A program made the position numbers and the translations under genes. From Planctomycetota bacterium (GTDB lineage Bacteria; Planctomycetota; Phycisphaerae; UBA1845), in contig JBPOIK010000053.1 of NCBI GenBank assembly GCA_052034525.1, positions 22,351-86,350 of the forward strand: 64,000 nucleotides of DNA, given 5' to 3'. Within the stretch, counting starts at the first letter, position 1, and each line of letters starts with the position of its first letter. Positions 1-64,000 of the stretch are shown here, one piece after another. The notes under the pieces were generated by a model. That model saw nothing but the letters and a program-made list of their open reading frames with translations. It had not been told where the DNA came from and made no database searches.

Positions 1-1201
1 CGTCAAGGTCGAAACCACCGCCGTCGAGGAGACGGAGAACTATCCAAGCTGCCCCGGCGTGCTGGAACTGGGCCGGATGCTTGCCGACGAGATGCGGGCG
101 CTGAAGCTCGAGGGCATCAGCCAGGACGAGGCCGGCATCGTGATGGGCACCATTCCCGGCAACGTGGCGGGCGCCCCGACCATCGCCTGGCTGGCTCATC
201 AGGACACCTCGCCCGAGGCCAGCGGCAAGGACGTCAAGCCCAACATCATCCGCAACTACGACGGACGGGACATCACGCTGCCCGGCGACTCGTCCAAGGT
301 CATCCGGGTGGCCGACACGCCGGAACTGGCCGAACTCAAGGGAAAAACGCTCATCACATCGGACGGCACCACGCTGCTGGGGGCGGATGACAAGGCCGGC
401 ATCGCCGTGATCATGACGGCCGCCGCTCACCTGATGGCTCATCCGGAGATTCAGCACGGGCCGATTCGCGTGGTCTTCACCAGTGACGAGGAGGTCGGCC
501 GGGGCGTCGACAAGGTGGACATCAAGAAGATCGACGCCACCTGCGCCTACACGCTGGACGGCAGCGGCAGCGGCGAGCTGGAGAATGAGACCTTTTCCGC
601 CGACCTCGCCACCGTCACCATCACCGGCTACAACATCCATCCCGGGCTGGCGACGGGGCGCATGATCAACGCGATCCGGCTGGCGGGTGAATTCCTCTCG
701 CGGATGCCCTGGCAGCGGCTGGCGCCGGAGACGACGGCCGGCCGGGACGGGTTTCTGCATCCCTACGTGATCGAAGGCGGCGTGCCGGAGGTGAAGCTGC
801 GCATCCTGCTGCGGAGCTTTGAGACCGCCGAACTGGCCGGGCAGGCGGAGATCCTGCGGCAGATCGCGGCCACCGTGCGGGCCGAGCATCCCAGAGCCTG
901 CATCGATGTGGATGTGAAGCGGCAGTACCGCAACATGAAAGAGCATCTGGACAAGGAGCCCCGGGCGGTGGCCCTGGCCGCGGCGGCCATGAAGGCCGTG
1001 GGCATCGAGCCGAAGTACGCCTCCATCCGCGGTGGCACCGACGGCTCACGGCTGAGCGAGATGGGCCTGCCCACGCCGAACCTGGCCACCGGCATGCACA
1101 ACTTCCACTCCGTGCTGGAGTTTGCCTGCCTGGAGGAGATGGAATCGGCCGTGAAGATTCTTATTGAACTGGCCCAGTTGTGGGGCAGGGAAAAAGCGTG
1201 A
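1..1201 (+). CDS. pepT: Peptidase T (tripeptide aminopeptidase, M20B family). The 5' end is cut by the window edge; the reading frame is open from nt 2.
   Basis: Collinear with E. coli PepT along its length, including the active-site block 'TLITSDGTTLLGADDKAGIA' and the 'IRGGTDGSRLSEMGLPTPNL' block. Confidence 0.85.
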   Translation, partial: VKVETTAVEETENYPSCPGVLELGRMLADEMRALKLEGISQDEAGIVMGTIPGNVAGAPTIAWLAHQDTSPEASGKDVKPNIIRNYDGRDITLPGDSSKVIRVADTPELAELKGKTLITSDGTTLLGADDKAGIAVIMTAAAHLMAHPEIQHGPIRVVFTSDEEVGRGVDKVDIKKIDATCAYTLDGSGSGELENETFSADLATVTITGYNIHPGLATGRMINAIRLAGEFLSRMPWQRLAPETTAGRDGFLHPYVIEGGVPEVKLRILLRSFETAELAGQAEILRQIAATVRAEHPRACIDVDVKRQYRNMKEHLDKEPRAVALAAAAMKAVGIEPKYASIRGGTDGSRLSEMGLPTPNLATGMHNFHSVLEFACLEEMESAVKILIELAQLWGREKA

Positions 1202-1351
1202 CCGGCCTGTTATCCCGGCGCCGATTGGGCTCCGCGGAACCGGCTCGTTTCTGTGGGACCGGCGTTTTCGCCGGTCACCGTGTGGCTTGGCATACCGTAA
1301 CGTCGCCTCTTCTTCCGGAGACTCCGCCCACCGGGCGGACAACAGACGTGT

Positions 1352-2866
1352 ATGAGCACTGAACCGACCCCCGAAAAGCCGTCCAGCCCGCTTCAAGAGA
1401 TCATCCAGCCCTTCATCGACCTGGCTCACGCCCCCCGCGCCCTGTGGGGCATCAATCTGGCGTATGTCATCGAGGGCATGGTCTACTTCGGAATGCTGGG
1501 CTACCTGGCGATGTACTTCAACCAGTACGTGGGTCTTGGCGACCAGCTTGCCGGCATCATGGTGGGTGTGCTCACGTCGGGCATCACCCTGGCCATGCTC
1601 TTTCTGGGCCCGGTCGCAGACAAATGGGGTGTCCGTTTCGCCATTCTCACAGCATTCATACTGATGTTGATCGGTCGCGTATGCCTCTCACTGGGACCCA
1701 CGATTGGCTTGAACCCGGACGGTGTGTGGTCGCCTATTCACATGCTGGCGTTGGTGGGCATTTTGTTTGTGGTTACGGGTTACGGCATGTATCAGCCCGG
1801 AGCCTATGCGGCCGTCCGCCTGTTCACGACTCCGAAGACGGCCGCCATGGGTTTTGCCATGTTATACGCCTTGATGAACCTGGGAGGCTGGCTGCCCAGC
1901 TTCTTCGGCTTCGTGCGGCAGGCCATCGGTATATCGGGCGCCTATTGGGTGTACGCCAGCCTGACCCTGGTCGCCCTGCTGTGCACGTACTTCATTCTCT
2001 CGAAGAAGACCGTGCAATCTGCCATTGCGGCGGCCAAGTCGGCGCGTGGTGAAGGCGATCACATCCTGCTTGACGAATCCGGTCACATCGGCATGGACTT
2101 GCCGTGTGTCGGTTGCGGCTACAACCTTCGAAGCCTCGACCCCGACGGCTGCTGCCCGGAATGTGGGGCGGTCGTGCGAAAATCGATGACACCGCGGGAA
2201 ACGCCGAAGCCGCAGACCCACGAACCGTTCGATTTCGTGCGATGGTTGCGGAACCATCCACTGGCCGATGCGAAGTTCAGCTTCTTCATCTTCTGTCTGA
2301 TCCCTGTGCAGACGCTTTTTGCACACAACTGGCTTACCCTGCCGATGTACGTGGAACGCGCCTTCCGCGGTTCGCTGATAGGCAAGTACTTCGAGTTTGC
2401 CGTGAATCTCAACCCGATTCTGATCTTCATTTTTGTGCCCATCGTGACCGCCCTGACTCAGCGGGCCAGGGTGTACAAGATGATGATCATTGGCACCGCC
2501 GTAATGGCGGCACCCACTCTGCTGCTGGCGATCGGACCGAGTGCATGGACCCTGTTCGGTTTTCTGGTGATCATGACCATCGGCGAAGCCATGTGGCAGC
2601 CGCGGTTTCTGCAATACGCAGCCGAAATTGCGCCCGAAGGCCGTACCGGTGCCTACATGGGCGTGGCGCAGCTTCCGTGGTTCCTCACAAAGGTGCTGGT
2701 TCCGCTCTATTCCGGCTGGTTTCTGCAGAGATACTGTCCGCCGACGGGGGAGCAGAACACGCAGGTCATGTGGCTTATCTACGGGTGTATCGCCCTGATG
2801 TCCACCCTCCTGCTGATTCTCGCCAAAGGCTGGATCGGCAAGGATTTCAAGACGAAAGCCGCATGA
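1352..2866 (+). CDS. MFS-type membrane transporter (about 12 TM) with a Cys4 zinc-ribbon insertion in the central cytoplasmic loop.
   Basis: Hydrophobic helices before and after aa ~250. The central loop carries CVGCGYNLRSLDPDGCCPECG. The GC-rich codon usage is consistent with the rest of the window. Confidence 0.6.
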   Translation: MSTEPTPEKPSSPLQEIIQPFIDLAHAPRALWGINLAYVIEGMVYFGMLGYLAMYFNQYVGLGDQLAGIMVGVLTSGITLAMLFLGPVADKWGVRFAILTAFILMLIGRVCLSLGPTIGLNPDGVWSPIHMLALVGILFVVTGYGMYQPGAYAAVRLFTTPKTAAMGFAMLYALMNLGGWLPSFFGFVRQAIGISGAYWVYASLTLVALLCTYFILSKKTVQSAIAAAKSARGEGDHILLDESGHIGMDLPCVGCGYNLRSLDPDGCCPECGAVVRKSMTPRETPKPQTHEPFDFVRWLRNHPLADAKFSFFIFCLIPVQTLFAHNWLTLPMYVERAFRGSLIGKYFEFAVNLNPILIFIFVPIVTALTQRARVYKMMIIGTAVMAAPTLLLAIGPSAWTLFGFLVIMTIGEAMWQPRFLQYAAEIAPEGRTGAYMGVAQLPWFLTKVLVPLYSGWFLQRYCPPTGEQNTQVMWLIYGCIALMSTLLLILAKGWIGKDFKTKAA

Positions 2867-2902
2867 CGCGCGGGCGGGTCGGCCGGCCGACGCCCCGCGG
2901 CG

Positions 2903-5851
2903 TCACCGCGCCTGCATCGCGTCCACGATGTTGTTCCGCGCCGCGTGACGGGCCGGGCCGACGCCCGCCAGAACGCATACGGCCACCGTCAGCGCGGTGC
3001 CCATCCACACGTTTGGCCACGGGATCACGCACGGGAACGATATTCCCACAATCCGCTCGGTGATTTCCGCGGCGCTCCACGACGCCTGGATTCCCAGCGC
3101 CACGCCCATCACGCAGCCCAGAAGACCCAGCGAAATCGCTTCGGCCAACACCAGCCGCACGATCTGCGACTTGGTCGCCCCGACCGCCCGCAGAACGGCG
3201 ATCTGCCGCGTCCGCGCCGTTACGCTCGCCATCATCAGGTTCGCCACGCCGAATGCCGCCACTGCCAGCGACACCGCCGGCATGGCCGTCATCAGCAGGG
3301 TCACCTCCCGGATGTCCCGGTCGATCCTCTGCTTCAGCAGCCGGACGGAGCCCACGATCGCCTCCGGCCGCCCCAACTGGCCGGCCGTCTCCAGCACCCG
3401 CTGCAATACCAGCCGCTCGCAGAACGCCGCCCAGCGTTCGGCCGGTCGCAGCGCGTCCCATTCCTCCGCCACGGATTGCAGCACGATCCGATAGCGCTGC
3501 ACCGTCTGTACGGCCAATGCGTCAAACGGCGCCGACGGGTCCGCCAGCCGGGCCCGCAACTGCGGCACCACGGCTTCCAGCACCGATCGTTCGTTCGGCA
3601 GCGACGCCTGCCAGTCGATCATCGCCTGAAACGCGGATCGCGCGTCGATGCCCGGCGGTGCGGCCGCGTCAAATGCCGCCGGGCGGTGCGCTGAGGGCAG
3701 GGTGACATTCAGCATGAACATGCCCATGTCCCGCAGCCCGAAGCATCGATCGGCGTCGGCGATGGTCCCCAGCACCGACGCCGAGGCCGCCCGCACCATG
3801 TAGCTGTCCGCCTGGAAATACGTCACGGCGATGTCCAGAGCCGGGGATTGCACAATGCCGGCCACCTCGAACGACGCCGTCCGACCGCCCGCCCGAATGA
3901 GGATCTGGTCGCCCAGCGACACGTTCAGCGTGTGGGCCGCTTCCGGCGGCAGCAGTACGTACCCGCCGCGCTGCAGCTTGGCGGCCGCGTCTTCCAGGTT
4001 GCCCTCCAGAAAGCTGATCCGCATCATGGCCAGCACGGGGGCCAGTTCGCCGGCCACAAACGTCCCCTGCAGCCATCCGGTTCGGGCGATCTCTCCTTTG
4101 GCCCACGGCGCCCGCGGGTTGGGCGTGCGAAGGTGGCACGCGACATCGCTCACCACCATCAGATCGCGGATCCCGGGCAACTCGCCGCGCTCCACCGCCT
4201 GCTCCACCTTCATCCGCGCTTCCGCGGAGAACCGATTGCCGCTCCAGACGAACGCTTCCGGCATAGCCTTCGGAAAATCCCAGGCGGCGATGATCCCCTC
4301 GCTCCGGGCGGAGATGTATACGATGAGCGACAGCCCGACCATCAGCATCCAGCACACGCCTGCGCTGCGCCACGGGGCGCGGCGCACCTGGTCCTGAGCC
4401 AGCCGCCGCTTCAACCTCAGCAGCGGCGCCACCAGTGCCACAACCGGCCCGCCGATCAGCCACACCATGGCCGGCGTGAGCAGCACGAACCCCCCGTAGA
4501 CCGAGGCCACGCTGGCGAACGCCACTCCCGGCTCAAACCAGGCTTGTGAGGGCGTATGCCGGACCATGCCGTTGTGCGCCAGGATCAGCGCCACGCCCGC
4601 CAGCGCCGCCACCGCCATCCACCCTGCACGGCCCGGCTGGGACTCCGGGTTCGCCGCCGCCAGCGGCGACACCCGCGACACCTGCACCAGCAGCAGCGCG
4701 GCACTGAACAGCGTTGTGATCGCCCCACCGGCAATGGCCAACCCCACGCCCCAGCGGCTGATCGTCACGCCCTGCACGTACTCCGGCACGAACGACGCCC
4801 CGATCTGCGTCAAACCCACGCCGATCGGCAGCCCCAGCGCAATGCCCGCCGCACCCAGCGGCACCACCTCCACCAGCACCAGCACGCACAACTGCCGTCG
4901 CGTCATCCCCACACATCGCAGCATCCCGAGCTGGCCGATGCGCTCGATCAGCCCCATGCTCATCGTGGTCACGATGATGAAGAACGCCGTCAGCATCGCC
5001 ACGAACGCCACCAGCACCAGCACCATGTGCGTGATCCGCTCGGCCTCTTCGAGCTGCTGAATGCGGGCCTCCGCCGTCGTCACTTCCGCCGAGATTCCCC
5101 GCGCGGACAGTCGGTCGATGACGCGCTCGGCGGCGCGGCGCACCGACTCGACGGAGTGGTCCGCCAGGATCAGGTCGATCACGGTCACCTTGCCGGGCTC
5201 TTCTCGGAGGTTCTGCAGATCCGGCAGCGGTACGAGCACCGTCGGGTACTGAAACTTCGCCACCCGGTGCAGGTGCATCAGGCCGATCACTGTGAAGGGT
5301 TCTTCCGGCTTGCCCCAACCGGACCGCAGATGAACGGTGTCGCCCAGACGCAGACCCAGCCGGTCGGCCGTCTGCGCTTCCATCAGGATGACGCCGACCT
5401 GACCCACCTCGATCTGCCGGCCCTGCAGCCCCTGCACCTCGCGGAACTCGTACTCCACGCGCGGATCGATGCCGATCGCGTCGACCGGTTCGGCATCGGT
5501 GATCGCGGCCGACGTGTCCGGATCCGGGTGCTCCGGGCGCGGAGGCACTACCAGCTCCATCCGGCGTTTCAGCCGGGCGCTGACCCGGGCCACGTTTTCC
5601 AGGCCCGCCAGTTCGCCGGCCAGCGACTGCGGCAGGCTGCCCCAGTGCCCAAGTGCCGGCTCGATGCTCACATGGCTTTTGCCCAACCAGCGCGTGATGA
5701 GTTGATCGCCGATGCTGCGCCGCACGGACTCGTAGAAGCACGTGACGGAAACGACCGTCGCCACGCCCAGGGCGATCGCCAGCGTCGCCGCGGTCGTCCG
5801 GCCGGGTTTAACCCGCCAGTTCCGTATAGCGAGCCGCCACCAGTGCCGCAT
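2903..5851 (-). CDS. ABC transporter permease, FtsX/MacB-like with duplicated FtsX domains. The likely start is M at 5851; the track start is 5932.
   Basis: The N-terminal TM is 'AATLAIALGVATVVSV'. Large periplasmic domains alternate with 4-TM FtsX bundles, twice. It lies immediately downstream of the ABC ATPase. Confidence 0.8.
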   Translation of the reverse strand: MRHWWRLAIRNWRVKPGRTTAATLAIALGVATVVSVTCFYESVRRSIGDQLITRWLGKSHVSIEPALGHWGSLPQSLAGELAGLENVARVSARLKRRMELVVPPRPEHPDPDTSAAITDAEPVDAIGIDPRVEYEFREVQGLQGRQIEVGQVGVILMEAQTADRLGLRLGDTVHLRSGWGKPEEPFTVIGLMHLHRVAKFQYPTVLVPLPDLQNLREEPGKVTVIDLILADHSVESVRRAAERVIDRLSARGISAEVTTAEARIQQLEEAERITHMVLVLVAFVAMLTAFFIIVTTMSMGLIERIGQLGMLRCVGMTRRQLCVLVLVEVVPLGAAGIALGLPIGVGLTQIGASFVPEYVQGVTISRWGVGLAIAGGAITTLFSAALLLVQVSRVSPLAAANPESQPGRAGWMAVAALAGVALILAHNGMVRHTPSQAWFEPGVAFASVASVYGGFVLLTPAMVWLIGGPVVALVAPLLRLKRRLAQDQVRRAPWRSAGVCWMLMVGLSLIVYISARSEGIIAAWDFPKAMPEAFVWSGNRFSAEARMKVEQAVERGELPGIRDLMVVSDVACHLRTPNPRAPWAKGEIARTGWLQGTFVAGELAPVLAMMRISFLEGNLEDAAAKLQRGGYVLLPPEAAHTLNVSLGDQILIRAGGRTASFEVAGIVQSPALDIAVTYFQADSYMVRAASASVLGTIADADRCFGLRDMGMFMLNVTLPSAHRPAAFDAAAPPGIDARSAFQAMIDWQASLPNERSVLEAVVPQLRARLADPSAPFDALAVQTVQRYRIVLQSVAEEWDALRPAERWAAFCERLVLQRVLETAGQLGRPEAIVGSVRLLKQRIDRDIREVTLLMTAMPAVSLAVAAFGVANLMMASVTARTRQIAVLRAVGATKSQIVRLVLAEAISLGLLGCVMGVALGIQASWSAAEITERIVGISFPCVIPWPNVWMGTALTVAVCVLAGVGPARHAARNNIVDAMQAR

Positions 5852-6557
5852 CGCCCGACCCCCCGGGTTGAATCTCGCCCACGATCCGCCCGTCTTTGAG
5901 CACGATGATCCGGTCGGCCAACGCGGCGCCAACCGCTTCGTGCGTTACCGCCACGATCGTCCGCTGCTGCTGCGACGCCAGCCGGCGCAACAGTTGCCAG
6001 ACCTCCTGGGCGTGACGCGAGTCCAGATTGCCCGTCGGCTCATCCGCCAGCAGAATGGCCGGGTCGTTCACCAGCGCCCGCGCCACGGCCACCCGCTGCT
6101 GCTCTCCGCCCGACAGCGCCGCCGGGCGGTGCGTCGCCCGGTGGGTCAGATGCACCGTTTCCAGCAGGGCCCGCACCTTCGGCGCGACGACGTTTCCATT
6201 CTCTCCGTCCACCATCAGGGGCAAAGCGATGTTCTCCTCCGCCGAGAGGCTCGGCAGCAGGTTGAACGCCTGAAACACCACGCCCAGCCGGCGGCGACGG
6301 AACACCGTCCGCGCCCGATCGTTCATGCTCGTCAGATTACGCCCCTCGATGATGATCTGTCCGGCCGTCGGCAGGTCCAACCCCCCCAGCAGGTGCAGCA
6401 GGGTGCTCTTGCCCGAACCGCTGGCTCCCATGATGGCCACGAACTCGCCGCGCGCCGCCGTCAGATCCACGCCGGTCAATGCGTGAACAACGCCCCCGGC
6501 CCCGGCATAGTCCTTCCGCAGGCCGCGTACCTCCAGGATCAGGTCCATCTCCCGCAT
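5808..6557 (-). CDS. ABC transporter ATP-binding protein (LolD/MacB type).
   Basis: Walker [10 protein letters not shown], signature [15 protein letters not shown], Walker [13 protein letters not shown]. The ATG at 6557 is preceded by GGGAGG; the ORF-track start at 6704 is probably too long. Confidence 0.9.
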
Positions 6558-6723
6558 TCTACGCCTCCCGCCGCCTCCGTGCCATTCGTACCAGTCCCCT
6601 TTGTGCCGGGATTCCTCTATGTCTTCGACCCCGCGGGACAATCCCGGAGCAGTCATCGACGGATTCGCCTTGGCGCCTGTCGTGGCGGTTTTTTCGGGGG
6701 TCATTCCGGACTATACTTCCGGC

Positions 6724-7839
6724 ATGCGCAGAACCACGCGCGAACCGGACCCGCGCATGATGGCACGCGCACTTCTGCTCGCCAGGCGCGGTCAGGGACG
6801 AGTGGAGCCCAACCCCATGGTGGGCTGCGTGCTCGTGCGAGCCGGACGGATCGTGGGGGAAGGGTGGCACCGTCGTTTCGGCGGACCTCATGCCGAGGTC
6901 GAGGCTTTGCGCCGCGCCGGTCCTCGTGCCAACGGGTCCACAGCCTACGTCAGCCTTGAACCCTGCTGCCATCACGGAAAGACGCCACCCTGTACCGAAG
7001 CGCTGCTGGACGCCGGCGTGGCTCGCGTGGTGGTCGCGATGCTGGACCCGAACCCGCTCGTTTGCGGCGGGGGAGTGCGGAGGCTGCGCAAGGCCGGTGT
7101 GCGAGTGGACGTGGGTCTGCTGGAAGAGGAGGCCCGCTCCGTGAATCGTCCGTTCTGCATGCGCATCCAGACCGGCCTGCCCTGGGTGATTCTCAAATGG
7201 GCACAAAGCCTCGATGGCCGGATCGCCACGCGCACCGGCCAGTCGAAGTGGATATCGTGCGAAGCCTCTCGCCGACGGGTCCACCACCTGCGTGCCCGCG
7301 TGGACGCCGTCCTGATCGGTTCGGGCACCGCGCTGGCGGACGACCCATTGCTCACCGCCCGCGACGTGCCGGTTCGTCGCGTCGCCACGAGGGTTGTGCT
7401 TGATTCTCGCTTGCGCCTGCCCGTCTCCAGCAGGCTGGTCCAGACGGCCGGAGAATTCCCAACGCTTGTCTTCACGTCCCGCCGGGCCCTCACGGCCCAG
7501 GGTCGACGGGCCGAGTCCCTCAGAAGGCACCAGGTGGAGCTTGTTGCGTGCCCCACCAGCCGCACCGGCATCGCCCTGCGACCCGCCCTGCGGGCACTTG
7601 TTCGCCGCGGTATGACCAATGTGCTCGTGGAGGGCGGCAGCCAGGTGCTCGGTGCTTTCTGGGATGCCCGATTGGCGTGCGAGACTTACGTGTTTGTCGC
7701 CCCGGTTCTTCTCGGGGGCCTCCGCGCCCTTCCCGCTCTAGGCGGCACCGGCTCAGCCGCCGTGGGCGAAGTCGCGCCACATTCGCACGAATTTACGCGC
7801 ATTGGGTCAGACCTGCTTTATCATTCTATTTTACAGTAG
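6724..7839 (+). CDS. ribD: Bifunctional riboflavin biosynthesis protein RibD (deaminase/reductase).
   Basis: Contains 'MARALLLARRGQGRVEPNPMVGCVLV', HAEVEAL and the 'SLEPCCHHGKTPPC' zinc motif. The C-terminal reductase domain is present. Confidence 0.85.
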   Translation: MRRTTREPDPRMMARALLLARRGQGRVEPNPMVGCVLVRAGRIVGEGWHRRFGGPHAEVEALRRAGPRANGSTAYVSLEPCCHHGKTPPCTEALLDAGVARVVVAMLDPNPLVCGGGVRRLRKAGVRVDVGLLEEEARSVNRPFCMRIQTGLPWVILKWAQSLDGRIATRTGQSKWISCEASRRRVHHLRARVDAVLIGSGTALADDPLLTARDVPVRRVATRVVLDSRLRLPVSSRLVQTAGEFPTLVFTSRRALTAQGRRAESLRRHQVELVACPTSRTGIALRPALRALVRRGMTNVLVEGGSQVLGAFWDARLACETYVFVAPVLLGGLRALPALGGTGSAAVGEVAPHSHEFTRIGSDLLYHSILQ

Positions 7840-8007
7840 ATTGCCACGAATCATGAGGGTGATGCCAGAGCCTCATTCCTGCATCGCTTTAAGTCAAACG
7901 CCTTCCACAGCCGATTCTGAGAACAGGGCAATCGCCTGACCCGAGGCATCCGTACTGTGCAGTAGGGTGACGCGCGGGCCGTTGCGGGGAGGAAGCAGGA
8001 GGCAGGC

Positions 8008-8187
8008 ATGTCGGTGAACGTCGAGGAGGAGCCACGGGCCAGACGCCGGATTCCGTCGATCCGGCCACCAGCGCACCCGGTCGAAACGGAAATCGAGCGG
8101 CGAATTGAACAACTCACCACTCGGGCAGTGGACGGCTTCGAGGAATGGGTCAACAGCTTGTGGCAGCGAGCTTCCAGCGCCTCGTAA
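8008..8187 (+). CDS. Small hypothetical protein (59 aa) missed by the ORF track.
   Basis: ATG at 8008 is preceded by tandem GGAGG boxes (gggaggaagcaggaggcaggcATG). A GTGTCG-n5-CGACAC hairpin follows the stop at 8218-8236. It sits in a 511-bp gap. Confidence 0.3.
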   Translation: MSVNVEEEPRARRRIPSIRPPAHPVETEIERRIEQLTTRAVDGFEEWVNSLWQRASSAS

Positions 8188-8302
8188 GCATCTCAGAAGA
8201 AGAGAATTGTGTCGTTCTGCGACACGTTGCGCGCTGCCTCAGCCCATTCACATATGCAACGGAGGGGGCTTTGGATATGCTTACCCAGTTTGCGTAACCG
8301 GA

Positions 8303-8336
8303 TTGACTTGACGCTTCCATCAGCACTCCCCATAAT
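8303..8336 (+). promoter_or_regulatory. Sigma70-like promoter upstream of the tsaC-rpiB operon.
   Basis: TTGACT/TTGACG (8303-8313), 17 nt spacer, CATAAT (8331-8336), then a ctggag SD and ATG at 8352. Confidence 0.4.
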
Positions 8337-8351
8337 GACGCTCCTGGAGCT

Positions 8352-9479
8352 TTGTTCATGGCGTTGGATGCTATAACCTTCTATTCAGGCGAAGGTTATG
8401 AAAGGTCGCTTAAAACTGCGTCCGAAGCGTTTCAACGTGGCGGCCTGGTGATTTTCCCGACCGAGACGGTTTATGGAGTCGGCGCGCGGGCGGACATTCC
8501 CGCGGCGGTCGCCCGGCTGCGAGAGGCAAAGCAGCGTACGGATGAGCAGCCGTTTACGGTCCATATCGGCCGGCGCGATGATGTGGACCGGTTCGTGCCG
8601 AAAGTCAGCGCGATGGGGCGCCGATTGATCCGGCGAGGGTGGCCGGGGCCAATTACGATTCTGTTTCCGGTGGATGACGCCGGCGACGCCCCGATCGTCC
8701 AAGAGTTGGGTGCCGCCGCGGCCCGCGCGATGTACCACGAGGGATTTGTCGGCCTCCGGTGCCCGGATGACGACCGGGCCCGCGAGTTGCTGAACGAGGC
8801 CGGCGGTCCGGTGGTGGCGGCCAGCGCCAACGTGGCGGGCCAGTCGGCGCCGCGAACCGTGGCCGAGGCGTTGCGTACGCTTAAGGGAAAGGTGGACGTG
8901 GTGCTGGACGGCGGGCCGACGCGGTTGTCCGTGCCCTCCACGATCGTTCGGCTGGACGGAACGGGGTATCGGGTGTTGCGCTCGAGCGTTTACGATGAGG
9001 CCTCGCTGCGCCGGCTGACGGCGTTGAACATTCTGATGGTCTGCACGGGCAATACGTGCCGCAGCCCGATGGCGGCGGCGATGGGCGGGCAACTGCTGGC
9101 CGAGCGGGTCGGCGGTCGGGCGGACGTGTTGGCGGCGCGTGGCGTGACCATTCGATCGTGCGGAGTGTTTGCCGCGGAAGGGTCGCCGGCGTCGGCCGAA
9201 GCGGTGGAAGTGATGTCGCGGCGCGGCCTGGACTTGTCCGGGCATCGATCGCAGCCGTTGACCGCGGAGCTGATCAACCAGGCGGATTACATCTTCGTCA
9301 TGACGCAGAGCCATCTGGACGGCGTGATCCGAATCGTGCCTTCGGCGCAGGACCGTTGTCGGCTGTTGTGTGACGGCGAGGTGGACGATCCGATGGGCGG
9401 TTCTACGGAACGATATGCGCAGTGCGCGGTGCAGTTGGAGGCCGGTCTGCGCGAGCGGTTGAAAGAGGTGGAAATATGA
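8352..9479 (+). CDS. tsaC: Threonylcarbamoyl-AMP synthase (TsaC/Sua5/YrdC domain) fused to a low-molecular-weight protein tyrosine/arginine phosphatase domain.
   Basis: The N-terminal YrdC fold carries 'GGLVIFPTETVYGVGA'. The C-terminal part carries the LMW-PTP P-loop 'VCTGNTCRSPMA' and a downstream 'DDPMGG' block. Confidence 0.85.
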   Translation: MFMALDAITFYSGEGYERSLKTASEAFQRGGLVIFPTETVYGVGARADIPAAVARLREAKQRTDEQPFTVHIGRRDDVDRFVPKVSAMGRRLIRRGWPGPITILFPVDDAGDAPIVQELGAAAARAMYHEGFVGLRCPDDDRARELLNEAGGPVVAASANVAGQSAPRTVAEALRTLKGKVDVVLDGGPTRLSVPSTIVRLDGTGYRVLRSSVYDEASLRRLTALNILMVCTGNTCRSPMAAAMGGQLLAERVGGRADVLAARGVTIRSCGVFAAEGSPASAEAVEVMSRRGLDLSGHRSQPLTAELINQADYIFVMTQSHLDGVIRIVPSAQDRCRLLCDGEVDDPMGGSTERYAQCAVQLEAGLRERLKEVEI

Positions 9480-9931
9480 AAATCGCACTGTCCAGCGATC
9501 ATCGCGGATTTCTCGCCAAACAGCATATGGCCGAGGCCCTGCGCCGGGCGGGGCATGACATCCACGACTTCGGCTGTGACACGCCCGAAGTCTGCGACTA
9601 TCCCGACCCCGGCTTGAAGGCGGCGGAGGCGGTCGCCGAGGGGCAGTGCGACCGGGGCATCCTGTTCTGCGGGACCGGCATCGGCATGTCCATCACCGCC
9701 AACAAAGTGCGGGGCGTACGGGCGGCGGCGGTCCACGATGAATTGACGACCACGCTGTCACGCAAACACAACGACGCCAACATCATCTGTCTGGCCGCCG
9801 ACCTGATGGGAGAGGAGCTTATGCGCCGGGTGATCGATGTGTTTCTGAAAACCGATTTTGAGCGCGGCCGCCATCAGCGTCGCGTCGACAAAATCGCCGC
9901 GTACGAAAGCCGCAACGGCCAAGCCGGCTGA
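9476..9931 (+). CDS. rpiB: Ribose-5-phosphate isomerase B.
   Basis: Contains 'MKIALSSDHRGF...ILFCGTGIGMSITANKV'. Its ATG overlaps the upstream stop as ATGA (9476-9479). Confidence 0.9.
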   Translation: MKIALSSDHRGFLAKQHMAEALRRAGHDIHDFGCDTPEVCDYPDPGLKAAEAVAEGQCDRGILFCGTGIGMSITANKVRGVRAAAVHDELTTTLSRKHNDANIICLAADLMGEELMRRVIDVFLKTDFERGRHQRRVDKIAAYESRNGQAG

Positions 9932-10209
9932 GACCGGACGCGGCGCCGGCCGAGGTTCATCCCCCCCTCCAAAAAAAGAAACCTGTTCCGGCGAGCTTGC
10001 GCATACGTGGCGGCGAAGCGCACGTACCCGGCTCGCAGGGGTTCGGTGTGCCTGTCGGCGAGGTTACGTCACACGGAGCACCTGCCATCCGGTGTCGGGT
10101 TCCGGCGGCAGAAAACGGCCACGCGCGGTACCGGATTCCACCATCTCGCAGCGTCAGGTCATGGCACCTGCGTGGTGAGGCCGACGGCACGCTGCCGCAG
10201 GTTGGTGCA

Positions 10210-11391
10210 TCAGTCCTTCGCGTTCACGCCCAGATGATCGCGCAGAGCATTCACCAAGGGCTCCTGCGTGGGGTTGGGTGCATGGGTCTTGGAGTCGAAG
10301 AAGGACGAGTACGCAAACAGACAGAAGTTGCCGGTTCCTTCTTCCGCGGCCTGGACGAGGGGAAGCAACCGCTCGGGCGAACCGGCCCGGTAGGCTCCAA
10401 TGCCTTGTGCCACCGCAACGCCATCGGGCATATCTTCCCAGGGGCTCATCCGCTCGGTGAACGCCGAAACGTCGACCGTGTAGTTCATCGGATAGACCAC
10501 GTCCACCAGCCGCTCGTCCACCCAGCGGCGGCTGTCCTGGAAATACCGCTCGCGGGACCGCTCCGGGTCGGCGCCCACGGCAACCGTCAGGGCGGTGTGC
10601 GGCCGGGTTTGTTGAATCATCCGCCGGATTTCCCGGACCAGCTCCGTGAGCTGATCCGCCCGCCACTGCGTCCAGCGCTGCGGTTCATCGTCGGGAGCCA
10701 GGCCAGACGCGGCGTGATAGAGTTCCAGCGTTCGGGCATCGCGGGGGTAGTCGATGTCGGAACCCGGCGGGATGACCGGCGGTTCGGACGGAAATCGGAT
10801 ATAGTCCAGATGCAGCGCATCGATATCGTACCCGGCGACGATTTCCTCGAACACATCGACGAGATACTCCCGTACTTCCGGCAGGCAGGCGTTAAGGCTG
10901 ACGTAGAAGGAGCGCTGGAGCTCCTGCCGCTTGCCGTACTGGTCGTACCAGAACCACTCCGGGTGCGTGTGGTAGAGCTGGCTCGGGCAGGTCGGCGGGC
11001 GGCTGCCCCGCCAGGCGGGCAACACGTTCACCCAGGCTTCCAGGCGAAGCTTGCGCTTGTGGGCCTCGCGCACGGCCACCCCCAGGGGGTCGTATCCGGG
11101 ATCCTGGAAATCAAACCGCTCTGACCACGGTTCGAGACTGGACGGGTAGAAGGCGGTGCCGTTCCCGCGCACTTGGAAAACGACCGTGTTCATTCCCAGG
11201 CTTTGACAGTTGTCCATGATACGAACAATGTCGTCCTGCGTCTTGTAGTCACTGCGCGTGACCCAGATGGCCCGGATGGGCTCCGGGCGCCGGATTCCGG
11301 CGTCGCAACCGGCCAGTACGACGGCACCGGAGAGGATGCCCGCAATGGAGAAGATCCGGGAAACGGAGCGACGAAAGACGATGCGCTTCAT
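10210..11391 (-). CDS. Glycosyl hydrolase-like family 10 (GHL10/YngK-like) lipoprotein.
   Basis: Signal peptide with lipobox 'VLAGC'. TIM-barrel-like blocks include 'VVFQVRGNGTAFYPS' and 'LHLDYIRFP'. SD GGGAG lies upstream of the ATG at 11391. Confidence 0.7.
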   Translation of the reverse strand: MKRIVFRRSVSRIFSIAGILSGAVVLAGCDAGIRRPEPIRAIWVTRSDYKTQDDIVRIMDNCQSLGMNTVVFQVRGNGTAFYPSSLEPWSERFDFQDPGYDPLGVAVREAHKRKLRLEAWVNVLPAWRGSRPPTCPSQLYHTHPEWFWYDQYGKRQELQRSFYVSLNACLPEVREYLVDVFEEIVAGYDIDALHLDYIRFPSEPPVIPPGSDIDYPRDARTLELYHAASGLAPDDEPQRWTQWRADQLTELVREIRRMIQQTRPHTALTVAVGADPERSRERYFQDSRRWVDERLVDVVYPMNYTVDVSAFTERMSPWEDMPDGVAVAQGIGAYRAGSPERLLPLVQAAEEGTGNFCLFAYSSFFDSKTHAPNPTQEPLVNALRDHLGVNAKD

Positions 11392-11548
11392 GACGGTTGC
11401 TCCCAGTCTGCGAGTGACCCGGCGGAGGAGGGCCGCTTGCCCGGCGGATTCCGCGCCGCGGGCATTGCCCTCCTCCGCCGATCCGGTCCTTTTTTACGCT
11501 TATACGCGGTCGCGGCGGATCCGACAACCCGGCGCGCGGGATGCTCCG

Positions 11549-12790
11549 TCAGGCTTGCGTGCAGGCGGATTCCGGTCGATCGAGCTGGAAGGCGCTGTGC
11601 AGGGCCCGCACGGCGCGGCGCCCGTCCGCCTGGTTGATGATGCAGCCGATCACGATTTCGCTGGTGGAGATGGAATGAATGTTGATTTTCTCGTCGGCCA
11701 GCGTCTGGAACACGCGCGAGGCCACGCCCGAGTGCGTGCGCATGCCGATGCCGACGACGCTGACTTTGCAGACGTTTTCGTCCACCTCCACGCCGCGGAA
11801 GCCGTATCGGTCGGCGAGTTGCCGGCCGACTGCTTTCACGCGATCCAACTCGGTCTGGCGGGTGCTGAAGCCGATGTTCGCCACGTTTCCGCCGTCGTAG
11901 ATGTTCTGGATGATGTCGTCCACGACGATTTGGTGCCGGGCGATCTCCGCGAACACGGAGGCGGCCATGCCGGGATTGTTGGGCACGCCGATGAGCACCA
12001 CCGTGGCGAGGTTCTCCTGAAGGGTCACGCCACGGACCACGATGTCTTCCATTCCTGGAGTTTCCGCCATGATCAGGGTTCCCGGTGCGTCGGTCAGCGA
12101 ACTGCGCACGTGAATGGGCACTTGGAACTTCTTGCCGAACTCGATTGCGCGGGAGTGCATCACCCGGGCTCCCGCGCCGGCCATCTCCAGCATCTCGTCA
12201 TAGCAGATGACATCCAGCTTCCGGGCACGCGGCTCGATCCGCGGATCGGTGGTATAGACCCCGTCCACGTCCGTGTAGATCTCGCAGACCTCCGCCTGCA
12301 GGACGGCCGCCAGGGCCGCGGCGGTCGTATCGGATGCCCCGCGGCCCAGCGTGGTGATCTCTCCCCGCTCGTCGATGCCCTGGAAGCCGGCCACAATGAC
12401 GATGTTGCCGGCCCGCAGCTCCTGCTCGATGCGGGCCCGGCTGATGCGCTGAATGCGGGCCTCCGTATGGACGCCGTTGGTCAGCAGACCGAGCTGACCG
12501 CCGGTCAGGCTGATGGCGCGATGGCCGGTGGCATCGATGGCCATCGCCATCAGGGCGATCGAAACCTGCTCGCCGGTCGTCAGAAGCATGTCCATTTCGC
12601 GCGTCGGCGGATGCGCGGTCACCTCCCGGGCCAGGGCGATCAGGCTGTCCGTCGTCTTGCCCATCGCGGAAACGACCAGGACGACGTCGTGCCCGTCCAG
12701 CCGGGCCTGGACCGCGCGGCGGGCGGCTCGATGGATCTTCTCGGCCGACGAGACGGACGTGCCGCCGAATTTCTGAACGATCAGCGTCAT
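11549..12790 (-). CDS. lysC: Aspartate kinase.
   Basis: Contains 'MTLIVQKFGGTSV' and 'VVLVVSAMGKTTD', with C-terminal ACT domains. ATG at 12790. Confidence 0.9.
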   Translation of the reverse strand: MTLIVQKFGGTSVSSAEKIHRAARRAVQARLDGHDVVLVVSAMGKTTDSLIALAREVTAHPPTREMDMLLTTGEQVSIALMAMAIDATGHRAISLTGGQLGLLTNGVHTEARIQRISRARIEQELRAGNIVIVAGFQGIDERGEITTLGRGASDTTAAALAAVLQAEVCEIYTDVDGVYTTDPRIEPRARKLDVICYDEMLEMAGAGARVMHSRAIEFGKKFQVPIHVRSSLTDAPGTLIMAETPGMEDIVVRGVTLQENLATVVLIGVPNNPGMAASVFAEIARHQIVVDDIIQNIYDGGNVANIGFSTRQTELDRVKAVGRQLADRYGFRGVEVDENVCKVSVVGIGMRTHSGVASRVFQTLADEKINIHSISTSEIVIGCIINQADGRRAVRALHSAFQLDRPESACTQA

Positions 12791-12953
12791 GGCCGGGATT
12801 CTATCCCCAGAACAGGGAGGTGGCGATGGAGGAGTGTCCGGATCCATCGACGATCATGCGTCGATTGCGCGCAGAAGAGATATCTTCGAGGCGACATGTC
12901 GAAGCTCGAGCCGAACAGCCGTCGGAGTGGTTCGCCGGAACGCGAACGCCGGC

Positions 12954-13628
12954 TCATCGGGCGCTGACTTTCTGCGCTCGCGTTCTCGCCGGAGCCGGAT
13001 AAGCGGCGGACGTGTCGTTCATCGGGGCGACGGGGACGCTGGCCCGCACCAGAACGGGCAGCGTGCGGCCGGACTCGCGCTGGAGCAGGCGGACCGGGCG
13101 GATCAGATCCTGGATCGCCGCGATGCGGCGCGGGTTCTGCCGCGCGGGATCGGGCACCGCGCCCTCGATGACACGAATCTCGTGATACGGGCTTCGGGCG
13201 ATGGCATCCGACGCCGAATCCGGATCCAACTCGGCCAGCCAGCAGTGTCCGACCACCCGCCACTGCGGCGCCACACGCCGGGCCATTTCCACGTGATGCA
13301 GAATCACCGGATGCAGCAAGGCGGCGGGCGTGGGCAGGATGTGCATGGTGATGACATCATCCTTCCACCGCGACAGACACTCCATCCACCACCAGTCATC
13401 GAACCAGACGGAGGTCTCGCCGTCCGGATCTGTGGCTTCGATGAGAATGTCGGTCGGCTTCACGTCGTCGGGTGGCGGCAATGATCCGTCGCTCGAGGCG
13501 GCGATGCGGATGGTGCGAGCCCGTCGCGGCCCCTGCCGCAAACCTGCCGCCGCCTGTCTCTGCTCTACCCAGCTCGGGATGTCCATGCCCATCGGCTCCT
13601 GCCAGAACACAATCTCCACGTGACCCAT
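12954..13628 (-). CDS. Hypothetical protein.
   Basis: Long ORF with genome-typical codon usage, placed between lysC and apgM. No motif recognised. Confidence 0.45.
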   Translation of the reverse strand: MGHVEIVFWQEPMGMDIPSWVEQRQAAAGLRQGPRRARTIRIAASSDGSLPPPDDVKPTDILIEATDPDGETSVWFDDWWWMECLSRWKDDVITMHILPTPAALLHPVILHHVEMARRVAPQWRVVGHCWLAELDPDSASDAIARSPYHEIRVIEGAVPDPARQNPRRIAAIQDLIRPVRLLQRESGRTLPVLVRASVPVAPMNDTSAAYPAPARTRAQKVSAR

Positions 13629-13772
13629 TATCGGTCGCTTGGACTTATCGACCCTTTGCCACACGGAACTTTACGGCAGTTTGTGCGGGCGATCAGACGG
13701 CCTTTTCCAAAGGCGCGCATTTCCGGCGCATGTGCTGTTACCAGCTGCACCGCAAGGAGTTACGAACGATTG

Positions 13773-14960
13773 TCACGACTTCAGGAAGTATGGCATGAGG
13801 CCGTGGCCCGGATCGATCTGCAAGTCGCTCCGCTCTGCCGACTGCTCGGTGAAGGGTCGTTCGAGCACTGCCTGCACGCCTTCCCCGGCCAGGCAGAAAG
13901 GGGGCGGATCGGCGGTGTGGGTCCGCTTTTCCACCGGTGTGGGATGGTCCGGCGCGACGAGGATCTTCCAGGCGTCAAAGGTCCGCAGTTTTTCCAGCAC
14001 CGGGCCGACAATGTGCTTGTCGATGCGTTCCAGGGCCTGGATCTTCGCCTTGGCGTCGCCGTTGTGTCCGGCCTCGTCCGGCGCCTCCACGTGAACGATG
14101 ACCAGGTCGTACGTATCCAGCGCTTCGACGGCCGCCTGTCCTTTCCCGCGGTAGTCGGTGTCCAGGTAGCCGGTGGCGCCGGGCACCTCAATGGTGTCCA
14201 TGCCCACCAGGCGGGCCAGCCCGCGCACCAGGTCCACGGCGGCGATCACCGCGCCCCGCAGGCCGTAGCGGTCCGCGAACGACTCCATCGCCTGGCTGCG
14301 GCCCTGGCCCCAGAGCCAGATGTGCGAGGCCTGATTTTCCTCCAGCTCGCGCCGCACGTCGTTGATTTCGTGGTTGTAGAGCAAGTCCTCGGCCCGCTCC
14401 ATGACATAGCGCACACGCTCGGCCCCCGCGCCTCTGGGCAGATACGCCTGGACCTTCTTGCCAAGAATGTCGTGGGGCGGCGTGCATTCGCAGTTGATCT
14501 CCGCGGCGTCTTTGAGCACCAGCAGATGCCGGTATGAGACGCCCGGGTAGAACTCCACGTCCTCGGCGCCCAGGTGACGGTTCAGGTCTTCGATAATGAT
14601 GGCCGCCTCATTCGTCGAAATATGTCCGGCCGTGAAATCGTCCATGATCCCTTCGACGATGGTGACCAGGTTGCAGCGGAAGACGAGATCGTTGCCGGCG
14701 ACCTGAATACCCTGGGCGGCGGCCTCCAGCGGGGCGCGCCCGCTGTAATCCTTGGCCGGGTTGTATCCCAGCAGCGACATGATGCATACATCGCTGCCGG
14801 CGGCGAAATTCCGGGGGACCGTGCGCACCCGCCCCTGGCGGCCGTTGGTGGAAATCCAGTGGATGTTCGGGAGGGTGGCGACTTCCAGCGGAGTCCGTCC
14901 GCCGAGCAGGTCCAGCGGCTCGTCGGCGGCGCCGTCGGGAATGATCAATGCGTATTTCAT
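13773..14960 (-). CDS. apgM: 2,3-bisphosphoglycerate-independent phosphoglycerate mutase, archaeal type (ApgM family).
   Basis: Contains 'MKYALIIPDGAADEP' and the metalloenzyme/PhosphMutase domain layout. ATG at 14960. Confidence 0.8.
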   Translation of the reverse strand: MKYALIIPDGAADEPLDLLGGRTPLEVATLPNIHWISTNGRQGRVRTVPRNFAAGSDVCIMSLLGYNPAKDYSGRAPLEAAAQGIQVAGNDLVFRCNLVTIVEGIMDDFTAGHISTNEAAIIIEDLNRHLGAEDVEFYPGVSYRHLLVLKDAAEINCECTPPHDILGKKVQAYLPRGAGAERVRYVMERAEDLLYNHEINDVRRELEENQASHIWLWGQGRSQAMESFADRYGLRGAVIAAVDLVRGLARLVGMDTIEVPGATGYLDTDYRGKGQAAVEALDTYDLVIVHVEAPDEAGHNGDAKAKIQALERIDKHIVGPVLEKLRTFDAWKILVAPDHPTPVEKRTHTADPPPFCLAGEGVQAVLERPFTEQSAERSDLQIDPGHGLMPYFLKS

Positions 14961-15272
14961 TGGCGCGTCCGTGTGCTTGCGGTTGTGTGGTTGTGCCGTT
15001 CGGCGGCGGCAGACCGCAGGCGCAGAACCCTGCGCCCTATCACCCATCGTCCTGCCCGCCCCGGTGGGTACACTTTATTTTCGGCGGCTCGCGACGGCAA
15101 GGCGAACGCGGTCGGACGCCGCGCTCAGGACGTCCGCCGGTCGGCGCTGGACGGTCCGGGGCTCGACGGCTAAAGTGTCCGCTCCAGCTCCGCAGGGGCG
15201 GGCCTTGCCTGTCAGCGCGGGACAGGGATAAGCGGTATTCCCATCAGCGATGAACACTACGGGATCGTACCC

Positions 15273-17279
15273 ATGCCAGACAAGCAGACCGTGTGCGTAT
15301 GGATTGTCGCCGCGATGGCGGCGTGGACGCTGGCCGTGCGGGCCGATGTGCCGAAACCGGCCACGCACGAGGAGATTCAGGCGCTCATCCACTCGGCGGG
15401 TTCGGCCAAGGACTACGACGACGCGCCGTTCGTCTACCTGCTGGACGAGGCGGACGTGTTCGTGCGGGACTCGGGCCTGGCCACCACGGAAAGCTGCCAA
15501 GTCATCAAGATTCTGACGGACGCGGGGGTCAAAGCGTTTTCCCGACTGGTGCTGGAGTTTGACCCGGACACCTACCGCGTGGCCGTGCGATCCGTCCGGA
15601 TCCACCGGCTCGACGGCCGTGTGGAAGACGTGCCGCTGACGGACGTGATCACGCAGCCGGCCCCACAGTACATGCTCTACTGGGGCAACGAGCAGCACGT
15701 GCTGGGCCTGCCCCGCATGAACATCGGAGACGCGCTGGAACTGCGGATCAGCCGGACGGGCGTGAACATCGCCTACCTGGCCGGAGATGCCGTCGGCGCC
15801 TCCGGCGAGGCCGGCGAGCTTCAGCCGCCGATGCCCGGGCACTGGTTTGAGACCACGTTATTTCAGGGTTCGCACCCGATTGTGCGGAAGCGATACTCCG
15901 TCCACACGCCCAAGGACAAACCGATCCAGTACGAGGTGTACAACCAGCCGCTGAAATCGTCATCGTGGTTCAACACAGATTATCACGTCATCACGTTCAG
16001 CGCGGAGGACATTCCGGCTGTCAAAGCCGAGCCGCGCATGGTGGCGTTGGACGACAGCGTGGCCAAGGTGGTGATGGCCACCGTGCCGGACTGGCCCATG
16101 AAATCGCGTTGGTTCTGGGAGGTGAACCAGGGCCAGTTCGAGGCGGACGACGCCATCCGCGCCAAGATCGCGGAAGTCACGGCCGGCGCCGCCACGGAGG
16201 AGGACCGCCGGGCGGCGCTGCTGCACTGGGTGGCGGACAACATCCGATACAGCGGCACGAGCCGGGGTCCGCGAGAGGGGTTCACCCTGCACACCGGCAT
16301 CGAGACGTTCCGGGACCGCATGGGCGTGTGCAAGGACATTGCCGGCATGCTCATCACCATGTTCCGCGCCGCCGGCCTCGACGCCTATCCCACGCTGACC
16401 ATGGCCGGCCCGCGCGTGGAACGCATCCCCGCCGACCAGTTCAACCATACCGTGGCGGTGGTCAGAGAACAGGACGGCTCGTTCACGCTTTACGACCCTA
16501 CCTGGGCGCCCTGGTCGCGGCAGATGTGGTCCGTCTCCGAGCCGGTGCAGGGCGTGGTGTACGGCACGCCGGAAGGCGAGGATCTGACGTTGTCCCCGTA
16601 CTTCCCGCCGGAAGTGAATCTGGCGGCGTTCACCACTCAGAGCGTGCTCCGCGAAAACGGAACGCTCGACATGTCGATCCGCGCGGAGCTGAGCGGATAC
16701 GCCTGCACGGCGTTGCGGCGCAGCGTTTGGCGCACGCCGCCGGGCGAGCGGCAAGGGATGTTTGAGCAGGCGGTGGGCATTTCGCCGACGGCGCGGATCG
16801 AGCACGTGGAGTACACGGACCCGCTGGATTACTCCGTGGATTCCAGCGTGGAGATGAAGGTGACGGCGCCTCAGTATGCGGCCGGCTCGGGCCCGGTGCG
16901 CGCGTTCCGGGTGCCGATGCTGTCGCATCCGTTCTCGTCGTTCCTGGCGCCCGAGCTGACGTATCCGGTGGACGCAAAGACCCGCCAGTACGGCGTGCGA
17001 TTGCGGGCGACGCGGATGCTCCGGTATGACGAAACGGTGTCGCTGCCCGCGGGCTGGACGGTGCGGGAGGTGCCGGAACCACGGACGATCGACTCCGAGG
17101 CCGCCTCCCTGACGTTCGAAGCCAAGCCCGCAAACGGCGGGCTGACCATGCATCTGGAGATGAGCCTCAAGCACCACATTATTCCGGCGAAGGATTATGC
17201 GGGGTTCAAGGAGGTTCTGGACGCCATGAGAAGTCTTGGCGACGCCTGGGTGCTCTGCACGGTGGAAGCCGCTCCCTGA
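15273..17279 (+). CDS. Secreted transglutaminase-like protein (DUF3857-like N-terminal domain plus TGase core).
   Basis: Has a signal peptide. The Cys of the Cys-His-Asp core is present in 'DRMGVCKDIAGMLITMFRAAGLDAY...FNHTVA...YDPTW'. Confidence 0.7.
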   Translation: MPDKQTVCVWIVAAMAAWTLAVRADVPKPATHEEIQALIHSAGSAKDYDDAPFVYLLDEADVFVRDSGLATTESCQVIKILTDAGVKAFSRLVLEFDPDTYRVAVRSVRIHRLDGRVEDVPLTDVITQPAPQYMLYWGNEQHVLGLPRMNIGDALELRISRTGVNIAYLAGDAVGASGEAGELQPPMPGHWFETTLFQGSHPIVRKRYSVHTPKDKPIQYEVYNQPLKSSSWFNTDYHVITFSAEDIPAVKAEPRMVALDDSVAKVVMATVPDWPMKSRWFWEVNQGQFEADDAIRAKIAEVTAGAATEEDRRAALLHWVADNIRYSGTSRGPREGFTLHTGIETFRDRMGVCKDIAGMLITMFRAAGLDAYPTLTMAGPRVERIPADQFNHTVAVVREQDGSFTLYDPTWAPWSRQMWSVSEPVQGVVYGTPEGEDLTLSPYFPPEVNLAAFTTQSVLRENGTLDMSIRAELSGYACTALRRSVWRTPPGERQGMFEQAVGISPTARIEHVEYTDPLDYSVDSSVEMKVTAPQYAAGSGPVRAFRVPMLSHPFSSFLAPELTYPVDAKTRQYGVRLRATRMLRYDETVSLPAGWTVREVPEPRTIDSEAASLTFEAKPANGGLTMHLEMSLKHHIIPAKDYAGFKEVLDAMRSLGDAWVLCTVEAAP

Positions 17280-17318
17280 TCCGACAGACGTGTGTGCCTG
17301 TACCTTTGAGAGCCGATC

Positions 17319-19241
17319 ATGACCAGACATTGCCGATCCGAGCGTTTGTCGTGTTTTTTGACGATGGTATGCCTGATGGCCGCGTGGATGGTCCTGGCCA
17401 GCCCGGGCTGCCAGGCCGCCCAGGCGGCGGCGCAGCCGGTCCCGTCGCCCGCCCAGAGTCCGGAAGGCGCGGCGCCGGACGCCGTCATCCAGTTGTGGGA
17501 ACAGCGCTGGACGCTGGAGCCGGACGGCACGCTTCACCGCCGAGAGCACAAGAAGATCCAGATGGTCACCACTCGCCTGGAGAGACTGCTGGGCGATCCG
17601 CGGCTGGACCATTGTGCCGGAACGGACGAACTGATCATCCACACCGCCCGGACCATCCGTCCGGACGGCACCGTGCAGCCCGTGCCGGACTATGCCATCA
17701 ACCTGGTGGGTCCGGACGACGTGGCGGGCTGGCCGGCGTACCGTCAGTGGCGGCAGACGGTGATCTCGTCCGTTGGGATCGAGCCGGGCGCGGTGGTGGA
17801 GCTGGATTACGAAGTGATCACGCGGGCGGGCGTCGTTCCGTGGCTGGAGGCGGACCTGAATCTCCAGGACGCCCAGCCGATCACCGAACGCGTCGTCTCC
17901 GTGACGCTGCCGGAGGGGCTGCCACTGCACTACCGCCTGGACCGGGCGCAGCCGGAGACGGCCCCCGCGCGGGGCGCGACCGGCGAATACGTCTGGCGTT
18001 TCACCAATCTGCCCGCCGTTCCGGTCGAGCCGCAGTCGCCGCCGTGGAAGGAGAGTTCCGGACGGCTGCGATTCTCCATCTGCCCCAGCGCCGGCGCCTG
18101 GACGACGGCGTATCTGACGCGCGCCGAGCAGGCAGGTCCGCCGGACGAGGCGATCCGGGCGTTCGTAACCCAGGCCGCGGAGGACCAGACGACGCCCCGG
18201 GCCCGGATCGAAGCGGTCTCGAAGAAGCTGCAAGACACCTTCAATCTCGTGGATTCGCCCAAAACCATCCGTGAGCTGAACTGCCGGACCGTGTCCGAGG
18301 TTTTTGCGACCAACTACGGCAACCCGCTGGAGGCGGGTGCCCTGTTCGCCGCGGTGATGCGCGCGCTGGGCCACACGCCGACCCTGTACCTGGCGGTCCG
18401 CACACCGGACTGGGATTCGGCGCTGCCGACGGCGTCGGATCTGGCGGGGCTGGTGGTCTCCGTCGACCTGCCGGACGAAACGGTCTACATCCATCCCGGG
18501 CACGGCGTCTTCCGCAATCCCGGAACGTGGGGCCGGCACGCTTTGCTGCGCGTCGATCCGGCCGGACAGGTGCAATCACTGGCGGTGCTTCAGCGAGGCG
18601 AGGCGGACGGGAGCGAATTGCACGTCAGCGGCGCGATCGATCTGGACGGCGAAGGCATGGCCTCCGGCGAACTTCGCGTGCGTCTGACCGGCGCGTTCTT
18701 CGATCCGGATTCGCTGGATTCGGCTGACAGCCAGTCCAGGCGGCTCAAATCCCTTCTGGGCGGCGTGCTGAGCGGCTTCGAAGTCCGCAAACACTCGGTC
18801 ACAACCCTGTCCGCCGACGTTTTTCAGGCCACGGTGTCGGTAGCCTCGAAAGAGCCGCTCCAATCGCTGGACAAAAATCGGGCGATGCTGCTGGGTGGCG
18901 GCCCTGCGTCGCTGGCGGATTTTCCGATGCCGCTGGATCGGTCGGACCGTCGCAATGACGTGCGGCTGGCCGGGCGCTTCCGCGAGAGCGTGGATTTGAC
19001 CGTCAAGCTGCCCAAGAAGTGGTCGGCGACCGTGCTGCCGGCGGCGATGCCGGCCGTGGAGGGCGATTGGGGCCGGGCGGAGCAGATCGTCGAGGAGACG
19101 GACGGCTCCGTGCGATTCCGGCGAACCATCGAGGTCCGGCAGGACACCCTTTCCCCGGCGGTCTTCGCCGGCCTGCGCGACGCGATGAACACCCTGCGCA
19201 CCGACGCGGCCCGCCTGCTGGTGTGCGCACCGACGCCGTGA
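17319..19241 (+). CDS. Paralogous secreted transglutaminase-like protein, apparently without the catalytic Cys.
   Basis: Has a signal peptide. The 'NYGNPLEAGALFAAVMRALGHTP' block aligns to the TGase core of the upstream paralogue but has N/G where the Cys should be. Confidence 0.6.
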   Translation: MTRHCRSERLSCFLTMVCLMAAWMVLASPGCQAAQAAAQPVPSPAQSPEGAAPDAVIQLWEQRWTLEPDGTLHRREHKKIQMVTTRLERLLGDPRLDHCAGTDELIIHTARTIRPDGTVQPVPDYAINLVGPDDVAGWPAYRQWRQTVISSVGIEPGAVVELDYEVITRAGVVPWLEADLNLQDAQPITERVVSVTLPEGLPLHYRLDRAQPETAPARGATGEYVWRFTNLPAVPVEPQSPPWKESSGRLRFSICPSAGAWTTAYLTRAEQAGPPDEAIRAFVTQAAEDQTTPRARIEAVSKKLQDTFNLVDSPKTIRELNCRTVSEVFATNYGNPLEAGALFAAVMRALGHTPTLYLAVRTPDWDSALPTASDLAGLVVSVDLPDETVYIHPGHGVFRNPGTWGRHALLRVDPAGQVQSLAVLQRGEADGSELHVSGAIDLDGEGMASGELRVRLTGAFFDPDSLDSADSQSRRLKSLLGGVLSGFEVRKHSVTTLSADVFQATVSVASKEPLQSLDKNRAMLLGGGPASLADFPMPLDRSDRRNDVRLAGRFRESVDLTVKLPKKWSATVLPAAMPAVEGDWGRAEQIVEETDGSVRFRRTIEVRQDTLSPAVFAGLRDAMNTLRTDAARLLVCAPTP

Positions 19242-19450
19242 GAGATCAGGTACGGACACCCCCATCTGAAAAAGGGGGCACTGGCCGGTCGGCTGAAGCC
19301 GATCATCTCGCACACGGAAGACCGGGCAAACATCGATTCCTCACCAGGATACACTCTTCGCGCTGCAAACGTGCGATTGCGTCTCAGCTCGCGCAGGTAT
19401 TCCCGTCCGCGCGCGGTGCGAGATCATTCGCATCCGCCGAATCGGCGCAG

Positions 19451-20128
19451 TCAGACCGCCAGCACGGTTTCGAGCGCATCCAGGCTTGAGATGGTGGCAG
19501 ACGCGATTCCGCCGGTCGGGACGGCGGCATCGGCGTAGACGCCGCCGGGGCGGAGAACGCGGACCGTTCGCCAGCCAAGGGCGTTGGGGGCCACGAAGTC
19601 TTTGGCCGGGTTGTCGGATACATACGCGCAGGCAGACCCCGGCAGGGCGAACTGTCTCATGACCGCTTCAAACGCACGCGGGTGCGGCTTCCAGAATTCA
19701 CGACCCCATTCGTCGGTCAGGTACACTGCATCGAAGATCGGCCGGATGCCCAGGGCGTCCAGCTTGGCGTTCTGTGCAGCAAGGTACCCATCGGAGATCA
19801 GGGCCAGGCGGTATCGGCCGCGCAGGCGGGCCAAGGCGGCGTCGGCGTCGGGGAACAGCGTGATGCTCGGCACGTGCCGGCGGTATGCGTCCACCATCTG
19901 TGCCACCATCGCGTCCGGATTCTCCGCGCGGGCCTCCGCGCAGACCATGTTGAACACGCGGCCACGATCTGGCGAAGCGGCCAGGGCTTTCATCCGATCC
20001 AGCAGGTCAAACGGAGCGTTAAGCCGATCGGAAAACGCCCGCGCCACTGCCGCGAAGCCGCTCTCCACGTAGGCGCGCTCGGGGTACAGCGTATCATCGA
20101 GGTCGAATACAACGGCGCGAATGGGCAT
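19451..20128 (-). CDS. HAD superfamily hydrolase.
   Basis: Motif I 'VVFDLDDTL' at the N-terminus, with downstream HAD motifs. Confidence 0.8.
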   Translation of the reverse strand: MPIRAVVFDLDDTLYPERAYVESGFAAVARAFSDRLNAPFDLLDRMKALAASPDRGRVFNMVCAEARAENPDAMVAQMVDAYRRHVPSITLFPDADAALARLRGRYRLALISDGYLAAQNAKLDALGIRPIFDAVYLTDEWGREFWKPHPRAFEAVMRQFALPGSACAYVSDNPAKDFVAPNALGWRTVRVLRPGGVYADAAVPTGGIASATISSLDALETVLAV

Positions 20129-20226
20129 GGCCGGCGTCTCAAAGCGGGTCCGTTCGCCGGGGGAACGCGGCGGCCCGCCGCCGCGTCGCTTCCCGCGGTC
20201 CGGCTCCGATGATACCCTCTTGGGCC

Positions 20227-21465
20227 ATGGATGCCGACATCCTCAGCATCGGAACGGAAGTGTCGACCGGAGCGATCGTCAACACGAACACGGCCTGGCT
20301 GGCCCGGGCCCTGATGGCGGTAGGCGTGGTGCCGCGGCGGCACGTTACGGTGGGGGACCGGCTGGACGCCATCCGGGACGAAATCACGCGGTCCGCCCGG
20401 GAAGTCGAGGTGGTGCTCGTCTCGGGCGGCCTGGGTCCGACCCTGGACGACATGACCCGCGATGCCCTGGCCGCCGCGCTGAGCGTGCCGCTCGAACGCG
20501 ACGAGGCATCCGTTGAGCACATCCGCGACCTGTTCCGCAGGATGGACCGCCCCATGGGCCGGAACAATCTGCAACAGGCGCTGGTGCCGCGGGGGGCGCG
20601 GGCGTTGGAGAACCCCTGGGGCACCGCGCCCGGCCTGCGGGCGGAGTTGCACCGCGCGGTTGTGTTCTGTCTGCCCGGCGTGCCGCGCGAAATGGAGCGG
20701 ATGTTCGAGCGACACGTGGCCCCGGAGCTGCGCCGGCGGTGTGATACGGCGCTGGCCGTTCGGGTGCTGCGGACGTTCGGCCAGGGCGAGTCGAACATCG
20801 GCGAACAGATCGCCGTGTTCATGGACCCGGCCCGCAATCCGTCGGTGGGTACGCAGGCGTCGGAGGGGCTGATCAGCGTGCGGATCGTCGGCCGGGCGGC
20901 GTCGGCCTCGGAGGCGCAGCAGCTCGTGGACGCGGATGCGCAGGCGATCCGCGCGGTGTTGGGCCGGATCGTGTTCGGCGAGGATGACGATACGTTGCCC
21001 GGCGCGGTGGGTCGGATGCTCGCGGAGCGCGGCCAGACGCTGGCCACTGCGGAAAGCTGCACGGGGGGGATGATCGCGGCGTCCATCACAGACGTTTCGG
21101 GCAGCAGCGGGTATTTCCGGCGCGGTTACGTGACGTATTCCAACGAGGCGAAATCCGAGCTGCTGGGTGTTCCGCCGGAGTTAATCGCCGCGCATGGAGC
21201 GGTCAGCGAGCCGGTGGCACAGGCCATGGCCGTCGGGTGCCTGCACCGGGCGAACGCGGATTTCGCGCTGTCGGCAACCGGCGTGGCGGGTCCGACCGGC
21301 GGCACGACGGACAAGCCGGTGGGTCTGGTGTTCATCGGGCTGGCGGACCGCGGCGAGTGTCGCGTTCACCGATTGCAGCTCAGCGATCATCTGAGTCGCT
21401 GGGCCATCCGCGACCGGACATGCAAGACAGCGCTGAACCTGCTGCGGTTACGACTGATGGAGTGA
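20227..21465 (+). CDS. cinA: CinA family protein (MoCF-binding domain plus nicotinamide-nucleotide amidohydrolase PncC domain).
   Basis: Contains 'DILSIGTEVSTGAIVNTNTAWLA' and the C-terminal 'LATAESCTGGMIAASITDVSGSS' block. Confidence 0.85.
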   Translation: MDADILSIGTEVSTGAIVNTNTAWLARALMAVGVVPRRHVTVGDRLDAIRDEITRSAREVEVVLVSGGLGPTLDDMTRDALAAALSVPLERDEASVEHIRDLFRRMDRPMGRNNLQQALVPRGARALENPWGTAPGLRAELHRAVVFCLPGVPREMERMFERHVAPELRRRCDTALAVRVLRTFGQGESNIGEQIAVFMDPARNPSVGTQASEGLISVRIVGRAASASEAQQLVDADAQAIRAVLGRIVFGEDDDTLPGAVGRMLAERGQTLATAESCTGGMIAASITDVSGSSGYFRRGYVTYSNEAKSELLGVPPELIAAHGAVSEPVAQAMAVGCLHRANADFALSATGVAGPTGGTTDKPVGLVFIGLADRGECRVHRLQLSDHLSRWAIRDRTCKTALNLLRLRLME

Positions 21466-21813
21466 GTGAGGGCCGGTCCGGCGTTACGGCGCGGCGGATG
21501 GCTGGCGAACCCGGCACACATGGAAGTGGTAGTCGGTGTGTCGCTTCAACCGGAACTGGACAACGTCGCTGTCCGGGTTTCAGTGTCCACGCTCGAAACA
21601 GGTGTTTGCTTCCCCCAGACTCCTCATCCGCCTCTCGCAAGCGCTTGGCCAGGCCAGGACTCCCGGCAAATCCGGCACTACGACTACGGTATTGAAGTGG
21701 GTTGCATCGTCCGCCGCTGACGAGCGATGTCGGGAGGCGATGAAGTCCTCCGGGGCGGGTCGCGCCCTCTCGTGATGCCGCCACAGCCCCGTGTCGGCCT
21801 TTGCGGGTTCCGC

Positions 21814-22863
21814 TCAGAACAACAGCTCGCTATCGGACGCCGGGGGGTGGGGATCGGTGGCCGGGGGAGGCAGGTGGAGGTGTTCATAGGCCGGGCGGGT
21901 GGCTTGGCGGCCCTGGCGAGTGCGGATTACGAAGCCGATCTGAAGCAGGTACGGCTCGACCACATCTTCCAGCGTGTCGCGGTCTTCGCCCATGGTGGCG
22001 GCCAGGGCCTCGATGCCGGCCGGTCCGCCGCCGTACACGCTGATCAGCGCGCGCAGGTAGCCGCGGTCCAGTTCGTCGAGGCCCAGGGCGTCCACCTGCT
22101 GGATTTCCAGAGCCCGAGCCACGACCTGCGGCGTCAAGACGCCGTCGCCCTTGACCTGGGCATAGTCGCGCACGCGTCGGAGCAGCCGGTTGGCCACCCG
22201 CGGCGTGCCGCGGCTGCGGTGGGCGATCAAATCCAGCGCCCCGTCGCGATGCTTCAGCTCCAGTCGTGTCGACGAACGCCGCAGAATCTCAGACAGCTCC
22301 GCCTGTCCGTAGAAGTCCATATGGAAGTGGTGTCCGAACCGGTCGCGCATGGCCGACGAGAGCATCCCCGCGCGGGTGGTCGCCCCGATCAGGGTGAACC
22401 GCCGCAGAGCGAAGTTCACCGTTCGTCCCCCGATGCCGCCCTCGATGGTGAAATCCACGCGGAAGTCTTCCATCGCGGGGTAGAGAAACTCCTCCACCAC
22501 CCGGGGCAATCGGTGGATTTCATCGATGAAGAGAATGTCGCCCGTCTCCAGGTTGGTCAGCAGTGCCATGAGGTCCGCCTGCTTGCCCAGGGCCGGCCCG
22601 GACGTGATTCGCGGCGGTCGGCCGTTCATCTCGTTGGCGATGACGAAGGCCAGGGTGGTTTTGCCCAGTCCGGGCGGTCCGTCCAGCAGGATGTGTTCGA
22701 GCGGCTCGTTTCGACGGCGAGCCGCCTGCATGGCGATCTCGAGCTTGTCGATCACGGCGCACTGGCCGACCATTTCCGCCAGCCGCTGCGGGCGCAGGGA
22801 AAACGCCGTCGCATCGTTGTCGGTGCCTTTCGGCTCCGCCGAGATCACCCGCTCCCGCGCCAC
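21814..22863 (-). CDS. ruvB: Holliday junction branch migration ATPase RuvB.
   Basis: Walker A 'LLDGPPGLGKTTLA'. GTG start at 22863 with AGGAGG 7 nt upstream. Confidence 0.95.
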   Translation of the reverse strand: MARERVISAEPKGTDNDATAFSLRPQRLAEMVGQCAVIDKLEIAMQAARRRNEPLEHILLDGPPGLGKTTLAFVIANEMNGRPPRITSGPALGKQADLMALLTNLETGDILFIDEIHRLPRVVEEFLYPAMEDFRVDFTIEGGIGGRTVNFALRRFTLIGATTRAGMLSSAMRDRFGHHFHMDFYGQAELSEILRRSSTRLELKHRDGALDLIAHRSRGTPRVANRLLRRVRDYAQVKGDGVLTPQVVARALEIQQVDALGLDELDRGYLRALISVYGGGPAGIEALAATMGEDRDTLEDVVEPYLLQIGFVIRTRQGRQATRPAYEHLHLPPPATDPHPPASDSELLF

Positions 22864-22911
22864 CCGCGCTACCTCCTGTCTGCGGTCCTTGCGTCCCTTC
22901 GCGCTTTCCGC

Positions 22912-23541
22912 CTACCCCTCCATCCCCGTCTTTACCCGATACGCCCGCCGGACCCATTCGTCCGCCGCGGTCACGTCCGGATGAAGCTGGCCGGCCCGTT
23001 CCAGCCAGCGCTGGGCGTCCGCGCGAGAATCGCCCCAGGCAACCAGGATTTCCAGGGCGTCCCGTTGGGCGTGGGTAAGCTCGACCACTTCCGCCGGGGA
23101 TTGCGCCGCCAGGGCCAGATCGTCCAGCTTGCCCTGAAGCTCCGCCACGATCAATTCCGCCGCACGTTTGCCGATGCCCGGCAGACGGGCCAGGGCCTTG
23201 CAGTCGCGATCCTGAATCCATCGGGCGATCCGGCCCGTCGGCTCGGCCAGGGCCTTGAGCGCCTTGCGCGGCCCGATGCCCTTCACCGAGATGAACCGCC
23301 GGAAGAACGATTTGTCTTGCGGATGAAGGAACCCGATGAGCCGCGGCGTCAGTTGGCCGGACGCCTGGTTGCCCTCGTAGAACTCCAGCGTGTGCAGCGT
23401 GATCTCGCGCCCGCGACAGGCGGCCAGTTCCCCCAGGGCGTATCGCGGGACGAGCACCTCCCGGGCCAGCCCGTCGCGATCGATCACGACGGTTTCTTCA
23501 TCCAGATCAATCAACGAACCCGTCAGTCGGACGATCATCAC
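22912..23541 (-). CDS. ruvA: Holliday junction DNA helicase subunit RuvA.
   Basis: 'MMIVRLTGSL...' with HhH motifs 'LPGIGKRAAELI'. Confidence 0.9.
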   Translation of the reverse strand: MMIVRLTGSLIDLDEETVVIDRDGLAREVLVPRYALGELAACRGREITLHTLEFYEGNQASGQLTPRLIGFLHPQDKSFFRRFISVKGIGPRKALKALAEPTGRIARWIQDRDCKALARLPGIGKRAAELIVAELQGKLDDLALAAQSPAEVVELTHAQRDALEILVAWGDSRADAQRWLERAGQLHPDVTAADEWVRRAYRVKTGMEG

Positions 23542-23553
23542 GCCGCCATCCGT

Positions 23554-24054
23554 TCAGACCGGCCGTTCCGCGCATGGCCGGCGGCCCAGATCGTACGCGG
23601 CCGCCAGGGCAATGGCCAGCGCGTCAGCCACGTCGGCCGGTTCGGGCAGCTTCGGCAGGCCCAGGGCGGCCATGATCGCCCGTTGCACCTGCCGTTTGCC
23701 CGCCCGGCCGTTGCCCGTCAGGAATCGTTTGACCTGCGTCGCGCCATAGCTGCGGACTTCCGCCCCGAACCGCCCGGCCGTCACCAGCATCACGCCGCGG
23801 GCGTGTCCCATCAAAACGGCCGTCCGCGGGTGCTTGTAGTGGGCGTAGAGCTGTTCCACCGCCACGGCGGTCGGCCGCCACTGCTCAAACACGCTCGAAA
23901 AATCCGCTTCGATCTGGATCAGGCGTTGTCCGAGATCGGCCTGCGACTGCGTCCGACAGATGCCGGCATCGCACACGGTTACTGCCGGGCCATCCGCATC
24001 CAGCACGGCGTAGCCGGACGTGTTCAATCCCGGGTCGATTCCGCAGATACGCAC
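23554..24054 (-). CDS. ruvC: Crossover junction endodeoxyribonuclease RuvC.
   Basis: 'MRICGIDPGLNTSGYAVLD'. GTG start at 24054. It is first in the ruvC-ruvA-ruvB order. Confidence 0.9.
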   Translation of the reverse strand: MRICGIDPGLNTSGYAVLDADGPAVTVCDAGICRTQSQADLGQRLIQIEADFSSVFEQWRPTAVAVEQLYAHYKHPRTAVLMGHARGVMLVTAGRFGAEVRSYGATQVKRFLTGNGRAGKRQVQRAIMAALGLPKLPEPADVADALAIALAAAYDLGRRPCAERPV

Positions 24055-24146
24055 CGCGCCGCTCCTACGAGCCGGTCCCCGCCAGAGAGTCTACCCGATC
24101 CGCCCGCCTTGTGTCGCTGGTTCCTGAAGGAGGGTCGACGGCGTTT

Positions 24147-25841
24147 CTACATGTTCCACCACGCCAGGTCGATCTGGGGGAACACGCTGTCGTGGATCTC
24201 TCCGTCACGGAGCTGGTGCTCTTCCAGGGGGGAAATCCGGTTGCCGTTCAGAATGCGGTCGATCACGTTGTTCACGATTTCGAACCGGTTGTCGTGCAGG
24301 GCGAACCGGCGAATGCCGTAATCCACCGCCTGTCCACGTGCCACCACGAACGGCCAGTCCGACGCCTGAAGCAGCAGCAGCTCGCGCGCCGCCTGCTCCA
24401 GCAGGCCGCGGATCCGTTCGTCTTTCTGCCAGGGCAGGTGGTACGTGTTTCGCCCGAATTTCGCCTCCGCCCGATACTCGACTTCCCACATCCATCGCGT
24501 CCGGTCGTTGATCCAGACCCGATGATCGCTTCCCTCGCCCCAGGAGAATTCCGGCAGCCGGTGGAACCGCTCGGGGGGTCGGCGGGTGAGTTCGTCGTTC
24601 ACGGTCGAAACGCGAATCTCCGGGTCGTGGTGGAGGTTCAGCAGCAGGTCCCGCAGGAACCGCGGCCCCTCGAACCACCAGTGTCCGAACAACTCCGCGT
24701 CGAAGCTGGCGACCACGACCCCCGGTCGGCCGTATCGGTTGCGGTGGTCCCGCAGCGTCTGGCGGATGAGGTTCGTGAAGTGGTTGGCCTGCTGGTGAAT
24801 CACGCCGGGCACGTCGTCGGGGTAGTACGGATCCTTCGAGCCGAGCCCCGACTGCGCATGGGTGACCTTCCAGTAGCGCAGGCCCCGTCGTTCGCCGTAT
24901 TTTTTGTGGAACTCCAGGTACACGCCGGTGCCGGGATAACCGATCCAACCGGACCACACCTGCTCGCACACCTCTCGACAGCGGGCGTATGCCGCGAGCG
25001 TCGCTCCGTTGGACGGGCTGCGCAACCCGATCGGCCCGACGGTGGGCCGCCAGTCTCCGCACTCGTGGATGAACCGCTTGCGGTCGTCGGAAAGCTGGTC
25101 GTAAAACAGGCGGGCTTTCTCGTCGCCGATGTTCGTCGGAACCAGCGGATCCTCAACAAAAAAGTGCGTGATGCCTTCATCCCCCAGCATCTGCTCCACG
25201 GCCAGTCGATCCCGCGGACCGCCGAAATCCACGGCCGGATACCATCGACCCGCCGGTCGGTACGCACACTCCGGCAACCACAATCCGGTGGGCTCGATAC
25301 CCAGGATTCGCCGGGTCGAGGCGATGCCCGCCCGAATCTGGGCCCGCACGCACGAATCTTCCAGAAGCAACGGCGTGTAGCCGTGCGTGGCGAACCCTGT
25401 GAGGATTTCGATGATCCCATCGCGGGCCCAGCGACCGAACGCGGAGGGAAGATCCCGCTTGATGCTCTCAAACTGTTCGGCGGTCCGGGCATACCACTCG
25501 CCCCACCGCGTGGCCAGGTAGGCGAAGTGCAGCTCATTGCGCGATTCGAAATCCTTCCGATCGTGCTCCGCCCGGTCGATACGCTCCTCCAGGTACTCAC
25601 GGAAGCCCTGTTTGAACCGATCGTGCGCCATCTGCTCCAGCAGGATCGGCGTCAGGCCGATGGTGATGGCCGGTCGACCCCCCAGATGGTGAACCTCCGC
25701 GATCATGTCCAGAATGGGCAGGTAGGTTTCGGCGGCCGCTTCATACAGCCAGTCTTCGCCGTGCGGCCAGTAGCCGTGGTGCAGAACGTATGGCAGGTGC
25801 CCGTGGAGCACCAGACAGAAGCTGCCCAGGGGATCACTCAC
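24147..25841 (-). CDS. GH57-family 1,4-alpha-glucan branching enzyme.
   Basis: N-terminal 'FCLVLHGHLPYVLHHGYWPHGEDWL' is characteristic of GH57. GTG start with AAAGGA SD. Confidence 0.8.
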   Translation of the reverse strand: MSDPLGSFCLVLHGHLPYVLHHGYWPHGEDWLYEAAAETYLPILDMIAEVHHLGGRPAITIGLTPILLEQMAHDRFKQGFREYLEERIDRAEHDRKDFESRNELHFAYLATRWGEWYARTAEQFESIKRDLPSAFGRWARDGIIEILTGFATHGYTPLLLEDSCVRAQIRAGIASTRRILGIEPTGLWLPECAYRPAGRWYPAVDFGGPRDRLAVEQMLGDEGITHFFVEDPLVPTNIGDEKARLFYDQLSDDRKRFIHECGDWRPTVGPIGLRSPSNGATLAAYARCREVCEQVWSGWIGYPGTGVYLEFHKKYGERRGLRYWKVTHAQSGLGSKDPYYPDDVPGVIHQQANHFTNLIRQTLRDHRNRYGRPGVVVASFDAELFGHWWFEGPRFLRDLLLNLHHDPEIRVSTVNDELTRRPPERFHRLPEFSWGEGSDHRVWINDRTRWMWEVEYRAEAKFGRNTYHLPWQKDERIRGLLEQAARELLLLQASDWPFVVARGQAVDYGIRRFALHDNRFEIVNNVIDRILNGNRISPLEEHQLRDGEIHDSVFPQIDLAWWNM

Positions 25842-26039
25842 AGGAAATCCTTTCCGTATAGAAGGTTACGCGCCCAATGAATGCGCCGCGACCCTGGCTG
25901 CTTCCCCCACTCCTCGCACAAGACAGCGCGTTTACCGGTGGGGCCGCGGGCTGTCAAGACCGGCTCCCGGCGCGGCGGAGGCCGGGAGCTTCCACCACCG
26001 GCCTCCGATCGTGTTCGTTCGCCCGGGCTGTCGTCGGGA

Positions 26040-27695
26040 CTATTTCGGCTTGGGCACGTGGCTCTTCAACATGCGGAAGCTCGCGTACTGTTTGGAGTTG
26101 GCGTACTTGATGGGCAGGCCCGGTTTCACTCCCGCCGCCTCGGCCGTGTAGATCACCATGTGGTAGACGTACACGAGTTCCGGGTCGGCCTTGCCCTCGA
26201 ACGCCACCAGGATGTCCAGTGAGTACTGGGTCGGCTCCTGGGTCAGCGGAGCGCGCTTCCAGATTTCCCAGTCTTTGCCCTCCACGCACGCGGCGTAGGG
26301 GATGTGCTCATCGTCGTATTCCCGGGCGCTCCATTTCGGATGTTCCCTCAGATACTCCAGGGCGGCGGCCGCGATCTCGTCGGGCTTGCCCGCGCCGGCG
26401 TAGTCCTTGTTGTGGCCGGGCCAGGTAAGCTTCTCGAGCACTTCCTTCCACAGCGGCAGGGCCGCGGCCGCGGCCGCCTCCGCCTTGCGGATGGATTCCT
26501 CGTATTTGCCGTCCGGATTCCACAGTTGGGCGAGCTTGTAGTACTTGACGGCGCTTTCCGCCCGGACGTATTTCAGCTCCAGTTTTTCCTTGTTGTCGAC
26601 GGGGATGCGGTCTGACACCTGCAGAGCGTCCTTGGCCCAGCCTTCCGCCCACTCCGCGATCTGGCGCTCGTGCTGGGCCAGGTCAATGCCGTACGCCACG
26701 TTGGCGGCCACGGCGGGCGGCATCTGCACGTCTTCCAGATTGGGCACCTGCTCGAACGCCGTGTACACCTTCATGTTCGTGTCGCCGTAGCGCTCGCGGA
26801 ACCGGGTCCGGACGGGTTCGAACCGCGCCTTCCAGTCTTGCCAGTTCTGGTGAATCACGACCCCGTTTTTCTTGGCGTTGGATTCCGACAGGAAGCCGGC
26901 CTGGTATTCCTCGCACAGGGCGGCCAGGGCCCGCCAGTCTTCCTGGGCCTGGGCGATGTCGATGGCAACGCCGACCGGCTCGTCGGCCTTGGCTTGTTCT
27001 TCCGCTTTTTCCTTCAGGAACGCGGCCATGTCGGCCTTGACCTGCGCGAGCCGCTGGGGCTGGGCGTCGATGTACGCCTGCGCCTCGTCGAAGTCCGGAT
27101 GGGACTCCACGCCTTTCTCCGCCGCCACCTGGCGGACTTTCTTGAGGGCCGCCTCCAGGGCCGGCAATTGTTTTTCGATGTCGGCGAAGTGCGCCTCCAG
27201 GGGTTTGGAGAGTTCCACGGTCTTGGAGTTCTCGATCATACGATACGAGCTTTCGATGCCGCGCTGCGCATTCTGAAACTCCTTCATCGCCTCCCGCACC
27301 GGGTAGGGCAACGCCGCCGGCGAATTGGATTTCGGCTTGCCCGAGGCGCCCGGCGTCGAGCCGGATGCAGGCGCCCCCGCGCCCGTCCGCCGCGCCAGGT
27401 CTTTCTGGAGTTTCTCGTATTTGTCCCGCAGGGGCTTGAGATCCTTATGTTCAGCGTCCGCCTCCTCGATCTTTTTCAGGAGCGCGTCCGCCGTCTTGAG
27501 CTGCTCGGCGGCCTCATCGGTTTTGCTGCTGAACATCGCGCGCTCCGCCGCGCGCAGCGCCTTGTCGGCCTCCTTCGCCCAGTCATTCACTTCTGCGGCC
27601 CTTGCCGGACCGGCAGCCCAGCCGGCCAGCAACGCCGCCAGAACCACCGCCATCACCGGTCGAATGATCGTTCGAGCCACTCTCTCGATCGACAT
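26040..27695 (-). CDS. Secreted hypothetical protein (signal peptide, coiled-coil-rich N-terminal half).
   Basis: ATG at 27695. Signal peptide 'VMAVVLAALLAGWAAGPARA'. No recognisable catalytic motif. Confidence 0.55.
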   Translation of the reverse strand: MSIERVARTIIRPVMAVVLAALLAGWAAGPARAAEVNDWAKEADKALRAAERAMFSSKTDEAAEQLKTADALLKKIEEADAEHKDLKPLRDKYEKLQKDLARRTGAGAPASGSTPGASGKPKSNSPAALPYPVREAMKEFQNAQRGIESSYRMIENSKTVELSKPLEAHFADIEKQLPALEAALKKVRQVAAEKGVESHPDFDEAQAYIDAQPQRLAQVKADMAAFLKEKAEEQAKADEPVGVAIDIAQAQEDWRALAALCEEYQAGFLSESNAKKNGVVIHQNWQDWKARFEPVRTRFRERYGDTNMKVYTAFEQVPNLEDVQMPPAVAANVAYGIDLAQHERQIAEWAEGWAKDALQVSDRIPVDNKEKLELKYVRAESAVKYYKLAQLWNPDGKYEESIRKAEAAAAAALPLWKEVLEKLTWPGHNKDYAGAGKPDEIAAAALEYLREHPKWSAREYDDEHIPYAACVEGKDWEIWKRAPLTQEPTQYSLDILVAFEGKADPELVYVYHMVIYTAEAAGVKPGLPIKYANSKQYASFRMLKSHVPKPK

Positions 27696-28054
27696 GGCAA
27701 CCCTTTCTTCTTTCTTGCAGAACGCGCGCAACTCCGTCCTCTTTCCAGTCGAACCTGACGCCGACCGGTCGGGTCTTCCGAGACCACGCGGGGCCGGAAC
27801 AGACAGAGCTTCACCGTATACCACCGGGTAGATCGCGTCAACCGGCGCGGAGTCGTGAGGGGCTTGTCGAAAACCGACACCACAGAACGTTCCGCACCAT
27901 GCAACGCCCCGCGTCTCCGAAGTGTCCATCCTGCCGCATCACAGACGATTCCAATCGCCCGCATGCCACGGCGCTGCCGCGCGGGATGTTCTGTCGCAAG
28001 AACGCGACGGGAGATCGAGGATGGTCAGTGCGGAGATGATGCTCCCGGCCACTC

Positions 28055-28894
28055 TCATTGCGGGCGGGCGCGGGCCCTGGCTTCGGACAGGCGCTGCTGC
28101 GTGTCCTGCACTTCCTCCAGAACCTTGGAATACGGACGGACAAACTCGGTGTGCCCGTCGGCGTAGAAAACATTGCCTCCTTCGCCCTTGTGGTTGTCCC
28201 GCTCGTAGACAAGCACCCAGTTGGGGCCCTCAATCTCGTCGACCAGGGCCTGGACCATTCCCGGGACGAGAACGTAACAGGCATAGGGGTCTGCCGACAC
28301 GTCCTGCAGCGTCTTGCTGGACGATGGGCAGATCAGATGCTTCGGACTCATTTCTCCCGTGTCCATGAGCACCTGAAACGCATTGTCCGGCATGGCCTTA
28401 TGCTCGCGTATGTAGATTTGCATACTCGTTCCGATGCATTTCAGGTTGAAAGCGCAGGTGATCCGCTTGGACCTCTCCCCTGCCCGGGAGAATGACGGAA
28501 AGAGAATGGCGATTACCACCAGAGGGATCATCACCAGGCCGATCGCCCCGGTGCAGATCCCCGCGATGGCCCGACGGCGCCCGCCGTACATCAACGGCTG
28601 GTCGTTGGTCCGCACCAGGGCGATGATTCCCAGCACCAGGCCGACAAGGGCCACCGGGAAAAAGCACGTCACCAAGCCCACGAGGCCGCACACCAGGGCG
28701 GCGGTGGCCATGCCCGTGCGGATCGGCAGGCCCGCACCGCCCGGGTGTGGAACCGGTCCCGGTACGATCGGCGGCGCGGAGGGCCCCGATACCGTCACCA
28801 CCGCTTCACAGAACGGGCAGCGCACCGGCTGACCCGGTTCCTGATCCGATTCAATCATTCGACCACACGAGGAACATGGAAATTGCTGCGCCAT
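28055..28894 (-). CDS. Membrane protein with an N-terminal Cys4 zinc ribbon and a DUF1559-like (H-X9-DG) C-terminal domain.
   Basis: 'CSSCGRMIESDQEPGQPVRCPFCEA', then TM segments, then 'GGNVFYADGHTEFV'. ATG at 28894 with AAAGGAA SD; the TTG at 28912 is less likely. Confidence 0.65.
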   Translation of the reverse strand: MAQQFPCSSCGRMIESDQEPGQPVRCPFCEAVVTVSGPSAPPIVPGPVPHPGGAGLPIRTGMATAALVCGLVGLVTCFFPVALVGLVLGIIALVRTNDQPLMYGGRRRAIAGICTGAIGLVMIPLVVIAILFPSFSRAGERSKRITCAFNLKCIGTSMQIYIREHKAMPDNAFQVLMDTGEMSPKHLICPSSSKTLQDVSADPYACYVLVPGMVQALVDEIEGPNWVLVYERDNHKGEGGNVFYADGHTEFVRPYSKVLEEVQDTQQRLSEARARARPQ

Positions 28895-29186
28895 GAACGT
28901 TCCTTTCAACAACGGCGATATGAACCCGCGTAAACGATTGCCCGGCGGTCACCCGTACCACCCGCCCGCCCGGGTGCGTCCTGAATATCACCGGCCGCGC
29001 GGCACAAATCAAGGATGAACCGTCAACCATGTCAACGCGGTCGGCGCGAGCGACGCCGACCATGCGCGGGCCGCGCTGACATCGAACCGCACCGCGGCGG
29101 ATCGCCATCAATCCGACTCACGAAACCGAGGGGCTCTGAGGGCCGACGCTGCGAATTTCGACGGATGGGGCAGACACTTCCGGGAG

Positions 29187-30068
29187 TCACCTGCGAGCGT
29201 CCACCGCAGCCCGGATCGCCGCGATGTGCGCCGGCGTCGTTCCGCAGCAGCCGCCGATGATGGTTGTCCCCGCGTCCAGCAGGGCTGCAACCTGATCGGC
29301 CATGTCCTGCGGTGTCTCCCGAAACACTGTCCGGCCGTCCACCAGCTCCGGCATGCCGGCGTTGGCGTGAATGAGGATCGGGCGGTCGGTGAACCGGCGG
29401 AATTCACGGGCAATGTCCACCATGTTGCGGATGCCGTTGCCGCAGTTGGAGCCGACCACGTCCGCGCCGGCCCGGACCAGGGCCGAGGCCGCCTGCTCCG
29501 GTCCGATCCCCATCATGGTGCGGTAGCCGACCGGGGTTCTGTCGAACGTCATCGTCGCGATGACCTCGACGGCGGGGTCCAGCCGCTTGGCGGCCCGGAT
29601 GGCGCAGACGGCTTCCTCCTCCGCCGTCATCGTTTCGACGCAGATCACGCGCAGGCCGGCGCCGATCATTGCGGCGATCTGTTCGGTGAACATTGCTTCC
29701 AGGTCCGACTCCGACAGCGTTCCCAGCGGTTCGACAAACTCGCCCGTGGGTCCGATGGAGCCGGCGATGATGGCCCCGGGCGCGGCTTCCAGGCTCAGCC
29801 GTGCGCCGGCCGCGTTCAGCTCCGCGACGCGGTCACCCAGCCCGCGTTTGCTCAGTTTCGCCCGGGAGCCGCCGAATGTGTTGGTCAGCACCAGGTCGCT
29901 GCCCGCGGCGGCGTAGGCGGCCGCCACGGCCCGTACCACGTCCGGGTGGGTCACGTTCCATTCTTCCGGGCACTCGCGAGCGGTCAGGCCCCTGGCCTGG
30001 AGCATGGTGCCCCACGCGCCGTCGGAAACCAGAACCCCTCTCTCGGCCAATCGCTGCAACAGGCTCAT
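29187..30068 (-). CDS. mmuM: Homocysteine S-methyltransferase.
   Basis: 'VLVSDGAWGTMLQ' and 'DLVLTNTF', with a C-terminal 'GGCCGTTPAHI' zinc site. Confidence 0.8.
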   Translation of the reverse strand: MSLLQRLAERGVLVSDGAWGTMLQARGLTARECPEEWNVTHPDVVRAVAAAYAAAGSDLVLTNTFGGSRAKLSKRGLGDRVAELNAAGARLSLEAAPGAIIAGSIGPTGEFVEPLGTLSESDLEAMFTEQIAAMIGAGLRVICVETMTAEEEAVCAIRAAKRLDPAVEVIATMTFDRTPVGYRTMMGIGPEQAASALVRAGADVVGSNCGNGIRNMVDIAREFRRFTDRPILIHANAGMPELVDGRTVFRETPQDMADQVAALLDAGTTIIGGCCGTTPAHIAAIRAAVDARR

Positions 30069-30276
30069 ACGACGCTCTCCGTGAATCCACGCGCCGAGCA
30101 GGCTGCGCGGCTCTCATCTTAGCCATGCACCGGCCAATTCCCATCGGACGGGCGATTCGGGAGCGCGCCGGTCCGTGCGGCCAGCCGGCCCCTTGCCGTG
30201 ACCGGAGAGGCCGGGTAGGAAACCACGTGGAAACCGTAACCGGAACCCAGGGCCTTGCCGGAAGGACGCGAAAGAC

Positions 30277-30771
30277 ATGGCCGAGACTGTTGACGTTGGA
30301 ATTCTCATGGGCAGTCGTAACGACTGGGAGGCCATGCGGGCGGCGGCGGACGTGCTGGCCGAGTTCGGCGTGCCGCACGAGGTACGGGTGATCTCGGCGC
30401 ATCGCACCCCGGACGCGGCGGCCGCGTATGCCGGGTCCGCCGAATCCCGCGGGCTCAAGGCGATTATCGCGGGTGCCGGCATGGCCGCCCACCTGGCCGG
30501 TGTGCTGGCGGCCCAGACGCCGGTGCCGGTGCTCGGCGTGCCGATGCAGTCCAAAGCGTTGCAGGGGCTGGATTCGCTTCTGTCCACCGTGCAGATGCCT
30601 ATGGGGGTGCCGGTGGCCACGTTTGCCATCGGCTCGGCCGGGGCCGCCAACGCCGCCCTGTTCGCGGTGGCCATGCTGGCCAACGACCGCCCCGAGCTGC
30701 GGAAGAAGCTCATCGCGTTTCGCCAGCGCCAGACGCAGGAAGCCCTGGACAAGTCCGACCCGCGGGCTTGA
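30277..30771 (+). CDS. purE: N5-carboxyaminoimidazole ribonucleotide mutase.
   Basis: 'VGILMGSRNDW...SAHRTP...IIAGAGMAAHLAGVLAAQTPVPVLGVP'. Confidence 0.9.
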   Translation: MAETVDVGILMGSRNDWEAMRAAADVLAEFGVPHEVRVISAHRTPDAAAAYAGSAESRGLKAIIAGAGMAAHLAGVLAAQTPVPVLGVPMQSKALQGLDSLLSTVQMPMGVPVATFAIGSAGAANAALFAVAMLANDRPELRKKLIAFRQRQTQEALDKSDPRA

Positions 30772-30870
30772 CGGCCTCGGCTTTGACCTCGAGCATCCCA
30801 GCCGCCTTCGGTTTGATCACACGACAGACCGTGTTCTCGATCCGCTTCGGATCGACCCGCTGGCCGGTCC
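30772..30870 (-). pseudogene. Decayed duplicate of the 3' end of the flotillin gene.
   Basis: The minus-strand translation 'QRVDPKRIENTVCRVIKPKAAGMLEVKAEAVKPAG' parallels the flotillin C-terminus 'QRIDPDLIENTVRGVIERKLAEATQVTAETVKPAAS'. There is matching nucleotide similarity to 31140-31200. Confidence 0.4.
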
Positions 30871-30992
30871 GGCGTGGCGACGCAGCGACCGCCGATAGGA
30901 ATCGGCGTCCGCGCCCGGATCCGTGCCACGCAGACAACAACGGCGCCGGACATCACGCCCGGCGCCGCTTGGGTTCCGTTCTTGTGTCGAGC

Positions 30993-33008
30993 TCAGGCGT
31001 CGTTGCCCGGCCTGGAGTCGGGCGAGGAACGGCCGGCCGACGAGTCCTTGCCGGTGGGCGCTTTCCCCCGCGATGCCGCGGGCTTGACGGTCTCGGCGGT
31101 GACCTGGGTGGCCTCGGCCAGTTTTCGCTCGATGACGCCGCGGACCGTGTTCTCGATCAGGTCCGGGTCGATCCGCTGGCCGGTGAACCGTTCGAGAATG
31201 CCGGACAGCGCTTCGCCGGTCCCGCTGAGGAACCGTGCGGCCGTCTCCCTGGCTTCCGGCGGCAGGGAGGCTCGCAGGCCGTTGAACGACTGGCCCCAAC
31301 CGGCGGCGGTCATGAACCGGGAGGTCATGTTGGACAGCATGGTCGGGTCGCCGAAAATCTGCATGTTCGCCTGGGAGAGCATCTGTCCGATGGCCTGGGC
31401 GAACGCTTTCTGGATTTCGGTGCCGGCCTGGATCTCCAGCTTCTGCACCTCGAACTTCAGGGCGGCCTCGCTGAACTCCTGCTTGTTCTGAAGGGCCTGC
31501 CGCTCCACCTCGACGCGGGCGCTTTCCACCTCGACGCGTTCGCGGTCAACCGTGACCGGCACCATTTGCTCGGCCTGAGCGCCCTCGGCCCGTTTTTTGG
31601 CAGCCTCGGCCTCGGCGGTGGCGAGCACCATCTTGGCCTCTTTCTGCATCTGGGCCGCTTCCAGTTCCCCTTTGGCGACCTTGGCCAGCTCGTATGCCTT
31701 GATGTCGGCGTTGGTCTGATCGAGATACTTCTGGATATCGACCTCCTGTTTCTCCTTGATCATCTTCTGGGCCGCCGCGCGCTCCGCCGCGGTGGTCACC
31801 TTGATGGTTTCGATCCGCTGCGTCTCCTCTTCCCGCTTGGCTTCGGCGGCCCGGGTCTGGGCCTCGGCCACGGCCCGCTCGGTCTCCCGCTTGGCGACCT
31901 CGATCTCCTTGAGCCGCTGGGCCACTTCGACGGCCTGGGTCTTGCGCACCTCCGATTCCTGAACCGTGCGATCCGCCTCGACGGCCGCCGACTGGACCTC
32001 GCGCTGCCGGATCACGTCGGCGACCTGGACTGTCTGCTCCTTGGCGATTTCGGCCTTTTTCACCGCCTCGTCCTTGAGCACCGCCGCCAGTTCCACCTCC
32101 CGCCGCTGCTGGATCTGGTATTCCTCGCGCTCGCGCAACTTGGCGGCCTGGATGTTGGCCACCTCCGTGATCTGCTCCGCCTCCGCCTGGGCCTGGTCCT
32201 TCTCCAGATCGAGCACCTCCTTGCGGGTCTGGACGTTCTTGGCCTTGATCGCCCGCTCCGCGTCCCGGTCGATGCGGTTGCGCTCCACGTTCTGGGACTG
32301 GGTGATCTCCGTGATTTTGCGCAGGCCCTGGGCGTCGAACACGTTGCGCGGGTTGAGGTTTTCCGACGGCGTCTGGTCCAGCATGCTGATGGTGACGGTC
32401 TCGAGCGTCAGCCCGTTCTGGCGCAGGTCCGCGGCCAGGTTCTCCTGGACCGCCGAGGCGAACTCGTCGCGCTTGAGCTGCAACTCCATCAGGTCTTTGG
32501 TGGCCGCGACCGCCCGCAAGGCGGAGATGAGCTTCTCGCCCACCAGCTCCTTCACCGCCTCGGCGCGGACGCTTCGCTGGCCCAGCGACCGGGCGGCGGC
32601 GAGAATGTCTTCCGCGTTCGGCTGTACGCGGATGTAGAACTCGCTGTTGATGTCCACCCGCAGGTTGTCCTTGGTGATCAAGGCGTCCGCGCCGACCCGC
32701 TTGACGTCCAGCCGCATGGTCTCCAGCGAGACCTCCACCAGCTTGTGCAGCATGGGCACGACGAAGCCGCCCTTGTCCAGGATGACTCGGACACCCACTC
32801 CGCCCGTGCGGACGAAGGCCTGGTTCGCCGAGGTCCGACGGTAAAGCTTGGCGATGGCGGAAATCAGCCCGATCAGAAACAGGATGAGCAGCCCGGTCAG
32901 CACGGAGATGCCCATCTGCATCGAAGTCAGGTGGAGTTGTTCACCCACCAGCAGCGGGCCGAGGAGCAGGATCAGGCCGAGCAGCAACGCACCGATGAGT
33001 AGTGTCAT
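30993..33008 (-). CDS. yqiK: Flotillin-like SPFH/band-7 protein (YqiK family).
   Basis: N-terminal TM hairpin, SPFH domain, then a long E/A/K/Q-rich coiled coil. ATG at 33008 with AAGGGGG SD. Confidence 0.8.
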   Translation of the reverse strand: MTLLIGALLLGLILLLGPLLVGEQLHLTSMQMGISVLTGLLILFLIGLISAIAKLYRRTSANQAFVRTGGVGVRVILDKGGFVVPMLHKLVEVSLETMRLDVKRVGADALITKDNLRVDINSEFYIRVQPNAEDILAAARSLGQRSVRAEAVKELVGEKLISALRAVAATKDLMELQLKRDEFASAVQENLAADLRQNGLTLETVTISMLDQTPSENLNPRNVFDAQGLRKITEITQSQNVERNRIDRDAERAIKAKNVQTRKEVLDLEKDQAQAEAEQITEVANIQAAKLREREEYQIQQRREVELAAVLKDEAVKKAEIAKEQTVQVADVIRQREVQSAAVEADRTVQESEVRKTQAVEVAQRLKEIEVAKRETERAVAEAQTRAAEAKREEETQRIETIKVTTAAERAAAQKMIKEKQEVDIQKYLDQTNADIKAYELAKVAKGELEAAQMQKEAKMVLATAEAEAAKKRAEGAQAEQMVPVTVDRERVEVESARVEVERQALQNKQEFSEAALKFEVQKLEIQAGTEIQKAFAQAIGQMLSQANMQIFGDPTMLSNMTSRFMTAAGWGQSFNGLRASLPPEARETAARFLSGTGEALSGILERFTGQRIDPDLIENTVRGVIERKLAEATQVTAETVKPAASRGKAPTGKDSSAGRSSPDSRPGNDA

Positions 33009-33046
33009 GACTATTTCCCCCTTTCTTTCCGGAGTCCGCGCGTATG

Positions 33047-33796
33047 TCACTCGCCCTTGCCGGCCGCGGCGCGGTCGGCGGCGACGTAGTACAACCGGTC
33101 CTTCGCCACGTATTTGACGACGACGACGCTTCTGCCCTTGGGCACCGACGGAATCCCGGGCGCCACGCGGCAGCGAATCTGGTGCCGGGTGCCCGTGCGG
33201 TCGGTCACCTGCGCCCGGCCGGCGGTTTCCGTCACCGGCAGCCCGACGATGCCCCGCAGACCCACAAGCTGATGCGGCGCGGTGCCCGACACACCCCGGG
33301 TCGGCATGATACGGGCCAGAATGCCGCTCACCAGCCGCATGGAGGCCAGGCCGGCCGCCAGGCCTCCCGGCAGACTGACGGCCAGCGACGACACCGCCTC
33401 GGCGCTGCCGGGCGTCAGCCAGAGGTTCACCAGCCAGCCGATGCCGCCGAAGGCGTAGAAGAACGCCAGCAGCAGAATCGAGAGCGGGATCCGGCCGATC
33501 CCGAAGAAGTACAGAATGGCGCTGAGCGAGAAGCCTGCCGCGGCCGCCACCTCGGGACCGTGATCCGCCTGAGCCTCGACGTCGTGGTCCATGTCGTGGC
33601 TGGCGTCCAGATCCACGTCGGCGTCGTGATCGACATCCAGGCCCGCATCCGTTTCGACGTCGCCGTCGGCGTTGCCCAGGCCCAGCACGCTGAGGACCGT
33701 GAACAGGGCGGCCAGAAGCAACCCGGCCAGGAACGGCAGATCGGTTCCGCTGACCAGGGCTGACACCGAGCTGACCAGAAGTATCGCGGACATCAT
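33047..33796 (-). CDS. yqiJ: NfeD-like membrane protein (YqiJ family) carrying an Asp/His-rich periplasmic insert.
   Basis: TM segments and a C-terminal OB-fold-like region. It lies immediately upstream of the flotillin gene. The insert is 'DGDVETDAGLDVDHDADVDLDASHDMDHDVEAQADHG'. Confidence 0.7.
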   Translation of the reverse strand: MMSAILLVSSVSALVSGTDLPFLAGLLLAALFTVLSVLGLGNADGDVETDAGLDVDHDADVDLDASHDMDHDVEAQADHGPEVAAAAGFSLSAILYFFGIGRIPLSILLLAFFYAFGGIGWLVNLWLTPGSAEAVSSLAVSLPGGLAAGLASMRLVSGILARIMPTRGVSGTAPHQLVGLRGIVGLPVTETAGRAQVTDRTGTRHQIRCRVAPGIPSVPKGRSVVVVKYVAKDRLYYVAADRAAAGKGE

Positions 33797-34026
33797 CCGT
33801 CCCTCACTGGCGTCCGCGCGACCCGCCCGTTGCTCGCGGTCCGGTCCGGCTGCCGACCTCACCGAGGCGAAGCGCGTTCGCGCCGGCGCGTTCCACTTCC
33901 AGACAGAACGTACTACAGGGCCGTCCCAGCAGCAATTATCGCAAACCCGGCGGTTTATAATCCGGTGAGCCGGTTCCTCGCCCGCCCGGGATTGCGTCCG
34001 GGCCGCATCCGCCGCGTTTTTGTCGC

Positions 34027-34947
34027 TTGACACCGCCGCCGCGCACGCGTCAGCCGCCTCCGGGTTCGCGGTTGCGGCCGAGCTGGAAAGGGGCCTACGT
34101 CTACCTCGCAGAAGGTCTCGCCGGAGCGCTCGTTCTGCACGTGCGGGCGACGATGCCGTGGCTGTTCTCCGGCCTGTTCACCCAGTACTGGCCGCTGGTC
34201 ATCATGGCTGTGGCGTTTCCGGCCGTGGCGGCGGGGGAAATCTGCGATCGACGGGGATTGCAGGGTCTGGCACAGCCGCTCAGTCGCACGGGCATGTTTT
34301 TGTCGGCGCTCAGCATACTCGATCTGCTTCTCGCCTCGTCGCGGGTGCACTTCTCGGTTGTGCTCATGACGACGGGCGTGCTGTACGCGGTGCTCGCCGG
34401 GCTGCGAAAGTCGTTCCGGCTGGGCCTGCTCGCCGCGCTGGCGCTCAATGGAAGCCTGTGGTACCTGCTGGCGCACAGCCCGGGCCTGGGTCTCAGCCGG
34501 CATCCCCAGTTGTGGTTCATTCCGCCGGCGCTGGCGATGCTGGTCGCGAGTCATCTGAACCGCGCGCGTTTGACCGCCGATCAGCGGAAGGCGGCGCACT
34601 ATGTCTGCGTCTTCGTCATTTATCTCTCCTCCACCGCCGACGTGTTTATCGTTGGCGTCGCGCAGGCCCCGTGGCTGCCGCTCGTGCTGGCGGGGCTGTC
34701 GCTGGCGGGAATCCTCGTCGGCTTCGTCTGGCGCATCCGGTCGTTCCTCTTCCTGGGGACGGGCTTTCTGTGCCTCTCGCTGCTGACGACGATCTGGCAC
34801 GCCGCCGCCAATCTCGGCTGGACGTGGCTGTGGTACGTCTGCGGGATCGCCCTGGGCGTGGCGATCATCACCCTGTTCGCGCTGTTGGAGAAGAAACGGA
34901 AGGAACTGGACGCCTGGGTCGACGAAATCCGGCAGTGGAGCGATTGA
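34027..34947 (+). CDS. Polytopic membrane protein, hypothetical.
   Basis: About 8 predicted hydrophobic helices. The track start is a TTG; an internal ATG at 34153 is also possible. Confidence 0.5.
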   Translation: MTPPPRTRQPPPGSRLRPSWKGAYVYLAEGLAGALVLHVRATMPWLFSGLFTQYWPLVIMAVAFPAVAAGEICDRRGLQGLAQPLSRTGMFLSALSILDLLLASSRVHFSVVLMTTGVLYAVLAGLRKSFRLGLLAALALNGSLWYLLAHSPGLGLSRHPQLWFIPPALAMLVASHLNRARLTADQRKAAHYVCVFVIYLSSTADVFIVGVAQAPWLPLVLAGLSLAGILVGFVWRIRSFLFLGTGFLCLSLLTTIWHAAANLGWTWLWYVCGIALGVAIITLFALLEKKRKELDAWVDEIRQWSD

Positions 34948-34973
34948 CCGGGCGCGGACGGGGGCCGGCCCAC

Positions 34974-35420
34974 TCAATCCTCGGTTCCGCCGCGGGTACG
35001 CTCGGCGTAGGCCTCACGCCCGAACTGCGGCTCGGGCTTGGTGCGGAATCCGGTGATGGCCGGCATGTCGTCGGGCTTCTCCGCCGGGTGGACCGCGAAA
35101 ACCTCGACCCGGGCAATGTCCTCGAAGGGAACCGCCACGACGAAGGCGCCCACCTTGTACTGGTCGTCCACCGGCTCACACTCGAAAGTGAAATGCGCTT
35201 TGCTCTCCACTTCTACGATGTTCTTCAGCTCGTAACTGAAGCCGTCCCGAAGGTAAATCAGCCGCCGAACCTCCAACTCCTCGAAAAACTTGCACGCCGC
35301 CTCGTCCGATTCGATCTTCTCCGGCTCCAGATCCGGAAAGTGGGCCATGACGCACCGCAGCCGGGCTTCAAACTGCTGCTGCTCAAAAGCTGGGCCGTGG
35401 AACCAGTCGTAATCGAACAT
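34974..35420 (-). CDS. Hypothetical cytoplasmic protein.
   Basis: 148-aa ORF with native codon usage. No recognised motif. Confidence 0.45.
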   Translation of the reverse strand: MFDYDWFHGPAFEQQQFEARLRCVMAHFPDLEPEKIESDEAACKFFEELEVRRLIYLRDGFSYELKNIVEVESKAHFTFECEPVDDQYKVGAFVVAVPFEDIARVEVFAVHPAEKPDDMPAITGFRTKPEPQFGREAYAERTRGGTED

Positions 35421-35563
35421 GCGGAGTATCCTGCAATTCGGCGGTCTGCACGTCTGCCCGGCACCACAGGGGCAGACCCGTCACCGTAGGCGCGGCGCCC
35501 GGCGCTGTCAACCGAGCCGCCGGGGCTTTCTATCGGCAACTTCCGGCCGTACCATTGCTTAGG

Positions 35564-36514
35564 ATGAGCCCGGCGGACAAATCCCGATGGATCAAAGACC
35601 TGGCCGGCCAGGCGGGTTTCGAGCGGGCGGGCATTGCGCCGGCCGCTCTCGTCTACCGGGCGGATCGTTATCGGCGCTGGCTGGCCGAAGGCCGGGCCGG
35701 ACAAATGGACTACCTGCGCCGCAACGTCGAAACCCGGCTGGATCCGCGGCGACTGCTGCCCGGAGCCCGCAGCGTAATCATGGTGGCGCATTCGTATTAT
35801 CAGCCGTGGCCCGCCCGACCCGAAGGCGACGGCCCGCACGGCCGGGTGGCCATGTATGCGTGGGGCCGAGATTACCACCGCGTCATGCGAAAAAAGCTGT
35901 ACGCCCTGGTGGACCAGGCGCGGGCCGGGCTGGCCGAACCGTTTGAGGCACGTGTCTGCGTGGACACGGCCCCGCTTCTCGAGCGGCAGTGGGCGGCCGC
36001 GGCGGGCATCGGGTGGATCGGGAAGAACACGCTGGTGATCAACAGGGAGCTGGGCAGTTACTTCTTCCTCGGCGGAGTCGTCACCACGCTGGAGCTGGCG
36101 CCGGACGCTCCGGTCGCCGATCACTGTGGCCGATGCACGCGCTGTCTCCAGGCGTGTCCGACCGGCGCTCTGGATCGGCCGTACGAAATGGACGCCGGCA
36201 GGTGTATTTCGTACCTGACCATCGAGCATCGCCAGAACGTGTCCGAAGCCCTGCAACCGTTGATGGGAGACTGGGTCTACGGATGCGACGTCTGCCAGGA
36301 GGTCTGCCCGCACAACCGCGACCTTCCGATCGCCCGCCAGGCCGACTACGCCGTCCGTCCCCCCGCTCCGTACCCCTCGCTTGCGGAGCTGCTGAACTGG
36401 CGGCCCGAGGACTACGACGAGCGCCTTCGCGGCCGGGCCATGAGGCGGGCGTCGCTGTCCATGCTTCAGCGAAACGCGCGAATCGCACTGCAGAACGCCG
36501 CTACAACTGGCTGA
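35564..36514 (+). CDS. queG: Epoxyqueuosine reductase.
   Basis: 4Fe-4S motifs 'CGRCTRCLQACPTGAL' and 'CISYLTIEH...CDVCQEVCP'. ATG at 35564. Confidence 0.85.
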   Translation: MSPADKSRWIKDLAGQAGFERAGIAPAALVYRADRYRRWLAEGRAGQMDYLRRNVETRLDPRRLLPGARSVIMVAHSYYQPWPARPEGDGPHGRVAMYAWGRDYHRVMRKKLYALVDQARAGLAEPFEARVCVDTAPLLERQWAAAAGIGWIGKNTLVINRELGSYFFLGGVVTTLELAPDAPVADHCGRCTRCLQACPTGALDRPYEMDAGRCISYLTIEHRQNVSEALQPLMGDWVYGCDVCQEVCPHNRDLPIARQADYAVRPPAPYPSLAELLNWRPEDYDERLRGRAMRRASLSMLQRNARIALQNAATTG

Positions 36515-36983
36515 TCTCGTCGAGCCGGGTTGTCAGAGTGGCCCGGTCCAGTCGGTCGAAGTCCAGCGCCACGAGCCGTTCGATCTTCAGGGCAAGACGC
36601 TCGGCCACGCGCACGGCGGCCACCAGGCGGTCCTCATCGGTCCCCGGCGCGAAGGACGGATCGGGAGTGGACCAATGGGTGACGGGGCGGCGTTTCATCC
36701 AATCCGGAACGTTCCGGGCCGCGAAGTCACACAGGGTAATGACCCAATCGATGGGTCGTGTCTCAAACTCGTCCCAGCTTTTGGACCAGGCGCCTTCCAG
36801 CGCGGGTATTCCCAGAGGAGCCAGGGCAGCCTCCACGAGCGGATGAACCCATCCGGCCGGGTCGGAACCGGCGGAATGGGCCACAAAGCGGTCTCGACCC
36901 AGCCGGGCCAGGATGGCCTGGGCCATCTGCGACCGGCAGCAGTTTCCCGTGCAGACAAACAGAATGTGGCGTTTGCGCTTCAC
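36501..36983 (-). CDS. arsC: Arsenate reductase / LMW-PTP family protein (thioredoxin-coupled ArsC-like).
   Basis: 'ILFVCTGNCCRSQMAQA' P-loop with downstream Cys in 'ITLCDFAARN'. Resembles Bacillus ArsC. Confidence 0.65.
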   Translation of the reverse strand: MKRKRHILFVCTGNCCRSQMAQAILARLGRDRFVAHSAGSDPAGWVHPLVEAALAPLGIPALEGAWSKSWDEFETRPIDWVITLCDFAARNVPDWMKRRPVTHWSTPDPSFAPGTDEDRLVAAVRVAERLALKIERLVALDFDRLDRATLTTRLDEISQL

Positions 36984-37270
36984 GCCGGAGGCCTCCCAAG
37001 TTCCGCCATCCTATTCGACGAAGCGTTCCGCCGGAAACCCCGATCGCTCGTTGGGCCGGCCCTCCGCAGGCGCGTGACTCCTCCGGCGGAGAGTCAACTC
37101 GACTCGAACGGGGCGGTGAAAGCGCGTGGAAGGCAGTCTCTTCCATCCCTGCCGGGACCGCGGCGCTCCGCCGGAAGTGTCCTGGATCCGGCCGCCCTCC
37201 GACACGCGGTTCCCTTGATTTGGCCCGAACTCGGGTCTACCTTGGGCGGTCCGGGTCGAGGAGGTTGCAC

Positions 37271-37762
37271 GTGGCCGCAGACTGCCCCTGGCGAGTCGGG
37301 GTCGGATACGATGTCCACCGGCTGGTGGAGGGCCGCCCCCTGGTGCTGGGCGGGGTGGAGATTCCCCACCCTTGCGGGCTGCTGGGCCACAGCGACGCGG
37401 ACGTGGTGCTGCACGCGATCATCGACGCGGTGACGGGGGCGGCCGGCCTGCCGGACATCGGCGAGCAGTTCCCGGATTCCTGCGCAGACTGGATGGATGC
37501 CGACAGCCGCGAGCTGCTGTCCGCTGTCATGCGCAAGGTGGCGGCGGCGGGATTTGACCCGGTGAATGTGGACTGCGTAATCCACGCGGAGGCGCCGCGC
37601 ATGTCGGCCTACAAACGGCGGATGGCCGCCGTGATCGCCGAACGGATGGGGCTGACGCCCGACCGCGTCAGCGTCAAGGCCACCAGCCACGAGAAGCTCG
37701 GAGCGATCGGCGCGGGTGAGGGCATTGCGTGCACGGCCGTCGTGCTGGTGCGGCGGGTGTAA
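37271..37762 (+). CDS. ispF: 2-C-methyl-D-erythritol 2,4-cyclodiphosphate synthase.
   Basis: 'GVGYDVHRLVEGRPLVLGGV...GHSDADVVLHAIIDA'. The internal GTG start at 37271 has a GAGGAGG SD; the longer track ORF, starting at 36758, would overlap the 5' end of arsC (36501..36983) on the opposite strand. Confidence 0.9.
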   Translation: MAADCPWRVGVGYDVHRLVEGRPLVLGGVEIPHPCGLLGHSDADVVLHAIIDAVTGAAGLPDIGEQFPDSCADWMDADSRELLSAVMRKVAAAGFDPVNVDCVIHAEAPRMSAYKRRMAAVIAERMGLTPDRVSVKATSHEKLGAIGAGEGIACTAVVLVRRV

Positions 37763-37812
37763 GGTCCGGTCCGGCGGACCGGAACCAACGGAATCACAGG
37801 CAGGGACGGATC

Positions 37813-39306
37813 ATGGCCATCCGGGTATACAACACGCTGAGCGGCGAGAAGGAAGAGTTCGTACCGGTCCAGCCCGGCAAGGTGGGCATGTACCTTTGCG
37901 GACCGACGGTGTACAAGCCGAGCCACATCGGTCACGCCGTGGGGCCGGTCATTTTCGATGCGATCAAGCGCTACCTGACATACCGGGGCTACCAGGTGAC
38001 GTGGGTGGTGAACATCACCGACGTCGAGGACAAGCTGATCGCCGAAGCCGCGGCCCAGAACCTGCCCGTATTCACCCTGGCCGAGCGAATCACGGCGAAC
38101 TACAACGACGCGATGCGCCGGCTGGGCGTCACGGGCATCGACCACATGCCCAAGGCGTCGGAGTACATTCCGGACATCATCGCGTATGTGCAACGGCTGA
38201 TCGACAAAGGAGCGGCCTATGCCTCCGGCGGGGACGTGTATTTCGACGTGACCGCCGATCGCGATTACGGCAAGCTCTCGAACCGATCGCCCGACGAGCA
38301 GTTCGGCCAGCGCGAGCTCCAGAGCGGCCAGAAGCGCCACCCGGGCGACTTCGCGCTCTGGAAGGAGGCCAAGCCCGACGAGCCGGACGAGGTGAGGTTC
38401 GCGTCGCCCTGGGGCCGGGGCCGGCCCGGCTGGCACATCGAGTGCTCTGTCATGAGCATGAAGCTGCTGGGCGAGACGTTCGACATCCACGGCGGCGGCA
38501 TGGATCTGATCTTCCCGCACCACGAAAACGAAATCGCCCAGTCGGAGACGGCCACCGACAAACCGTTCGCCAGATACTGGCTGCACAACGGCCTGACGCG
38601 CTTCAACACCAAGAAAATCGCCAAATCCGACCCGGAGATGGCCAGGTTCATGGAGAAAATGGTGCTCACGCGGCTTCTGGATGAGCACGGCGGCGAACTG
38701 CTGCGCTACCTCATCCTCAGCACGCATTACCGCAGCCCCATCGATTTCTCCGACGCGGAGGTGGCCGCCAAGACCAAAGCTCTGTCCACCTTCCATCGAC
38801 TGTTCGAACGCATCGAACGGATCACCGGCCGCAGCGCGTACGGCGACCTGCCCACGCTGGAGGAGACCCCGGCGGCGGGGCTGGAAGGCTTCGTAGAGGA
38901 AATCGGCGGCTTCCGCGAGCGCTTCGTGCAGGCCATGGATGACGATTTCAACACTGCGGCTGCCATCGCCGTGCTGTTTGAACTGGCGGCCCGGATCAAT
39001 CGGTTCATCGACGAAAACAAGGTGGAATCGGCCCCGCAGGACACCACGTGCGCCGCCGCGCTGGGCGCGGGGCGCAGCCTGGTGGAGTTGGGCCGGCTGC
39101 TGGGCCTGTTTCTGACGCCGCCGGCCCAGCGGGGGGCGGGCGATCAGACGCTCGACGCGGTAATGGGGGTGCTTATCGACATTCGCCAGCATTGTCGCCA
39201 AAGCCGGGACTTCGCCACCGCCGACCTCATCCGGGACAAGCTGGGCGACGTCGGGATCACTCTGGTCGACCGGCCCGGCGGCACGGAGTGGCAGATGTCG
39301 CAGTGA
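37813..39306 (+). CDS. cysS: Cysteine--tRNA ligase.
   Basis: 'MYLCGPTVYKPSHIGHA' (HIGH) and 'KMSKS'-region equivalents. Full class I layout. Confidence 0.95.
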   Translation: MAIRVYNTLSGEKEEFVPVQPGKVGMYLCGPTVYKPSHIGHAVGPVIFDAIKRYLTYRGYQVTWVVNITDVEDKLIAEAAAQNLPVFTLAERITANYNDAMRRLGVTGIDHMPKASEYIPDIIAYVQRLIDKGAAYASGGDVYFDVTADRDYGKLSNRSPDEQFGQRELQSGQKRHPGDFALWKEAKPDEPDEVRFASPWGRGRPGWHIECSVMSMKLLGETFDIHGGGMDLIFPHHENEIAQSETATDKPFARYWLHNGLTRFNTKKIAKSDPEMARFMEKMVLTRLLDEHGGELLRYLILSTHYRSPIDFSDAEVAAKTKALSTFHRLFERIERITGRSAYGDLPTLEETPAAGLEGFVEEIGGFRERFVQAMDDDFNTAAAIAVLFELAARINRFIDENKVESAPQDTTCAAALGAGRSLVELGRLLGLFLTPPAQRGAGDQTLDAVMGVLIDIRQHCRQSRDFATADLIRDKLGDVGITLVDRPGGTEWQMSQ

Positions 39307-39369
39307 CGCCGGCCGGCGCGGGTGCCGTCCAATCCGCCGGCGCAAGATCCGACAGCGTGGCGCGGGCTC

Positions 39370-41550
39370 ATGTCATTGTCTCTTGATCGCGATTCAGATC
39401 GTCTCCCGGCGCGCGGCTTTTATGAAGAAGCCCCGCTGGAGCGGTGGTGGTGCGGCTGGCACCTGGTCGAGCTGCTGGGGGTGTTTCTGCTGGGCATGGC
39501 CATCGTGGCTTTTCTGTACACCCAGCCGGGCCAGCCGCCGGAAGAATGGGGCATTCCGGGCAACGATGCGTTCTATCACACCAAGATGGCCGTCCTGATG
39601 CCCCAGATCGGCCTGCCGGATCGGTTTCCCTGGCTGCAGGCCACCATCTTCTGGAAAGACCGTTTCGTCAGCCATCATTGGGGGTTCCACGTTTTTCTGA
39701 TGCCGTTCGTGCACGCGGCGCACGCCCTGGGGTACGAGTATTACATCGGCGCCCAATGGGCCATGATGCTCTGCTTCGGCGGCACAATGGCCCTTTTCAC
39801 GTTGCTCTTGATGATCGAGCGGATTCCGTTCCGCTGGCTGTGGATCGGGCTTTTCCTGGCCATGCCGGATCAGTTCTTCACCCGCCACTGCATGATCCGG
39901 GCGATCGATCCGTCGCTGTTCTGCATGTTGCTGCTGCTTCTCTTCCTGTTCCGCCGACGGTATGTGGCCGCCGCGCTGACCGTGGCCGCTTATGTTCACG
40001 TTTACATGGGGGGGCTGATCTACGCGCCTATCGTGTTGATCGCATACTTCCTGGGCGGATTGCTTTCGCCGCGCGGCGACCGCGTGTCCTGGAAACTGCC
40101 CCTGTGGACGTTCACGGGCTGGCTGGTCGGCCTGCTCACGCACCCCTACGTCCGCGGCGCCATCCCGTTCCTGCGCATCCAGATCTTCGGCAGCGGCCTG
40201 ACGCCGGACATCCCGGTCGGCAACGAATGGAAGTCCTACGAGGGCACGTTGTGGTGGTTCGCGGGGTTCACGGGCGTCATGTGGGTGACCCTCGCCGCGG
40301 CCATCGGCGTACGGCTGCGCAGCGGCCGCCGGATCGGCCCCCGGGAATGGGCGATGCTGCTGATCAGCATTGCCTTTCTGGTCCTGATGTGCAAAGCGCG
40401 GCGGTTCGTGGAATACTGGCCGATCTTCTGCCTGCTGACATCGGCGTATCTGGCCGCTCCGACACTGCGATCGGCCCTGCCGGATTTCTGGACGTCGGAG
40501 GCGGACCGCAAGAATCCCAATCTGCGATTGGCGGTCTGCGCCTTGACGGTTGTCACAATGATCGTGCTGGGCGGCGCAGGGTGGTACATGCTGGGCCACC
40601 TGGGCATCGAGACCACGATCGCCGAATGGCGGGTCTGGCTGGCCGTGGGCGCCGTGTATTTCCTGGCGCCGGTCGGTCGATGGCTGACCCTCACACAGCC
40701 GCCTCCGTCCGGCCGGGCGGCCGGGCTGTTCACTGCGGGAACGGCGGTGTTGCTGGGAGTCTTGTTCGCCGGTCTGTCGTACGCGATCCTGCGGGCGGCG
40801 CAAGGCGGCAGGGGGCTGGGTTCACCATTGCTGCCGATGCCGGCGTGGCTGTGGGCGTGTGTGGGCGCGCTATACGTTCTGGCCGTTACCCTCGGTCTGC
40901 GCCGGGGCCATCGCGGGGCGGAGCCGCCGAAAGGACGGGCGATCACGGCCGCGTCCATGCTGGCCTGCGGTGTCGGCTATTTGACACTTCTTTTCCTGAC
41001 CTGCGCGGCCCAGTTGACGAACCTGCAGAAGTCCGTGCGCTGCGGCTACGACCTGCCCGCGACCCGGCGGGCGATGGCGTGGCTCCAGGCGAACTCGGCG
41101 CCGGGATCGGTCGTTTTCACGGACGACTGGGACATCTTTCCGCTCTATTTCTACTACAACCATCACAATCACTATATCGTGGGCCTGGACCCGAAATTCA
41201 CTGACGAGGCGGACCCGGAATTGTGGAAACGGTATGTGAAGCTGTCCCGCGGAGAGTTCCCGTCCGAGATCGTCGTCCGGCGGCCGGATGATCGGGGCCG
41301 CATGCGAGAGACCATCGACAAGGTGACGATCGACGATTTCACCCATGTGTTCGGCTGCCGCTACGTCATCGTCGATCGAAACCACGACCACCTGGCCCGC
41401 AAGCTGGAACGCTCCCCCTCCCACGCCCGGCGCGTCTGGCCGCCCGAAGGGTCGGTTGACGATTCGGCCTCACCGGCGTACAGAGTCTTCCAACTTCCGG
41501 AGCCGGGGGGTGTCTTTCCGAACGGGCAGGCCCACGCCCCGATCCCCTGA
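39370..41550 (+). CDS. Large polytopic membrane protein, putative GT-C-fold glycosyltransferase-like (ArnT/PMT-like).
   Basis: More than 12 hydrophobic helices. The first extracytoplasmic loop carries 'GNDAFYHTKM', an acidic motif near TM1 like that of GT-C enzymes. The C-terminal part is soluble. Confidence 0.5.
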   Translation: MSLSLDRDSDRLPARGFYEEAPLERWWCGWHLVELLGVFLLGMAIVAFLYTQPGQPPEEWGIPGNDAFYHTKMAVLMPQIGLPDRFPWLQATIFWKDRFVSHHWGFHVFLMPFVHAAHALGYEYYIGAQWAMMLCFGGTMALFTLLLMIERIPFRWLWIGLFLAMPDQFFTRHCMIRAIDPSLFCMLLLLLFLFRRRYVAAALTVAAYVHVYMGGLIYAPIVLIAYFLGGLLSPRGDRVSWKLPLWTFTGWLVGLLTHPYVRGAIPFLRIQIFGSGLTPDIPVGNEWKSYEGTLWWFAGFTGVMWVTLAAAIGVRLRSGRRIGPREWAMLLISIAFLVLMCKARRFVEYWPIFCLLTSAYLAAPTLRSALPDFWTSEADRKNPNLRLAVCALTVVTMIVLGGAGWYMLGHLGIETTIAEWRVWLAVGAVYFLAPVGRWLTLTQPPPSGRAAGLFTAGTAVLLGVLFAGLSYAILRAAQGGRGLGSPLLPMPAWLWACVGALYVLAVTLGLRRGHRGAEPPKGRAITAASMLACGVGYLTLLFLTCAAQLTNLQKSVRCGYDLPATRRAMAWLQANSAPGSVVFTDDWDIFPLYFYYNHHNHYIVGLDPKFTDEADPELWKRYVKLSRGEFPSEIVVRRPDDRGRMRETIDKVTIDDFTHVFGCRYVIVDRNHDHLARKLERSPSHARRVWPPEGSVDDSASPAYRVFQLPEPGGVFPNGQAHAPIP

Positions 41551-41579
41551 TCTGTTCCACGATTGAGTCAGGAGACCCT

Positions 41580-43223
41580 ATGTTTCGACCGACATTCTTC
41601 ACTCCACGGTGGTTATGGTTGCCTGTGGCGATTGCTATCGTGATCGCGGCCGGATCGGCTGGATGCAGTCACGATCATTCGCCGCGGACATTCTTGCAGC
41701 CCCACGTCCAGCGGCCGGAGACTGCGGTTGTGCTGATCAGCGTGGACGGATTGAATACGGCCACGCTGGACGCCATGCTGGCCGCGGGAGAGTTGCCGGC
41801 CATCCAGCGTCTGATCGACGAGGGGGTGCGCGTGGAGACGGCGGTCAGCGGCTATCCCACCATCACATACGCGCAGTTCACCAGCATCCAGACGGGCCTG
41901 TACGCCGGCCACCACGGAATCCTCGGCAACAAGTGGTTCGACCGGCATCAGTTGCGCTATCGCAGTTACGGCACGATGTTCACCTACCGCGACGTGAACG
42001 ACGATTTCCGGGCGCCTACTCTGTACGAGCGGCTGTCGGACCGGGTGACGATGAACATCCAGAACGCCGTTTTCCGCGGCGTGACCCGCACCATTGACAA
42101 CTGGGCCAGAGCGGGAATCCGCTGGTTCTTCGGCCTGCTGCTGGATGTGGACCGGCTCATGCCCAGCCGATTCGAGGTGGTGCGGGACGTGGCGAACCAG
42201 ATCGGACAGTGGCCGGTGTTGATTCACGCTTATCATCCGGCCGTGGACGAGATCGGCCATCGGCATGGACCGCGGTCAGAGCAGTACCGTCGGGCCATCC
42301 GCAACGTCGACCGGCAGGTCGCACGCATTCGAGAGGCAATCGAGACGGCCGGGATGACCGAGCGGACCTGCGTGGTGTTTCTGAGCGACCACGGCTTCGA
42401 GGCGGTCGACCATCACTTCGACATCCCCCGATGGCTGCGACGCGAACGCGGCCTGAGGGTCACCGATCGAGCTCTCGAAAACGAGTGGTTCGAGCAGCGG
42501 TTTCGACATTTCTCCCGGTTTGACGCCGTCGTTATCAATGGCGGAAACCGTCGGGCGGCGATCCACCTTCCGGGCCCGGACGGATGGTTCCAGCGACCGA
42601 CCCCGCAAGCCATCCAGAGTCTGCTTCATCCGGATCCCGCCACGGGCCGGCCCGGGCTCATCCAGCATCCCGGCGTGGAACTCGTCGCCCGGCCGATCGA
42701 CCTGGACGGCGACGAGCGTGTCATCGAGCTTCTTTCGCGGACCGGTCGCTCCCGGATTCGACGGCGTTGGCACGATGACACCAAAGTCTACCGCTACGAT
42801 CGCATCGATCACGATGCCCTGGGAGACTGGACGACCGGGCCGCTGGAAACCGTGATTGCCGAGGGCTGGCATGACGGCGATACGTGGTTGAAGGCCACCA
42901 TCGACTCACCGTACCCGGACCTGATGGTCCGGATGGTGGAAATGTTCGACTCGCCTCGGGCGGGCGATATCGTGCTGTTTGCCGAGGACGGGTGGGACTT
43001 CGGCTCCCGCAACCGCGGCGGACACGGCAGCATTACTCGCTCCGATATGGTGATTCCGATGATCTTCGTTGGGCCGGGGATCCCCGCGGGAGAAACCATT
43101 CCGTACGCCCGACTGGTGGACATCGCTCCGACCCTGCTTCACCTGTTGCGCGGCCGGCCCGCCGACCCGACCGAGCCGCCGTTCGACGGCACCGACCGCA
43201 CGGCCCAACTGCTGCGCCCCTGA
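41580..43223 (+). CDS. Alkaline phosphatase superfamily protein, nucleotide pyrophosphatase/phosphodiesterase (NPP) type, lipoprotein.
   Basis: Lipobox 'AGSAGCS', then 'VVLISVDGL' and 'GYPTITYAQFTSIQTG...HHGI' metal-site blocks. Confidence 0.8.
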   Translation: MFRPTFFTPRWLWLPVAIAIVIAAGSAGCSHDHSPRTFLQPHVQRPETAVVLISVDGLNTATLDAMLAAGELPAIQRLIDEGVRVETAVSGYPTITYAQFTSIQTGLYAGHHGILGNKWFDRHQLRYRSYGTMFTYRDVNDDFRAPTLYERLSDRVTMNIQNAVFRGVTRTIDNWARAGIRWFFGLLLDVDRLMPSRFEVVRDVANQIGQWPVLIHAYHPAVDEIGHRHGPRSEQYRRAIRNVDRQVARIREAIETAGMTERTCVVFLSDHGFEAVDHHFDIPRWLRRERGLRVTDRALENEWFEQRFRHFSRFDAVVINGGNRRAAIHLPGPDGWFQRPTPQAIQSLLHPDPATGRPGLIQHPGVELVARPIDLDGDERVIELLSRTGRSRIRRRWHDDTKVYRYDRIDHDALGDWTTGPLETVIAEGWHDGDTWLKATIDSPYPDLMVRMVEMFDSPRAGDIVLFAEDGWDFGSRNRGGHGSITRSDMVIPMIFVGPGIPAGETIPYARLVDIAPTLLHLLRGRPADPTEPPFDGTDRTAQLLRP

Positions 43224-43315
43224 CGAATGCGGGACACGGCGACCGGGCGTGCGGCGGAGGACTCCGCTGCGGCACACGATGATTCCCCCGGAGGGAACGA
43301 TACAATGCTCCGGCC

Positions 43316-44473
43316 ATGAACAGTGTCCGGATCATCGCCGTTCTGATCGCGGTCGCCGTTGGAGTGGCCGTCTGGGAGGCGGATCGAAAGCCGCCCGCCG
43401 CGGACCCCGCCCGCGCGGAGGCGGCCTCGTCCAGACCGCAGCCGGCCGTTGCCAGGCCGGCGACAACGCGACCGAACCAGACCACCCGACCCCTGCTGCG
43501 CAGCCTGCCGTCCCCGGATCCGCCCTACCACGGCGTGGCGATTCAGGTGTACTCGGCGGACCGCGTGGTCGCCCGCTACGGGCAGATGATCCGGGAAATC
43601 GCGGCGCTGGGCGCCGACACGGTCATGTTCAGTCCGGACGGCTTCCAGAAACACGTGGAATCCACCGACATCCGGACCGACCCGAAGCGCACGCCCACCG
43701 ACGACGAGTGGCTCGAGTTGTTCGACCTGGCACACGAGCAGGGGCTGCGCATCGTGCTGATGCCCAAGATCCTGCTGTCCGATCCGCGCGGCAATGAATG
43801 GCGGGGCAAGATCCAGCCGACCAGTTGGGACGCGTGGTTCGAGGCGTACCGCAAGCTCGTCGTTCATTACGCCACGCTGGCCGAGCGCGGACACGTGGAA
43901 GTGTTCATCGTCGGCTCCGAACTGGTCAGCACGGAGAAGATGACGGACGAGTGGCGACGCGTGATCGCGGCGGTGCGTGACTGTTACCACGGCCGACTAA
44001 GCTACTCGGCCAACTGGGACCACTATCGGGGAATCCAGTTCTGGGCCGATCTCGACCTGATCGGCATGACCAGCTATCACCGGCTGTCCGACGACCCGGG
44101 CCCGAGCCAGGCCTCCCTGCGCGAAAGCTGGTTGCCGATCAAGCGACGCATCCTGGAGTGGCAGAAGGGCGTGGGCAAGCCGCTCCTGTTTACCGAGGTC
44201 GGCTGGTGCAGTCAGGAAGGGTGCTCCGTCGAGGCGTGGAACTACTACCGCCACGAAAAGGCCACCCCCGCCGGAATGCGGGAGCAGGCCGACTGCTACC
44301 AGGCGTTCATCGATATCTGGTCGGATGAGCCGGCCGTCGGGGGAATTCTCTGGTGGGAGTGGTCATACGAAAATCGGGGCGAAACGGATTTCGGATACAC
44401 CCCCAAAGGCAAGCCCGCCGAGCGCCTGTTGGGCGAGTTCTTCCGCCAACGCCGTCGGATGGCCGGCGGGTGA
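43316..44473 (+). CDS. TIM-barrel glycoside hydrolase, clan GH-A-like.
   Basis: Candidate acid/base 'FIVGSELVS' and nucleophile 'LFTEVGW' about 100 aa apart. N-terminal membrane anchor. Confidence 0.55.
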   Translation: MNSVRIIAVLIAVAVGVAVWEADRKPPAADPARAEAASSRPQPAVARPATTRPNQTTRPLLRSLPSPDPPYHGVAIQVYSADRVVARYGQMIREIAALGADTVMFSPDGFQKHVESTDIRTDPKRTPTDDEWLELFDLAHEQGLRIVLMPKILLSDPRGNEWRGKIQPTSWDAWFEAYRKLVVHYATLAERGHVEVFIVGSELVSTEKMTDEWRRVIAAVRDCYHGRLSYSANWDHYRGIQFWADLDLIGMTSYHRLSDDPGPSQASLRESWLPIKRRILEWQKGVGKPLLFTEVGWCSQEGCSVEAWNYYRHEKATPAGMREQADCYQAFIDIWSDEPAVGGILWWEWSYENRGETDFGYTPKGKPAERLLGEFFRQRRRMAGG

Positions 44474-44616
44474 TCCGCCTCGAATTCAATTCTTGCATTT
44501 CCATTGACATAACGCGACAATTCGGCCTTCGTTTCTGGCAGGGGCGCGGTCGGTACGTTCCACACGCAAACGTCTTCGCGCGCCCGATTTCAAATCATGG
44601 GAGGAAAGGGAACATA

Positions 44617-45813
44617 ATGCGAAACCACATGTGTATTGCGGGGGCCGGTATGCTGTTGTCGTGCCTGGCGACGCCCGCGTTGGCCGTCGGGTTTGAGAAT
44701 CATCGGATTGTCGCTCACGCGGCGATGGAGTGTCTGCCGCAACCTATCGCCCCGCTGTTTGTGTCGCAGCGCCTGGCGTTTCTGGAACGCTCGCTGGAGC
44801 CGGCAACAATTTGGCCGCGAGACTCCGAGCTGCGCCGTCGCGAATGCTGGCACTATGTTCCGCTGGACCTGGCGGCGACCGGGCAGACCCGGACGGCCCG
44901 CCTGGAAGCAGCGGCCCGCTTCCCGCGCACGCCGGCCGGTGCTCGTGCCCTCTACAACGAGCACCACGTTCGCCTGGGTGGACGACTGCCCTGGGCCGTC
45001 GAAGAGCTGTACCAGGATCTGGTGGAAGCCTTTCGCAAAGGCGACGAGCAGGCCGTGCTGCGCGCCGCCGGGCACCTGACGCACTTCGTCGGTCAGTGCG
45101 CCTCACCCTTCAGCGCGACGGCCAACGCGGACGGACAGTTGACGGGCAACCTGCAGTTTGGCGCGCGACAGCTCGGGGAGGAACTGCACCCTCACCAGAA
45201 CGTGCAGTATCGATTCGACATGGAACTGGTCAACCGGAACGGGTGCCGCTATCGCGAGCGGATCCGCCTCGGTCCGAACGACTATGAGCCGATGGACGCC
45301 CCGTTGGACCGGGCTTTTCTGGTGCTTCTCGATTCGCTGGCCTGCCTGGACGAGCTTCTGACGGCCGACCGGGAGATTTTGTCGCAGTTGGCCGTAACCG
45401 ATGCCACGAGCTTCATTCGCCGGGCAAACGAGTATTACGTCCTGCTCGACGAACGGTGCGGCGACGTCCTCGTCGACCGGTTGCGGGCGGCCGCTCGGCT
45501 TGCCGGCGGGCTGATCGGAGGCGCCTGGGAGGCCGCGGGGCGCCCGGACGTGAATGCCATCCGGTCGCGCGGTCTGCCCGACGCGGCGGCGACCACGACG
45601 GGAGAGCCGTCGACGGACGAGGCGGTCCGTCCGGCCGCGCCGCCGGCTCCGGAGGTCACGTTCGTCGGGAGCAAAGGGTCAAAAGTGTTTCATCGAAGCG
45701 ATTGCCCCCACGCGGCACGCATCAAGAGCCAGAACCGCGTGGAGTTCCGAACGGCTGAGGAAGCCAGGCGGCAGGGCCGACACCCCTGCCGTACGTGCAT
45801 GCCCGACGGCTGA
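44617..45813 (+). CDS. Secreted zinc-dependent phospholipase C / S1-P1 nuclease superfamily protein with a C-terminal Ada-type zinc-finger domain.
   Basis: Has a signal peptide. 'HRIVAHAAME', 'CWHYVPLD' and 'GHLTHFVGQCASPFSA' resemble the Zn-site blocks of PLC/P1. The C-terminal 'FHRSDCPHAARIKSQNRVEFRTAEEARRQGRHPCRTC' matches the Ada N-terminal Cys4 domain pattern. SD GGGAGGAAAGGG upstream. Confidence 0.55.
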   Translation: MRNHMCIAGAGMLLSCLATPALAVGFENHRIVAHAAMECLPQPIAPLFVSQRLAFLERSLEPATIWPRDSELRRRECWHYVPLDLAATGQTRTARLEAAARFPRTPAGARALYNEHHVRLGGRLPWAVEELYQDLVEAFRKGDEQAVLRAAGHLTHFVGQCASPFSATANADGQLTGNLQFGARQLGEELHPHQNVQYRFDMELVNRNGCRYRERIRLGPNDYEPMDAPLDRAFLVLLDSLACLDELLTADREILSQLAVTDATSFIRRANEYYVLLDERCGDVLVDRLRAAARLAGGLIGGAWEAAGRPDVNAIRSRGLPDAAATTTGEPSTDEAVRPAAPPAPEVTFVGSKGSKVFHRSDCPHAARIKSQNRVEFRTAEEARRQGRHPCRTCMPDG

Positions 45814-45860
45814 TCCGCCTGCCGCCGGCCCGGGGCGACCCCCCGCCTCGCAAAGCGCAA

Positions 45861-45917
45861 AAACGAATGAGATGGAAGATCGCCGTGGCGCTACGGCTCT
45901 TCCATCTCATTTCGTTT
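45861..45917. terminator. Bidirectional Rho-independent terminator between convergent genes.
   Basis: 19-bp stem (AAACGAATGAGATGGAAGA / TCTTCCATCTCATTTCGTTT, one bulge) with an 18-nt loop. A T-rich tail follows on both strands (TTTTTGCGC on the minus strand). Confidence 0.6.
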
Positions 45918-46018
45918 GCAGTCTTGTAGACAAGACTGATCGGAGGCGATCCCTGTCTCCACTTACCGTGGCGCGTACCGGAGACCGGGCTCACCTCGCC
46001 GCAAGTGAGGTACGCCCG

Positions 46019-46108
46019 TCACTTCGCGGCTTTCTTTTTGCGTTTCTTCGCGGCCTTCTTTGCCTTTGCGGCGCCTTTCTTCTTGGCAGCCTTGCGCTTT
46101 TTCGCCAT
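46019..46108 (-). CDS. Tiny Lys/Ala-rich basic peptide (29 aa: MAKKRKAAKKKGAAKAKKAAKKRKKKAAK).
   Basis: ATG at 46108 with GGAGGTG 6 nt upstream. The terminator at 45861-45917 lies downstream. The ORF track does not list it because it is under 60 aa. Confidence 0.4.
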   Translation of the reverse strand: MAKKRKAAKKKGAAKAKKAAKKRKKKAAK

Positions 46109-46989
46109 GAACATCACCTCCTTTCTGATCGGAAATGGTAGCAGGCCAAAAGCACCTGTCAAAATAATTCTGCAGATTGTCTCCAGTTTTGTATCGGCTG
46201 CGCCCCGGCCGTTTCTTCAGTTTTCGCGCCGAACGGCGCCGCGGGCGACATCGCGCACGCCGCAAATCCGCCGCGCGGAAAGCGGCGGACGCAACCCACG
46301 GGAGATGACGGAACCCGGCACCCCACTTTTCATTCACGCTTCCTTACGGCGGTCCGAAACCCGTGCGCGGCCGCGCGGCGGAACGGGCGACGCCCCGCTT
46401 GCGGACTCCTGTAAGTGCCGAACCATGACACTTACGATTTTGAGGAAATGCCCGTTTCCAGCGTGAATTTCGCACTCTCTGCCGAATGCGGAATCTGGAT
46501 TGCATGCCGCTCGATCGCGCGGCGGATGCTGTCTGATGTGCGATGACATGGTATCCGGAAACGCCGTCGTTGCCGCCGTTCCGCCGCCCGGACGCGCGTC
46601 GTACGGAGCGCCGCGTTCGCTGCAGAAGGAAATCGACATCACGCTTCTCCGTCCGTTGCGGCGGAACCGTCGCCATGGCCGCGAACGTCGCGCGCGGGGG
46701 GTTCCACTCGCCGGATCGCACCGGCGAAAAAAAACGGGAATTTTCCCCGCCGCGGGGCACGGCAGGGTCGAAATCCCGCGCAACGGCGAGTCCCGGCCCC
46801 GCGCGGCGATCCCGCGCTGCCTTCGCCGGAATCATTGTTCGGATCATCCGCCGTCCCGGATGGACACTCGCGCCGATGCCGAACGACTCGCTGCCCTGTG
46901 TTCCGGCATTCAACCCGGCCGATACCTCGGACAAGACGCAAACGATGGAGACAATTCGCACGATTCCGGCCGGCGGCCCCCGCAACTGC

Positions 46990-49632
46990 TTACCGGTCCT
47001 CGCCCTCTCCGGGCTCGATCCACGGCGGCCAGGCGGGGTCGGCGTGCAGCCGCGCCTGAAGAACCTCGGCGAATCGGTAGTGGATGAACACGAACACCCC
47101 CGTGCCTTTGCACGCCTGCAGCGCCAATCGGGCCTCGGACCGTCGCCCCAGGCCAAGCTCGCGCAGGGCGATCAGCAACGTCATCGCGCAGCGCACGCCG
47201 GGCGTCACCCGCGGCAGATCCAGCAGCGCGGTCGCGTGCATCCGACCGCTCAGGTACTCCAGGCACGGGCGGGTGAACGGATCGTCGGTTGGATCGGGTT
47301 GGGCGTCGTCCAGCCGCTGCCGCACCGCGTCCAGCGCCGCCAGCGCGGCGGCGGAGTCCCCCAGCAGCTCGGCCACCCCCGCCGCAATCAGGATGGCGGT
47401 GGTGTTCGTCTGGTGCTGTCGCAGGGTTTCGCGGCAGACCGTGCGGGCCTCATCGAGTCGGCCAACCTCCGCCAGCAGGATGGCCCGCTGCAGGGCCAGC
47501 GGGAAGAAGCTCGGCATGTCCGCACAGGCCGGCGTGATTTCCGCCAGGGCCGTCTGCAGGTCGCCCGCCTCGTGCAGGGCGATGACGCGGTGGTGGACGA
47601 ATCCGGGGTGTTCGGTGCCGGCGGCGGCACGGTCGAGTTCAATGGCGCGGGAGAGGTCTTCCGCGGCGCCCGCGTAATCGCCGACATAACGCCGCAAAAT
47701 GCCTCGACGGCCGTAAACGTCGGCCAGGCGATCGCCGCCGATCTCCAGCGCGCGGTCCAGGTCCTCGCTGCAATGAGCCAGCCATTTGGCCGGATACTCG
47801 CGCAGGTCCGGCTGCGTCGCGGCGTATGCGGCGGCGAACAGGTAGCCGGTGGCCCGCGCGGCATAGGCGCGGGCGGACTTGGGGCGGAAGATCACCCACG
47901 CGTCGAAGTCGTCCAGCATCGGCTGGAGAGCCGCTCGATCGCCCTCGATCAGCAGTCGATGGCGGCGGAAGGTGGCTCGTGCTTCGATGGCCGGCGTGAA
48001 ATCCGGCTGGATATCCAGCGCCCGGTCGTAGCAGGCGACGGGGTCCGCTCCGTCCAGATGCGTGAAAGCGTGGCCGCGGAGCAGCCAGCCCAGAGCGGTC
48101 TGAATGTGAGACTCGTCGTGCCGACGCAGAAAGCGCATGGCGTTCACGTCGTCGGTCATCTCGAAGTAGGCATAGGCCAGGCCCTGGCACGCTTCGACGT
48201 TGTTCGGGCTGCGGCGCAGGGCCTCGGTGAGCGGTTCGATGGCGCGCTGCGGCTGCGCCGTCAGCAGGGGAATCAGCCCGCGATAGAGGTACAGCTCCGC
48301 CGTACGCACGCCCAGGGCGTCGGCACGATCCAGGTGCTTCGCGGCCGCGGACGGGTTGAAGTCCAGGAGCATGGCCGCCAATCCGTCCTGAAGACTGCGC
48401 CGGCCTTCCGCCCGCCGCATCTGTGTGCGAAGCACGATCGTTGTCGTCAGCAGGGCCGCCATTACGAGGACTGCCGCAACGCGAACACGATGCCGCCGCA
48501 CGAAGCGGCCGATCCTCACGTGCAACGGCGTGCGGCGGGCCAGGATCGGTTCGCCGACCAGGAACCGTCGGCAGTCTTCCGCCACGTCGGCCGCCCGGGC
48601 GTAGCGATGGTCGGGATTCTTCCGCATGCACTTGCCGATGATGGTCTCCAGGTCGCGCGGAATGCCCGGTTGGACCTGGCCGAGCGGCTTCGGATCGGAA
48701 AACGCGATGCGGGTCAGAACGGCCTCGCGCGAGTCTCCGTCAAACGCCGGCCGCAGGGCGAGCAGTTCGTACAGGGTGGCCCCGAGCGAGTAGATGTCGG
48801 TGCGCCCGTCCAGTTGGGCGCGGCCGCCGCGGGCCTGCTCCGGCGACATGTATCGCGCGGTGCCGATGACGTCGCCGGAAAGGGTGATGGTCAATCGGGC
48901 GTCCGCCCGGGCCAGGCCGAAGTCGGTGATCCAGACATTGTCGCGTGCGTCGAGCAGGAGGTTTGACGGCTTCACGTCGCGGTGGATGATGCCCTCGCGA
49001 TGGGCGTATTCCAGGGCGTCGGCCACCTGCCGGCCCCAGCGGGCGACGCGGCGGCAATAGTCGTGCCCGGGCCGCGTCCCTTCGGCGGCCAGACGTCGCA
49101 GATGATCCGCGAGCGACCGGCCCTCGATGTACTGCATCACGTAGAACCGGACGCCCTGTTCCTCTCCGACCGCGTGCACGGGCACGATGTTGGTGTGGTG
49201 CAGCCGGCCGGCTGTCTCGGCCTCGCGAAGGAATCGTTCCGGAGCGTTCGGCGAAAGCAGGGCGCCGGGCGGAAGAACCTTCAGCGCCACGCGGCGGTGC
49301 AGCGAGGTCTGCACGGCCTCGTAGACCACGCCCATGCCGCCCCGGCCGATCTCCCGCACGATGCGGTACTCGCCGAGCATGTGGCCGGACTCAAGCTTGC
49401 CCGCGTTCAGCGAACGGCTGGTAGCCTCGACGAACTCGAGGGTTTTGAAGACGCCGCGCAGCGCGTCGGCCAGGGACGGGTGTTCGCGGATGTACCGCTC
49501 CGGGTCCGGGCTGCCGCCCCGGGCCAGCTCCTCCAGGTATTCGTCCAGCACGGTCTCCAACGAGTCGCCGGGAACCGCCGCCGAGGGCGGGTCGGTCTGG
49601 GACGCATTCGGATCGGAAGGATCAGATGGCAT
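46990..49632 (-). CDS. Ser/Thr protein kinase with a C-terminal TPR repeat region.
   Basis: 'GRGGMGVVYEA', 'VALK', 'HRDVKPSNLLL' and 'DFGLAR', then a TM segment and TPR-like repeats. Its start overlaps the ECF sigma stop. Confidence 0.9.
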   Translation of the reverse strand: MPSDPSDPNASQTDPPSAAVPGDSLETVLDEYLEELARGGSPDPERYIREHPSLADALRGVFKTLEFVEATSRSLNAGKLESGHMLGEYRIVREIGRGGMGVVYEAVQTSLHRRVALKVLPPGALLSPNAPERFLREAETAGRLHHTNIVPVHAVGEEQGVRFYVMQYIEGRSLADHLRRLAAEGTRPGHDYCRRVARWGRQVADALEYAHREGIIHRDVKPSNLLLDARDNVWITDFGLARADARLTITLSGDVIGTARYMSPEQARGGRAQLDGRTDIYSLGATLYELLALRPAFDGDSREAVLTRIAFSDPKPLGQVQPGIPRDLETIIGKCMRKNPDHRYARAADVAEDCRRFLVGEPILARRTPLHVRIGRFVRRHRVRVAAVLVMAALLTTTIVLRTQMRRAEGRRSLQDGLAAMLLDFNPSAAAKHLDRADALGVRTAELYLYRGLIPLLTAQPQRAIEPLTEALRRSPNNVEACQGLAYAYFEMTDDVNAMRFLRRHDESHIQTALGWLLRGHAFTHLDGADPVACYDRALDIQPDFTPAIEARATFRRHRLLIEGDRAALQPMLDDFDAWVIFRPKSARAYAARATGYLFAAAYAATQPDLREYPAKWLAHCSEDLDRALEIGGDRLADVYGRRGILRRYVGDYAGAAEDLSRAIELDRAAAGTEHPGFVHHRVIALHEAGDLQTALAEITPACADMPSFFPLALQRAILLAEVGRLDEARTVCRETLRQHQTNTTAILIAAGVAELLGDSAAALAALDAVRQRLDDAQPDPTDDPFTRPCLEYLSGRMHATALLDLPRVTPGVRCAMTLLIALRELGLGRRSEARLALQACKGTGVFVFIHYRFAEVLQARLHADPAWPPWIEPGEGEDR

Positions 49633-50236
49633 CGCCCAGCAGCTCCCGCAGACGGATCAGCGCCCGCACGCACAGACTGCGCACGGCACGCTCCGACCGG
49701 TCCATCTTCGCGGCTGCTTCGGCGACATTCAACTGATGGAAATACCGCAGCGAAATGGCTTCGCGCTGATCGGCACTGAGCCGATCGAGGGCCCGCTTGA
49801 GCAGACGCTCCCGTTCGGCCAGATCCACAACCTGACTGGGGCTGGCGGACGTGGCGGCCAGGGCCTCGAACAGGCGGGTCATGGACGCGTCGCCGCCCAG
49901 ATCGCCGGCACGCACTTCACGCCCGCGTTTGAGCGTCTGAAACGCCCGCCGGTCCGCGTCGCAGATGCGATGAACGGCGATCCGGCGCAACCACGCGAAG
50001 AAACTGTCATGCCCGCGGTCAACGAACTGATCGATGCTGCCCAAAGCATCCAGGTAAACCTGCTGCATGATGTCCTGCGACTCCAGCCGCTGACGGAGTT
50101 TGTCGCCCAGCTCCGCCCGGACAGACTCCAGAAGTCGCCGGCTGTGGATTTCCAGCAGTTGGCTCATGGCGGATTCATCCCGGGCCCGGGCTCGGTCGAT
50201 CAGGCAACGAAGCTCGCATGAATCGTCGGTCGCCAC
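49622..50236 (-). CDS. ECF-type RNA polymerase sigma factor.
   Basis: Sigma-2 and sigma-4 regions ('SLRYFHQLNVAEAAAKMDRSERAVRSL'). It is overlapped by the downstream kinase gene. Confidence 0.9.
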   Translation of the reverse strand: MATDDSCELRCLIDRARARDESAMSQLLEIHSRRLLESVRAELGDKLRQRLESQDIMQQVYLDALGSIDQFVDRGHDSFFAWLRRIAVHRICDADRRAFQTLKRGREVRAGDLGGDASMTRLFEALAATSASPSQVVDLAERERLLKRALDRLSADQREAISLRYFHQLNVAEAAAKMDRSERAVRSLCVRALIRLRELLGDAI

Positions 50237-50405
50237 AATGGCACCTCCTGCTTCTTCAGCGGCTTGCCGGTGACCGCGCTTCGGAGCCGATGGCTTGACC
50301 GACGGCTCGCCGCCGTCGACTGCCCGGGCGGCCTGCCAGACAAAGGGCCGGGTGGGGTGTTCGCCCCGGCCCGGCCCTGGTTTCCGTCTGGTTGGACGCG
50401 GCCCT

Positions 50406-50744
50406 CTACCGTCCGCGCGACCGGTAGCAGTCGCGGCAGTACACCGGCCGACCGCTCGTGGGCTTGAACGGCACAGTCGTCACCGCGCCGCACTCCGCGC
50501 ACGTGACCTCATACGATTCACGCTGCGGACGGCCAAAGCCGCTCCGACCGCCGCCGCCACCACCGCCACCGCCCGAGCGGCCACCGCCGCCACCGCCTTG
50601 CGTTTTGCGCTTCTCGCGGCACTGACGGCACCGCTTCGGCTCATTGGTGAAGCCGCGTTCCGCATACCGCTGCTGGTCTGCCGCCGAGTGAACAAACTCC
50701 GCGCCGCAGTCCGCGCACACAATCACCTTGTCTTCGTACGACAC
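50406..50744 (-). CDS. Double zinc-ribbon protein with a central Gly/Arg-rich (RGG-like) linker.
   Basis: CxxC-x25-CxxC ribbons flank 'GGGGGGRSGGGGGGGGGRSGFGR'. GTG start at 50744 with AAGGGAGG upstream. Confidence 0.7.
   Translation of the reverse strand: MSYEDKVIVCADCGAEFVHSAADQQRYAERGFTNEPKRCRQCREKRKTQGGGGGGRSGGGGGGGGGRSGFGRPQRESYEVTCAECGAVTTVPFKPTSGRPVYCRDCYRSRGR
50543..50598. repeat. Simple-sequence (GCC/ACC)n tract encoding the poly-Gly linker.
   Basis: ccgccgccgccaccaccgccaccgcc...gccaccgccgccaccgcc, seen directly in the sequence. Confidence 0.8.
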
Positions 50745-50933
50745 GCCTGGATCCTCCCTTTGGATGGGCCATACACCGGCCCCGGACCGTGCGGAATGCC
50801 CGATGGGAAAGGAAGCGAGAAGTGGGACGGTCCTGTTTGAGGAGGATCGGCCATGCTCCTGCGATGACCCTTTTTACCCGGGCGACCCGCATATACCTGT
50901 TGGCCCTCAATCCGCTATTACGGGCCCCAGCGC

Positions 50934-50962
50934 AGTATCCACGAGCGGCTTGCCCCGGTCAA
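50934..50962 (-). promoter_or_regulatory. Candidate sigma70-like promoter on the minus strand upstream of the zinc-ribbon gene.
   Basis: -35 TTGACC (complement of 50957-50962), 17-nt spacer, -10 GATACT (complement of 50934-50939). Confidence 0.25.
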
Positions 50963-51272
50963 TAGAGTGCCGAAGCCCCTTCTTCCACCGCGATTTGCAT
51001 ATAATCGATAGCATGTGGCATATTATGAACCGAGATTTCCGCAAATCTCCGGTTCTGAGCGCTCGATCGGGCTTGGCTCATGCGGCATGTCTGGCATAAA
51101 AGCAACCGGGAGCGTGGGCCGGAATAACCTCATGAAACCGCCAGACGATTGTGCGGGATCTCGGCATGAGAAAACGGCTGGTGAGGGATGGAGGACGACG
51201 ACCAAAGCAAGGGCGGGCGATACGGGAACGCGCACCTCGTTCCACCTCCCTCCGCGACCCAACAGCATCTCG

Positions 51273-51605
51273 TCAATCGAGGCGGACCACCACGCGGGAA
51301 ATGAGATTCCGCAATTCGTCCAGATCCCGACGGACGGCTTCCAGATCGCCGGAGACGCTGTCCCGTTCCATCTGGGCGGCCAACTCGGAGAGAATTGCGT
51401 ATCCGTGTCCGCCGCCGCTGCCTTTGAGCCGGTGGGCGGCCGTCTGGAGAGCCTGGATATCCCCGGCGGCCAGAGCTTGCTCCATGGATTCCAGCCGCTG
51501 ACCGAGGCCGGCGACGAACTCATGCACGATCTTCTCAAAGGACGCATCCTCCCGCACCAGGTCGGAGGGAATGGGATCGTCCGGTCTTCTGCTCTCGTCC
51601 GTCAC
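51273..51605 (-). CDS. Stand-alone histidine phosphotransfer (Hpt) domain protein.
   Basis: 'ALQTAAHRLKGSGGGHGYAILSELA' matches the HxxKG phosphotransfer motif. GTG start at 51605 with GGAGG 7 nt upstream; the track start at 51818 is probably too long. Confidence 0.65.
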   Translation of the reverse strand: MTDESRRPDDPIPSDLVREDASFEKIVHEFVAGLGQRLESMEQALAAGDIQALQTAAHRLKGSGGGHGYAILSELAAQMERDSVSGDLEAVRRDLDELRNLISRVVVRLD

Positions 51606-51923
51606 AGCGCATCCTCCAGCACGGGCTCTACGCGAGATTATCGACACATTCGCACGCCCGCTTGCCTTCCCACTGCTCGCTCGTAGAACAGGGCACCCCT
51701 CGCCGTGCGCGCCGCACCCGGCGCGGAACAGATCCGCCATGCCCCTTTCGAGGCACGCGGGAGGCGAGTACGATCTCCCGGCCAGGAGTCCGGGAGGGAC
51801 GGACCCCGCCGTCCGCACTGGATGGATTGGCCGGAAAACGGACTCCCGTCAGGCTGATTATCGGCCGGATACGGCTTGAGACACGGTTGGTCAGCGGTCG
51901 AGCGTAAGACAGGAATTCCCGCC

Positions 51924-52928
51924 ATGACGCTCAGCGGCATCACAATCGAGTCCGGCGACGGCGGCGGAGAGTCGCTGGCGGCGGCGCTACAGGCCGTGTT
52001 GCGCTGGGGCGGATTGGAGCTGGATGAATACACCCTCAGCGCAATTCTGGGACTGTCCTTTCTGGTGGCCGTTCCGCGCGACGGCGAAACACCCGAAGGG
52101 GGTGAGACGCTGGCCCGGGACTGGAATCTGCCGGCGGCGGCCCGACTGGTCGGCCTGGAGCTGCGGCCGCTCCATCCTCCGGAGGCGGCCTGCGGACTGG
52201 CGGACGTGGAGGCGTTTGCCGGGCATTTTCTGGACAGCTACGTGCCGCTGATCCGCGATGCGCTGAACCACGGCCAGCCCGTTCTGGCCTGGCAGGGCTG
52301 GCCGGAGGACTTGGCCCGACAATGGGGAATCATCACCGCGTCGGGCCGCGAGGGCTTGGGCCTGTCGGGCGTGGTGCTGCGTGGCGAAGGAGACGTTCTG
52401 CCGCTGACCGCGCCGGCCGTGCAGTGCTACGTGGTGGAGTCCGCCTCGGGCGTGCGGGAGCCTCCTGTGGTGGAAGCGGTCCGATTCGCCGTCGAGGCGG
52501 CGGAGACGGCGATGTTCGATCGCATCGATCCCGGTTTTGGCGTAGTGTCGGGGCCTGCGGCGTACGAGGCATGGTCGGCGTGGCTGCGGCGGACGGACCC
52601 GCCCATCCGCGATACCCGGGCGGCGGCGATTCTGGTAGCCCGCCTGGCCCGCACGGTGACCAACGCCCGGCGGTTGGCCCAAGGATACCTGGAACTCTGC
52701 CGCGATCGGCTGGATGTCCGGGTCCATCCGGCCCTGGATGAAATCGTGGAGCGGTTACGATCGCCCATCGCGATCCTGTCGGTACACCGGGTGATCACGG
52801 GCAATGAAGAGTTGATTCGCTCGGCGTCCGGTCGTGAAATGCTGGCGGAGGACATTCGGGCCGCCCAACAGGCGGAGCGGGCGGTCGCCGACGCGTTGCG
52901 GCTCTTCCGGGCGGAGTTGGGCTCGTGA
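51924..52928 (+). CDS. Hypothetical protein.
   Basis: 335-aa ORF with native composition. A single conserved-looking Cys lies in 'EAACGLADVEAF'. The family is unknown. Confidence 0.5.
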   Translation: MTLSGITIESGDGGGESLAAALQAVLRWGGLELDEYTLSAILGLSFLVAVPRDGETPEGGETLARDWNLPAAARLVGLELRPLHPPEAACGLADVEAFAGHFLDSYVPLIRDALNHGQPVLAWQGWPEDLARQWGIITASGREGLGLSGVVLRGEGDVLPLTAPAVQCYVVESASGVREPPVVEAVRFAVEAAETAMFDRIDPGFGVVSGPAAYEAWSAWLRRTDPPIRDTRAAAILVARLARTVTNARRLAQGYLELCRDRLDVRVHPALDEIVERLRSPIAILSVHRVITGNEELIRSASGREMLAEDIRAAQQAERAVADALRLFRAELGS

Positions 52929-53147
52929 CGAGGCCGATGCGGCACCCCGTCGCGCCCGACCAAAGAAAAAGCCAGCAGTCCACGATTCGTCTTTTCATGC
53001 ACGATGGCAAATGACGTTTGAGAGAATCGTGAATCCCGCTGGCTGATGGTAGTATCGGCGGACGCCGGAATGAACTTGAGCCGGTTCGCGTAGACTCTGT
53101 TACGCCGTGCGTGCGGTCCGGACCGTGCGAGAAGAAGAGGGCGCGCC

Positions 53148-53792
53148 ATGTGGATTCGAGCTGGACGGTACGGGTGGACGGTGGTGCTGGCGGCGGCCGT
53201 CAGCGGGTGTGCGACAACGAACGATCCGTCGCGAGTGGCTCCGAGCCCATTCCCGCGGCAACCGATTACCGAAATGAGCCCACCGCAGGCGCTGGCCGGA
53301 CTGCCGGGCGTGTATCTCTACGTGTACCTGCCGGACAACCTGCTGGCCGTGGGCCTGCGCACAGAGCCGATCGCGGCGGAGGTGCGCACGCGACTGGCGC
53401 AATGGGGCATACGCGAGCTCAGCCACGCCCAGATGCTCGAGCTTGCCGCGATGCCGTCGCTGGACATCAACATCAACGGAGTGGTGGACGCATCCGGAGA
53501 CGGCGTGTTGTTCAACGTGCGGGTCAGCCTTTCGGAAAAAGTGCGGCTGCTGCGCAGCCCGTGGGCCGTCGTGAACACGCGCATGTGGGACGCCGCCACC
53601 GTAGGTCAGGCGCCGTTGAACCGGCTGGAAGAAGTCTATTCCGTCGCCTGCGACACCGTGGACCTCTTCATCGCTGATTACCTTGCCGCCAACGGCCGGC
53701 CGGTCATGGTTGCGGAACGCAACGGGCAGGCCCACCCCGCCCCGACGCTGCCGGCAACGCGGACGTCGCCGGACAAACGCGGCGGATTCTGA
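53148..53792 (+). CDS. Hypothetical lipoprotein.
   Basis: Signal peptide with lipobox 'AAVSGC'. SD GAAGAGGG upstream. Confidence 0.6.
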   Translation: MWIRAGRYGWTVVLAAAVSGCATTNDPSRVAPSPFPRQPITEMSPPQALAGLPGVYLYVYLPDNLLAVGLRTEPIAAEVRTRLAQWGIRELSHAQMLELAAMPSLDININGVVDASGDGVLFNVRVSLSEKVRLLRSPWAVVNTRMWDAATVGQAPLNRLEEVYSVACDTVDLFIADYLAANGRPVMVAERNGQAHPAPTLPATRTSPDKRGGF

Positions 53793-53909
53793 CGCACCGC
53801 GCGACGATCTGCATCCGGCGGGAAAAAAGGAGCATTTGAAGGGTTGCCGGTCTCGGATACGGCCAGTAGACTTCCGACTTTTGCAGTCGTTTTTCGGGAG
53901 AAACAGTCT

Positions 53910-53993
53910 ATGTGCATTACCTGTCTTCTGTACCCGTTGCTGGCCATCTTCGCCGCGTTTTTCGGCTTGTTCGGGATCAACCTTGGGGTTTAG
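53910..53993 (+). CDS. 27-aa hydrophobic micro-ORF (MCITCLLYPLLAIFAAFFGLFGINLGV).
   Basis: GGGAGA 8 nt upstream. A perfect 7-bp hairpin GCTCTGC-TTG-GCAGAGC follows 15 nt after the stop. Confidence 0.2.
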   Translation: MCITCLLYPLLAIFAAFFGLFGINLGV

Positions 53994-54106
53994 GAAAACC
54001 ACGGCTCTGCTTGGCAGAGCATGCGATCACGAACACCGGCGCTGCCGGATCGGCCAGACCAGACTCGCTTGTGGGCTGCAGCCCGGGCGGTCTGTGGAAC
54101 GGACGT

Positions 54107-54150
54107 GAAGCGGGGGCGGACCGTCACCGGACGATCCCGCCCCCGCTTTC
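54107..54150. terminator. GC-rich hairpin downstream of the Cys-rich gene (minus strand) and of the micro-ORF (plus strand).
   Basis: 14-bp stem GAAGCGGGGGCGGA ... CCGCCCCCGCTTTC with a 17-nt loop. Confidence 0.45.
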
Positions 54151-54182
54151 ATTCCCGGTTGATGCCGTGCGGACGCGCGGTT

Positions 54183-55187
54183 TTACGACGCGACCGTCGC
54201 CGCCGCCGTCACGATCGTCTTGATCTTCTGCATCGCGGTGATGATGCTCTCCGGCGAGCAGCACGTTACCGGCCGGTCTTTGCAAGCCTCTTGACAGGCT
54301 TCCGAGCACGCGCATTCGGACTTCGCCGACCCGCACTTCGCTTGACCGGCACAGCCCGGCTTGCCCTCGGCGGATGCCGTCTGGGCCTTCAGGTTCTCGG
54401 AACCGCAGCCACACTTGCCTTCACACTTGCCGGCGCACTTGCCTTCACACTTGCCATCGCACTTGCCGGCGCACTTGCCTTCACACGGTCCGGAGCAACC
54501 GGCTTTGCCTTCATGCGATGCCGTCTTGGCCCGGCCAGCGCAATCGGACGCACAACCGGCCTTGCCTTCCGCCGACGCGGTCTGGGCCTTGCCGCATGTG
54601 GACGCGCAGTTGCCGTCGGCCTTCTTGGCCGTGCACGACGCCGAGCAGCCCGCCTGGCCGGTCGCCTTGCCTTCAGCCAGCGCTACCAGCGCATCCGAAA
54701 CCACCTGAGCGGCCTTGTCCGCCTCCTCCTGTGTTTCGAACGTGTAGCCGGCCACGGAGTACTTCAACGCCGCGCCATTGGCCGCCCGGGCCGCCTCGCC
54801 GAAGCTGGCATAGCAATTCTCACCCGCCACATAACGGACGCTTGCCAGCCGGGCCGCCGTGCTCTCCAACTGCTCCACCACGCGGGCGATTGCAGCGTCC
54901 TCGGTCCCGAAGGTCTCCTCGCCGACCGCATAGACGATCGGACTGCCCGTCTCCTGTGACTTCTTCGTCGCCTGCACCCTGCAACGGGTCGTGAAATCGC
55001 CGACGTGGTACGTCAGTCGGGGCAGTTCCTTGACCAGCTTGGTCAAAGCAGCCGGACAGCCGCTGCCATCACAGCCTTGCTTCGTCCCACACGCCGCTTT
55101 CGATCCGCAGTTCGGTCCGGCCTGTACCGCCGACGCCGCAACCGTAAACACCAGCGCCAGCCCAAAAACAAACAAACCCTTTCTCAT
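54183..55187 (-). CDS. Secreted cysteine-rich repeat protein, metallothionein-like.
   Basis: Signal peptide 'VFGLALVFTVAASAVQA'. About 40 Cys, including 'GKCAGKCDGKCEGKCAGKCEGKCGCG' and three spaced 'TASAEGKAGC' repeats. Confidence 0.7.
   Translation of the reverse strand: MRKGLFVFGLALVFTVAASAVQAGPNCGSKAACGTKQGCDGSGCPAALTKLVKELPRLTYHVGDFTTRCRVQATKKSQETGSPIVYAVGEETFGTEDAAIARVVEQLESTAARLASVRYVAGENCYASFGEAARAANGAALKYSVAGYTFETQEEADKAAQVVSDALVALAEGKATGQAGCSASCTAKKADGNCASTCGKAQTASAEGKAGCASDCAGRAKTASHEGKAGCSGPCEGKCAGKCDGKCEGKCAGKCEGKCGCGSENLKAQTASAEGKPGCAGQAKCGSAKSECACSEACQEACKDRPVTCCSPESIITAMQKIKTIVTAAATVAS
54403..54490. repeat. In-frame tandem repeat of about 12 nt (CACTTGCCnnnn)n inside the Cys-rich gene.
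   Basis: cacttgccttcacacttgccggcgcacttgccttcacacttgccatcgcacttgccggcgcacttgcc, which encodes the (GKCx)n repeat. Confidence 0.7.
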
Positions 55188-55487
55188 GCTGAATACTCCT
55201 TCCTCTTGAAACGGTCAGTTCTGCCCGATACGGCCCTGTCCCCCGCGGGACACCTTCCTCCGCCGCAAACGACGCGGAGAAAGGAAACAACATTCGGACG
55301 CGTCAGTCGGTTCCATCTTATTCGCTTGAACGACCCGAATCCGATTTTCCTGCGTAATTTGTTTTTGTTCGGAAACGCATATGTCACCCTCTTGAGACAT
55401 CCACAGACGGGCAGTGGACGGGACGTATGCCGCACGCCCGTCGTGTATCAAACACGATGCGCGCCTGAACGGATTGGAAGGTGTGGA

Positions 55488-56696
55488 CTACTCGTTCGAG
55501 CCGTGAGGGCTCGAATCCTCCTCCAGGCCCAGCGGATCAAATCCCTGGATCGTAAACGGAGAGGATCGCCAGATTTCGCCGTCGAAATACGGTTCGGTAA
55601 TCGCCTCGCGAAGAGCCGATTCGTCCGTTCGCGCCGGATCGTAGGTGATCCGCACCGGCACGTACCCCGGCCCCGGCCAGGCCTCCACGGAGATGTACCC
55701 GGGAACCTCGTACTCATCATCGCGCTCGACGAAGTACATGAACAGCGATGCCCGGCCACGACACGTCAGGTCGTTCACCCTCAATTCCAGGGTTGCGGTT
55801 TGGGCCGGTTCCTCGCCGCGACCGGCCGCGATCGCCCGGTACGACGGCAGTGGAAAGGCGTACGCGGCGCCGACCGCCGCGGCCAGCGACAGTAGCAGGA
55901 TGCCGATAAGAGCCGCCTGCGGCCACGACCGACCGAGAAACCGGGGAGGCCCCCATGTCAGGGCCCCTTCCTTCTCCCGCGGACAGACCTCGAGGCAGTT
56001 CAGACACGACAGGCACCGGGCGGCCGTCACCTGCTGGACCTTGTCCACTTTGATGCCCGTCGGACACACCTTGGCGCACAACCCGCAATCGATGCAGGCG
56101 TCCGGGTGCCGCCGCACGCGCGTCAGCCCGAGCCGGGAAAGCGGGTGCATTACCGCGGCCATGGGACAGAACCAGCGGCAGAACGGCATCACGATGAACA
56201 GCGATGCAAGCACGATCGCGCCGGCGACGATGTATGCCCAGTATGTGATGTCTTCACCGTGCCGACTGATCAGCGCGTAGCAGGGATCCGCCCGGCGGAA
56301 CTCCAGCTCCGCCGCCGACCACGTGAAATAGAGGATGATTCCCAGCACAACGTATTTCAACACGGCCAGTCCGCGATCCAGCGTATACGGCACGCGAACC
56401 GGACGGATGCCGATTCGCTTCATCCCGGCCTGCAACCATTCCGACATCGCGCCGATGGGGCAGGCGTACCCGCAGAACGCCCGTCGCAACAGGAACGCCG
56501 TCAGCAGCACCGCGCCCAGCACGTAGAGGTTCGACACCCCCAGCGAGCAGAGCATATTCCCTTCACTGATGTAGTTGTAGATCGCCTCCACGCCGCCGAA
56601 CGGGCAGTATGCCTCCGCGTTGCCCTTGACCACAAAGACACCGATCAAGGTCAACGCCACGAAGGCAAACTGCACCAAGCGCCTGGTCCGTTTCAT
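55488..56696 (-). CDS. Polyferredoxin-type membrane protein (NapH/MauN/CcoG-like) with a C-terminal soluble domain.
   Basis: Two membrane-embedded CxxxCP motifs (AYCPFGG and YACPIGA). Two 4Fe-4S ferredoxin motifs (CIDCGLCAKVCP and CLSCLNCLEVCP). The C-terminal ~100 aa carry 'DLTCRGRA'. Confidence 0.8.
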   Translation of the reverse strand: MKRTRRLVQFAFVALTLIGVFVVKGNAEAYCPFGGVEAIYNYISEGNMLCSLGVSNLYVLGAVLLTAFLLRRAFCGYACPIGAMSEWLQAGMKRIGIRPVRVPYTLDRGLAVLKYVVLGIILYFTWSAAELEFRRADPCYALISRHGEDITYWAYIVAGAIVLASLFIVMPFCRWFCPMAAVMHPLSRLGLTRVRRHPDACIDCGLCAKVCPTGIKVDKVQQVTAARCLSCLNCLEVCPREKEGALTWGPPRFLGRSWPQAALIGILLLSLAAAVGAAYAFPLPSYRAIAAGRGEEPAQTATLELRVNDLTCRGRASLFMYFVERDDEYEVPGYISVEAWPGPGYVPVRITYDPARTDESALREAITEPYFDGEIWRSSPFTIQGFDPLGLEEDSSPHGSNE

Positions 56697-56754
56697 GAGA
56701 CTGAGCCCCCCCGAGGAAAACGCGCCTGACTATCCGGCATCGACAGTGTTGGAC

Positions 56755-56787
56755 GGGCGATCGCGCCCTTGGCGGGCGCGATCGCTC
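56755..56787. terminator. Hairpin downstream of the TPR/Cys-tail gene.
   Basis: GGGCGATCGCGCCC-ttggc-GGGCGCGATCGCTC, with 13 of 14 bp paired. Confidence 0.45.
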
Positions 56788-56816
56788 CGTCCGATCCTGT
56801 TCCGCTCCGGCCGGGA

Positions 56817-57695
56817 CTATTTCTTCTCGTTGTCGCCGCACGGCGTCGCGGTCCCGCTGCTGCACTTGGCGCGGCTCGGGCAGCTCCCGCAGCTCGTGCC
56901 GCCGCTGCATCCGGATTCCTTGACCTTCGATTCGGTCTTGAGAGCCGCGGCGAACCCCGGGTGCGTCGTCAGCGAAGCGAGATCCTTGTCGGCGGACGCC
57001 CGTGCCTTGACGGCCTCCAGCCGACTGGGAGGGATGTTCTCAAACGCCTGAACCAGCCACTTCAGGGCGGCTTCGGCATCCCCCGCCTGCGCATAAGCAC
57101 AAGCCATGTTGTAACACACGCCGGGGGAGGGGTTTTCCGGCGCCTGGATGTCCGACAGCAGCGCCCCGGCTTCTTCGGTCCGCCCCTGGCGAGCCATCGC
57201 AATGGCCTTCAGAAGCCGCAACTCAAACGTCGTCTGGTCCGCGGCGATCTGTGCGATGGTGGCTTCCGCTTCGGTGTTCTGGCCCAGCTCCAACTGGGTC
57301 TGCGCCAGATGGGCGGCCGCGTCGGCAGACTTCTCCCGCTCGAAGGTTTTCTGGTCCAGCGCGAGCGCTTCACCGTATATCTCGTGCTCAAGGTAAAACG
57401 CCCGAAGGGCCGCACTGGCGGCAGCCAGCCGCTCCGGGTTCGTCTCCTTCGCGACCGTCTCGCGCATCTTGATCACACGGCGGAGTACCGCATACGCCTC
57501 GCGGCACTCGGTGTTGCTCGTGTCCGCCTTGGCGGCGTTGCCGTACACCGCCAGAGCCCCATCGAAGTCCGCCTTGGCCAGCAACGCCTCGGCCTGGGCT
57601 TTGTAATCGGCGACCGGTTGGGCGTTGTCCGCCCAGGCCCATCCAACCACGCAGAACACGATCCCCAGAGAACAGACAACTCGACGGGTGCTCAT
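56817..57695 (-). CDS. Secreted TPR-repeat protein with a Cys-rich C-terminal tail.
   Basis: ATG at 57695 with AAGGAG 7 nt upstream. Has a signal peptide and TPR-like helices. The tail is 'SGCSGGTSCGSCPSRAKCSSGTATPCG'. Confidence 0.7.
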   Translation of the reverse strand: MSTRRVVCSLGIVFCVVGWAWADNAQPVADYKAQAEALLAKADFDGALAVYGNAAKADTSNTECREAYAVLRRVIKMRETVAKETNPERLAAASAALRAFYLEHEIYGEALALDQKTFEREKSADAAAHLAQTQLELGQNTEAEATIAQIAADQTTFELRLLKAIAMARQGRTEEAGALLSDIQAPENPSPGVCYNMACAYAQAGDAEAALKWLVQAFENIPPSRLEAVKARASADKDLASLTTHPGFAAALKTESKVKESGCSGGTSCGSCPSRAKCSSGTATPCGDNEKK

Positions 57696-58134
57696 TTTGC
57701 TCTCCTTGGCAAACCACGAAACCGCAGAAGCCGCGATCCGATCGCCCCGAGCCAGCGCCAACGGGGCCCCATGACTCCCCAAAAAAGGCGATCGGACGCT
57801 CATCTGTTTGAACGGCCACCAGCCGTCCTGTCCTGCGGACAGTCTGTGAATCCATGATACCGCCAAACCCGTCCGCAGGTCAGTAGTGCGGGGCCGGTCG
57901 GGAGCACAAGCAATACGCCCCTGGGTCGCTTTACGTTTTGACTGTATTTGCTCGTCTATTGGTGTAAATGGCCCGATGGCTCAACCCCCGGCCGCCGGCA
58001 GAGTGCCGGTGGCCGGGGTCAATTTCGCGCCTCGCAGAGCGGCGAGACGGTTTGCTGCCGGGCCACGGCGCACCCCCGCGCAAAACGGGCGAGCCGCGCC
58101 GCAGCGGCGGCCGGCGATTGATCGCGGCGCTTTG

Positions 58135-59184
58135 CTACTGCGCCGTTATTTCGGCGGCGCGGATGTCTTGAACGCGCATTCCCTCGGGGATTTCAAACAA
58201 CGCTTCGTCGAGCGGCGTGTTGACCTCGGCGCTCAGGAGCCGGGTATCCAGGCGGAAGGTAACCTGCCCCTGATCGTCGTGGCGGCGAACACACGTCTTG
58301 AAAGGCAGCCACACGCCGTTCACACAACGATAGTCTTCGAAGCTCTGGTCCTCCGCGAGTTGCCCGTTGTCATGATACGTTTTCCATTGCTCGATGCGAT
58401 ATCCCCGCTCCGGACGAACGCGAAACCGGAGCACGTCGGCCTTCTTGTCCGTGAACCGGCAATTGACGTCCACGAACGGTCCGTCGGCATCCTTTCCCGA
58501 GCGGGCCACACGGACAAGACGTTCATCCGCGAAGAACCATCCGGGGATGAGACCCAGGGAATGGTGCTCCATATCGGCGTTGAATTGCGGCATCTCGGAG
58601 ATTACGACCAAGCCGTCTTCTTCTTCGGGCATGTGCTTGCACCCATCCAGACTCGTGATGCAGACTCTTGTGCGGCTCAGTGATCTTCGGAACTGCGGCT
58701 CCAGATTGTTGACCGCGAGAAGCGCGTCAACATCACGGCAATCTTCTTCCTCCATGCGTGCCCGCTGACCGGTGAAGTCCAACAGCAAACGACGCCCGAA
58801 TACGGTTGAAGCATTTAGTTCATGCACTCTGGCAAGAGAATCGGCCATGGCCAGGCAGTTGCTCAACGACGCCTCCAGCGAGGTGAGTACCGTTTCACCG
58901 CTGCCCTCTGCGAGTGCTCGCTGTGTGATCTCATCTCTTGCCTGCAGAATTCGTTCCACATGCCTTTCGCGATAGTCCACCACCGGCGTGTAGGTTTCGC
59001 TCACCTCCTGTCGCAGAATTGCGGTCTTGGGGCGTGCCACGTCGGCCTGAGTCTGTCTCCGCAAGTCCTCGGTCCATTTGCTGGTTTCCGATGCCTGCAT
59101 GAGCGACGCGCACGACGCAAGCACCAGCCCCCAGGTCACCACGGTTTCGGCAATGCGACAACTCTTGCTTTCATGCGATTTCAC
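58135..59184 (-). CDS. Secreted hypothetical protein with a C-terminal LolA/RseB-like beta-rich region.
   Basis: GTG at 59184 with GAGGAG 8 nt upstream. The signal peptide 'TVVTWGLVLASCASLMQA' follows the basic n-region KSHESKSCRIAE. No catalytic motif. Confidence 0.5.
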   Translation of the reverse strand: MKSHESKSCRIAETVVTWGLVLASCASLMQASETSKWTEDLRRQTQADVARPKTAILRQEVSETYTPVVDYRERHVERILQARDEITQRALAEGSGETVLTSLEASLSNCLAMADSLARVHELNASTVFGRRLLLDFTGQRARMEEEDCRDVDALLAVNNLEPQFRRSLSRTRVCITSLDGCKHMPEEEDGLVVISEMPQFNADMEHHSLGLIPGWFFADERLVRVARSGKDADGPFVDVNCRFTDKKADVLRFRVRPERGYRIEQWKTYHDNGQLAEDQSFEDYRCVNGVWLPFKTCVRRHDDQGQVTFRLDTRLLSAEVNTPLDEALFEIPEGMRVQDIRAAEITAQ

Positions 59185-59266
59185 GGTTGTGCTCCTCGTT
59201 CTCAGTCGACTTTGGTTCCAGTTGACACAAGATGCGCCGGTCATTGCCCACTGGCGATTGTCCGAA

Positions 59267-60592
59267 TCACGGAGCATCTGTTCTCTTCAAACACTCACAT
59301 TTGACAGGCCCCGGTCCTTCAATAATGACTGGCAGCCCGATTGTGCGACAACTGAAGGGTAGGTTCTTGCAGTGTCCCTCGCATCCCCAAGATGAATAGA
59401 TCAGACGCGGCTGTTGCCCAGTTGCCGCGCAAACGAGGTTGTCGGGGCACGCGCCTACGCAGGTCCAGGCGTAAGCGATTCTGTCATCACCCGGGCATAC
59501 GGAAACCCTCAGGCAGCAAGCCGAGGAGATCACGAGAGGGATTGCCGTGAGGGTGCATGCCGGTTGGGTTGTGGGTGGTTTCGGCGCGGGAGGCGGATCC
59601 GCGAATGCCACGAGGCCGTTCGGGTCATAACCCGTTGCGTATTCCGGGATCGTTCCCGCCAGCCGGCTGATCTCGGCCCTGGCGATGGCGCGGGCGTTCG
59701 TGCGAAGCCGGAGAATCTTGAACCCGCGGACCCATGGGCGGGCGACAGTGAAGTCGGCCAACGTGTCCTCGCGAACGGCGGGTGGTACGCTGTGAATGAG
59801 CGTAATGGCATCGGGCGTCGGTTTGTGGAATACGCCCATGTGGTCGCTGTCGTACCAGGGTTTCAGGCCCGGTGCGCTGCGTTCGCGGACCACGAGCCAG
59901 ATGTCACCGTCCTGCACCTTCGCGACGGCGTCTTCAAGTACCTCCACGGGAACATAGGTCTCAGAACGGACGACCCGGTCCGGAAGCGATTCGATCTTCG
60001 TGGCCTTCGCGGCCGCCTTCGCCTGCCCGAGCGGCGTCTCATCCTCACCGAAATCCAGCGTCGCATAGAAGCGTTTCGGGTAGACGACGTGGTCGAACGA
60101 CGTGACGGGCACGCCCAGTTCGGCGGTCACGTCGGAGAGAAGCCAGGCGTTATTGGGCGCCCAGTCGTGGAGCATGAAGAAGTTCCGCTCGAGGAACGTC
60201 GGAACGCCTTCCCGGTGGCGCAAGCGGAGCGTGAGTTTGTAGTGAGCATCCCAGTCCGCTGCGCAGGCCAGAGCAACACACCGCTCCGTAAACGTGACGC
60301 AGTTGCTGGCACTGAGTTGAAAGATGCCTGCCGCTCCATGGAACGGCTGCCCCAGCCCCTGATGCGCGAAGAACGCCACCTCATTGCCGGGGGCTGTCTT
60401 CGTTTGACGTCGTCGATGAAGATCAAGAAACGTCGCGAGTTCGGGGTGAGTCCAGGCACAAATGGGACGCGCGAGTAACACTTGGTAGCTCGCTTCTTCA
60501 GCCGCAGTCAGTCCCCCCCCCCCCCGCGCGGCACCTGCCACTGCGCATAGACCCATCAGCGACAGGGCGACTTGTCTGGCCGTGATGTTCAT
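59267..60592 (-). CDS. Secreted hypothetical protein with a G13 tract in the signal-peptide codons and a Cys-rich C-terminal domain.
   Basis: ATG at 60592. The signal peptide 'ALSLMGLCAVAGAARGGGGLTAAEE' is encoded across the G13 tract. The C-terminal 100 aa carry 14 Cys. Confidence 0.6.
   Translation of the reverse strand: MNITARQVALSLMGLCAVAGAARGGGGLTAAEEASYQVLLARPICAWTHPELATFLDLHRRRQTKTAPGNEVAFFAHQGLGQPFHGAAGIFQLSASNCVTFTERCVALACAADWDAHYKLTLRLRHREGVPTFLERNFFMLHDWAPNNAWLLSDVTAELGVPVTSFDHVVYPKRFYATLDFGEDETPLGQAKAAAKATKIESLPDRVVRSETYVPVEVLEDAVAKVQDGDIWLVVRERSAPGLKPWYDSDHMGVFHKPTPDAITLIHSVPPAVREDTLADFTVARPWVRGFKILRLRTNARAIARAEISRLAGTIPEYATGYDPNGLVAFADPPPAPKPPTTQPACTLTAIPLVISSACCLRVSVCPGDDRIAYAWTCVGACPDNLVCAATGQQPRLIYSSWGCEGHCKNLPFSCRTIGLPVIIEGPGPVKCECLKRTDAP
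60513..60525. repeat. Homopolymeric tract: C13 on the plus strand, G13 in the coding strand.
   Basis: gtcccccccccccccgcgcg, counted directly in the sequence. Confidence 0.9.
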
Positions 60593-61207
60593 GCTGTCAC
60601 ACCTTTTGCAAAGCTGCCTTGAGAACCGGGCCCGGATAAGGCAATTGGCATTTATTAGCACTTTTGGGGGCTCGCGTCAAGCAAAATAAGCCGCAATGCG
60701 ATACGCCCAGTTCTACTTGGGCGGGTTGAAGATGCAGGGCAAGCGTTGAGCGTAACACTTTGTGTAGCATAGCGTTGCGCGTCATTTTGCTGCCTGCCGC
60801 GTTGTTGACTGGCGGGGGATGTCGTCGGGCGTCCGGGCACCGCTCGGAGGTGCTCAAGAGAACGGGCGCGGCGGGAGAATGGAAGGCATCCCACGGGTTT
60901 AGCCGGGGGCGGCGGGAACCCAAGCGCACGAGCGGGACGCGGGCAAAAGCTGCAAACAGGAGGGCTCCACGGTGCTTCGCGCCAAAGCCGAGTGGGAAAT
61001 ACTTGCTCGACGTGGATTGGTGGTTTAAGATCGGCCCGGCGCGGAGTCAATCACGATCAAGTGTCGCCGCGCGCCGGCCGGACGCCGCCCCCGTGGCCGG
61101 CGGTTGCGGAAGGGTGAGGGGGCGGAAGCCGTCTGGTTTTCTCAGGCAGAACGTGCCGCCTCCGGCGTTCGGCGGATCAAAGCGGCATCGTTCCGGGACA
61201 CAGGCTC

Positions 61208-62158
61208 ATGAAGCGGTTGCGCGATCCGCATCACCTGGCAGGTATTCAGATTCCCGGCGATTGTCACAGGCGCTCACGCCGCAGCGGACGCGGCGTGTTC
61301 ATCCGGCAGCCCACCGCCCGCCGTCCGTGGTCCGCCGCCAGCCTTCGTAGCGCGGATTCCGCCTTCACGCTGATCGAGCTGCTGGTGGTGGTTTCCATTA
61401 TCGCGCTGCTGATGGCGATGCTGCTGCCGGGGCTGAAGCGGGCGCGATGGCAGGCCCAGTCGGTCCGGTGCGGCGCCAGCGTTCGGCAGCTTGGGGTGGG
61501 GATGAACATGTACCAGAACGAGTACGGCATGTTCCCGGCCCACCAGTGGATACTCACGGACGGTTCGGACACCCGGATCCGGTGGTTCAACGTCATGGCC
61601 AGCTACCTGGGCGGATTCAAGGTGCAGAGCTGCCCGTCCGTGTCGCATTGGGAGGTCGGCCGGAACAACTCGTATGGGTACAACTACAAGTACCTCGGCA
61701 GCGCCCGGGACAACGAGCTGAGTCCGACTTGCCCGCTGGAGAACTTCCCGGTGCAATTGGTTCGCGCGCCGTCGCAGACGATCGCGTTCGGCGATTCGGA
61801 CGGCACCGGCTGGAAGAAAGACCACGTCAACGGCGTGAACGACGTGGACATGTACGGCAACCACGGCTACACGCTGGACCCGACCTACATTCCGGAATAC
61901 AGCGTGCAAACGTTCAGCGGCGGGGATTTGGAGCCGTATGCGTGGCATGCGTACCGCACGTACATCTCCACCCGCCACCTCGGCGGCTCAAATATCTGTT
62001 TCGCCGACGGCCACGTGGGAACGCTCACCCCGCAGAAGGTGTACGTGGACAATCGGTACTGGAACGGGTGCGGCCGGGAGGATCCCGTCCGGGATCCGCA
62101 CGTGGACTACAAGTTCCAGGGCGGCGAATGGCGATTCCCCGACATCGTTGCCAAGTAG
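61208..62158 (+). CDS. DUF1559 (H-X9-DG) domain protein with a prepilin-type N-terminal methylation motif.
   Basis: 'FTLIELLVVVSIIALLMAMLLPGL' and the C-terminal 'ICFADGHVGTL'. The start is uncertain: ATG at 61208, or an internal GTG nearer the pilin leader. Confidence 0.8.
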   Translation: MKRLRDPHHLAGIQIPGDCHRRSRRSGRGVFIRQPTARRPWSAASLRSADSAFTLIELLVVVSIIALLMAMLLPGLKRARWQAQSVRCGASVRQLGVGMNMYQNEYGMFPAHQWILTDGSDTRIRWFNVMASYLGGFKVQSCPSVSHWEVGRNNSYGYNYKYLGSARDNELSPTCPLENFPVQLVRAPSQTIAFGDSDGTGWKKDHVNGVNDVDMYGNHGYTLDPTYIPEYSVQTFSGGDLEPYAWHAYRTYISTRHLGGSNICFADGHVGTLTPQKVYVDNRYWNGCGREDPVRDPHVDYKFQGGEWRFPDIVAK

Positions 62159-62185
62159 ACCCGTCTCGGACCGGCAAACCGGCGC

Positions 62186-63193
62186 CTACGGACGCGCGAG
62201 CCGTTCGGCGATCTGGATGCTGTTCAGGGCGGCGCCCTTGCGGAGCTGGTCGCCGGAGAGGAACAGCTCGATGCCGCGGCCGTCCGTCTGGCTGAGATCC
62301 TGACGAATGCGCCCGACCAGCACGTCGTCCGTGCCGTCGGCCTCGATGGGCATGGGGAAATGCTGCGGATCTCGCTGATCCACCACTCGCACGCCGGGGG
62401 CCGCCGCGAGAATCTCGCGCACTTCGTCCGGGCTGATCGGGCGCGAGAAGGTCAGGTTCACCGACTCGCTGTGGGCACGCAGCACCGGAACCCGCACGCA
62501 GGTGGCCGTGATCGCCAGGTCCGGAACGTGGAAGATTTTCCGAGTCTCCCGGACCATTTTGACCTCCTCCTCGTTGTATCCGTCCGGTCCGATGGCGGAG
62601 TTGTGCGAGAAGAGGTTGAATGCGATGGGGAACGGGAAGACTTCCGGCCTGGCTTCCCGGCCGGCCAGCACGTCGCGCGTCTGTTCTTGGAGTTCCCGCA
62701 TGGCCGAGAATCCGGCCCCGCTGGCAGCCTGGTACGTGCTGACCACGATCCGCCGGAGCGGATTGGCCCGGTGCAGCGGCCAGACCGGCACGTTCATGAT
62801 GATGGTGGAACAATTGGGATTGGCGATGATGCCCCGATGCGTCCGGAGGTCCTGGGGGTTCACCTCCGGCACCACCAGCGGCACGTTCGGGTCCATGCGG
62901 AAGGCGGATGAGTTGTCGATGACCACCGCTCCGGCCGCCGCTGCCTTGGGCGCGAACTCCAGGCTTCGCCTGCCACCGGCGCTGAAGAAGGCAAGGTCTA
63001 CTCCCTCGAATGCCGTGGTTGCCAGATCCTGTATGGTGTGGGGCCGGCCCCGCAGCTCGAGGGTCTGACCCGCGCTGCGGGCGGATGCGACGAGAACGAA
63101 TCGGTCGGCCGGAAACCTCCGCTGCTCGATGAGAGTGATGAGCTCCTTGCCCACGGCTCCGGTGGCCCCGACGATGGCGACGGTTCGAAACAT
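62186..63193 (-). CDS. asd: Aspartate-semialdehyde dehydrogenase.
   Basis: 'VAIVGATGAVG' NAD site, active-site 'IANPNCSTI' and 'QAASGAG'. Confidence 0.95.
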   Translation of the reverse strand: MFRTVAIVGATGAVGKELITLIEQRRFPADRFVLVASARSAGQTLELRGRPHTIQDLATTAFEGVDLAFFSAGGRRSLEFAPKAAAAGAVVIDNSSAFRMDPNVPLVVPEVNPQDLRTHRGIIANPNCSTIIMNVPVWPLHRANPLRRIVVSTYQAASGAGFSAMRELQEQTRDVLAGREARPEVFPFPIAFNLFSHNSAIGPDGYNEEEVKMVRETRKIFHVPDLAITATCVRVPVLRAHSESVNLTFSRPISPDEVREILAAAPGVRVVDQRDPQHFPMPIEADGTDDVLVGRIRQDLSQTDGRGIELFLSGDQLRKGAALNSIQIAERLARP

Positions 63194-63497
63194 CGTTGTT
63201 CAACCCGCGTATCAGTATTGAGACGGCGGCCGGCGTGTGCGGCGCACTGCCGCCTGGCTCGCCGATGCCGCCCGATCACGAAGACGGATCAACGGGATAT
63301 TATCGGCGAAGGATGACCGCTGTCAGCAGCGGTGGGGCGGGCTTGACGGACGGCGCGAGGCATTGCTAGACTGCCCCTCTCTGACGGGCGAACGGAACAG
63401 GCGTCGTACGATCCGGGTCTCGCGGCGTGGCGCGCGGATGCGGGATCCCCGGGTCGAGCGACGGTGAAGGGCGGAAGGTCGAGGCGGTGTTCTGGTA

Positions 63498-63776
63498 ATG
63501 AATCACCCGCCACCGGACAAAACACCGACGTGGGCCCGTTTCAGTGGAATCGGGATTGAATACGCGGCCACGCTGGCGGGGTTTGCGCTGGTGGGGTACT
63601 GGATTGACCGCCGCTACGACACAAGTCCCTGGGGAATCGTGATCGGGTCGGGTCTGGGGCTGATCGGCGGTACGTATAACCTTGTTCGCCAGTCGCTGGT
63701 CGCGTTCAAGAAACTCGGTCGCGGTAACCGAAATTCACGGGACGATCAGGCGCGGCACGGATCGAATCGTCAGTGA
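63498..63776 (+). CDS. atpZ: AtpZ-like small membrane protein (putative F0F1-ATPase-associated 'gene 1' protein).
   Basis: 'GIEYAATLAGFALVGYWIDRRYDTSPWGIVIGSGLGLIGGTYNL' matches the AtpZ family pattern. Confidence 0.6.
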   Translation: MNHPPPDKTPTWARFSGIGIEYAATLAGFALVGYWIDRRYDTSPWGIVIGSGLGLIGGTYNLVRQSLVAFKKLGRGNRNSRDDQARHGSNRQ

Positions 63777-64000
63777 AATGCTTCACCCGAAGGTATGCGC
63801 GGCTGATGCTGGCCAGTCTCGGCGTGGCCGGGCTGGTTGGGTGGATCGGGTATTTTCCTACGGTGCGGCTGTCCGGTCCGGAGGCAGTCGGCGCGATGGT
63901 GGTCGGTATCGCCATCAGCCTGGTTTCCGGGTGTCTGGGCGCGGTGCCGATCTGTCTGGCCGGTGCGGATGATCCGGTCCGCACGCCGCCGGCGATTCTG
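63773..64000 (+). CDS. Hydrophobic membrane protein, possibly AtpI-like. Its 3' end runs off the window.
   Basis: GTG at 63773 overlaps the atpZ stop as GTGA. The frame is open to the window end (MLASLGVAGLVGWIGYFP...). The ORF track does not list it because it has no stop. Confidence 0.35.
   Translation, partial: MKCFTRRYARLMLASLGVAGLVGWIGYFPTVRLSGPEAVGAMVVGIAISLVSGCLGAVPICLAGADDPVRTPPAIL

Follow-up and report, generated by a model that had tools for sequence, protein, structure and literature searches.

Genes for ECF sigma factors that lie next to genes for Ser/Thr kinases have been documented for the groups ECF43, ECF59-62, ECF217 and ECF283 (PMC7826278, PMC8999054). Activation of the sigma factor by the kinase has precedents in EcfP/PknT of Vibrio parahaemolyticus and EcfK/PknS of Xanthomonas citri (PMC8999054, PMC13147305). 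In these ECF43 pairs, region 2.2 of the sigma factor lacks the acidic DAED residues and the phosphorylated Thr lies in STTA or QTTA. The planctomycete groups ECF59, ECF61, ECF62 and ECF217 also have an adjacent kinase and retain a DAED-like motif with Ser or Thr in or near it; none of them has been experimentally characterised (PMC7826278; PMC8999054). A kinase domain followed by a single transmembrane helix is an architecture typical of Planctomycetota (PMC11032199).

The locus studied here lies on a planctomycete contig from sewage, within a 64-kb stretch of DNA that was analysed as a whole (the window). Four ORFs were confirmed in the ORF list, all on the minus strand and within 4.6 kb: a TPR Ser/Thr kinase gene, an ECF sigma factor gene, a gene for a double zinc-ribbon protein and a gene for a stand-alone Hpt protein. 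These identities agree with the original prediction, and the domain matches of all four proteins were far above chance. The original prediction had further joined the four genes into one extended signalling unit. We consider it probable that they instead form three independent minus-strand transcription units, next to a fourth, divergent unit, and that the sigma factor and the kinase are the sole functional pair. The comparative sample was small (five Hpt loci, six zinc-ribbon contexts and six sigma loci).

The kinase gene (46990-49632, minus strand) encodes a protein of 880 aa that matched Pkinase (7e-44) and TPR families in the Pfam domain search. An N-terminal extension of about 85 aa is followed by the Hanks kinase domain (residues 89-345), a single transmembrane helix placed by the hydropathy peak at about residues 383-403 and a TPR-rich C-terminal domain of about 475 aa. 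The protein would thus cross the membrane once, with its Hanks domain in the cytoplasm and its TPR domain probably in the periplasm. The motifs GRGGMGVVY, VALKVL, HRDVKPSN, DFG and SPE were read intact from the translation. The sigma gene (49622-50236, minus strand) encodes 204 aa, starts with GTG behind an AGGAGG Shine-Dalgarno sequence and, as had been predicted, overlaps the kinase gene, by 11 nt between its stop codon and the kinase ATG. Its product matched Sigma70_ECF, r2 and r4 in Pfam. Kinase orthologues were found behind the sigma gene in loci L014-L019. The adjacency recurs in six lineages, and the 11-nt overlap is identical in L014, L015 and L016. Other genes lie upstream in the sigma/kinase orthologues with 78% and 69% sigma identity. 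Judged by gene order, the sigma/kinase pair is the only conserved unit among the four genes.

As in the ECF43 pairs EcfP/PknT and EcfK/PknS, the sigma gene adjoins a gene for a Hanks kinase that spans the membrane and carries an extracytoplasmic sensor domain, an anti-sigma factor is lacking and activation of the sigma factor by phosphorylation is the likely logic. The proposal that the kinase stands in place of an anti-sigma factor was supported by the documented architecture. Region 2.2 differs: it reads E52-S53-Q54-D55-I-M-Q-Q, and its ESQD, which aligns on DVPD of sigma-E (1or7), keeps two acidic residues and has Ser instead of Thr, so this is not an ECF43-type switch. Since E52 and D55 are retained, the 'inactive until phosphorylated' scheme of ECF43 is not simply transferable. 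Features in common with ECF59, ECF61, ECF62 and ECF217 (PMC7826278; PMC8999054 table) are the planctomycete origin, the adjacent kinase and the retention of a DAED-like motif that contains a Ser/Thr or has one close by. The best NCBIfam match was likewise planctomycete-specific (TIGR02984, planctomycete subfamily 1), although its 140.9 bits are below the cut-off of 183.75. A signal sensed at the TPR domain would activate the kinase, whose predicted target is the sigma factor; candidate phosphosites are S53 in ESQD and a Ser/Thr cluster in the sigma2-sigma4 linker (S118, T130-S134). The phosphorylated sigma factor would then bind RNA polymerase productively and start transcription just 5' of its own gene.

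The putative site is a CGAAGCGC-N14-CGCT motif (50258..50283, minus strand), 21-22 nt upstream of the sigma start. Its core positions are invariant in six sigma loci, three of them with differing upstream genes, and it is held at the fixed distance of 21-22 nt in the five closer sigma orthologues (L014-L018); it was absent from the distant sigma paralogues L019-L022. Two matches were found in the window versus 0.34 expected by chance, the second one being intragenic. This invariance suggests that the motif is probably the ECF-type promoter of the sigma operon itself, which is perhaps autoregulated.

The zinc-ribbon gene (50406-50744, minus strand) encodes a 112-aa protein that matched zf_Tbcl (1.6e-19) and zf_Tbcl_2 (1.3e-18; TIGR04272). 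The two predicted CxxC-CxxC ribbons were found at C10xxC13...C39xxC42 and C82xxC85-x17-C103xxC106, with the Gly/Arg linker between them. The C-terminal domain is of the same type (TIGR04272) as the small CxxC-x17-CxxC proteins of Methanosarcina mazei, for which zinc binding was shown and whose function is not known (PMC12704099). Unlike these, the planctomycete protein also has a zf_Tbcl domain at its N-terminus and the Gly/Arg linker, and its gene has a conserved structured leader. The family is large, with more than 1100 homologues, many of them 70-78% identical, and is also found in Acidobacteriota, Chloroflexi and Archaea. The product is most likely an abundant nucleic-acid-binding protein, probably one that binds RNA. 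Continued adjacency to ECF/kinase pairs in related genomes had been proposed as a check; homologues with 61-76% identity were found in six other, unrelated neighbourhoods, none of which contained ECF/kinase or Hpt genes. Only in relatives whose sigma factor is 92% identical does the gene precede the sigma gene, an arrangement shared by the window, L014 and L015, the three closest genomes.

A sigma-70-type promoter of the zinc-ribbon gene (50934..50962, minus strand) was found by consensus scan. It is near-consensus (TTGACC-17 nt-GATACT), six loci share its TTGACC and ATACT without change and a similar site is present in the Phycisphaerae locus L028. The homology of the window to the nearest relatives, L014 and L015, begins at 50966, at the -35 box of this promoter. 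The promoter is followed by a conserved 5' leader of about 185 nt (50745..50933, core 50784-50890, minus strand), and both are conserved in loci with unrelated neighbours. In the consensus fold 94% of cells pair, versus 35-47% with the partners slid, and three pairs are changed on both sides. A covariance model of the leader (R1) matched at only this position in six loci, and no Rfam match was obtained even at E<=5. Close relatives differ by indels of 1 and 4 nt, which speaks against a coding sequence. From these alignments the leader is a candidate structured regulatory RNA. It would control translation by alternative pairing of its CCUCC block (GAUCCUCC), which is complementary to the Shine-Dalgarno region GGAGGAUC.

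The original prediction had allowed for a terminator in the gap before the sigma gene, and this 169-bp gap does hold a strong hairpin with a short U-tract. The terminator-like element (50338..50377, minus strand; GGGCCGGGCCGGGG-CGAACA-CCCCACCCGGCCC, then UUUGUCU) lies just past the zinc-ribbon stop codon and was missed by the consensus scan because its stem is bulged. The fold of the gap has -92.1 kcal/mol and z = -4.3 (z = -3.3 for a shorter piece). L014 and L015 retain this hairpin; hairpins follow the zinc-ribbon gene in most loci, with comparable ones in L023, L025, L026 and L031, and in L026 and L031 the U-tract is clear. Equipped with a strong promoter, a structured leader and a terminator-like hairpin of its own, the zinc-ribbon gene looks autonomous.

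Stand-alone Hpt proteins include HptB of Pseudomonas aeruginosa, LuxU of Vibrio and Ypd1 of yeast, single-domain proteins of about 110 aa whose conserved His lies in an HxxKG motif and whose kinases are encoded elsewhere. The Hpt protein of the window (51273-51605, minus strand) resembles them: it has 110 aa, matched the Pfam Hpt domain (2e-14) and keeps the phospho-accepting His, found by alignment in AHRLKGSGGGHGY / HRLKGSGGGHGY. Its gene has a GTG start behind a GGAGGA Shine-Dalgarno sequence. Unlike HptB, LuxU and Ypd1, its subfamily (19 homologues, nearly all single-domain, 110-138 aa) has its own end motifs, DPIPSDLV and SRVVVRLD, and is paired in several lineages with a divergent gene. 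No receiver domain or H-box was found in the six-frame translation of the whole 64-kb window, so the protein is an orphan here, as had been predicted, and would presumably pass phosphate between hybrid kinases and receivers whose genes lie elsewhere in the genome. The Hpt gene had been described as lying immediately upstream; it is 528 bp from the zinc-ribbon gene, and in L014 and L015 a gene for a 432-aa channel lies between the two.

The neighbour that the Hpt gene retains encodes a 334-aa protein (51924-52928, plus strand), outside the coordinates of the original prediction. A homologue was found at four of the five Hpt orthologous loci; L012 and L027, the most divergent members on either side, lack the pairing. 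No Pfam family matched this protein, and sequence similarity to BtrH, CtaG, CcbD and AziU3, papain-like transacylases whose substrates are bound to carrier proteins (PMC12865890; PDB 9qvj, 7yn1, 7wuw), was undetectable. Its structural model combines a papain-like N-domain with a helical C-domain, the arrangement of BtrH, CtaG and CcbD. A Ser occupies the position of the catalytic Cys of BtrH/CtaG, the Cys that opens helix 1 is replaced by Ser or Thr in 131 of the 150 members of the family, and the family alignment has no conserved His in the strand region matching CtaG H128. Unlike the four transacylases, the gene lies outside any biosynthetic cluster, beside the Hpt gene. No report of an Hpt gene paired with a divergent BtrH-fold gene was found in the literature.

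Could the four genes nevertheless be a single signalling module, with the orphan Hpt protein as the bridge from a His-Asp phosphorelay to the ECF/kinase pair and the zinc-ribbon protein as a further component? Their common strand and short span, the lack of an obvious local partner for the Hpt protein and the gene order of L015, identical apart from the channel gene, are in keeping with it. It is already contradicted by synteny and is, on this comparison, very improbable. At none of the five Hpt orthologous loci in other lineages (47-69% identity) does the Hpt gene adjoin a zinc-ribbon gene or an ECF/kinase pair, and both the Hpt and the zinc-ribbon gene are missing upstream of the sigma/kinase orthologues with 69-78% identity. 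The channel gene intervenes in the nearest relatives, the Hpt/zinc-ribbon gap contains a separate conserved promoter, and in the pre-sigma gap there is a hairpin as well as the promoter-like motif of the sigma gene itself. The extended unit thus failed on the distribution in related genomes that had been named beforehand as its refutation, and the proposed His-Asp/Ser-Thr cross-talk was not supported.

The adjacency in the window, L014 and L015 makes a clade-specific zinc-ribbon/sigma link possible. Many anti-sigma factors bind zinc, and the zinc-ribbon protein, encoded directly upstream of the sigma gene in these three genomes, might be a small zinc-binding anti-sigma factor or another direct regulator of the sigma factor. 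This is the least probable reading, as the HxxxCxxC (ZAS) motif is absent and the domains are zf_Tbcl and zf_Tbcl_2, the very large family is 70-78% conserved across lineages, in unrelated contexts devoid of sigma genes, and extends to Acidobacteriota, Chloroflexi and Archaea, the gene has its own promoter, leader and hairpin, and the sigma orthologues of L016 and L017 lack it. A link through transcription, with the proteins functionally unlinked, is somewhat less remote but still unlikely. The U-tract is short, interrupted and able to pair with upstream bases in an extended stem of the predicted fold, so some read-through from the strong, nearly consensus zinc-ribbon promoter could set the basal expression of the sigma operon in this clade, where adjacency and hairpin are retained together. 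Against this, the hairpin is very stable, and the conserved motif in front of the sigma gene is present regardless of the upstream neighbour.

Separate transcription units remain the preferred reading. The sigma/kinase pair is an ordinary member of an architecture known before from Planctomycetes, the partner of the Hpt gene is the divergent BtrH-fold gene and not this pair, and the proximity of the sigma/kinase, zinc-ribbon and Hpt genes is a lineage-specific gene order.

The four minus-strand open reading frames on which the original prediction was built were found in the window. They encode a kinase (46990-49632), an ECF sigma factor (49622-50236), a zinc-ribbon protein (50406-50744) and an Hpt protein (51273-51605). 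The sigma and kinase genes do overlap, by 11 nt at the stop codon of the former and the start of the latter. The Hpt gene, which had been placed immediately upstream of the zinc-ribbon gene, is separated from it by 528 bp. The window has a GC content of about 65% and corresponds to a contig from a sewage metagenome; the closest relatives of its sigma factor, Hpt protein and zinc-ribbon protein all come from Planctomycetota.

These four genes had been read as one signalling unit in which a His-Asp phosphorelay would communicate with ECF/Ser-Thr kinase signalling. Such a link, if true, would have meant a new principle of signal wiring. Conservation of the gene order across related genomes was one of the checks named for this claim, and the order is not kept. 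Neither a zinc-ribbon gene nor an ECF/kinase pair adjoins any of five Hpt orthologues (47-69% identity, on long contigs); in one of these loci (L011), an unrelated ECF sigma gene lies about 9 kb from the Hpt gene. Zinc-ribbon homologues (61-76% identity) occur in six different neighbourhoods, and none of them adjoins a sigma, kinase or Hpt gene. Among the loci of sigma orthologues, the zinc-ribbon gene lies 5' of the sigma gene only in those of the two nearest relatives, L014 and L015 (92% sigma identity). A different coding sequence ends upstream of the sigma gene in L016 (78% sigma identity), and an FGE-sulfatase-like protein is encoded there in L017 (69%). Even in the nearest relatives, a gene for a TrkA_N-like channel of 432 aa stands between the Hpt and zinc-ribbon genes (L014, 2-889; L015, 3854-5152). 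This gene is absent from the window, where the corresponding 306 bp (50967-51272) have no homology to L014 or L015; homology to both begins at 50966, precisely where the -35 box of the zinc-ribbon promoter lies. The missing channel gene and the non-homologous segment point to a recent insertion or deletion.

The synteny of the Hpt, zinc-ribbon and sigma loci is thus the outcome that the prediction itself had named as its refutation, and with the adjacency of the four genes not conserved, the proposed cross-talk finds no support. Judged by synteny, the zinc-ribbon gene and the Hpt gene each form an independent unit, brought nearby by a lineage-specific gene order, and the comparative evidence shows the position of the Hpt gene near the ECF/kinase pair as a probable coincidence. 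The promoter-like sites and the hairpin found between the genes agree with the synteny. The Hpt protein itself was correctly recognized as an orphan. It has 110 aa, matches PF01627 (2e-14, 53.9 bits, cut-off 24.6) and retains the phospho-accepting His; the His of the H(R/Q)LKG motif is invariant in 20 sequences. When all 64 kb of the window were translated in six frames and searched by phmmer with CheY and Spo0F and with an H-box pattern, neither a receiver domain nor an H-box was detected, so that the Hpt gene has no detectable histidine kinase or receiver partner there. None of the listed neighbours of the orthologous Hpt loci is a histidine kinase or receiver gene.

The part of the locus that holds together across relatives is the sigma/kinase pair. 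The kinase (880 aa) has a Pkinase domain (7e-44) followed by TPR repeats, and its Hanks motifs are complete in the translation (GRGGMGVVY, VALKVL, HRDVKPSN, DFG and SPE). Its single hydrophobic segment (residues ~383-403) suggests that the kinase domain is cytoplasmic and the TPR domain outside. This kinase-TM-TPR architecture has been reported to be common in Planctomycetota (PMC11032199). The kinase gene lies 3' of the sigma gene not only in the window but also in L014 to L019, including every orthologous locus (L014-L018) with enough sequence. A domain search of the genes neighbouring the pair revealed no anti-sigma domain. The sigma gene therefore has a conserved Hanks kinase neighbour and no co-encoded anti-sigma factor, as expected of a kinase-associated ECF system and as originally proposed. 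The catalytic domain of the kinase is preceded by an extension of some 85 aa (residues 1-85, window 49378-49632, minus strand; …LETVLDEYLEELARGGSPDPERYIREHPSLADALRGVFKTLEFVE…), which matches no family and might be a docking site for the sigma factor.

The sigma factor (204 aa) contains sigma2 and sigma4 domains only, as in ECF (group IV) sigma-70 factors. It was matched by Sigma70_ECF (1e-11), by the r2 and r4_2 models and by TIGR02937 (72.8 bits, cut-off 42.9), and could be aligned with the structures of sigma-E, SigH and SigW. Its best NCBIfam match is TIGR02984, yet with a score under the cut-off of that model. ECF sigma genes associated with Ser/Thr kinase genes and lacking an anti-sigma factor make up groups ECF43, ECF59-62, ECF217 and ECF283 (PMC7826278, PMC8999054). 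ECF43 is defined by a region 2.2 that has lost the acidic DAED residues and by a phospho-Thr (QTTA or STTA), and direct phosphorylation has been demonstrated for its members EcfP and EcfK (PMC13147305, PMC8999054). In the sigma factor of the window, region 2.2 reads E52-S53-Q54-D55, and ESQD-IMQQ aligns with DVPD-VVQE of E. coli sigma-E. The acidic residues are thus kept, which rules out membership of ECF43 and argues against a switch of the ECF43 type. The protein fits instead the description of planctomycete ECF groups that keep the acidic motif with a Ser/Thr in or near it (PMC8999054). By analogy with EcfK, candidate phosphorylation sites would be S53, the invariant S118 and P133-S134 in the linker. 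The sigma/kinase pair is one more planctomycete ECF/kinase pair of already known architecture.

A promoter-like motif, CGAAGCGC-N14-CGCT (50258-50283, minus strand), lies after the hairpin that follows the zinc-ribbon gene, 21-22 nt before the sigma start. The motif CGA(A/G)GCGC-N13-14-CGCT occurs at the same distance from the sigma start in all five orthologous lineages, regardless of the upstream gene, and was not found at distant sigma paralogues. It is probably the ECF-type promoter of the sigma operon itself. As autoregulation is usual among ECF sigma factors, the sigma operon may be autoregulated. The conserved form of the motif is a candidate target promoter of this ECF group and is usable for a regulon search.

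The zinc-ribbon protein (112 aa) consists of zf_Tbcl and zf_Tbcl_2 domains (PF13451 and PF23477; 70.0 and 66.8 bits, cut-offs 24 and 27) flanking a Gly/Arg linker. It also matches TIGR04272 (66.5, cut-off 36), and all eight Cys of its two four-Cys modules, of the treble-clef or ribbon type, are present. More than 1100 matches, many of them 70-78% identical, mark the family as very large and strongly conserved. A contig scan with the protein was dominated by the poly-Gly pattern and gave four loci, all in other phyla, which were taken as a sign of spread only; a PDB sequence search matched only artificial Gly-Ser linkers. The type of domain found at its C-terminus binds zinc in small proteins of Methanosarcina (PMC12704099). 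The idea that it acts as a ZAS anti-sigma factor was rejected: the protein lacks the HxxxCxxC motif and its gene is not co-conserved with the sigma gene, as no sigma gene adjoins the homologues that were examined in unrelated neighbourhoods.

The zinc-ribbon gene has predicted signals of its own at both ends. On its 5' side, a near-consensus promoter (TTGACC-17-GATACT, 50962-50934, minus strand) was found, whose TTGACC and ATACT do not vary among six loci, including three with unrelated neighbours. On the 3' side of the stop codon, a very stable hairpin is followed by UUUGUCU (~50377-50338, minus strand). The gap before the sigma gene had been suspected of holding a terminator, and a predicted hairpin with a short U-tract is indeed present there (fold z = -4.3 for the gap, -3.3 for a shorter piece). 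Similar hairpins follow the zinc-ribbon gene elsewhere, with clear U-tracts in two of the zinc-ribbon loci (L026 and L031).

Between this promoter (TTGACC-N17-xATACT) and the gene lies a leader of about 185 nt (promoter and leader, window 50745-50962, minus strand; core 50784-50890). Its conservation extends over four independent planctomycete lineages. Copies of promoter and leader were located in L014 (1048-1229) and L015 (5310-5487) and in the zinc-ribbon loci L023 (4812-5000), L025 (4808-5000) and L026 (4803-5000). The consensus fold consists of a closing stem and two internal hairpins. Pairing was found in 94% of cells, compared with 35-47% with slid partners, and two-sided changes affect three pairs, mostly from L023. 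Given the few sequences, the evidence for a structured leader is suggestive. A covariance model of the leader (R1) matches this position only; other phyla, Phycisphaerae (L028) and L031 yielded no copies, which indicates that the leader is clade-restricted. The whole window gave no Rfam match at gathering score, and the leader none at E<=5; a leader word was not found in viral contigs. Indels of 1 nt and 4 nt among close relatives spoke against a small ORF in the leader, and this reading was rejected. The GAUCCUCC block of the leader is complementary to the Shine-Dalgarno region of the zinc-ribbon gene, which suggests translational control. The leader is a candidate new cis-regulatory RNA, which may control an abundant RNA-binding zinc protein, the product of the zinc-ribbon gene.

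On its other side, the Hpt gene has a more constant neighbour. A plus-strand gene (51924-52928), divergent from the Hpt gene, encodes a protein of 334 aa, and a homologue is divergent from the Hpt gene in four of the five orthologous Hpt loci and in L015 (pairs at L006 8799-10342, L008 8832-10333, L010 8830-10342, L011 8786-10333 and L015 2111-3799). The pair is kept in five of seven sampled lineages and is missing in the most divergent member on either side (L012, L027). Alignment of the intergenic regions showed no shared operator. In three distant lineages, a conserved TACATTACCGGGC-ATG was seen at the start of the 334-aa gene (L008 ~9861-9880, L010 ~9832-9851, L011 ~9788-9807); this resembles a -10 box at just 7 nt from the start codon and would point to an mRNA without a leader.

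The 451 cluster representatives of the 334-aa family are uniform in length. Searches of Pfam at E<=10 and of PDB profiles with it gave noise only. The protein appears to have the two-part fold of BtrH, CtaG and CcbD, with a papain-like N-domain and a helical C-domain. Whereas CtaG has a Cys-His-Asp triad (C11/H128/D144), the conserved H84 and H101 of the 334-aa family lie outside the expected strand. At the start of helix 1 (position 17), where the catalytic Cys would be expected, the protein of the window has Ser; Ser/Thr is found there in 131 of 150 members and Cys is never among the top residues; the near-invariant polar residues are D66, R81, H84, H101, S105, Y106, Q167 and E172. A Cys-His-Asp catalytic triad was therefore not recognized, equivalence being judged by residue order and secondary structure. 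An approximate query for a BtrH_N-like N-terminal motif did not match CtaG, CcbD or AziU3 in the PDB, so that the residue corresponding to the nucleophile is putative. The partners docked by CtaG and CcbD are small helical carrier proteins, and the 334-aa protein might, by analogy, dock the four-helix Hpt protein and modify it or strip its phosphate. Any functional link between these two proteins is speculative, and a literature search found no published link between the BtrH fold and Hpt proteins. That the Hpt/334-aa pair is an undescribed two-gene system and the zinc-ribbon leader a new cis-regulatory RNA is, as a joint reading, rather unlikely.

Two further proteins are encoded beyond the 334-aa gene. 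A 214-aa protein with no family match (53148-53792, plus strand), downstream of it, is kept in L015 (73% identity) and L006 (52%) and is not found in the more distant Hpt loci. Another protein of 334 aa (54183-55187, minus strand) begins with a signal-like segment, carries a long Cys/Gly/Lys-rich repeat (…CEGKCAGKCDGKCEGKCAGKCEGKCGCG…), belongs to no Pfam or NCBIfam family and adjoins a NapH/NosR-like membrane polyferredoxin (55488-56696, minus strand). It might be secreted and have a metal- or redox-related role.

The leader RNA and the pair formed by the Hpt protein and the BtrH-fold protein are starting points for two families without assigned function, and these parts are worth following up. 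ECF groups that keep an acidic region 2.2 are little studied. The sigma/kinase pair, which has a conserved promoter motif and Ser residues as candidate sites, offers a defined test case of whether such groups use a phosphorylation mechanism other than that of ECF43.

Follow-up and report, generated by a model that had tools for sequence, protein, structure and literature searches.

Judged by gene order and protein sequence, the genes for a TPR protein and a membrane polyferredoxin are a conserved, uncharacterised two-gene module specific to Planctomycetota. In the Phycisphaerae-type planctomycete considered here, they lie at positions 54183–57695 of the window (the whole 64,000-nucleotide stretch of DNA that was analysed), together with a third gene, encoding a Cys-rich protein; all three are on the minus strand, and their boundaries match exactly those of an original prediction made for this DNA (54183–55187, 55488–56696 and 56817–57695). 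That prediction had read the three genes as a single metal/redox module. Of this, only the TPR–polyferredoxin adjacency is conserved, whereas a Cys-rich-family gene was found near the polyferredoxin in 1 of 80 genome loci, in a close relative. The features of the locus are collected in Table 1.

Table 1. Features of the TPR–polyferredoxin locus and its surroundings; positions are counted from the first letter of the window.
Feature	Position	Strand	Basis or remark
TPR protein, secreted, 292 aa	56817..57695	-	Pfam TPR_19 and NCBIfam TPR_END_plus; JGI gene calls
TPR tail, conserved four-Cys motif	56862..56909	-	Present in 63/66 orthologues
Polyferredoxin, five-TM, 402 aa, NapH/NosR-type core	55488..56696	-	Pfam Fer4_5 twice and Fer4 dicluster
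Polyferredoxin membrane core, residues 1-190, TM1-TM4	56127..56696	-	AF2 helices and inferred topology
Polyferredoxin 2x[4Fe-4S] ferredoxin domain, predicted cytoplasmic	55962..56114	-	Pfam Fer4_7, Fer4_9, Fer4_10
Polyferredoxin fifth TM helix, residues 259-280	55857..55922	-	AF2 helix 260-280; hydrophobic stretch AALIGILLLSLAAAVGAAYAF
Polyferredoxin degenerate HMA-like domain, residues 285-392, lone invariant Cys312 in L-x-C-R-G	55521..55844	-	
Cys-rich protein, secreted, 334 aa, 29 Cys	54183..55187	-	Neighbour, not a conserved module member
Cys-rich protein conserved domain, residues 45-172, four beta-beta-alpha units	54672..55055	-	
Cys-rich protein disordered Cys/Gly/Lys/Ala-rich linker, residues 176-312, 23 Cys	54252..54662	-	pLDDT <50
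Cys-rich family conserved C-terminal helix, residues 313-333	54189..54251	-	pLDDT ~92
Sigma-70-like promoter matches (two)	57854..57968	-	Consensus matches only; 160-270 bp upstream of TPR start
G+C-rich terminator-like hairpins 3' of the Cys-rich gene	54004..54146	-	One by scan, one by eye (GCGGGGGCGG...CCGCCCCCGC)

In at least 66 of the 80 genome loci, the polyferredoxin gene is immediately preceded by the TPR gene on the same strand (median gap 86 bp), in keeping with the functional pairing that had been proposed for the two products. Loci with the pair cover Phycisphaerae, Pirellulales and Thermoguttaceae, and the pair also occurs in MAGs whose sources were anoxic digesters and sulfidic springs. 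Besides the TPR gene, no conserved neighbour of the polyferredoxin was found among the 80 loci. Genes of a different cognate oxidoreductase (nap, nos or cco) were found beside the polyferredoxin in no locus, and nap or mau genes are absent from the window. Moreover, no cop, cco, sco or pcuC genes lie near the pair, nor do copper, mercury or other metal-resistance genes in any locus. The pairing seems undescribed, as literature searches turned up nothing on it. This agrees with the earlier statement that this is not a described operon type, as far as the pair is concerned; the three-gene unit is not supported by conservation.

In about ten cases an orthologous polyferredoxin has no TPR gene and is instead preceded by an ABC-2::CPBP fusion, which shows that the TPR protein is not an obligatory partner. 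Six of the 80 loci, from at least two clades, share a gene order in which one to three ArsF-type genes are followed by an ArsG/CcdA-type gene, the TPR gene and the polyferredoxin gene. The ArsF-family thioredoxin-like genes of these loci have CxxC and score 102–214 bits (cut-off 60), and the ArsG/DsbD_2 CcdA-like genes score 274–307 bits (cut-off 200). No ArsF or ArsG homologue was found in the window by tblastn.

The polyferredoxin has more than 861 homologues, with ~60% identity across the full length. Both pairs of motifs ascribed to it were located: CX3CP at C75/C79-P80 and C173/C177-P178, and the 4Fe-4S motif CxxCxxCxxxCP, with invariant cysteines, at C201/204/207/211 and C228/231/234/238. 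Its family assignment is borne out by Pfam, which matched Fer4_5 twice as well as a Fer4 dicluster, and by the best NCBIfam matches, NapH/MauN and NosR. All 16 cysteines are kept in 83–84 of 84 orthologues; four of these conserved residues (C31, C50, C139 and C312) belong neither to the Fe-S motifs nor to CX3CP. The AF2 model has a pLDDT of 84.5. Topology was predicted with the help of the positive-inside rule and of the topology published for NapH (PMC5449189). The CX3CP motifs are accordingly predicted to be cytoplasmic and the loop cysteines C31, C50 and C139 to face the periplasm, while the fifth TM helix of the model would put the C-terminal domain outside the cytoplasm.

This C-terminal domain, which had been said to recall heavy-metal-associated folds, does have the beta-alpha-beta-beta-alpha-beta ferredoxin-like fold of HMA domains, and its single Cys, C312, takes the place of the first metal-binding Cys of HMA domains, in the loop between beta1 and alpha1. 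The second Cys of the HMA loop GMxCxxC is missing: the window protein reads L-T-C312-R-G-R, the +3 position being R, K, N or S, and an orthologue subgroup reads C-R-H from the domain's Cys onward, which offers a possible His ligand. Profile searches against the PDB gave E values of 0.01–0.04, with Cu-ATPase metal-binding domains and Cu chaperones closest; hhalign against five HMA sequences gave 77% (E 2e-5), and Pfam HMA matched 1 of 29 orthologues (E 8.5e-4). The domain of the window protein has no Pfam match, falling below the HMA threshold. Since the domain has one Cys and not a CxxC pair, and since the window protein misses Pfam HMA, metal binding is uncertain.

The TPR protein consists of a signal peptide (MSTRRVVCSLGIVFCVVGWAWA/DN), TPR repeats (TPR_19, E 3.9e-9 in Pfam; TPR_END_plus, 41 bits against a cut-off of 32 in NCBIfam) and a C-terminal Cys tail; signal peptides are present in all 66 orthologues. 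The tail could be confirmed verbatim. In the window its four cysteines (C263, C269, C272 and C278) lie within ES-G-CSGGTSCGSCPSRAKC, and the motif ES-x-CS-x-G-x-x-C-x-x-CP-x-R-x-x-C, with the spacing C-x5-C-x2-CP-x4-C, closes 63 of the 66 orthologues. A fifth Cys, C286, is not conserved.

The Cys-rich protein is, as far as sequence comparison goes, a member of a separate uncharacterised secreted family, with 7 close homologues and ~560 family clusters; it had no match in Pfam or NCBIfam. The signal peptide and repeats originally described are present, but 29 cysteines were counted (8.7% of 334 aa) and not about 40. A 12-nt array encoding (GKCx) runs for 6.4 copies at 54410–54486 (TRF), and KAQTASAEGK-type units also occur. 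The array is lineage-specific: orthologues are without it but keep the other Cys positions. Within the folded domain (residues 45–172), which is predicted confidently and has no solved relative, the motif Y-x-V-G-x5-C/F-x3-A recurs, and the C-terminal helix is conserved across the family. The term metallothionein-like suits the composition, but not the architecture of a folded domain with a disordered linker. The ORF is under purifying selection (dN/dS 0.1–0.3). The protein most likely acts in the envelope or periplasm, by thiol cross-linking or metal buffering through the disordered linker. An extracytoplasmic place for this protein, for the TPR tail and for the HMA-like domain, as first proposed, is supported by the predictions.

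We consider the chances evenly balanced that the pair is a conduit through which electrons pass outward to a thiol or metal site in the periplasm. The polyferredoxin would receive its electrons at the cytoplasmic or quinol side, as NapH, NosR and CcoG do, and would pass them to an extracytoplasmic site built from C31, C50 and C139 of the loops and C312 of the HMA-like domain; this site would have as its client the tail cysteines of the Sec-exported TPR partner. If an extracytoplasmic Cys site indeed serves this Cys tail, the pair's periplasmic chemistry would be thiol or thiolate-metal redox: the pair would keep a metal bound by Cys, for instance Cu, in its reduced form and hand it on, or would reduce disulfides. 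A wider picture, in which reducing power would be exported phylum-wide through a composite tetra-thiolate site and, separately, the Cys-rich proteins would be a new fold family of envelope proteins, is doubtful as a whole. If true, an Fe-S conduit across the membrane would end in a composite of the three loop cysteines and the lone Cys of a recruited HMA domain, which would serve the four-Cys tail of the TPR partner, and the phylum would have a hitherto unrecognised alternative to systems of the CcdA/DsbD type or those based on haem.

The original prediction would instead have all three products work as one periplasmic metal reduction or sequestration system, in which the polyferredoxin reduces, the Cys-rich protein sequesters and the TPR protein scaffolds. 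It is true that the genes are neighbours on one strand both here and in two close relatives, L008 and L005, that all three products would expose Cys outside the cytoplasm, that the polyferredoxin bears an HMA-like domain and that selection on the Cys-rich linker, whose Cys positions are conserved, is purifying. Moreover, a scan found no terminator between the polyferredoxin and Cys-rich genes, so that read-through co-transcription of the latter is possible in this organism. However, 79 of the 80 genome loci have no Cys-rich-family gene within ±8 kb of the polyferredoxin, including L009, where the polyferredoxin is 86% identical and the Cys-rich gene is absent downstream. Apart from the close relative mentioned above, one more, represented by a metagenome contig, retains the Cys-rich/polyferredoxin adjacency, which is limited to the window's immediate clade (L008, L005). 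Conversely, the Cys-rich orthologue of L004 (64% identical) has no polyferredoxin nearby, and family members in L006, L007, L088, L089-92 and L094 have unrelated neighbours. A distant member, in L093, does follow an ABC-2::CPBP gene, orthologues of which stand ahead of the polyferredoxin in other loci, but 80 further ABC-2::CPBP loci held no family member. The Cys-rich gene also has its own RBS and a 300-bp gap upstream. These observations make a three-gene system highly improbable; on the distribution described, the Cys-rich gene is a lineage-specific neighbour, conserved independently of the pair.

As to the pair itself, a copper system would combine a CcoG-like cupric reductase with an HMA-like domain and a TPR tail that receive or deliver Cu(I) destined for cuproenzymes of the periplasm or membrane. 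The affinity of the C-terminal domain with copper-handling domains and the possible His ligand of the C-R-H subgroup are consistent with this, and there are precedents for Fe-S-based Cu(II) reduction with HMA-type acceptors: CcoG is a cupric reductase that contains Fe-S and has its C-terminal domain in the periplasm, and A. fulgidus CopZ, in which HMA and Fe-S domains are fused, reduces Cu(II) (PMC7558416). We nevertheless find copper unlikely: the polyferredoxin scores 23.6 bits with the CcoG model (cut-off 316.7) and its core is nearer to NosR and NapH, the domain offers one Cys in place of CxxC, the copper genes sought are missing from the surroundings, and the module occurs in anoxic digester and sulfidic spring MAGs, where a demand from haem-copper oxidases is doubtful. 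Alternatively, the pair could be an Fe-S-driven periplasmic disulfide reductase, functionally parallel to CcdA/DsbD, in a role likened to that of CcmH/CcmI in cytochrome c maturation. The polyferredoxin would first reduce a disulfide among its own periplasmic cysteines, and these would then reduce the TPR tail or TPR-bound clients. This would fit the operon link with ArsF thioredoxin-like and ArsG/CcdA-like genes at six loci, and the four invariant cysteines predicted to face the periplasm together with the four-Cys tail; TPR domains, moreover, often bind client peptides. It too seems improbable, as neither protein has a thioredoxin fold, most loci lack the ArsF/ArsG linkage, and the role is already filled by CcdA-like proteins. 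To our knowledge, there is no precedent for NapH-type proteins reducing disulfides.

Among known systems, the PVC cell-wall YTV proteins resemble the Cys-rich protein in being secreted, Cys-rich and planctomycete. It differs from them by its 4x beta-beta-alpha domain, disordered Cys linker and terminal helix, and neither the window protein nor the 75 family members scanned had any match in Pfam, YTV (PF07639) included; the SPOR profile (PF05036) gave no significant match. Phycisphaerae are, we assume, one of the early-branching lineages of the phylum. YTV proteins, which are plentiful in Planctomycetales cell-wall preparations, are reportedly absent from such lineages (PMC8567305). With metallothioneins, the linker shares a high Cys content (17% over 137 residues) and CxxxC and GKC repeats, but it is predicted to be disordered and its repeat number differs among orthologues, and the protein is exported, has 334 residues and a Cys-poor folded domain, and shows no homology to them.

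ArsEFG clusters are related to the pair through the ArsF (NF040494) and ArsG (NF040495) genes, which directly precede it in six related loci; ArsE is an Fe-S protein, and the polyferredoxin gave no match to the Ars models. An organoarsenical role of ArsEFG is known only from Shewanella (cited in PMC9144182). HMA domains (PF00403), as found in CopZ, Atox1, MerP and P1B-ATPases, agree with the C-terminal domain in fold and in the position of Cys312. The polyferredoxin domain differs by its one Cys in L-x-C-R-G/H, by a predicted periplasmic, membrane-tethered location and by an extra conserved C-terminal extension, WR-x-SPF-x-I-x-GYDPL.

CcoG/FixG/RdxA proteins, of which YccM is a short homologue, are likewise polytopic, with two [4Fe-4S], a further TM and a small extracytoplasmic C-terminal domain (PMC7558416). 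The polyferredoxin is nevertheless far below the CcoG cut-off (TIGR02745; core E 0.5), its C-terminal domain is HMA-like and not Ig-like (FixG_C), and it stands outside a ccoGHIS context. Closest are the NapH/MauN/NosR-type proteins, for which the models TIGR02163, NF007013 and NF046105 and Pfam Fer4_5 were compared. For the whole protein, they gave the best NCBIfam matches: NapH/MauN (TIGR02163) scored 70.0 bits (cut-off 213.05), the NapH equivalog 70.3 bits (cut-off 234) and NosR (NF046105) 54.7 bits (cut-off 1000), with only NosR positions 488–661 matched. The membrane core alone is nearest to NosR and NapH/MauN in NCBIfam. These proteins share with the polyferredoxin a four-TM core with CX3CP after TM2 and TM4, followed by two cytoplasmic CxxCxxCxxxCP motifs. 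Unlike NosR, the polyferredoxin starts with TM1, without an N-terminal FMN-binding domain; unlike all of them, it has no NapG/NapA, nos or mau neighbour, and it carries an extra fifth TM, a predicted periplasmic HMA-like domain, the extra invariant loop cysteines C31, C50 and C139, and a dedicated TPR partner.

The real module in this region consists of two genes, a TPR gene and a polyferredoxin gene, and not of three. The original prediction had joined three adjacent same-strand genes into one metal module, and three minus-strand open reading frames indeed match its coordinates (Table), the MSTRR start of the TPR protein being that of the public gene calls on identical contigs. The TPR and polyferredoxin genes are separated by 120 bp, and the polyferredoxin and Cys-rich genes by 300 bp. 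A species-representative genome scan with the polyferredoxin yielded 80 loci from Phycisphaerae, Pirellulales, Thermoguttaceae and unclassified Planctomycetota, which were analysed by tblastn with the window proteins and by unbiased clustering of all ORFs within 5 kb. The sole conserved neighbour was the TPR gene: in at least 66 of the 80 loci it immediately precedes the polyferredoxin gene in the same orientation, the median gap being 86 bp. Downstream, no neighbour is conserved. All TPR proteins upstream of the polyferredoxin carry an N-terminal signal peptide, and 63 of the 66 orthologues end in the tail ES-x-CS-x-G-x-x-C-x-x-CP-x-R-x-x-C.

The Cys-rich gene, in contrast to the TPR gene, follows the polyferredoxin only in genome locus L008 (67% identity) and metagenome contig L005. 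Using a domain HMM, we found no member of its family within 8 kb on either side of the polyferredoxin in the other 79 genome loci; these include the 8 kb downstream in L009, where the polyferredoxin is 86% identical. The orthologue in L004 (64% identity) adjoins unrelated genes, as do the distant members in L006, L007, L088, L089-92 and L094. The proposed three-gene metal module is thus not supported, and the two-gene unit is what the conserved TPR linkage leaves.

Features of the window and of related loci
Feature	Length	Sequence	Coordinates	Strand
Cys-rich protein	334 aa	window	54183-55187	minus
Polyferredoxin	402 aa	window	55488-56696	minus
TPR protein, from MSTRR	292 aa	window	56817-57695	minus
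GKCx-encoding tandem array		window	54410-54486	
P4 sRNA match (sub-threshold)		window	55211-55294	minus
AmiA-like N-acetylmuramoyl-L-alanine amidase		window	59267-60661	minus
zf_Tbcl + zf_Tbcl_2 protein		window	50406-50744	minus
ECF sigma factor and Ser/Thr kinase	kinase 880 aa	window	46990-50236	minus
DUF3857 tandem paralogues	668 and 640 aa	window	15273-19241	plus
TPR::YggX-type fusion		L015	7258-7860	
Distant Cys-rich-family member (P0130)		L093	2979-3692	
Polyferredoxins without TPR gene, after ABC-2::CPBP		L037, L064, L072, L082, L085, L087; L101, L104, L115, L119		

Identical or near-identical contigs of the window originate from activated-sludge metagenomes, and close relatives bear the label Phycisphaerae or Phycisphaeraceae. 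Outside the three genes, the 64-kb window encodes housekeeping functions (aspartokinase, CysRS, glycoside hydrolases, ABC transporters), with ATP synthase nearby in contig L001; no nap, nos, cco, cop or mer gene lies within the 64 kb. A tRNA scan of the window was negative, and no Rfam family was found, either in E-value mode on 50-62 kb or in gathering mode on the whole window. A match to the Pseudomonas P4 sRNA (Rfam) was discarded as sub-threshold and probably due to chance (26 bits vs 37, E 0.002); it sits inside the notably long 300-bp leader of the Cys-rich gene.

In Pfam, the polyferredoxin shows two Fer4_5 motifs and a 4Fe-4S dicluster domain. The nearest NCBIfam family is NapH/MauN (70 bits, below the cut-off of 213), followed by NosR (55 bits, cut-off 1000) and CcoG (24 bits, cut-off 317), an order that was unchanged when the membrane core was scanned alone. 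Its 16 Cys comprise two CX3CP motifs (C75/C79 and C173/C177), two CxxCxxCxxxCP motifs (C201-C211 and C228-C238) and four residues outside them (C31, C50, C139 and C312). Each of the 16 is kept in 83-84 of 84 orthologous copies, genomic and metagenomic. The AF2 model (pLDDT 84.5) contains four TM helices, the ferredoxin domain and a fifth helix at 260-280, after which comes a beta-alpha-beta-beta-alpha-beta domain.

This C-terminal domain appears to be a remote HMA homologue, as three sequence-level tests agree. Its profile retrieved the HMA domains of CopA/ATP7B among PDB sequences (E 0.01-0.04), with C312 aligned to the first Cys of GMTCxxC; one of 29 polyferredoxin orthologues reached Pfam HMA (E 8.5e-4); and hhalign against five manually entered HMA sequences gave 77% and E 2e-5. 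The likeness to a heavy-metal-associated fold suggested in the original prediction was therefore right. It should be noted that the domain is degenerate, with a single Cys that precedes R-G or, in one subgroup, R-H.

The HMA-like domain should be periplasmic, as should C31, C50 and C139. This topology is inferred from NapH, whose CX3CP and Fe-S motifs face the cytoplasm (PMC5449189), from the Arg/Lys-rich N-terminus and loops after TM2 and TM4, and from the fifth helix. We also considered a dual Sec/Tat polyferredoxin (cf. PMC5449189), which was rejected as the twin-arginine motif is absent before TM5 and the exported domain has no cofactor requirement.

Several loci depart from the usual arrangement. 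One Phycisphaerae genome (CAXXKI010000013.1; L013 and L017) carries two paralogous polyferredoxin genes at a distance of 120 kb. One has a TPR partner; the other has none and lies behind a tandem pair of genes that encode PEP-CTERM-like tails. In L015, the orthologue (66% identity) lacks the usual secreted TPR partner and directly follows a gene for a cytoplasmic fusion of TPR to a YggX-type Fe(2+)-trafficking domain. We rejected this fusion as the TPR partner, since it is a single case, cytoplasmic and of a different TPR family.

About ten polyferredoxin copies without a TPR gene lie downstream of genes for an ABC ATPase and for a fusion of an ABC-2 permease with a CPBP/Rce1-like protease (ABC-2::CPBP), namely 4 of the 80 loci of an ABC-2::CPBP metagenome scan and 6 genome loci. 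In this subgroup, the HMA-like Cys is mostly part of C-R-H and not C-R-G. In L093, an orthologous ABC-2::CPBP gene is directly followed by a distant Cys-rich-family member, suggesting a hidden link from this family through ABC-2::CPBP to the polyferredoxin. We rejected this link, as none of the 80 loci of the metagenome scan contained a family member, so the adjacency in L093 is probably a coincidence.

Most likely, the pair is an outward electron conduit whose end point is a thiol or metal site in the periplasm. Electrons would enter the polyferredoxin at the cytoplasmic clusters and pass, possibly via cofactors ligated by the CX3CP Cys, to a periplasm-facing site that would be made up of C31, C50, C139 and the HMA Cys312. 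The client of this site would be the four-Cys tail of the TPR partner, and the chemistry would consist either in reducing a thiolate-bound metal and handing it on or in reducing disulfides. The gene pairing, the motifs and the folds of this model are observed, and the topology, the electron path, the client and the substrate are deduced. The precedents of CcoG and A. fulgidus CopZ (PMC7558416) favour copper.

Disulfide reduction by the pair is what the gene context favours. Six loci from at least two clades (L024, L035, L046, L050, L060 and L069) carry ArsF/ArsG genes directly before the pair, about 1-3 kb upstream of the polyferredoxin. They comprise one to three genes for membrane-anchored thioredoxin-like proteins with an FHxxxRCxTC motif, which match ArsF above the cut-off, and one gene for a CcdA-like protein that carries two CP motifs and exceeds the cut-offs of both ArsG and Pfam DsbD_2; neither an ArsF-like nor an ArsG-like gene is present in the window. 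This context, the only functional hint from neighbouring genes, points to extracytoplasmic thiol or redox chemistry. Both current family names come from studies of organoarsenicals and may obscure a general redox role in the periplasm. As yet, there is no evidence for a categorically new mechanism.

The Cys-rich protein contains 29 Cys (8.7%), 23 of them in residues 176-312, and has no match in Pfam or NCBIfam. A profile of residues 45-172 was searched against 1.84 billion representatives clustered at 50% identity, retrieving 560 representative clusters at E <= 1e-3, 462 of them also at E <= 1e-10; a word-indexed protein search with the domain profile gave 4 proteins. The members inspected are 180-480 aa long with about 5% Cys and have signal peptides (many lipobox-like), four to six Y-x-V-G...C...A units, a Cys-rich low-complexity stretch before or after the domain, and a conserved helix at the C-terminal end. 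The profile found nothing significant among PDB sequences; the domain is confidently predicted and without a solved relative.

In the window lineage only, a 12-nt tandem array of 6.4 copies encodes GKCx. The orthologues in L004, L005 and L008 have KADGGCASTCG at this site, with the other linker Cys kept, which indicates a recent in-frame repeat expansion. The gene is real and constrained, as its dN/dS is 0.1-0.3 in every region, linker included; this indicates purifying selection, whose absence would have counted against the original prediction.

Weak Pfam matches and the nearby AmiA-like amidase raised the question of SPOR membership for the family, which was rejected, given weak matches in 8 of 75 members, an unmatched window protein and absent structural support. 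The amidase gene, two genes upstream of the TPR gene, itself encodes a C-terminal extension of ~95 aa with ~14 Cys (…CCLRVSVCPGDD…CVGACPDNLVC…CEGHCKNLPFSC…CEC…), and its N-terminus varies among the otherwise identical contigs L001, L002 and L003. Elsewhere in the window, a small protein joins two treble-clef zinc-finger domains with a long poly-Gly/Arg/Ser linker (GGGGGGRSGGGGGGGGGRSG). The Ser/Thr kinase gene, which also encodes TPR repeats, overlaps at its start with a gene for a planctomycete-type ECF sigma factor, and the two probably form a signalling pair. The first of the DUF3857 proteins also matches a transglutaminase-like core.

NapH/NosR/CcoG-type polyferredoxins are widespread, with mostly unknown electron acceptors. 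The polyferredoxin described here is a protein of this type that has recruited a one-Cys HMA domain and has a TPR partner of its own, a combination of which we found no description in the literature. The pair is a sharply defined variant (16 invariant Cys, an HMA domain inferred to be periplasmic, a co-inherited four-Cys-tail partner) present across Planctomycetota, cultivable genera included, so the role of the polyferredoxin's periplasmic end is testable by genetics and biochemistry. The answer would also inform our view of copper or thiol homeostasis in Planctomycetota, whose cell envelope is unusual. Overall, the pair constitutes a clean, widely conserved and testable module, with an unsolved domain family alongside.

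The Cys-rich protein belongs to this uncharacterised family of about 560 clusters, a sensible candidate for structural studies and for proteomics of the envelope, given its confidently predicted domain without a solved relative. The original prediction considered such a composition rare for a secreted bacterial protein; it is less exotic in this phylum, since YTV proteins are Cys-rich secreted cell-wall proteins of Planctomycetales (PMC8567305). Membership of the YTV group was rejected, as the window protein has no Pfam match to it. Although distinct from the YTV proteins, the family resembles them in being secreted, Cys-rich and planctomycete.

Follow-up and report, generated by a model that had tools for sequence, protein, structure and literature searches.

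The window, a stretch of 64,000 nucleotides of planctomycete DNA, carries on its minus strand a gene for a predicted secreted amidase with a run of 13 G near its 5' end. The features of the locus are listed below; alleles are classified by tract length as 3n, 3n+1 or 3n+2.

58135..59184, minus strand: downstream gene for a 349-aa product, beginning 82 nt past the amidase stop
59267..60592, minus strand: ORF for a secreted AmiA-like (DUF1460, NlpC/P60-type; PF07313) amidase by prediction, 441 aa, extended at the C-terminus by a Cys-rich region; the range counts the stop codon at its 59267 end
59270..59557, minus strand: Cys-rich C-terminal region, residues 346-441, 12 Cys
59819..60322, minus strand: predicted PF07313 AmiA-like catalytic domain, residues 91-258 matched
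60498..60500, minus strand: TGA stop of 3n+2 alleles (ACT GAC TGC GGC TGA; 29-32 aa peptide)
60500..60592, minus strand: predicted signal-peptide coding region, residues 1 to about 22-31 (hydropathy, -3/-1 rule)
60508..60510, minus strand: TGA stop of 3n alleles (..G GAC TGA; 26-29 aa peptide by in-silico translation)
60513..60525, minus strand: G13 homopolymer (C13 on the plus strand), the proposed slippage tract, with ON lengths 3n+1
60546..60548, minus strand: alternative ATG, in frame with the mature protein in 3n alleles only
60600..60605, minus strand: Shine-Dalgarno-like AAGGTG, 7 nt upstream of the ATG at 60592-60590

The 441-aa product matches PF07313 with an E-value of 1.6e-13 and 51 bits (cutoff 27), and a profile built from its homologues matched the PDB entries 2p1g, 2im9 and 4h4j. 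In the AlphaFold model the core has a pLDDT of 70-90 and the C-terminal Cys-rich region one below 50; the best Foldseek match in the PDB is 4q5k, AmiA of Bacteroides uniformis (E 2.7e-7, TM 0.64 on the target). As modelled, the protein has the papain-like AmiA fold, and by family it is an AmiA-like/DUF1460 amidase with predicted activity. A Cys-His-His triad has been given for DUF1460 (PMC10318531). The putative counterparts are C98, H251 and H267 in the numbering of the 441-aa product: C98 and H251 are invariant in seven homologues, and H267, which lies in an LIHS motif aligned to that of 2p1g, is found in six of the seven. With B. uniformis AmiA (4H4J/4Q5K; Xu et al. 2014, via PMC4600125 and PMC10318531) the protein shares the family PF07313, the NlpC/P60 papain-like fold with its triad, and a periplasmic or exported location, which is predicted for the window protein. 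The structural identity is just 18%, and unlike B. uniformis AmiA, for which phase variation is not known, the window protein has an extra N-terminal helical part of about 60 residues and a Cys-rich tail of about 95 residues. Residues 346-441 gave no Pfam match, and this region is shared with the three closest orthologues only. The gene is under purifying selection, with dN/dS values of 0.19-0.37. A first-pass annotation had described a secreted Cys-rich protein; the signal peptide and the 12-Cys tail bear this out, but the AmiA-like/DUF1460 identity, which is apparent from Pfam, the PDB matches and Foldseek, had been missed.

The predicted signal peptide consists of the n-region MNITAR, an h-region from V8 to A22 that follows R6 and has a Kyte-Doolittle hydropathy of about 2, and several -3/-1 sites between residues 19 and 31, with candidate cleavage at AGA/A, GAA/R and TAA/EE. 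The charged n-region, the hydrophobic h-region and the small residues at -3/-1 are, by hydropathy and the -3/-1 rule, those of a Sec-type SPase I substrate. C16 was also considered as a lipidation site, but with Leu or Val at residue -1 it has no lipobox, and this lipoprotein reading was discarded. From the candidate cleavage positions, the tract would lie in the c-region or at the cleavage boundary; its earlier placement inside the signal peptide therefore holds for this part and not for the hydrophobic core. The N-terminus is conserved among the orthologues, which contain GGAGGAG at the same distance from the ATG as AAGGTG in the window. The downstream 349-aa product begins with a lipobox-like LVLASC and has no Pfam match; its gene is kept beside the amidase gene in the orthologous locus (48% identity to the neighbour in L001). 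The two genes may be co-transcribed, in which case loss of amidase translation could affect the second gene by polarity. A scan for sigma-70 promoters and terminators near the amidase gene yielded nothing above the shuffled expectation, and positions 58000-62500 contain no Rfam match. A role of the G run in RNA structure was considered and rejected on this missing Rfam match and on the 5' mRNA fold, which is weaker than that of shuffled sequences (z +2.4).

Across the tract, the frame reads GCC GCG CGG GGG GGG GGG GGA CTG, that is A-A-R-G-G-G-G-L for residues 21-28. The 13 G therefore encode R23 to G27, codons 23-27 of 441, as had been noted before; direct reading of the ORF confirms this, and the same 441-aa product has been called in public assemblies. 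A census of runs agrees with the earlier statement that no comparable tract exists in the window: G13 is the only G/C run above 7, and the longest other run is an A8. For G/C runs of at least 8, about 11 are expected per 64 kb from base composition (iid) and one is observed; for those of at least 13, the iid model gives an expectation of 0.04 and a first-order Markov model one of 0.01. Within a homopolymer-depleted genome, the tract thus stands out strongly at the local scale. By the same crude models, a 5-Mb genome could by chance hold about one to three G/C runs of at least 13. Homopolymers above 10 are generally rare across bacteria. The tract had been called exceptional even at 68% GC; both run models uphold the exceptional length, whereas the GC content is 65.5% in the window and 61-63% locally. 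GGG accounts for 18% of the Gly codons, and the five other Gly runs of the window are not homopolymeric. A comparison with about 100 kb from other Planctomycetota, covering related loci of 18 kinds, found G/C runs of at least 8 at the codon position of the tract and nowhere else. With respect to the hallmarks of phase-variable genes, it is an uninterrupted G/C repeat above about 8-9 units, in frame and near the 5' end. The 64-kb window holds no second tract of this kind and thus gives no sign of a larger repertoire of phase-variable genes.

In-silico translation of tract lengths 7-19 yielded a full-length protein of 439-443 aa at 3n+1 lengths only. At all other lengths, a TGA is reached 1-5 codons past the tract and the product is a peptide of 26-32 aa, so that a change in repeat number shifts the frame with loss of the full-length protein, as in a phase-variable gene. 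The predicted truncation just after the start, which the first-pass annotation had anticipated, is thus found in both wrong frames.

Assemblies nearly identical to the window, with 0-2 SNPs per 4.7-8.7 kb, contain tracts of G13, G13, G15, G18, at least 14 and a suspect G16. These alleles are assembly consensus sequences obtained with mixed technologies (PacBio HiFi for ERR7015089, Illumina NovaSeq for the sewage runs), and sequencing and assembly are error-prone at homopolymers of 10 or more. L003 carries an in-frame G13 and one SNP relative to the window. In L004 (ERR7015089), G15 is the sole difference, with no substitution in 8,734 bp. L031 (ERR12982444) has G18, an otherwise unchanged gene, and two SNPs elsewhere in 4,742 bp. 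In L032 (ERR12510701), the contig breaks off within a tract of 14 or more G, which may hint at length heterogeneity within that population; in phase-variable genes, such heterogeneity arises at about 10^-2 to 10^-5 per generation. The JGI Soeholt allele, which combines G16 with a 35-nt deletion, was discarded as evidence: next to another G run, its contig shows a further net -32-nt event, and the allele is probably an assembler artefact. Over the roughly 27 kb compared, three length changes at a single 13-nt site stand against three SNPs and no other indel, and 18 other runs of 5-7 nt are all invariant. The first-pass annotation had pointed to tract length in related genomes as informative: the length does vary, and G15 and G18 are clearly out of frame in genes that are otherwise intact. 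ON and OFF lengths with conserved flanks thus occur among close genomes at the level of the assembly consensus; the intactness of the OFF alleles is a weak test of reversibility, since the genomes are nearly identical overall. Ten variant proteins predicted for tract lengths 10-22 had no exact match in the protein collection, which is uninformative because the observed G18 product of L031 is also absent from it. Look-ups via four neighbouring genes added no allele beyond those of the six data sets already known, and a protein-alignment scan of JGI metagenome contigs and GTDB genomes found orthologues of at most 67% identity and no further conspecific copies.

In the orthologues (61-67% identity), the same codon position is occupied by G7 or G10, in frame and without interruption, and the more distant homologues are without a tract. 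Absence of the tract from otherwise conserved orthologues would have spoken against a switch; instead, an in-frame run is kept at the site. With dS at about 1.2-1.5, three lineages nevertheless use no Gly codon other than GGG at this site (G7, G10 and G13), and the orthologues L001 and L002 differ over 1,053 nt by a single indel, an inserted GGG. G7 is identical across two independent samples, as expected if instability rises with length. It is about an even call whether the series from a stable G7 through G10 to the variable G13-18 records how a Gly-Gly motif of a free-living planctomycete developed into a contingency locus. T9 runs upstream of the distant homologues L017 and L018 were also considered as switches and were read as likely terminator T-tracts of upstream genes.

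We regard it as probable that G13 is a hypermutable simple sequence repeat and acts as a slipped-strand ON/OFF switch of translation for the secreted AmiA-like amidase, i.e. as a contingency locus. Slipped-strand mispairing in replication would alter the tract length. At 3n+1 lengths (7, 10, 13, 16 and so on), translation from the ATG at 60592 would read through the signal peptide to give the 441-aa pre-protein, and added G's would merely extend the last part of the signal peptide by glycines, and a change in length should be tolerated there. At 3n or 3n+2 lengths, the TGA 1-5 codons past the tract would leave a peptide of 26-32 aa and no exported enzyme, and expression of the conserved lipoprotein-like gene downstream would perhaps be reduced as well. 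The reading is supported by differences of +2 and +5, which exceed the usual technical noise of plus or minus 1, by the immediate stops off-frame, the otherwise intact OFF alleles and the purifying selection, and by an architecture that matches pilC of Neisseria. The first-pass annotation had proposed such switching, and the real tract, the truncation at off-frame lengths and the assembly-level polymorphism agree with it; that the hypermutability is adaptive goes beyond these data. We infer that slippage is the cause of the length changes, that they are reversible and that the switching rate is high. The OFF state may be beneficial, for example by escape from phages or antagonists or by saving the cost of a secreted enzyme.

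The variant lengths could have a technical origin, with a fixed true length (e.g. 13) and with 15, 16, 18 and at least 14 resulting from errors of HiFi, NovaSeq or other reads or of k-mer assemblers. ERR7015089 is indeed a PacBio HiFi data set and difficulties with homopolymers of 10 or more are acknowledged, the two net -32-nt events beside G runs in the JGI contig resemble assembler errors, one Logan contig simply breaks at the tract, and the window itself may share its sample with one of the other assemblies: with no SNP between them, it and L004 could be one sample read by different methods. However, the deviations are +2 and +5, all of them expansions and not plus or minus 1, and the contigs of L004 and L031 run through the tract, and their unique flanks are correct on either side. 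Moreover, L031 has two private SNPs and hence stems from a distinct population, the 18 shorter runs of the compared region show no disagreement at all, and two assemblies agree on G13. G7 and G10, both from the single ENA assembly ERZ27248201, are short enough to be trusted, and their difference indicates that the site does change length in evolution. We therefore consider a purely technical origin improbable. Somewhat less improbable, though still unlikely, is a tract that is hypermutable and yet no switch: a poly-glycine spacer at the signal-peptide boundary would have grown by GGG slippage from two to three to four Gly, and the out-of-frame alleles would be ordinary loss-of-function variants, neutral or mildly deleterious, of a dispensable gene exposed to a mutational hazard. 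This would fit the fixed differences between lineages, which are only in-frame steps of three (G7, G10, G13), the ability of slippage alone to keep an existing run pure and lengthen it, the lack of a second tract of the phase-variable type in 64 kb, an OFF state without known benefit, and the distant homologues that manage without a tract. It is less easily reconciled with a near-clonal population in which at least two separate data sets have an OFF consensus, which is unexpected if OFF is deleterious, with the purifying selection on the gene, or with the lengthening of G13 while homopolymers were otherwise purged from the genome. Furthermore, a switch would need a tract near the 5' end with stops close behind it in each wrong frame, as is the case here.

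A third alternative is a three-state switch of localisation, in which 3n+1 alleles would encode the Sec-exported enzyme, and 3n alleles, read from the ATG at 60548, and 3n+2 alleles, read from a GTG 9 nt before the tract, would encode a signal-less cytoplasmic amidase. All three registers have open frames with start codons that are used by gene callers; for the G15 and G18 contigs, the ATG at 60546..60548 was chosen, giving products that begin with MRSGRCRAGGGGG... and lack a signal peptide. Such a switch would be analogous to having both AmiD-like and AmpD-like activities and, if true, would mean that one hypermutable run moves a peptidoglycan-recycling amidase between compartments. We consider it highly improbable, because the alternative starts are not preceded by a Shine-Dalgarno-like sequence, the orthologues have no conserved alternative ATG, GC-rich DNA yields such open frames by chance, and the 12-cysteine tail is unlikely to fold in the cytoplasm.

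With regard to the favoured ON/OFF switch of translation, the closest parallel is pilC of Neisseria gonorrhoeae and N. meningitidis (Jonsson et al. 1991, via PMC2193922 and PMC5953494). Its poly-G tract lies in the signal-peptide region near the 5' end, as here, its frameshifts turn translation of an exported protein ON and OFF, as proposed here, and its length range of G9-20, which varies between close genomes (PMC2193922, PMC5953494), brackets the 13-18 of the window locus. Switching of pilC has been measured experimentally at 10^-2 to 10^-4, whereas the window locus is known from assembly-level polymorphism; dozens of such loci exist in the pilC host, a human-adapted beta-proteobacterium, and the product is a pilus-associated adhesin and not an amidase. 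Chlamydia pmpG (PMC6740158) belongs, like the Planctomycetota, to the PVC superphylum. Its variable G/C tracts (13-24) lie within genes for exported or surface proteins, as at the window locus, and frameshifted and intact alleles are mixed among close relatives, which has been read as phase variation (PMC6740158). Unlike the window host, however, Chlamydia are obligate intracellular pathogens with AT-rich genomes, and the pmpG tracts are located mid-gene in paralogous autotransporter adhesins without homology to the window protein. The contingency loci of Campylobacter jejuni (PMC8355987, PMC3025981) are intragenic G/C homopolymers with reversible frameshifts, and the 7C tract of M. tuberculosis glpK (PMC11868660) shows that the mechanism operates in a high-GC genome, too. 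Campylobacter has about 30 such loci, with shorter tracts (G8-G13) than the window locus. For both organisms, cultures exist and switching has been measured; it concerns surface glycans, flagella or metabolism instead of a peptidoglycan amidase.

No precedent for phase variation in Planctomycetota was found in the literature searched. To our knowledge, nearly all examples of phase variation driven by repeats come from pathogens and commensals adapted to a host. If the case is convincing, bet-hedging by repeats would extend to free-living environmental bacteria, here an uncultured, non-pathogenic, high-GC planctomycete from wastewater, and the switch would control a secreted cell-wall amidase in a phylum without such a locus in the literature searched. 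Deep Illumina, HiFi and Nanopore data exist for the same Danish digester and sewage communities, and tract-length distributions can be read from them. A practical lesson is that one hypervariable homopolymer can lead to contig breaks and discordant gene calls in metagenome assemblies, which annotators could mistake for pseudogenes or sequencing errors. At this locus, the calls are 441, 427, 428 and 370 aa.

A run of 13 consecutive G (60525-60513, minus strand) lies among the early codons of the gene for a secreted amidase. The surrounding minus-strand sequence is ...GGT GCC GCG CGG GGG GGG GGG GGA CTG ACT..., and the reading frame across the run is that of the ORF, whose 441-aa product is identical in public gene calls. 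The in-frame G run described in the first-pass annotation is thus borne out. The gene and its neighbour are:

59267-60592, minus strand: secreted AmiA-like amidase gene, 441 aa (ORF and public gene calls)
58135-59184, minus strand: 349-aa lipoprotein-like gene downstream of the amidase, lipobox-like LVLASC N-terminus, no Pfam match

PF07313 (AmiA-like, formerly DUF1460) matches residues 91-258 with 51 bits (cutoff 27), and the homologue profile matches the solved DUF1460 structures 2p1g, 2im9, and 4h4j. The AlphaFold model is confident in the core and unreliable in residues 1-25 and 314-441; its sole significant PDB match is 4q5k, the N-acetylmuramoyl-L-alanine amidase from Bacteroides uniformis (E 2.7e-7). 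Passages of PMC4600125 and PMC10318531 describe the family as NlpC/P60-type cysteine amidases that process anhydro-muropeptides in cell-wall recycling, and a passage of the latter assigns them a Cys-His-His triad. In the homologue alignment, C98, H251, and H267 fall at the predicted triad positions, C98 and H251 being invariant. The dN/dS values of 0.19-0.37 relative to the orthologues indicate a functional gene. The predicted start ATG at 60592 is supported by AAGGTG 7 nt upstream and by an MN(I/S)T start conserved in the orthologues. There are 12 cysteines in the C-terminal ~95 residues (59270-59557, minus strand), a region that matches no Pfam family and that AlphaFold does not model confidently. 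Among the homologues, only the three closest orthologues possess this tail, a possible new binding domain rich in disulfides. Assignment of the host to Planctomycetota, probably Phycisphaerae, follows from the neighbouring DUF1559/prepilin-type gene and from the names given to homologous MAGs.

The N-terminus, MNITARQVALSLMGLCAVAGAA-RGGGG-LTAA-EE, is laid out like a Sec signal peptide and lacks a lipobox. Under this predicted layout, the tract encodes either the c-region or the start of the mature protein. Its predicted place thus differs slightly from the one claimed earlier, inside the signal peptide. This site would tolerate length change in the same way as one inside the signal peptide proper. 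In silico translation of tract lengths 7-19 gave the full protein, carrying 2-6 glycines, from lengths of 3n+1 only (ON). Lengths of 3n terminate at GAC-TGA (60510-60508) and lengths of 3n+2 at TGA (60500-60498), both leaving peptides of 26-32 aa (OFF), which confirms the truncation predicted for a change of one nucleotide.

In the window, 13 G/C runs of exactly 6 were observed vs ~72 predicted from base composition, and one run of 8 or more vs ~11. The genome therefore avoids homopolymers, and the G13 tract is a clear outlier. In all 64 kb the second-longest G/C run has 7 nt and the longest run of other bases is A8, in agreement with the earlier statement that no comparable tract exists in the window; nor were other simple-sequence repeats of the phase-variation type found there. 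The GC content is 65.5% window-wide and 61-63% near the amidase gene, not 68% as previously stated. G/C runs of at least 13 are expected 0.04 (iid) or 0.01 (Markov) times per window. Genome-wide, rarity by itself is not overwhelming, as crude models allow ~1-3 such runs per 5 Mb; the weight of the case rests on the position and the behaviour of the tract.

Contigs were collected by means of the amidase protein and four neighbouring genes, which yielded six data sets of essentially one organism.

Table. Tract length in near-identical genomes
Data set; tract; state; remarks
Window; G13; ON; reference
ENA ERZ22666022, Copenhagen sewage; G13; ON; 1 SNP per 8,734 bp vs window
Logan ERR7015089; G15; OFF; 0 SNPs per 8,734 bp vs window
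Logan ERR12982444; G18; OFF; rest of gene identical, 2 SNPs elsewhere (4,742 bp)
Logan ERR12510701; at least 14; no state; contig terminates within tract, following contig begins 200 nt on
JGI 3300000506 (Soeholt); G16 then 35-nt deletion; OFF if real; second net -32-nt event

The comparison across related genomes proposed in the first-pass annotation thus gave G13, G13, G15, G18, and at least 14 among the assembly consensuses. With the JGI contig excluded, the tract changed in length in three of four comparisons. The flanks (~27 kb compared) contained 3 SNPs and no other indel, and all 18 other runs of 5-7 nt were unchanged. The OFF alleles are otherwise intact, which is a test of little power between genomes so similar. 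The 90% protein cluster has four members (441, 441, 427, and 370 aa), whose lengths differ owing to the handling of unequal tract lengths by gene callers. The G18 product of contig ERR12982444_473880 was absent from the exact-sequence protein look-up; the contig index therefore holds alleles that cluster membership lists miss. The single SNP between the window and ERZ22666022 (contig L003, position 4095; window ~60497) lies 14-15 nt after the tract, where signal-peptide cleavage is predicted, and changes GAA to GTA (E32V). Two contigs carry the variant protein (P0009).

The JGI allele was rejected because a second event of identical net size (-32) occurs on the same contig at a G7 run, pointing to an assembler error linked to G runs. 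This contig (L005, 7560-7700) lacks 32 nt (window 56718-56749) that are present in all other assemblies. The gap is 5 nt from the G7 run (56706-56712), which lies 11 nt upstream of the ATG of a 402-aa 4Fe-4S protein gene (55488-56696, minus strand).

Orthologues that are 61-67% identical and share the Cys-rich tail have an uninterrupted in-frame G tract at the same codon. Contig L001 contains G7 (GTG GGG GGG CTC), and L006, from an independent JGI sample, is identical to it over 1.8 kb, G7 included. L002 contains G10 (ATG GGG GGG GGG CTT); GGG is the only indel relative to L001 over 1,053 nt at 92.6% nucleotide identity. Loss of the tract from conserved, always in-frame orthologues, named earlier as evidence against a switch, was thus not seen. 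No tract was found in homologues of 44% identity or less. Between the window lineage and the orthologues dS is saturated (1.2-1.5), yet all glycine codons of the run are GGG except the terminal GGA of the window. GGG makes up just 18% of glycine codons, and the window's five other Gly runs use mixed codons. Together with G7 and G10, this codon usage marks the run as inherited within the clade; it lengthened from 7 to 10 to 13 and is length-stable while short. Such a short-stable, long-variable pattern is expected if instability grows with length. In two distant DUF1460 homologues (L017, 2072-2080; L018, 2831-2839) a T9 run ~100 nt upstream of the start codon is probably the terminator T-tract of the preceding gene.

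A true tract polymorphism is very probable. Every allele is an assembly consensus, the technologies differ, and homopolymers of at least 10 nt are a recognised difficulty. ERR7015089 stems from PacBio HiFi sequencing of an anaerobic digester at Fredericia; ERR12510701 and ERZ22666022 presumably both belong to the Illumina series PRJEB68319, judging from the nearby accession ERR12510732 (European sewage series PRJEB68319, NovaSeq 6000) and the label of the latter as a DTU Copenhagen sewage sample. However, the departures are expansions of +2 and +5, the contigs cross the tract with correct unique flanks on both sides, ERR12982444 represents a genetically distinct population, and G13 is common to two assemblies. 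Furthermore, the reliable G7/G10 difference shows that the length of the site does evolve. A pure technical artefact is accordingly regarded as improbable. A real but non-adaptive mutational hotspot is less improbable, albeit still unlikely. Gene callers used alternative starts, which could point to a switch of localisation; these starts lack both a ribosome-binding site and conservation, and this explanation is most improbable.

Judged from sequence, translational phase variation of the secreted amidase is the simplest reading and a rather probable one. Slipped-strand mispairing at a presumably hypermutable tract would alter the G count; a length of 3n+1 would give the ON allele, any other length OFF. 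The OFF state could also reduce expression of the downstream 349-aa gene if the two are co-transcribed. Comparative length variation is the accepted first-line criterion in predicting phase-variable loci. Passages of PMC2193922 and PMC5953494 report that the signal-peptide region of Neisseria pilC contains a poly-G, which ranges over G9-20 among genomes, and that it switches at 10^-2 to 10^-4. The location is alike, whereas pilC switching was measured and the tract studied here is known from assemblies. Chlamydia pmpG likewise has variable poly-G tracts, with frameshifted and intact alleles intermixed (PMC6740158); Chlamydia and Planctomycetota both belong to the PVC superphylum. Repeat-mediated phase variation in Planctomycetes did not turn up in a full-text literature search. 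The mechanism itself is textbook; what is new is the host, a free-living planctomycete of wastewater that is uncultured and high in GC, and the type of gene, a DUF1460 amidase. The same Danish plants have already been sequenced on several platforms, so that a read-level test is immediately feasible.

In the orthologous locus, too, the 349-aa gene (48% identity) directly follows the amidase, with which it may be co-transcribed. In L001 and L006, paralogues of it (82-83% nucleotide identity) also stand upstream of the amidase and farther downstream; the protein therefore belongs to a small family of genes associated with the amidase. The 5' mRNA of the amidase is less structured than shuffled controls. 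No Rfam family was found in 58000-62500, and a motif scan near the gene found no convincing promoter or terminator. The intergenic region between the divergent amidase and DUF1559/prepilin-type genes (60593-61207) is, with 615 nt, long for a bacterial spacer and has neither an Rfam match nor a sigma-70-like promoter. A further protein of 334 aa (54183-55187, minus strand) has a signal peptide, and its C-terminal part is built from a tandem repeat (54410-54497) with an in-frame 12-nt/36-nt unit encoding (C-x-G-K)n, e.g. CEGKCAGKCDGKCEGKCAGKCEGKC. Because the unit is in frame, a change in copy number would alter a stretch rich in Cys that may bind metal.
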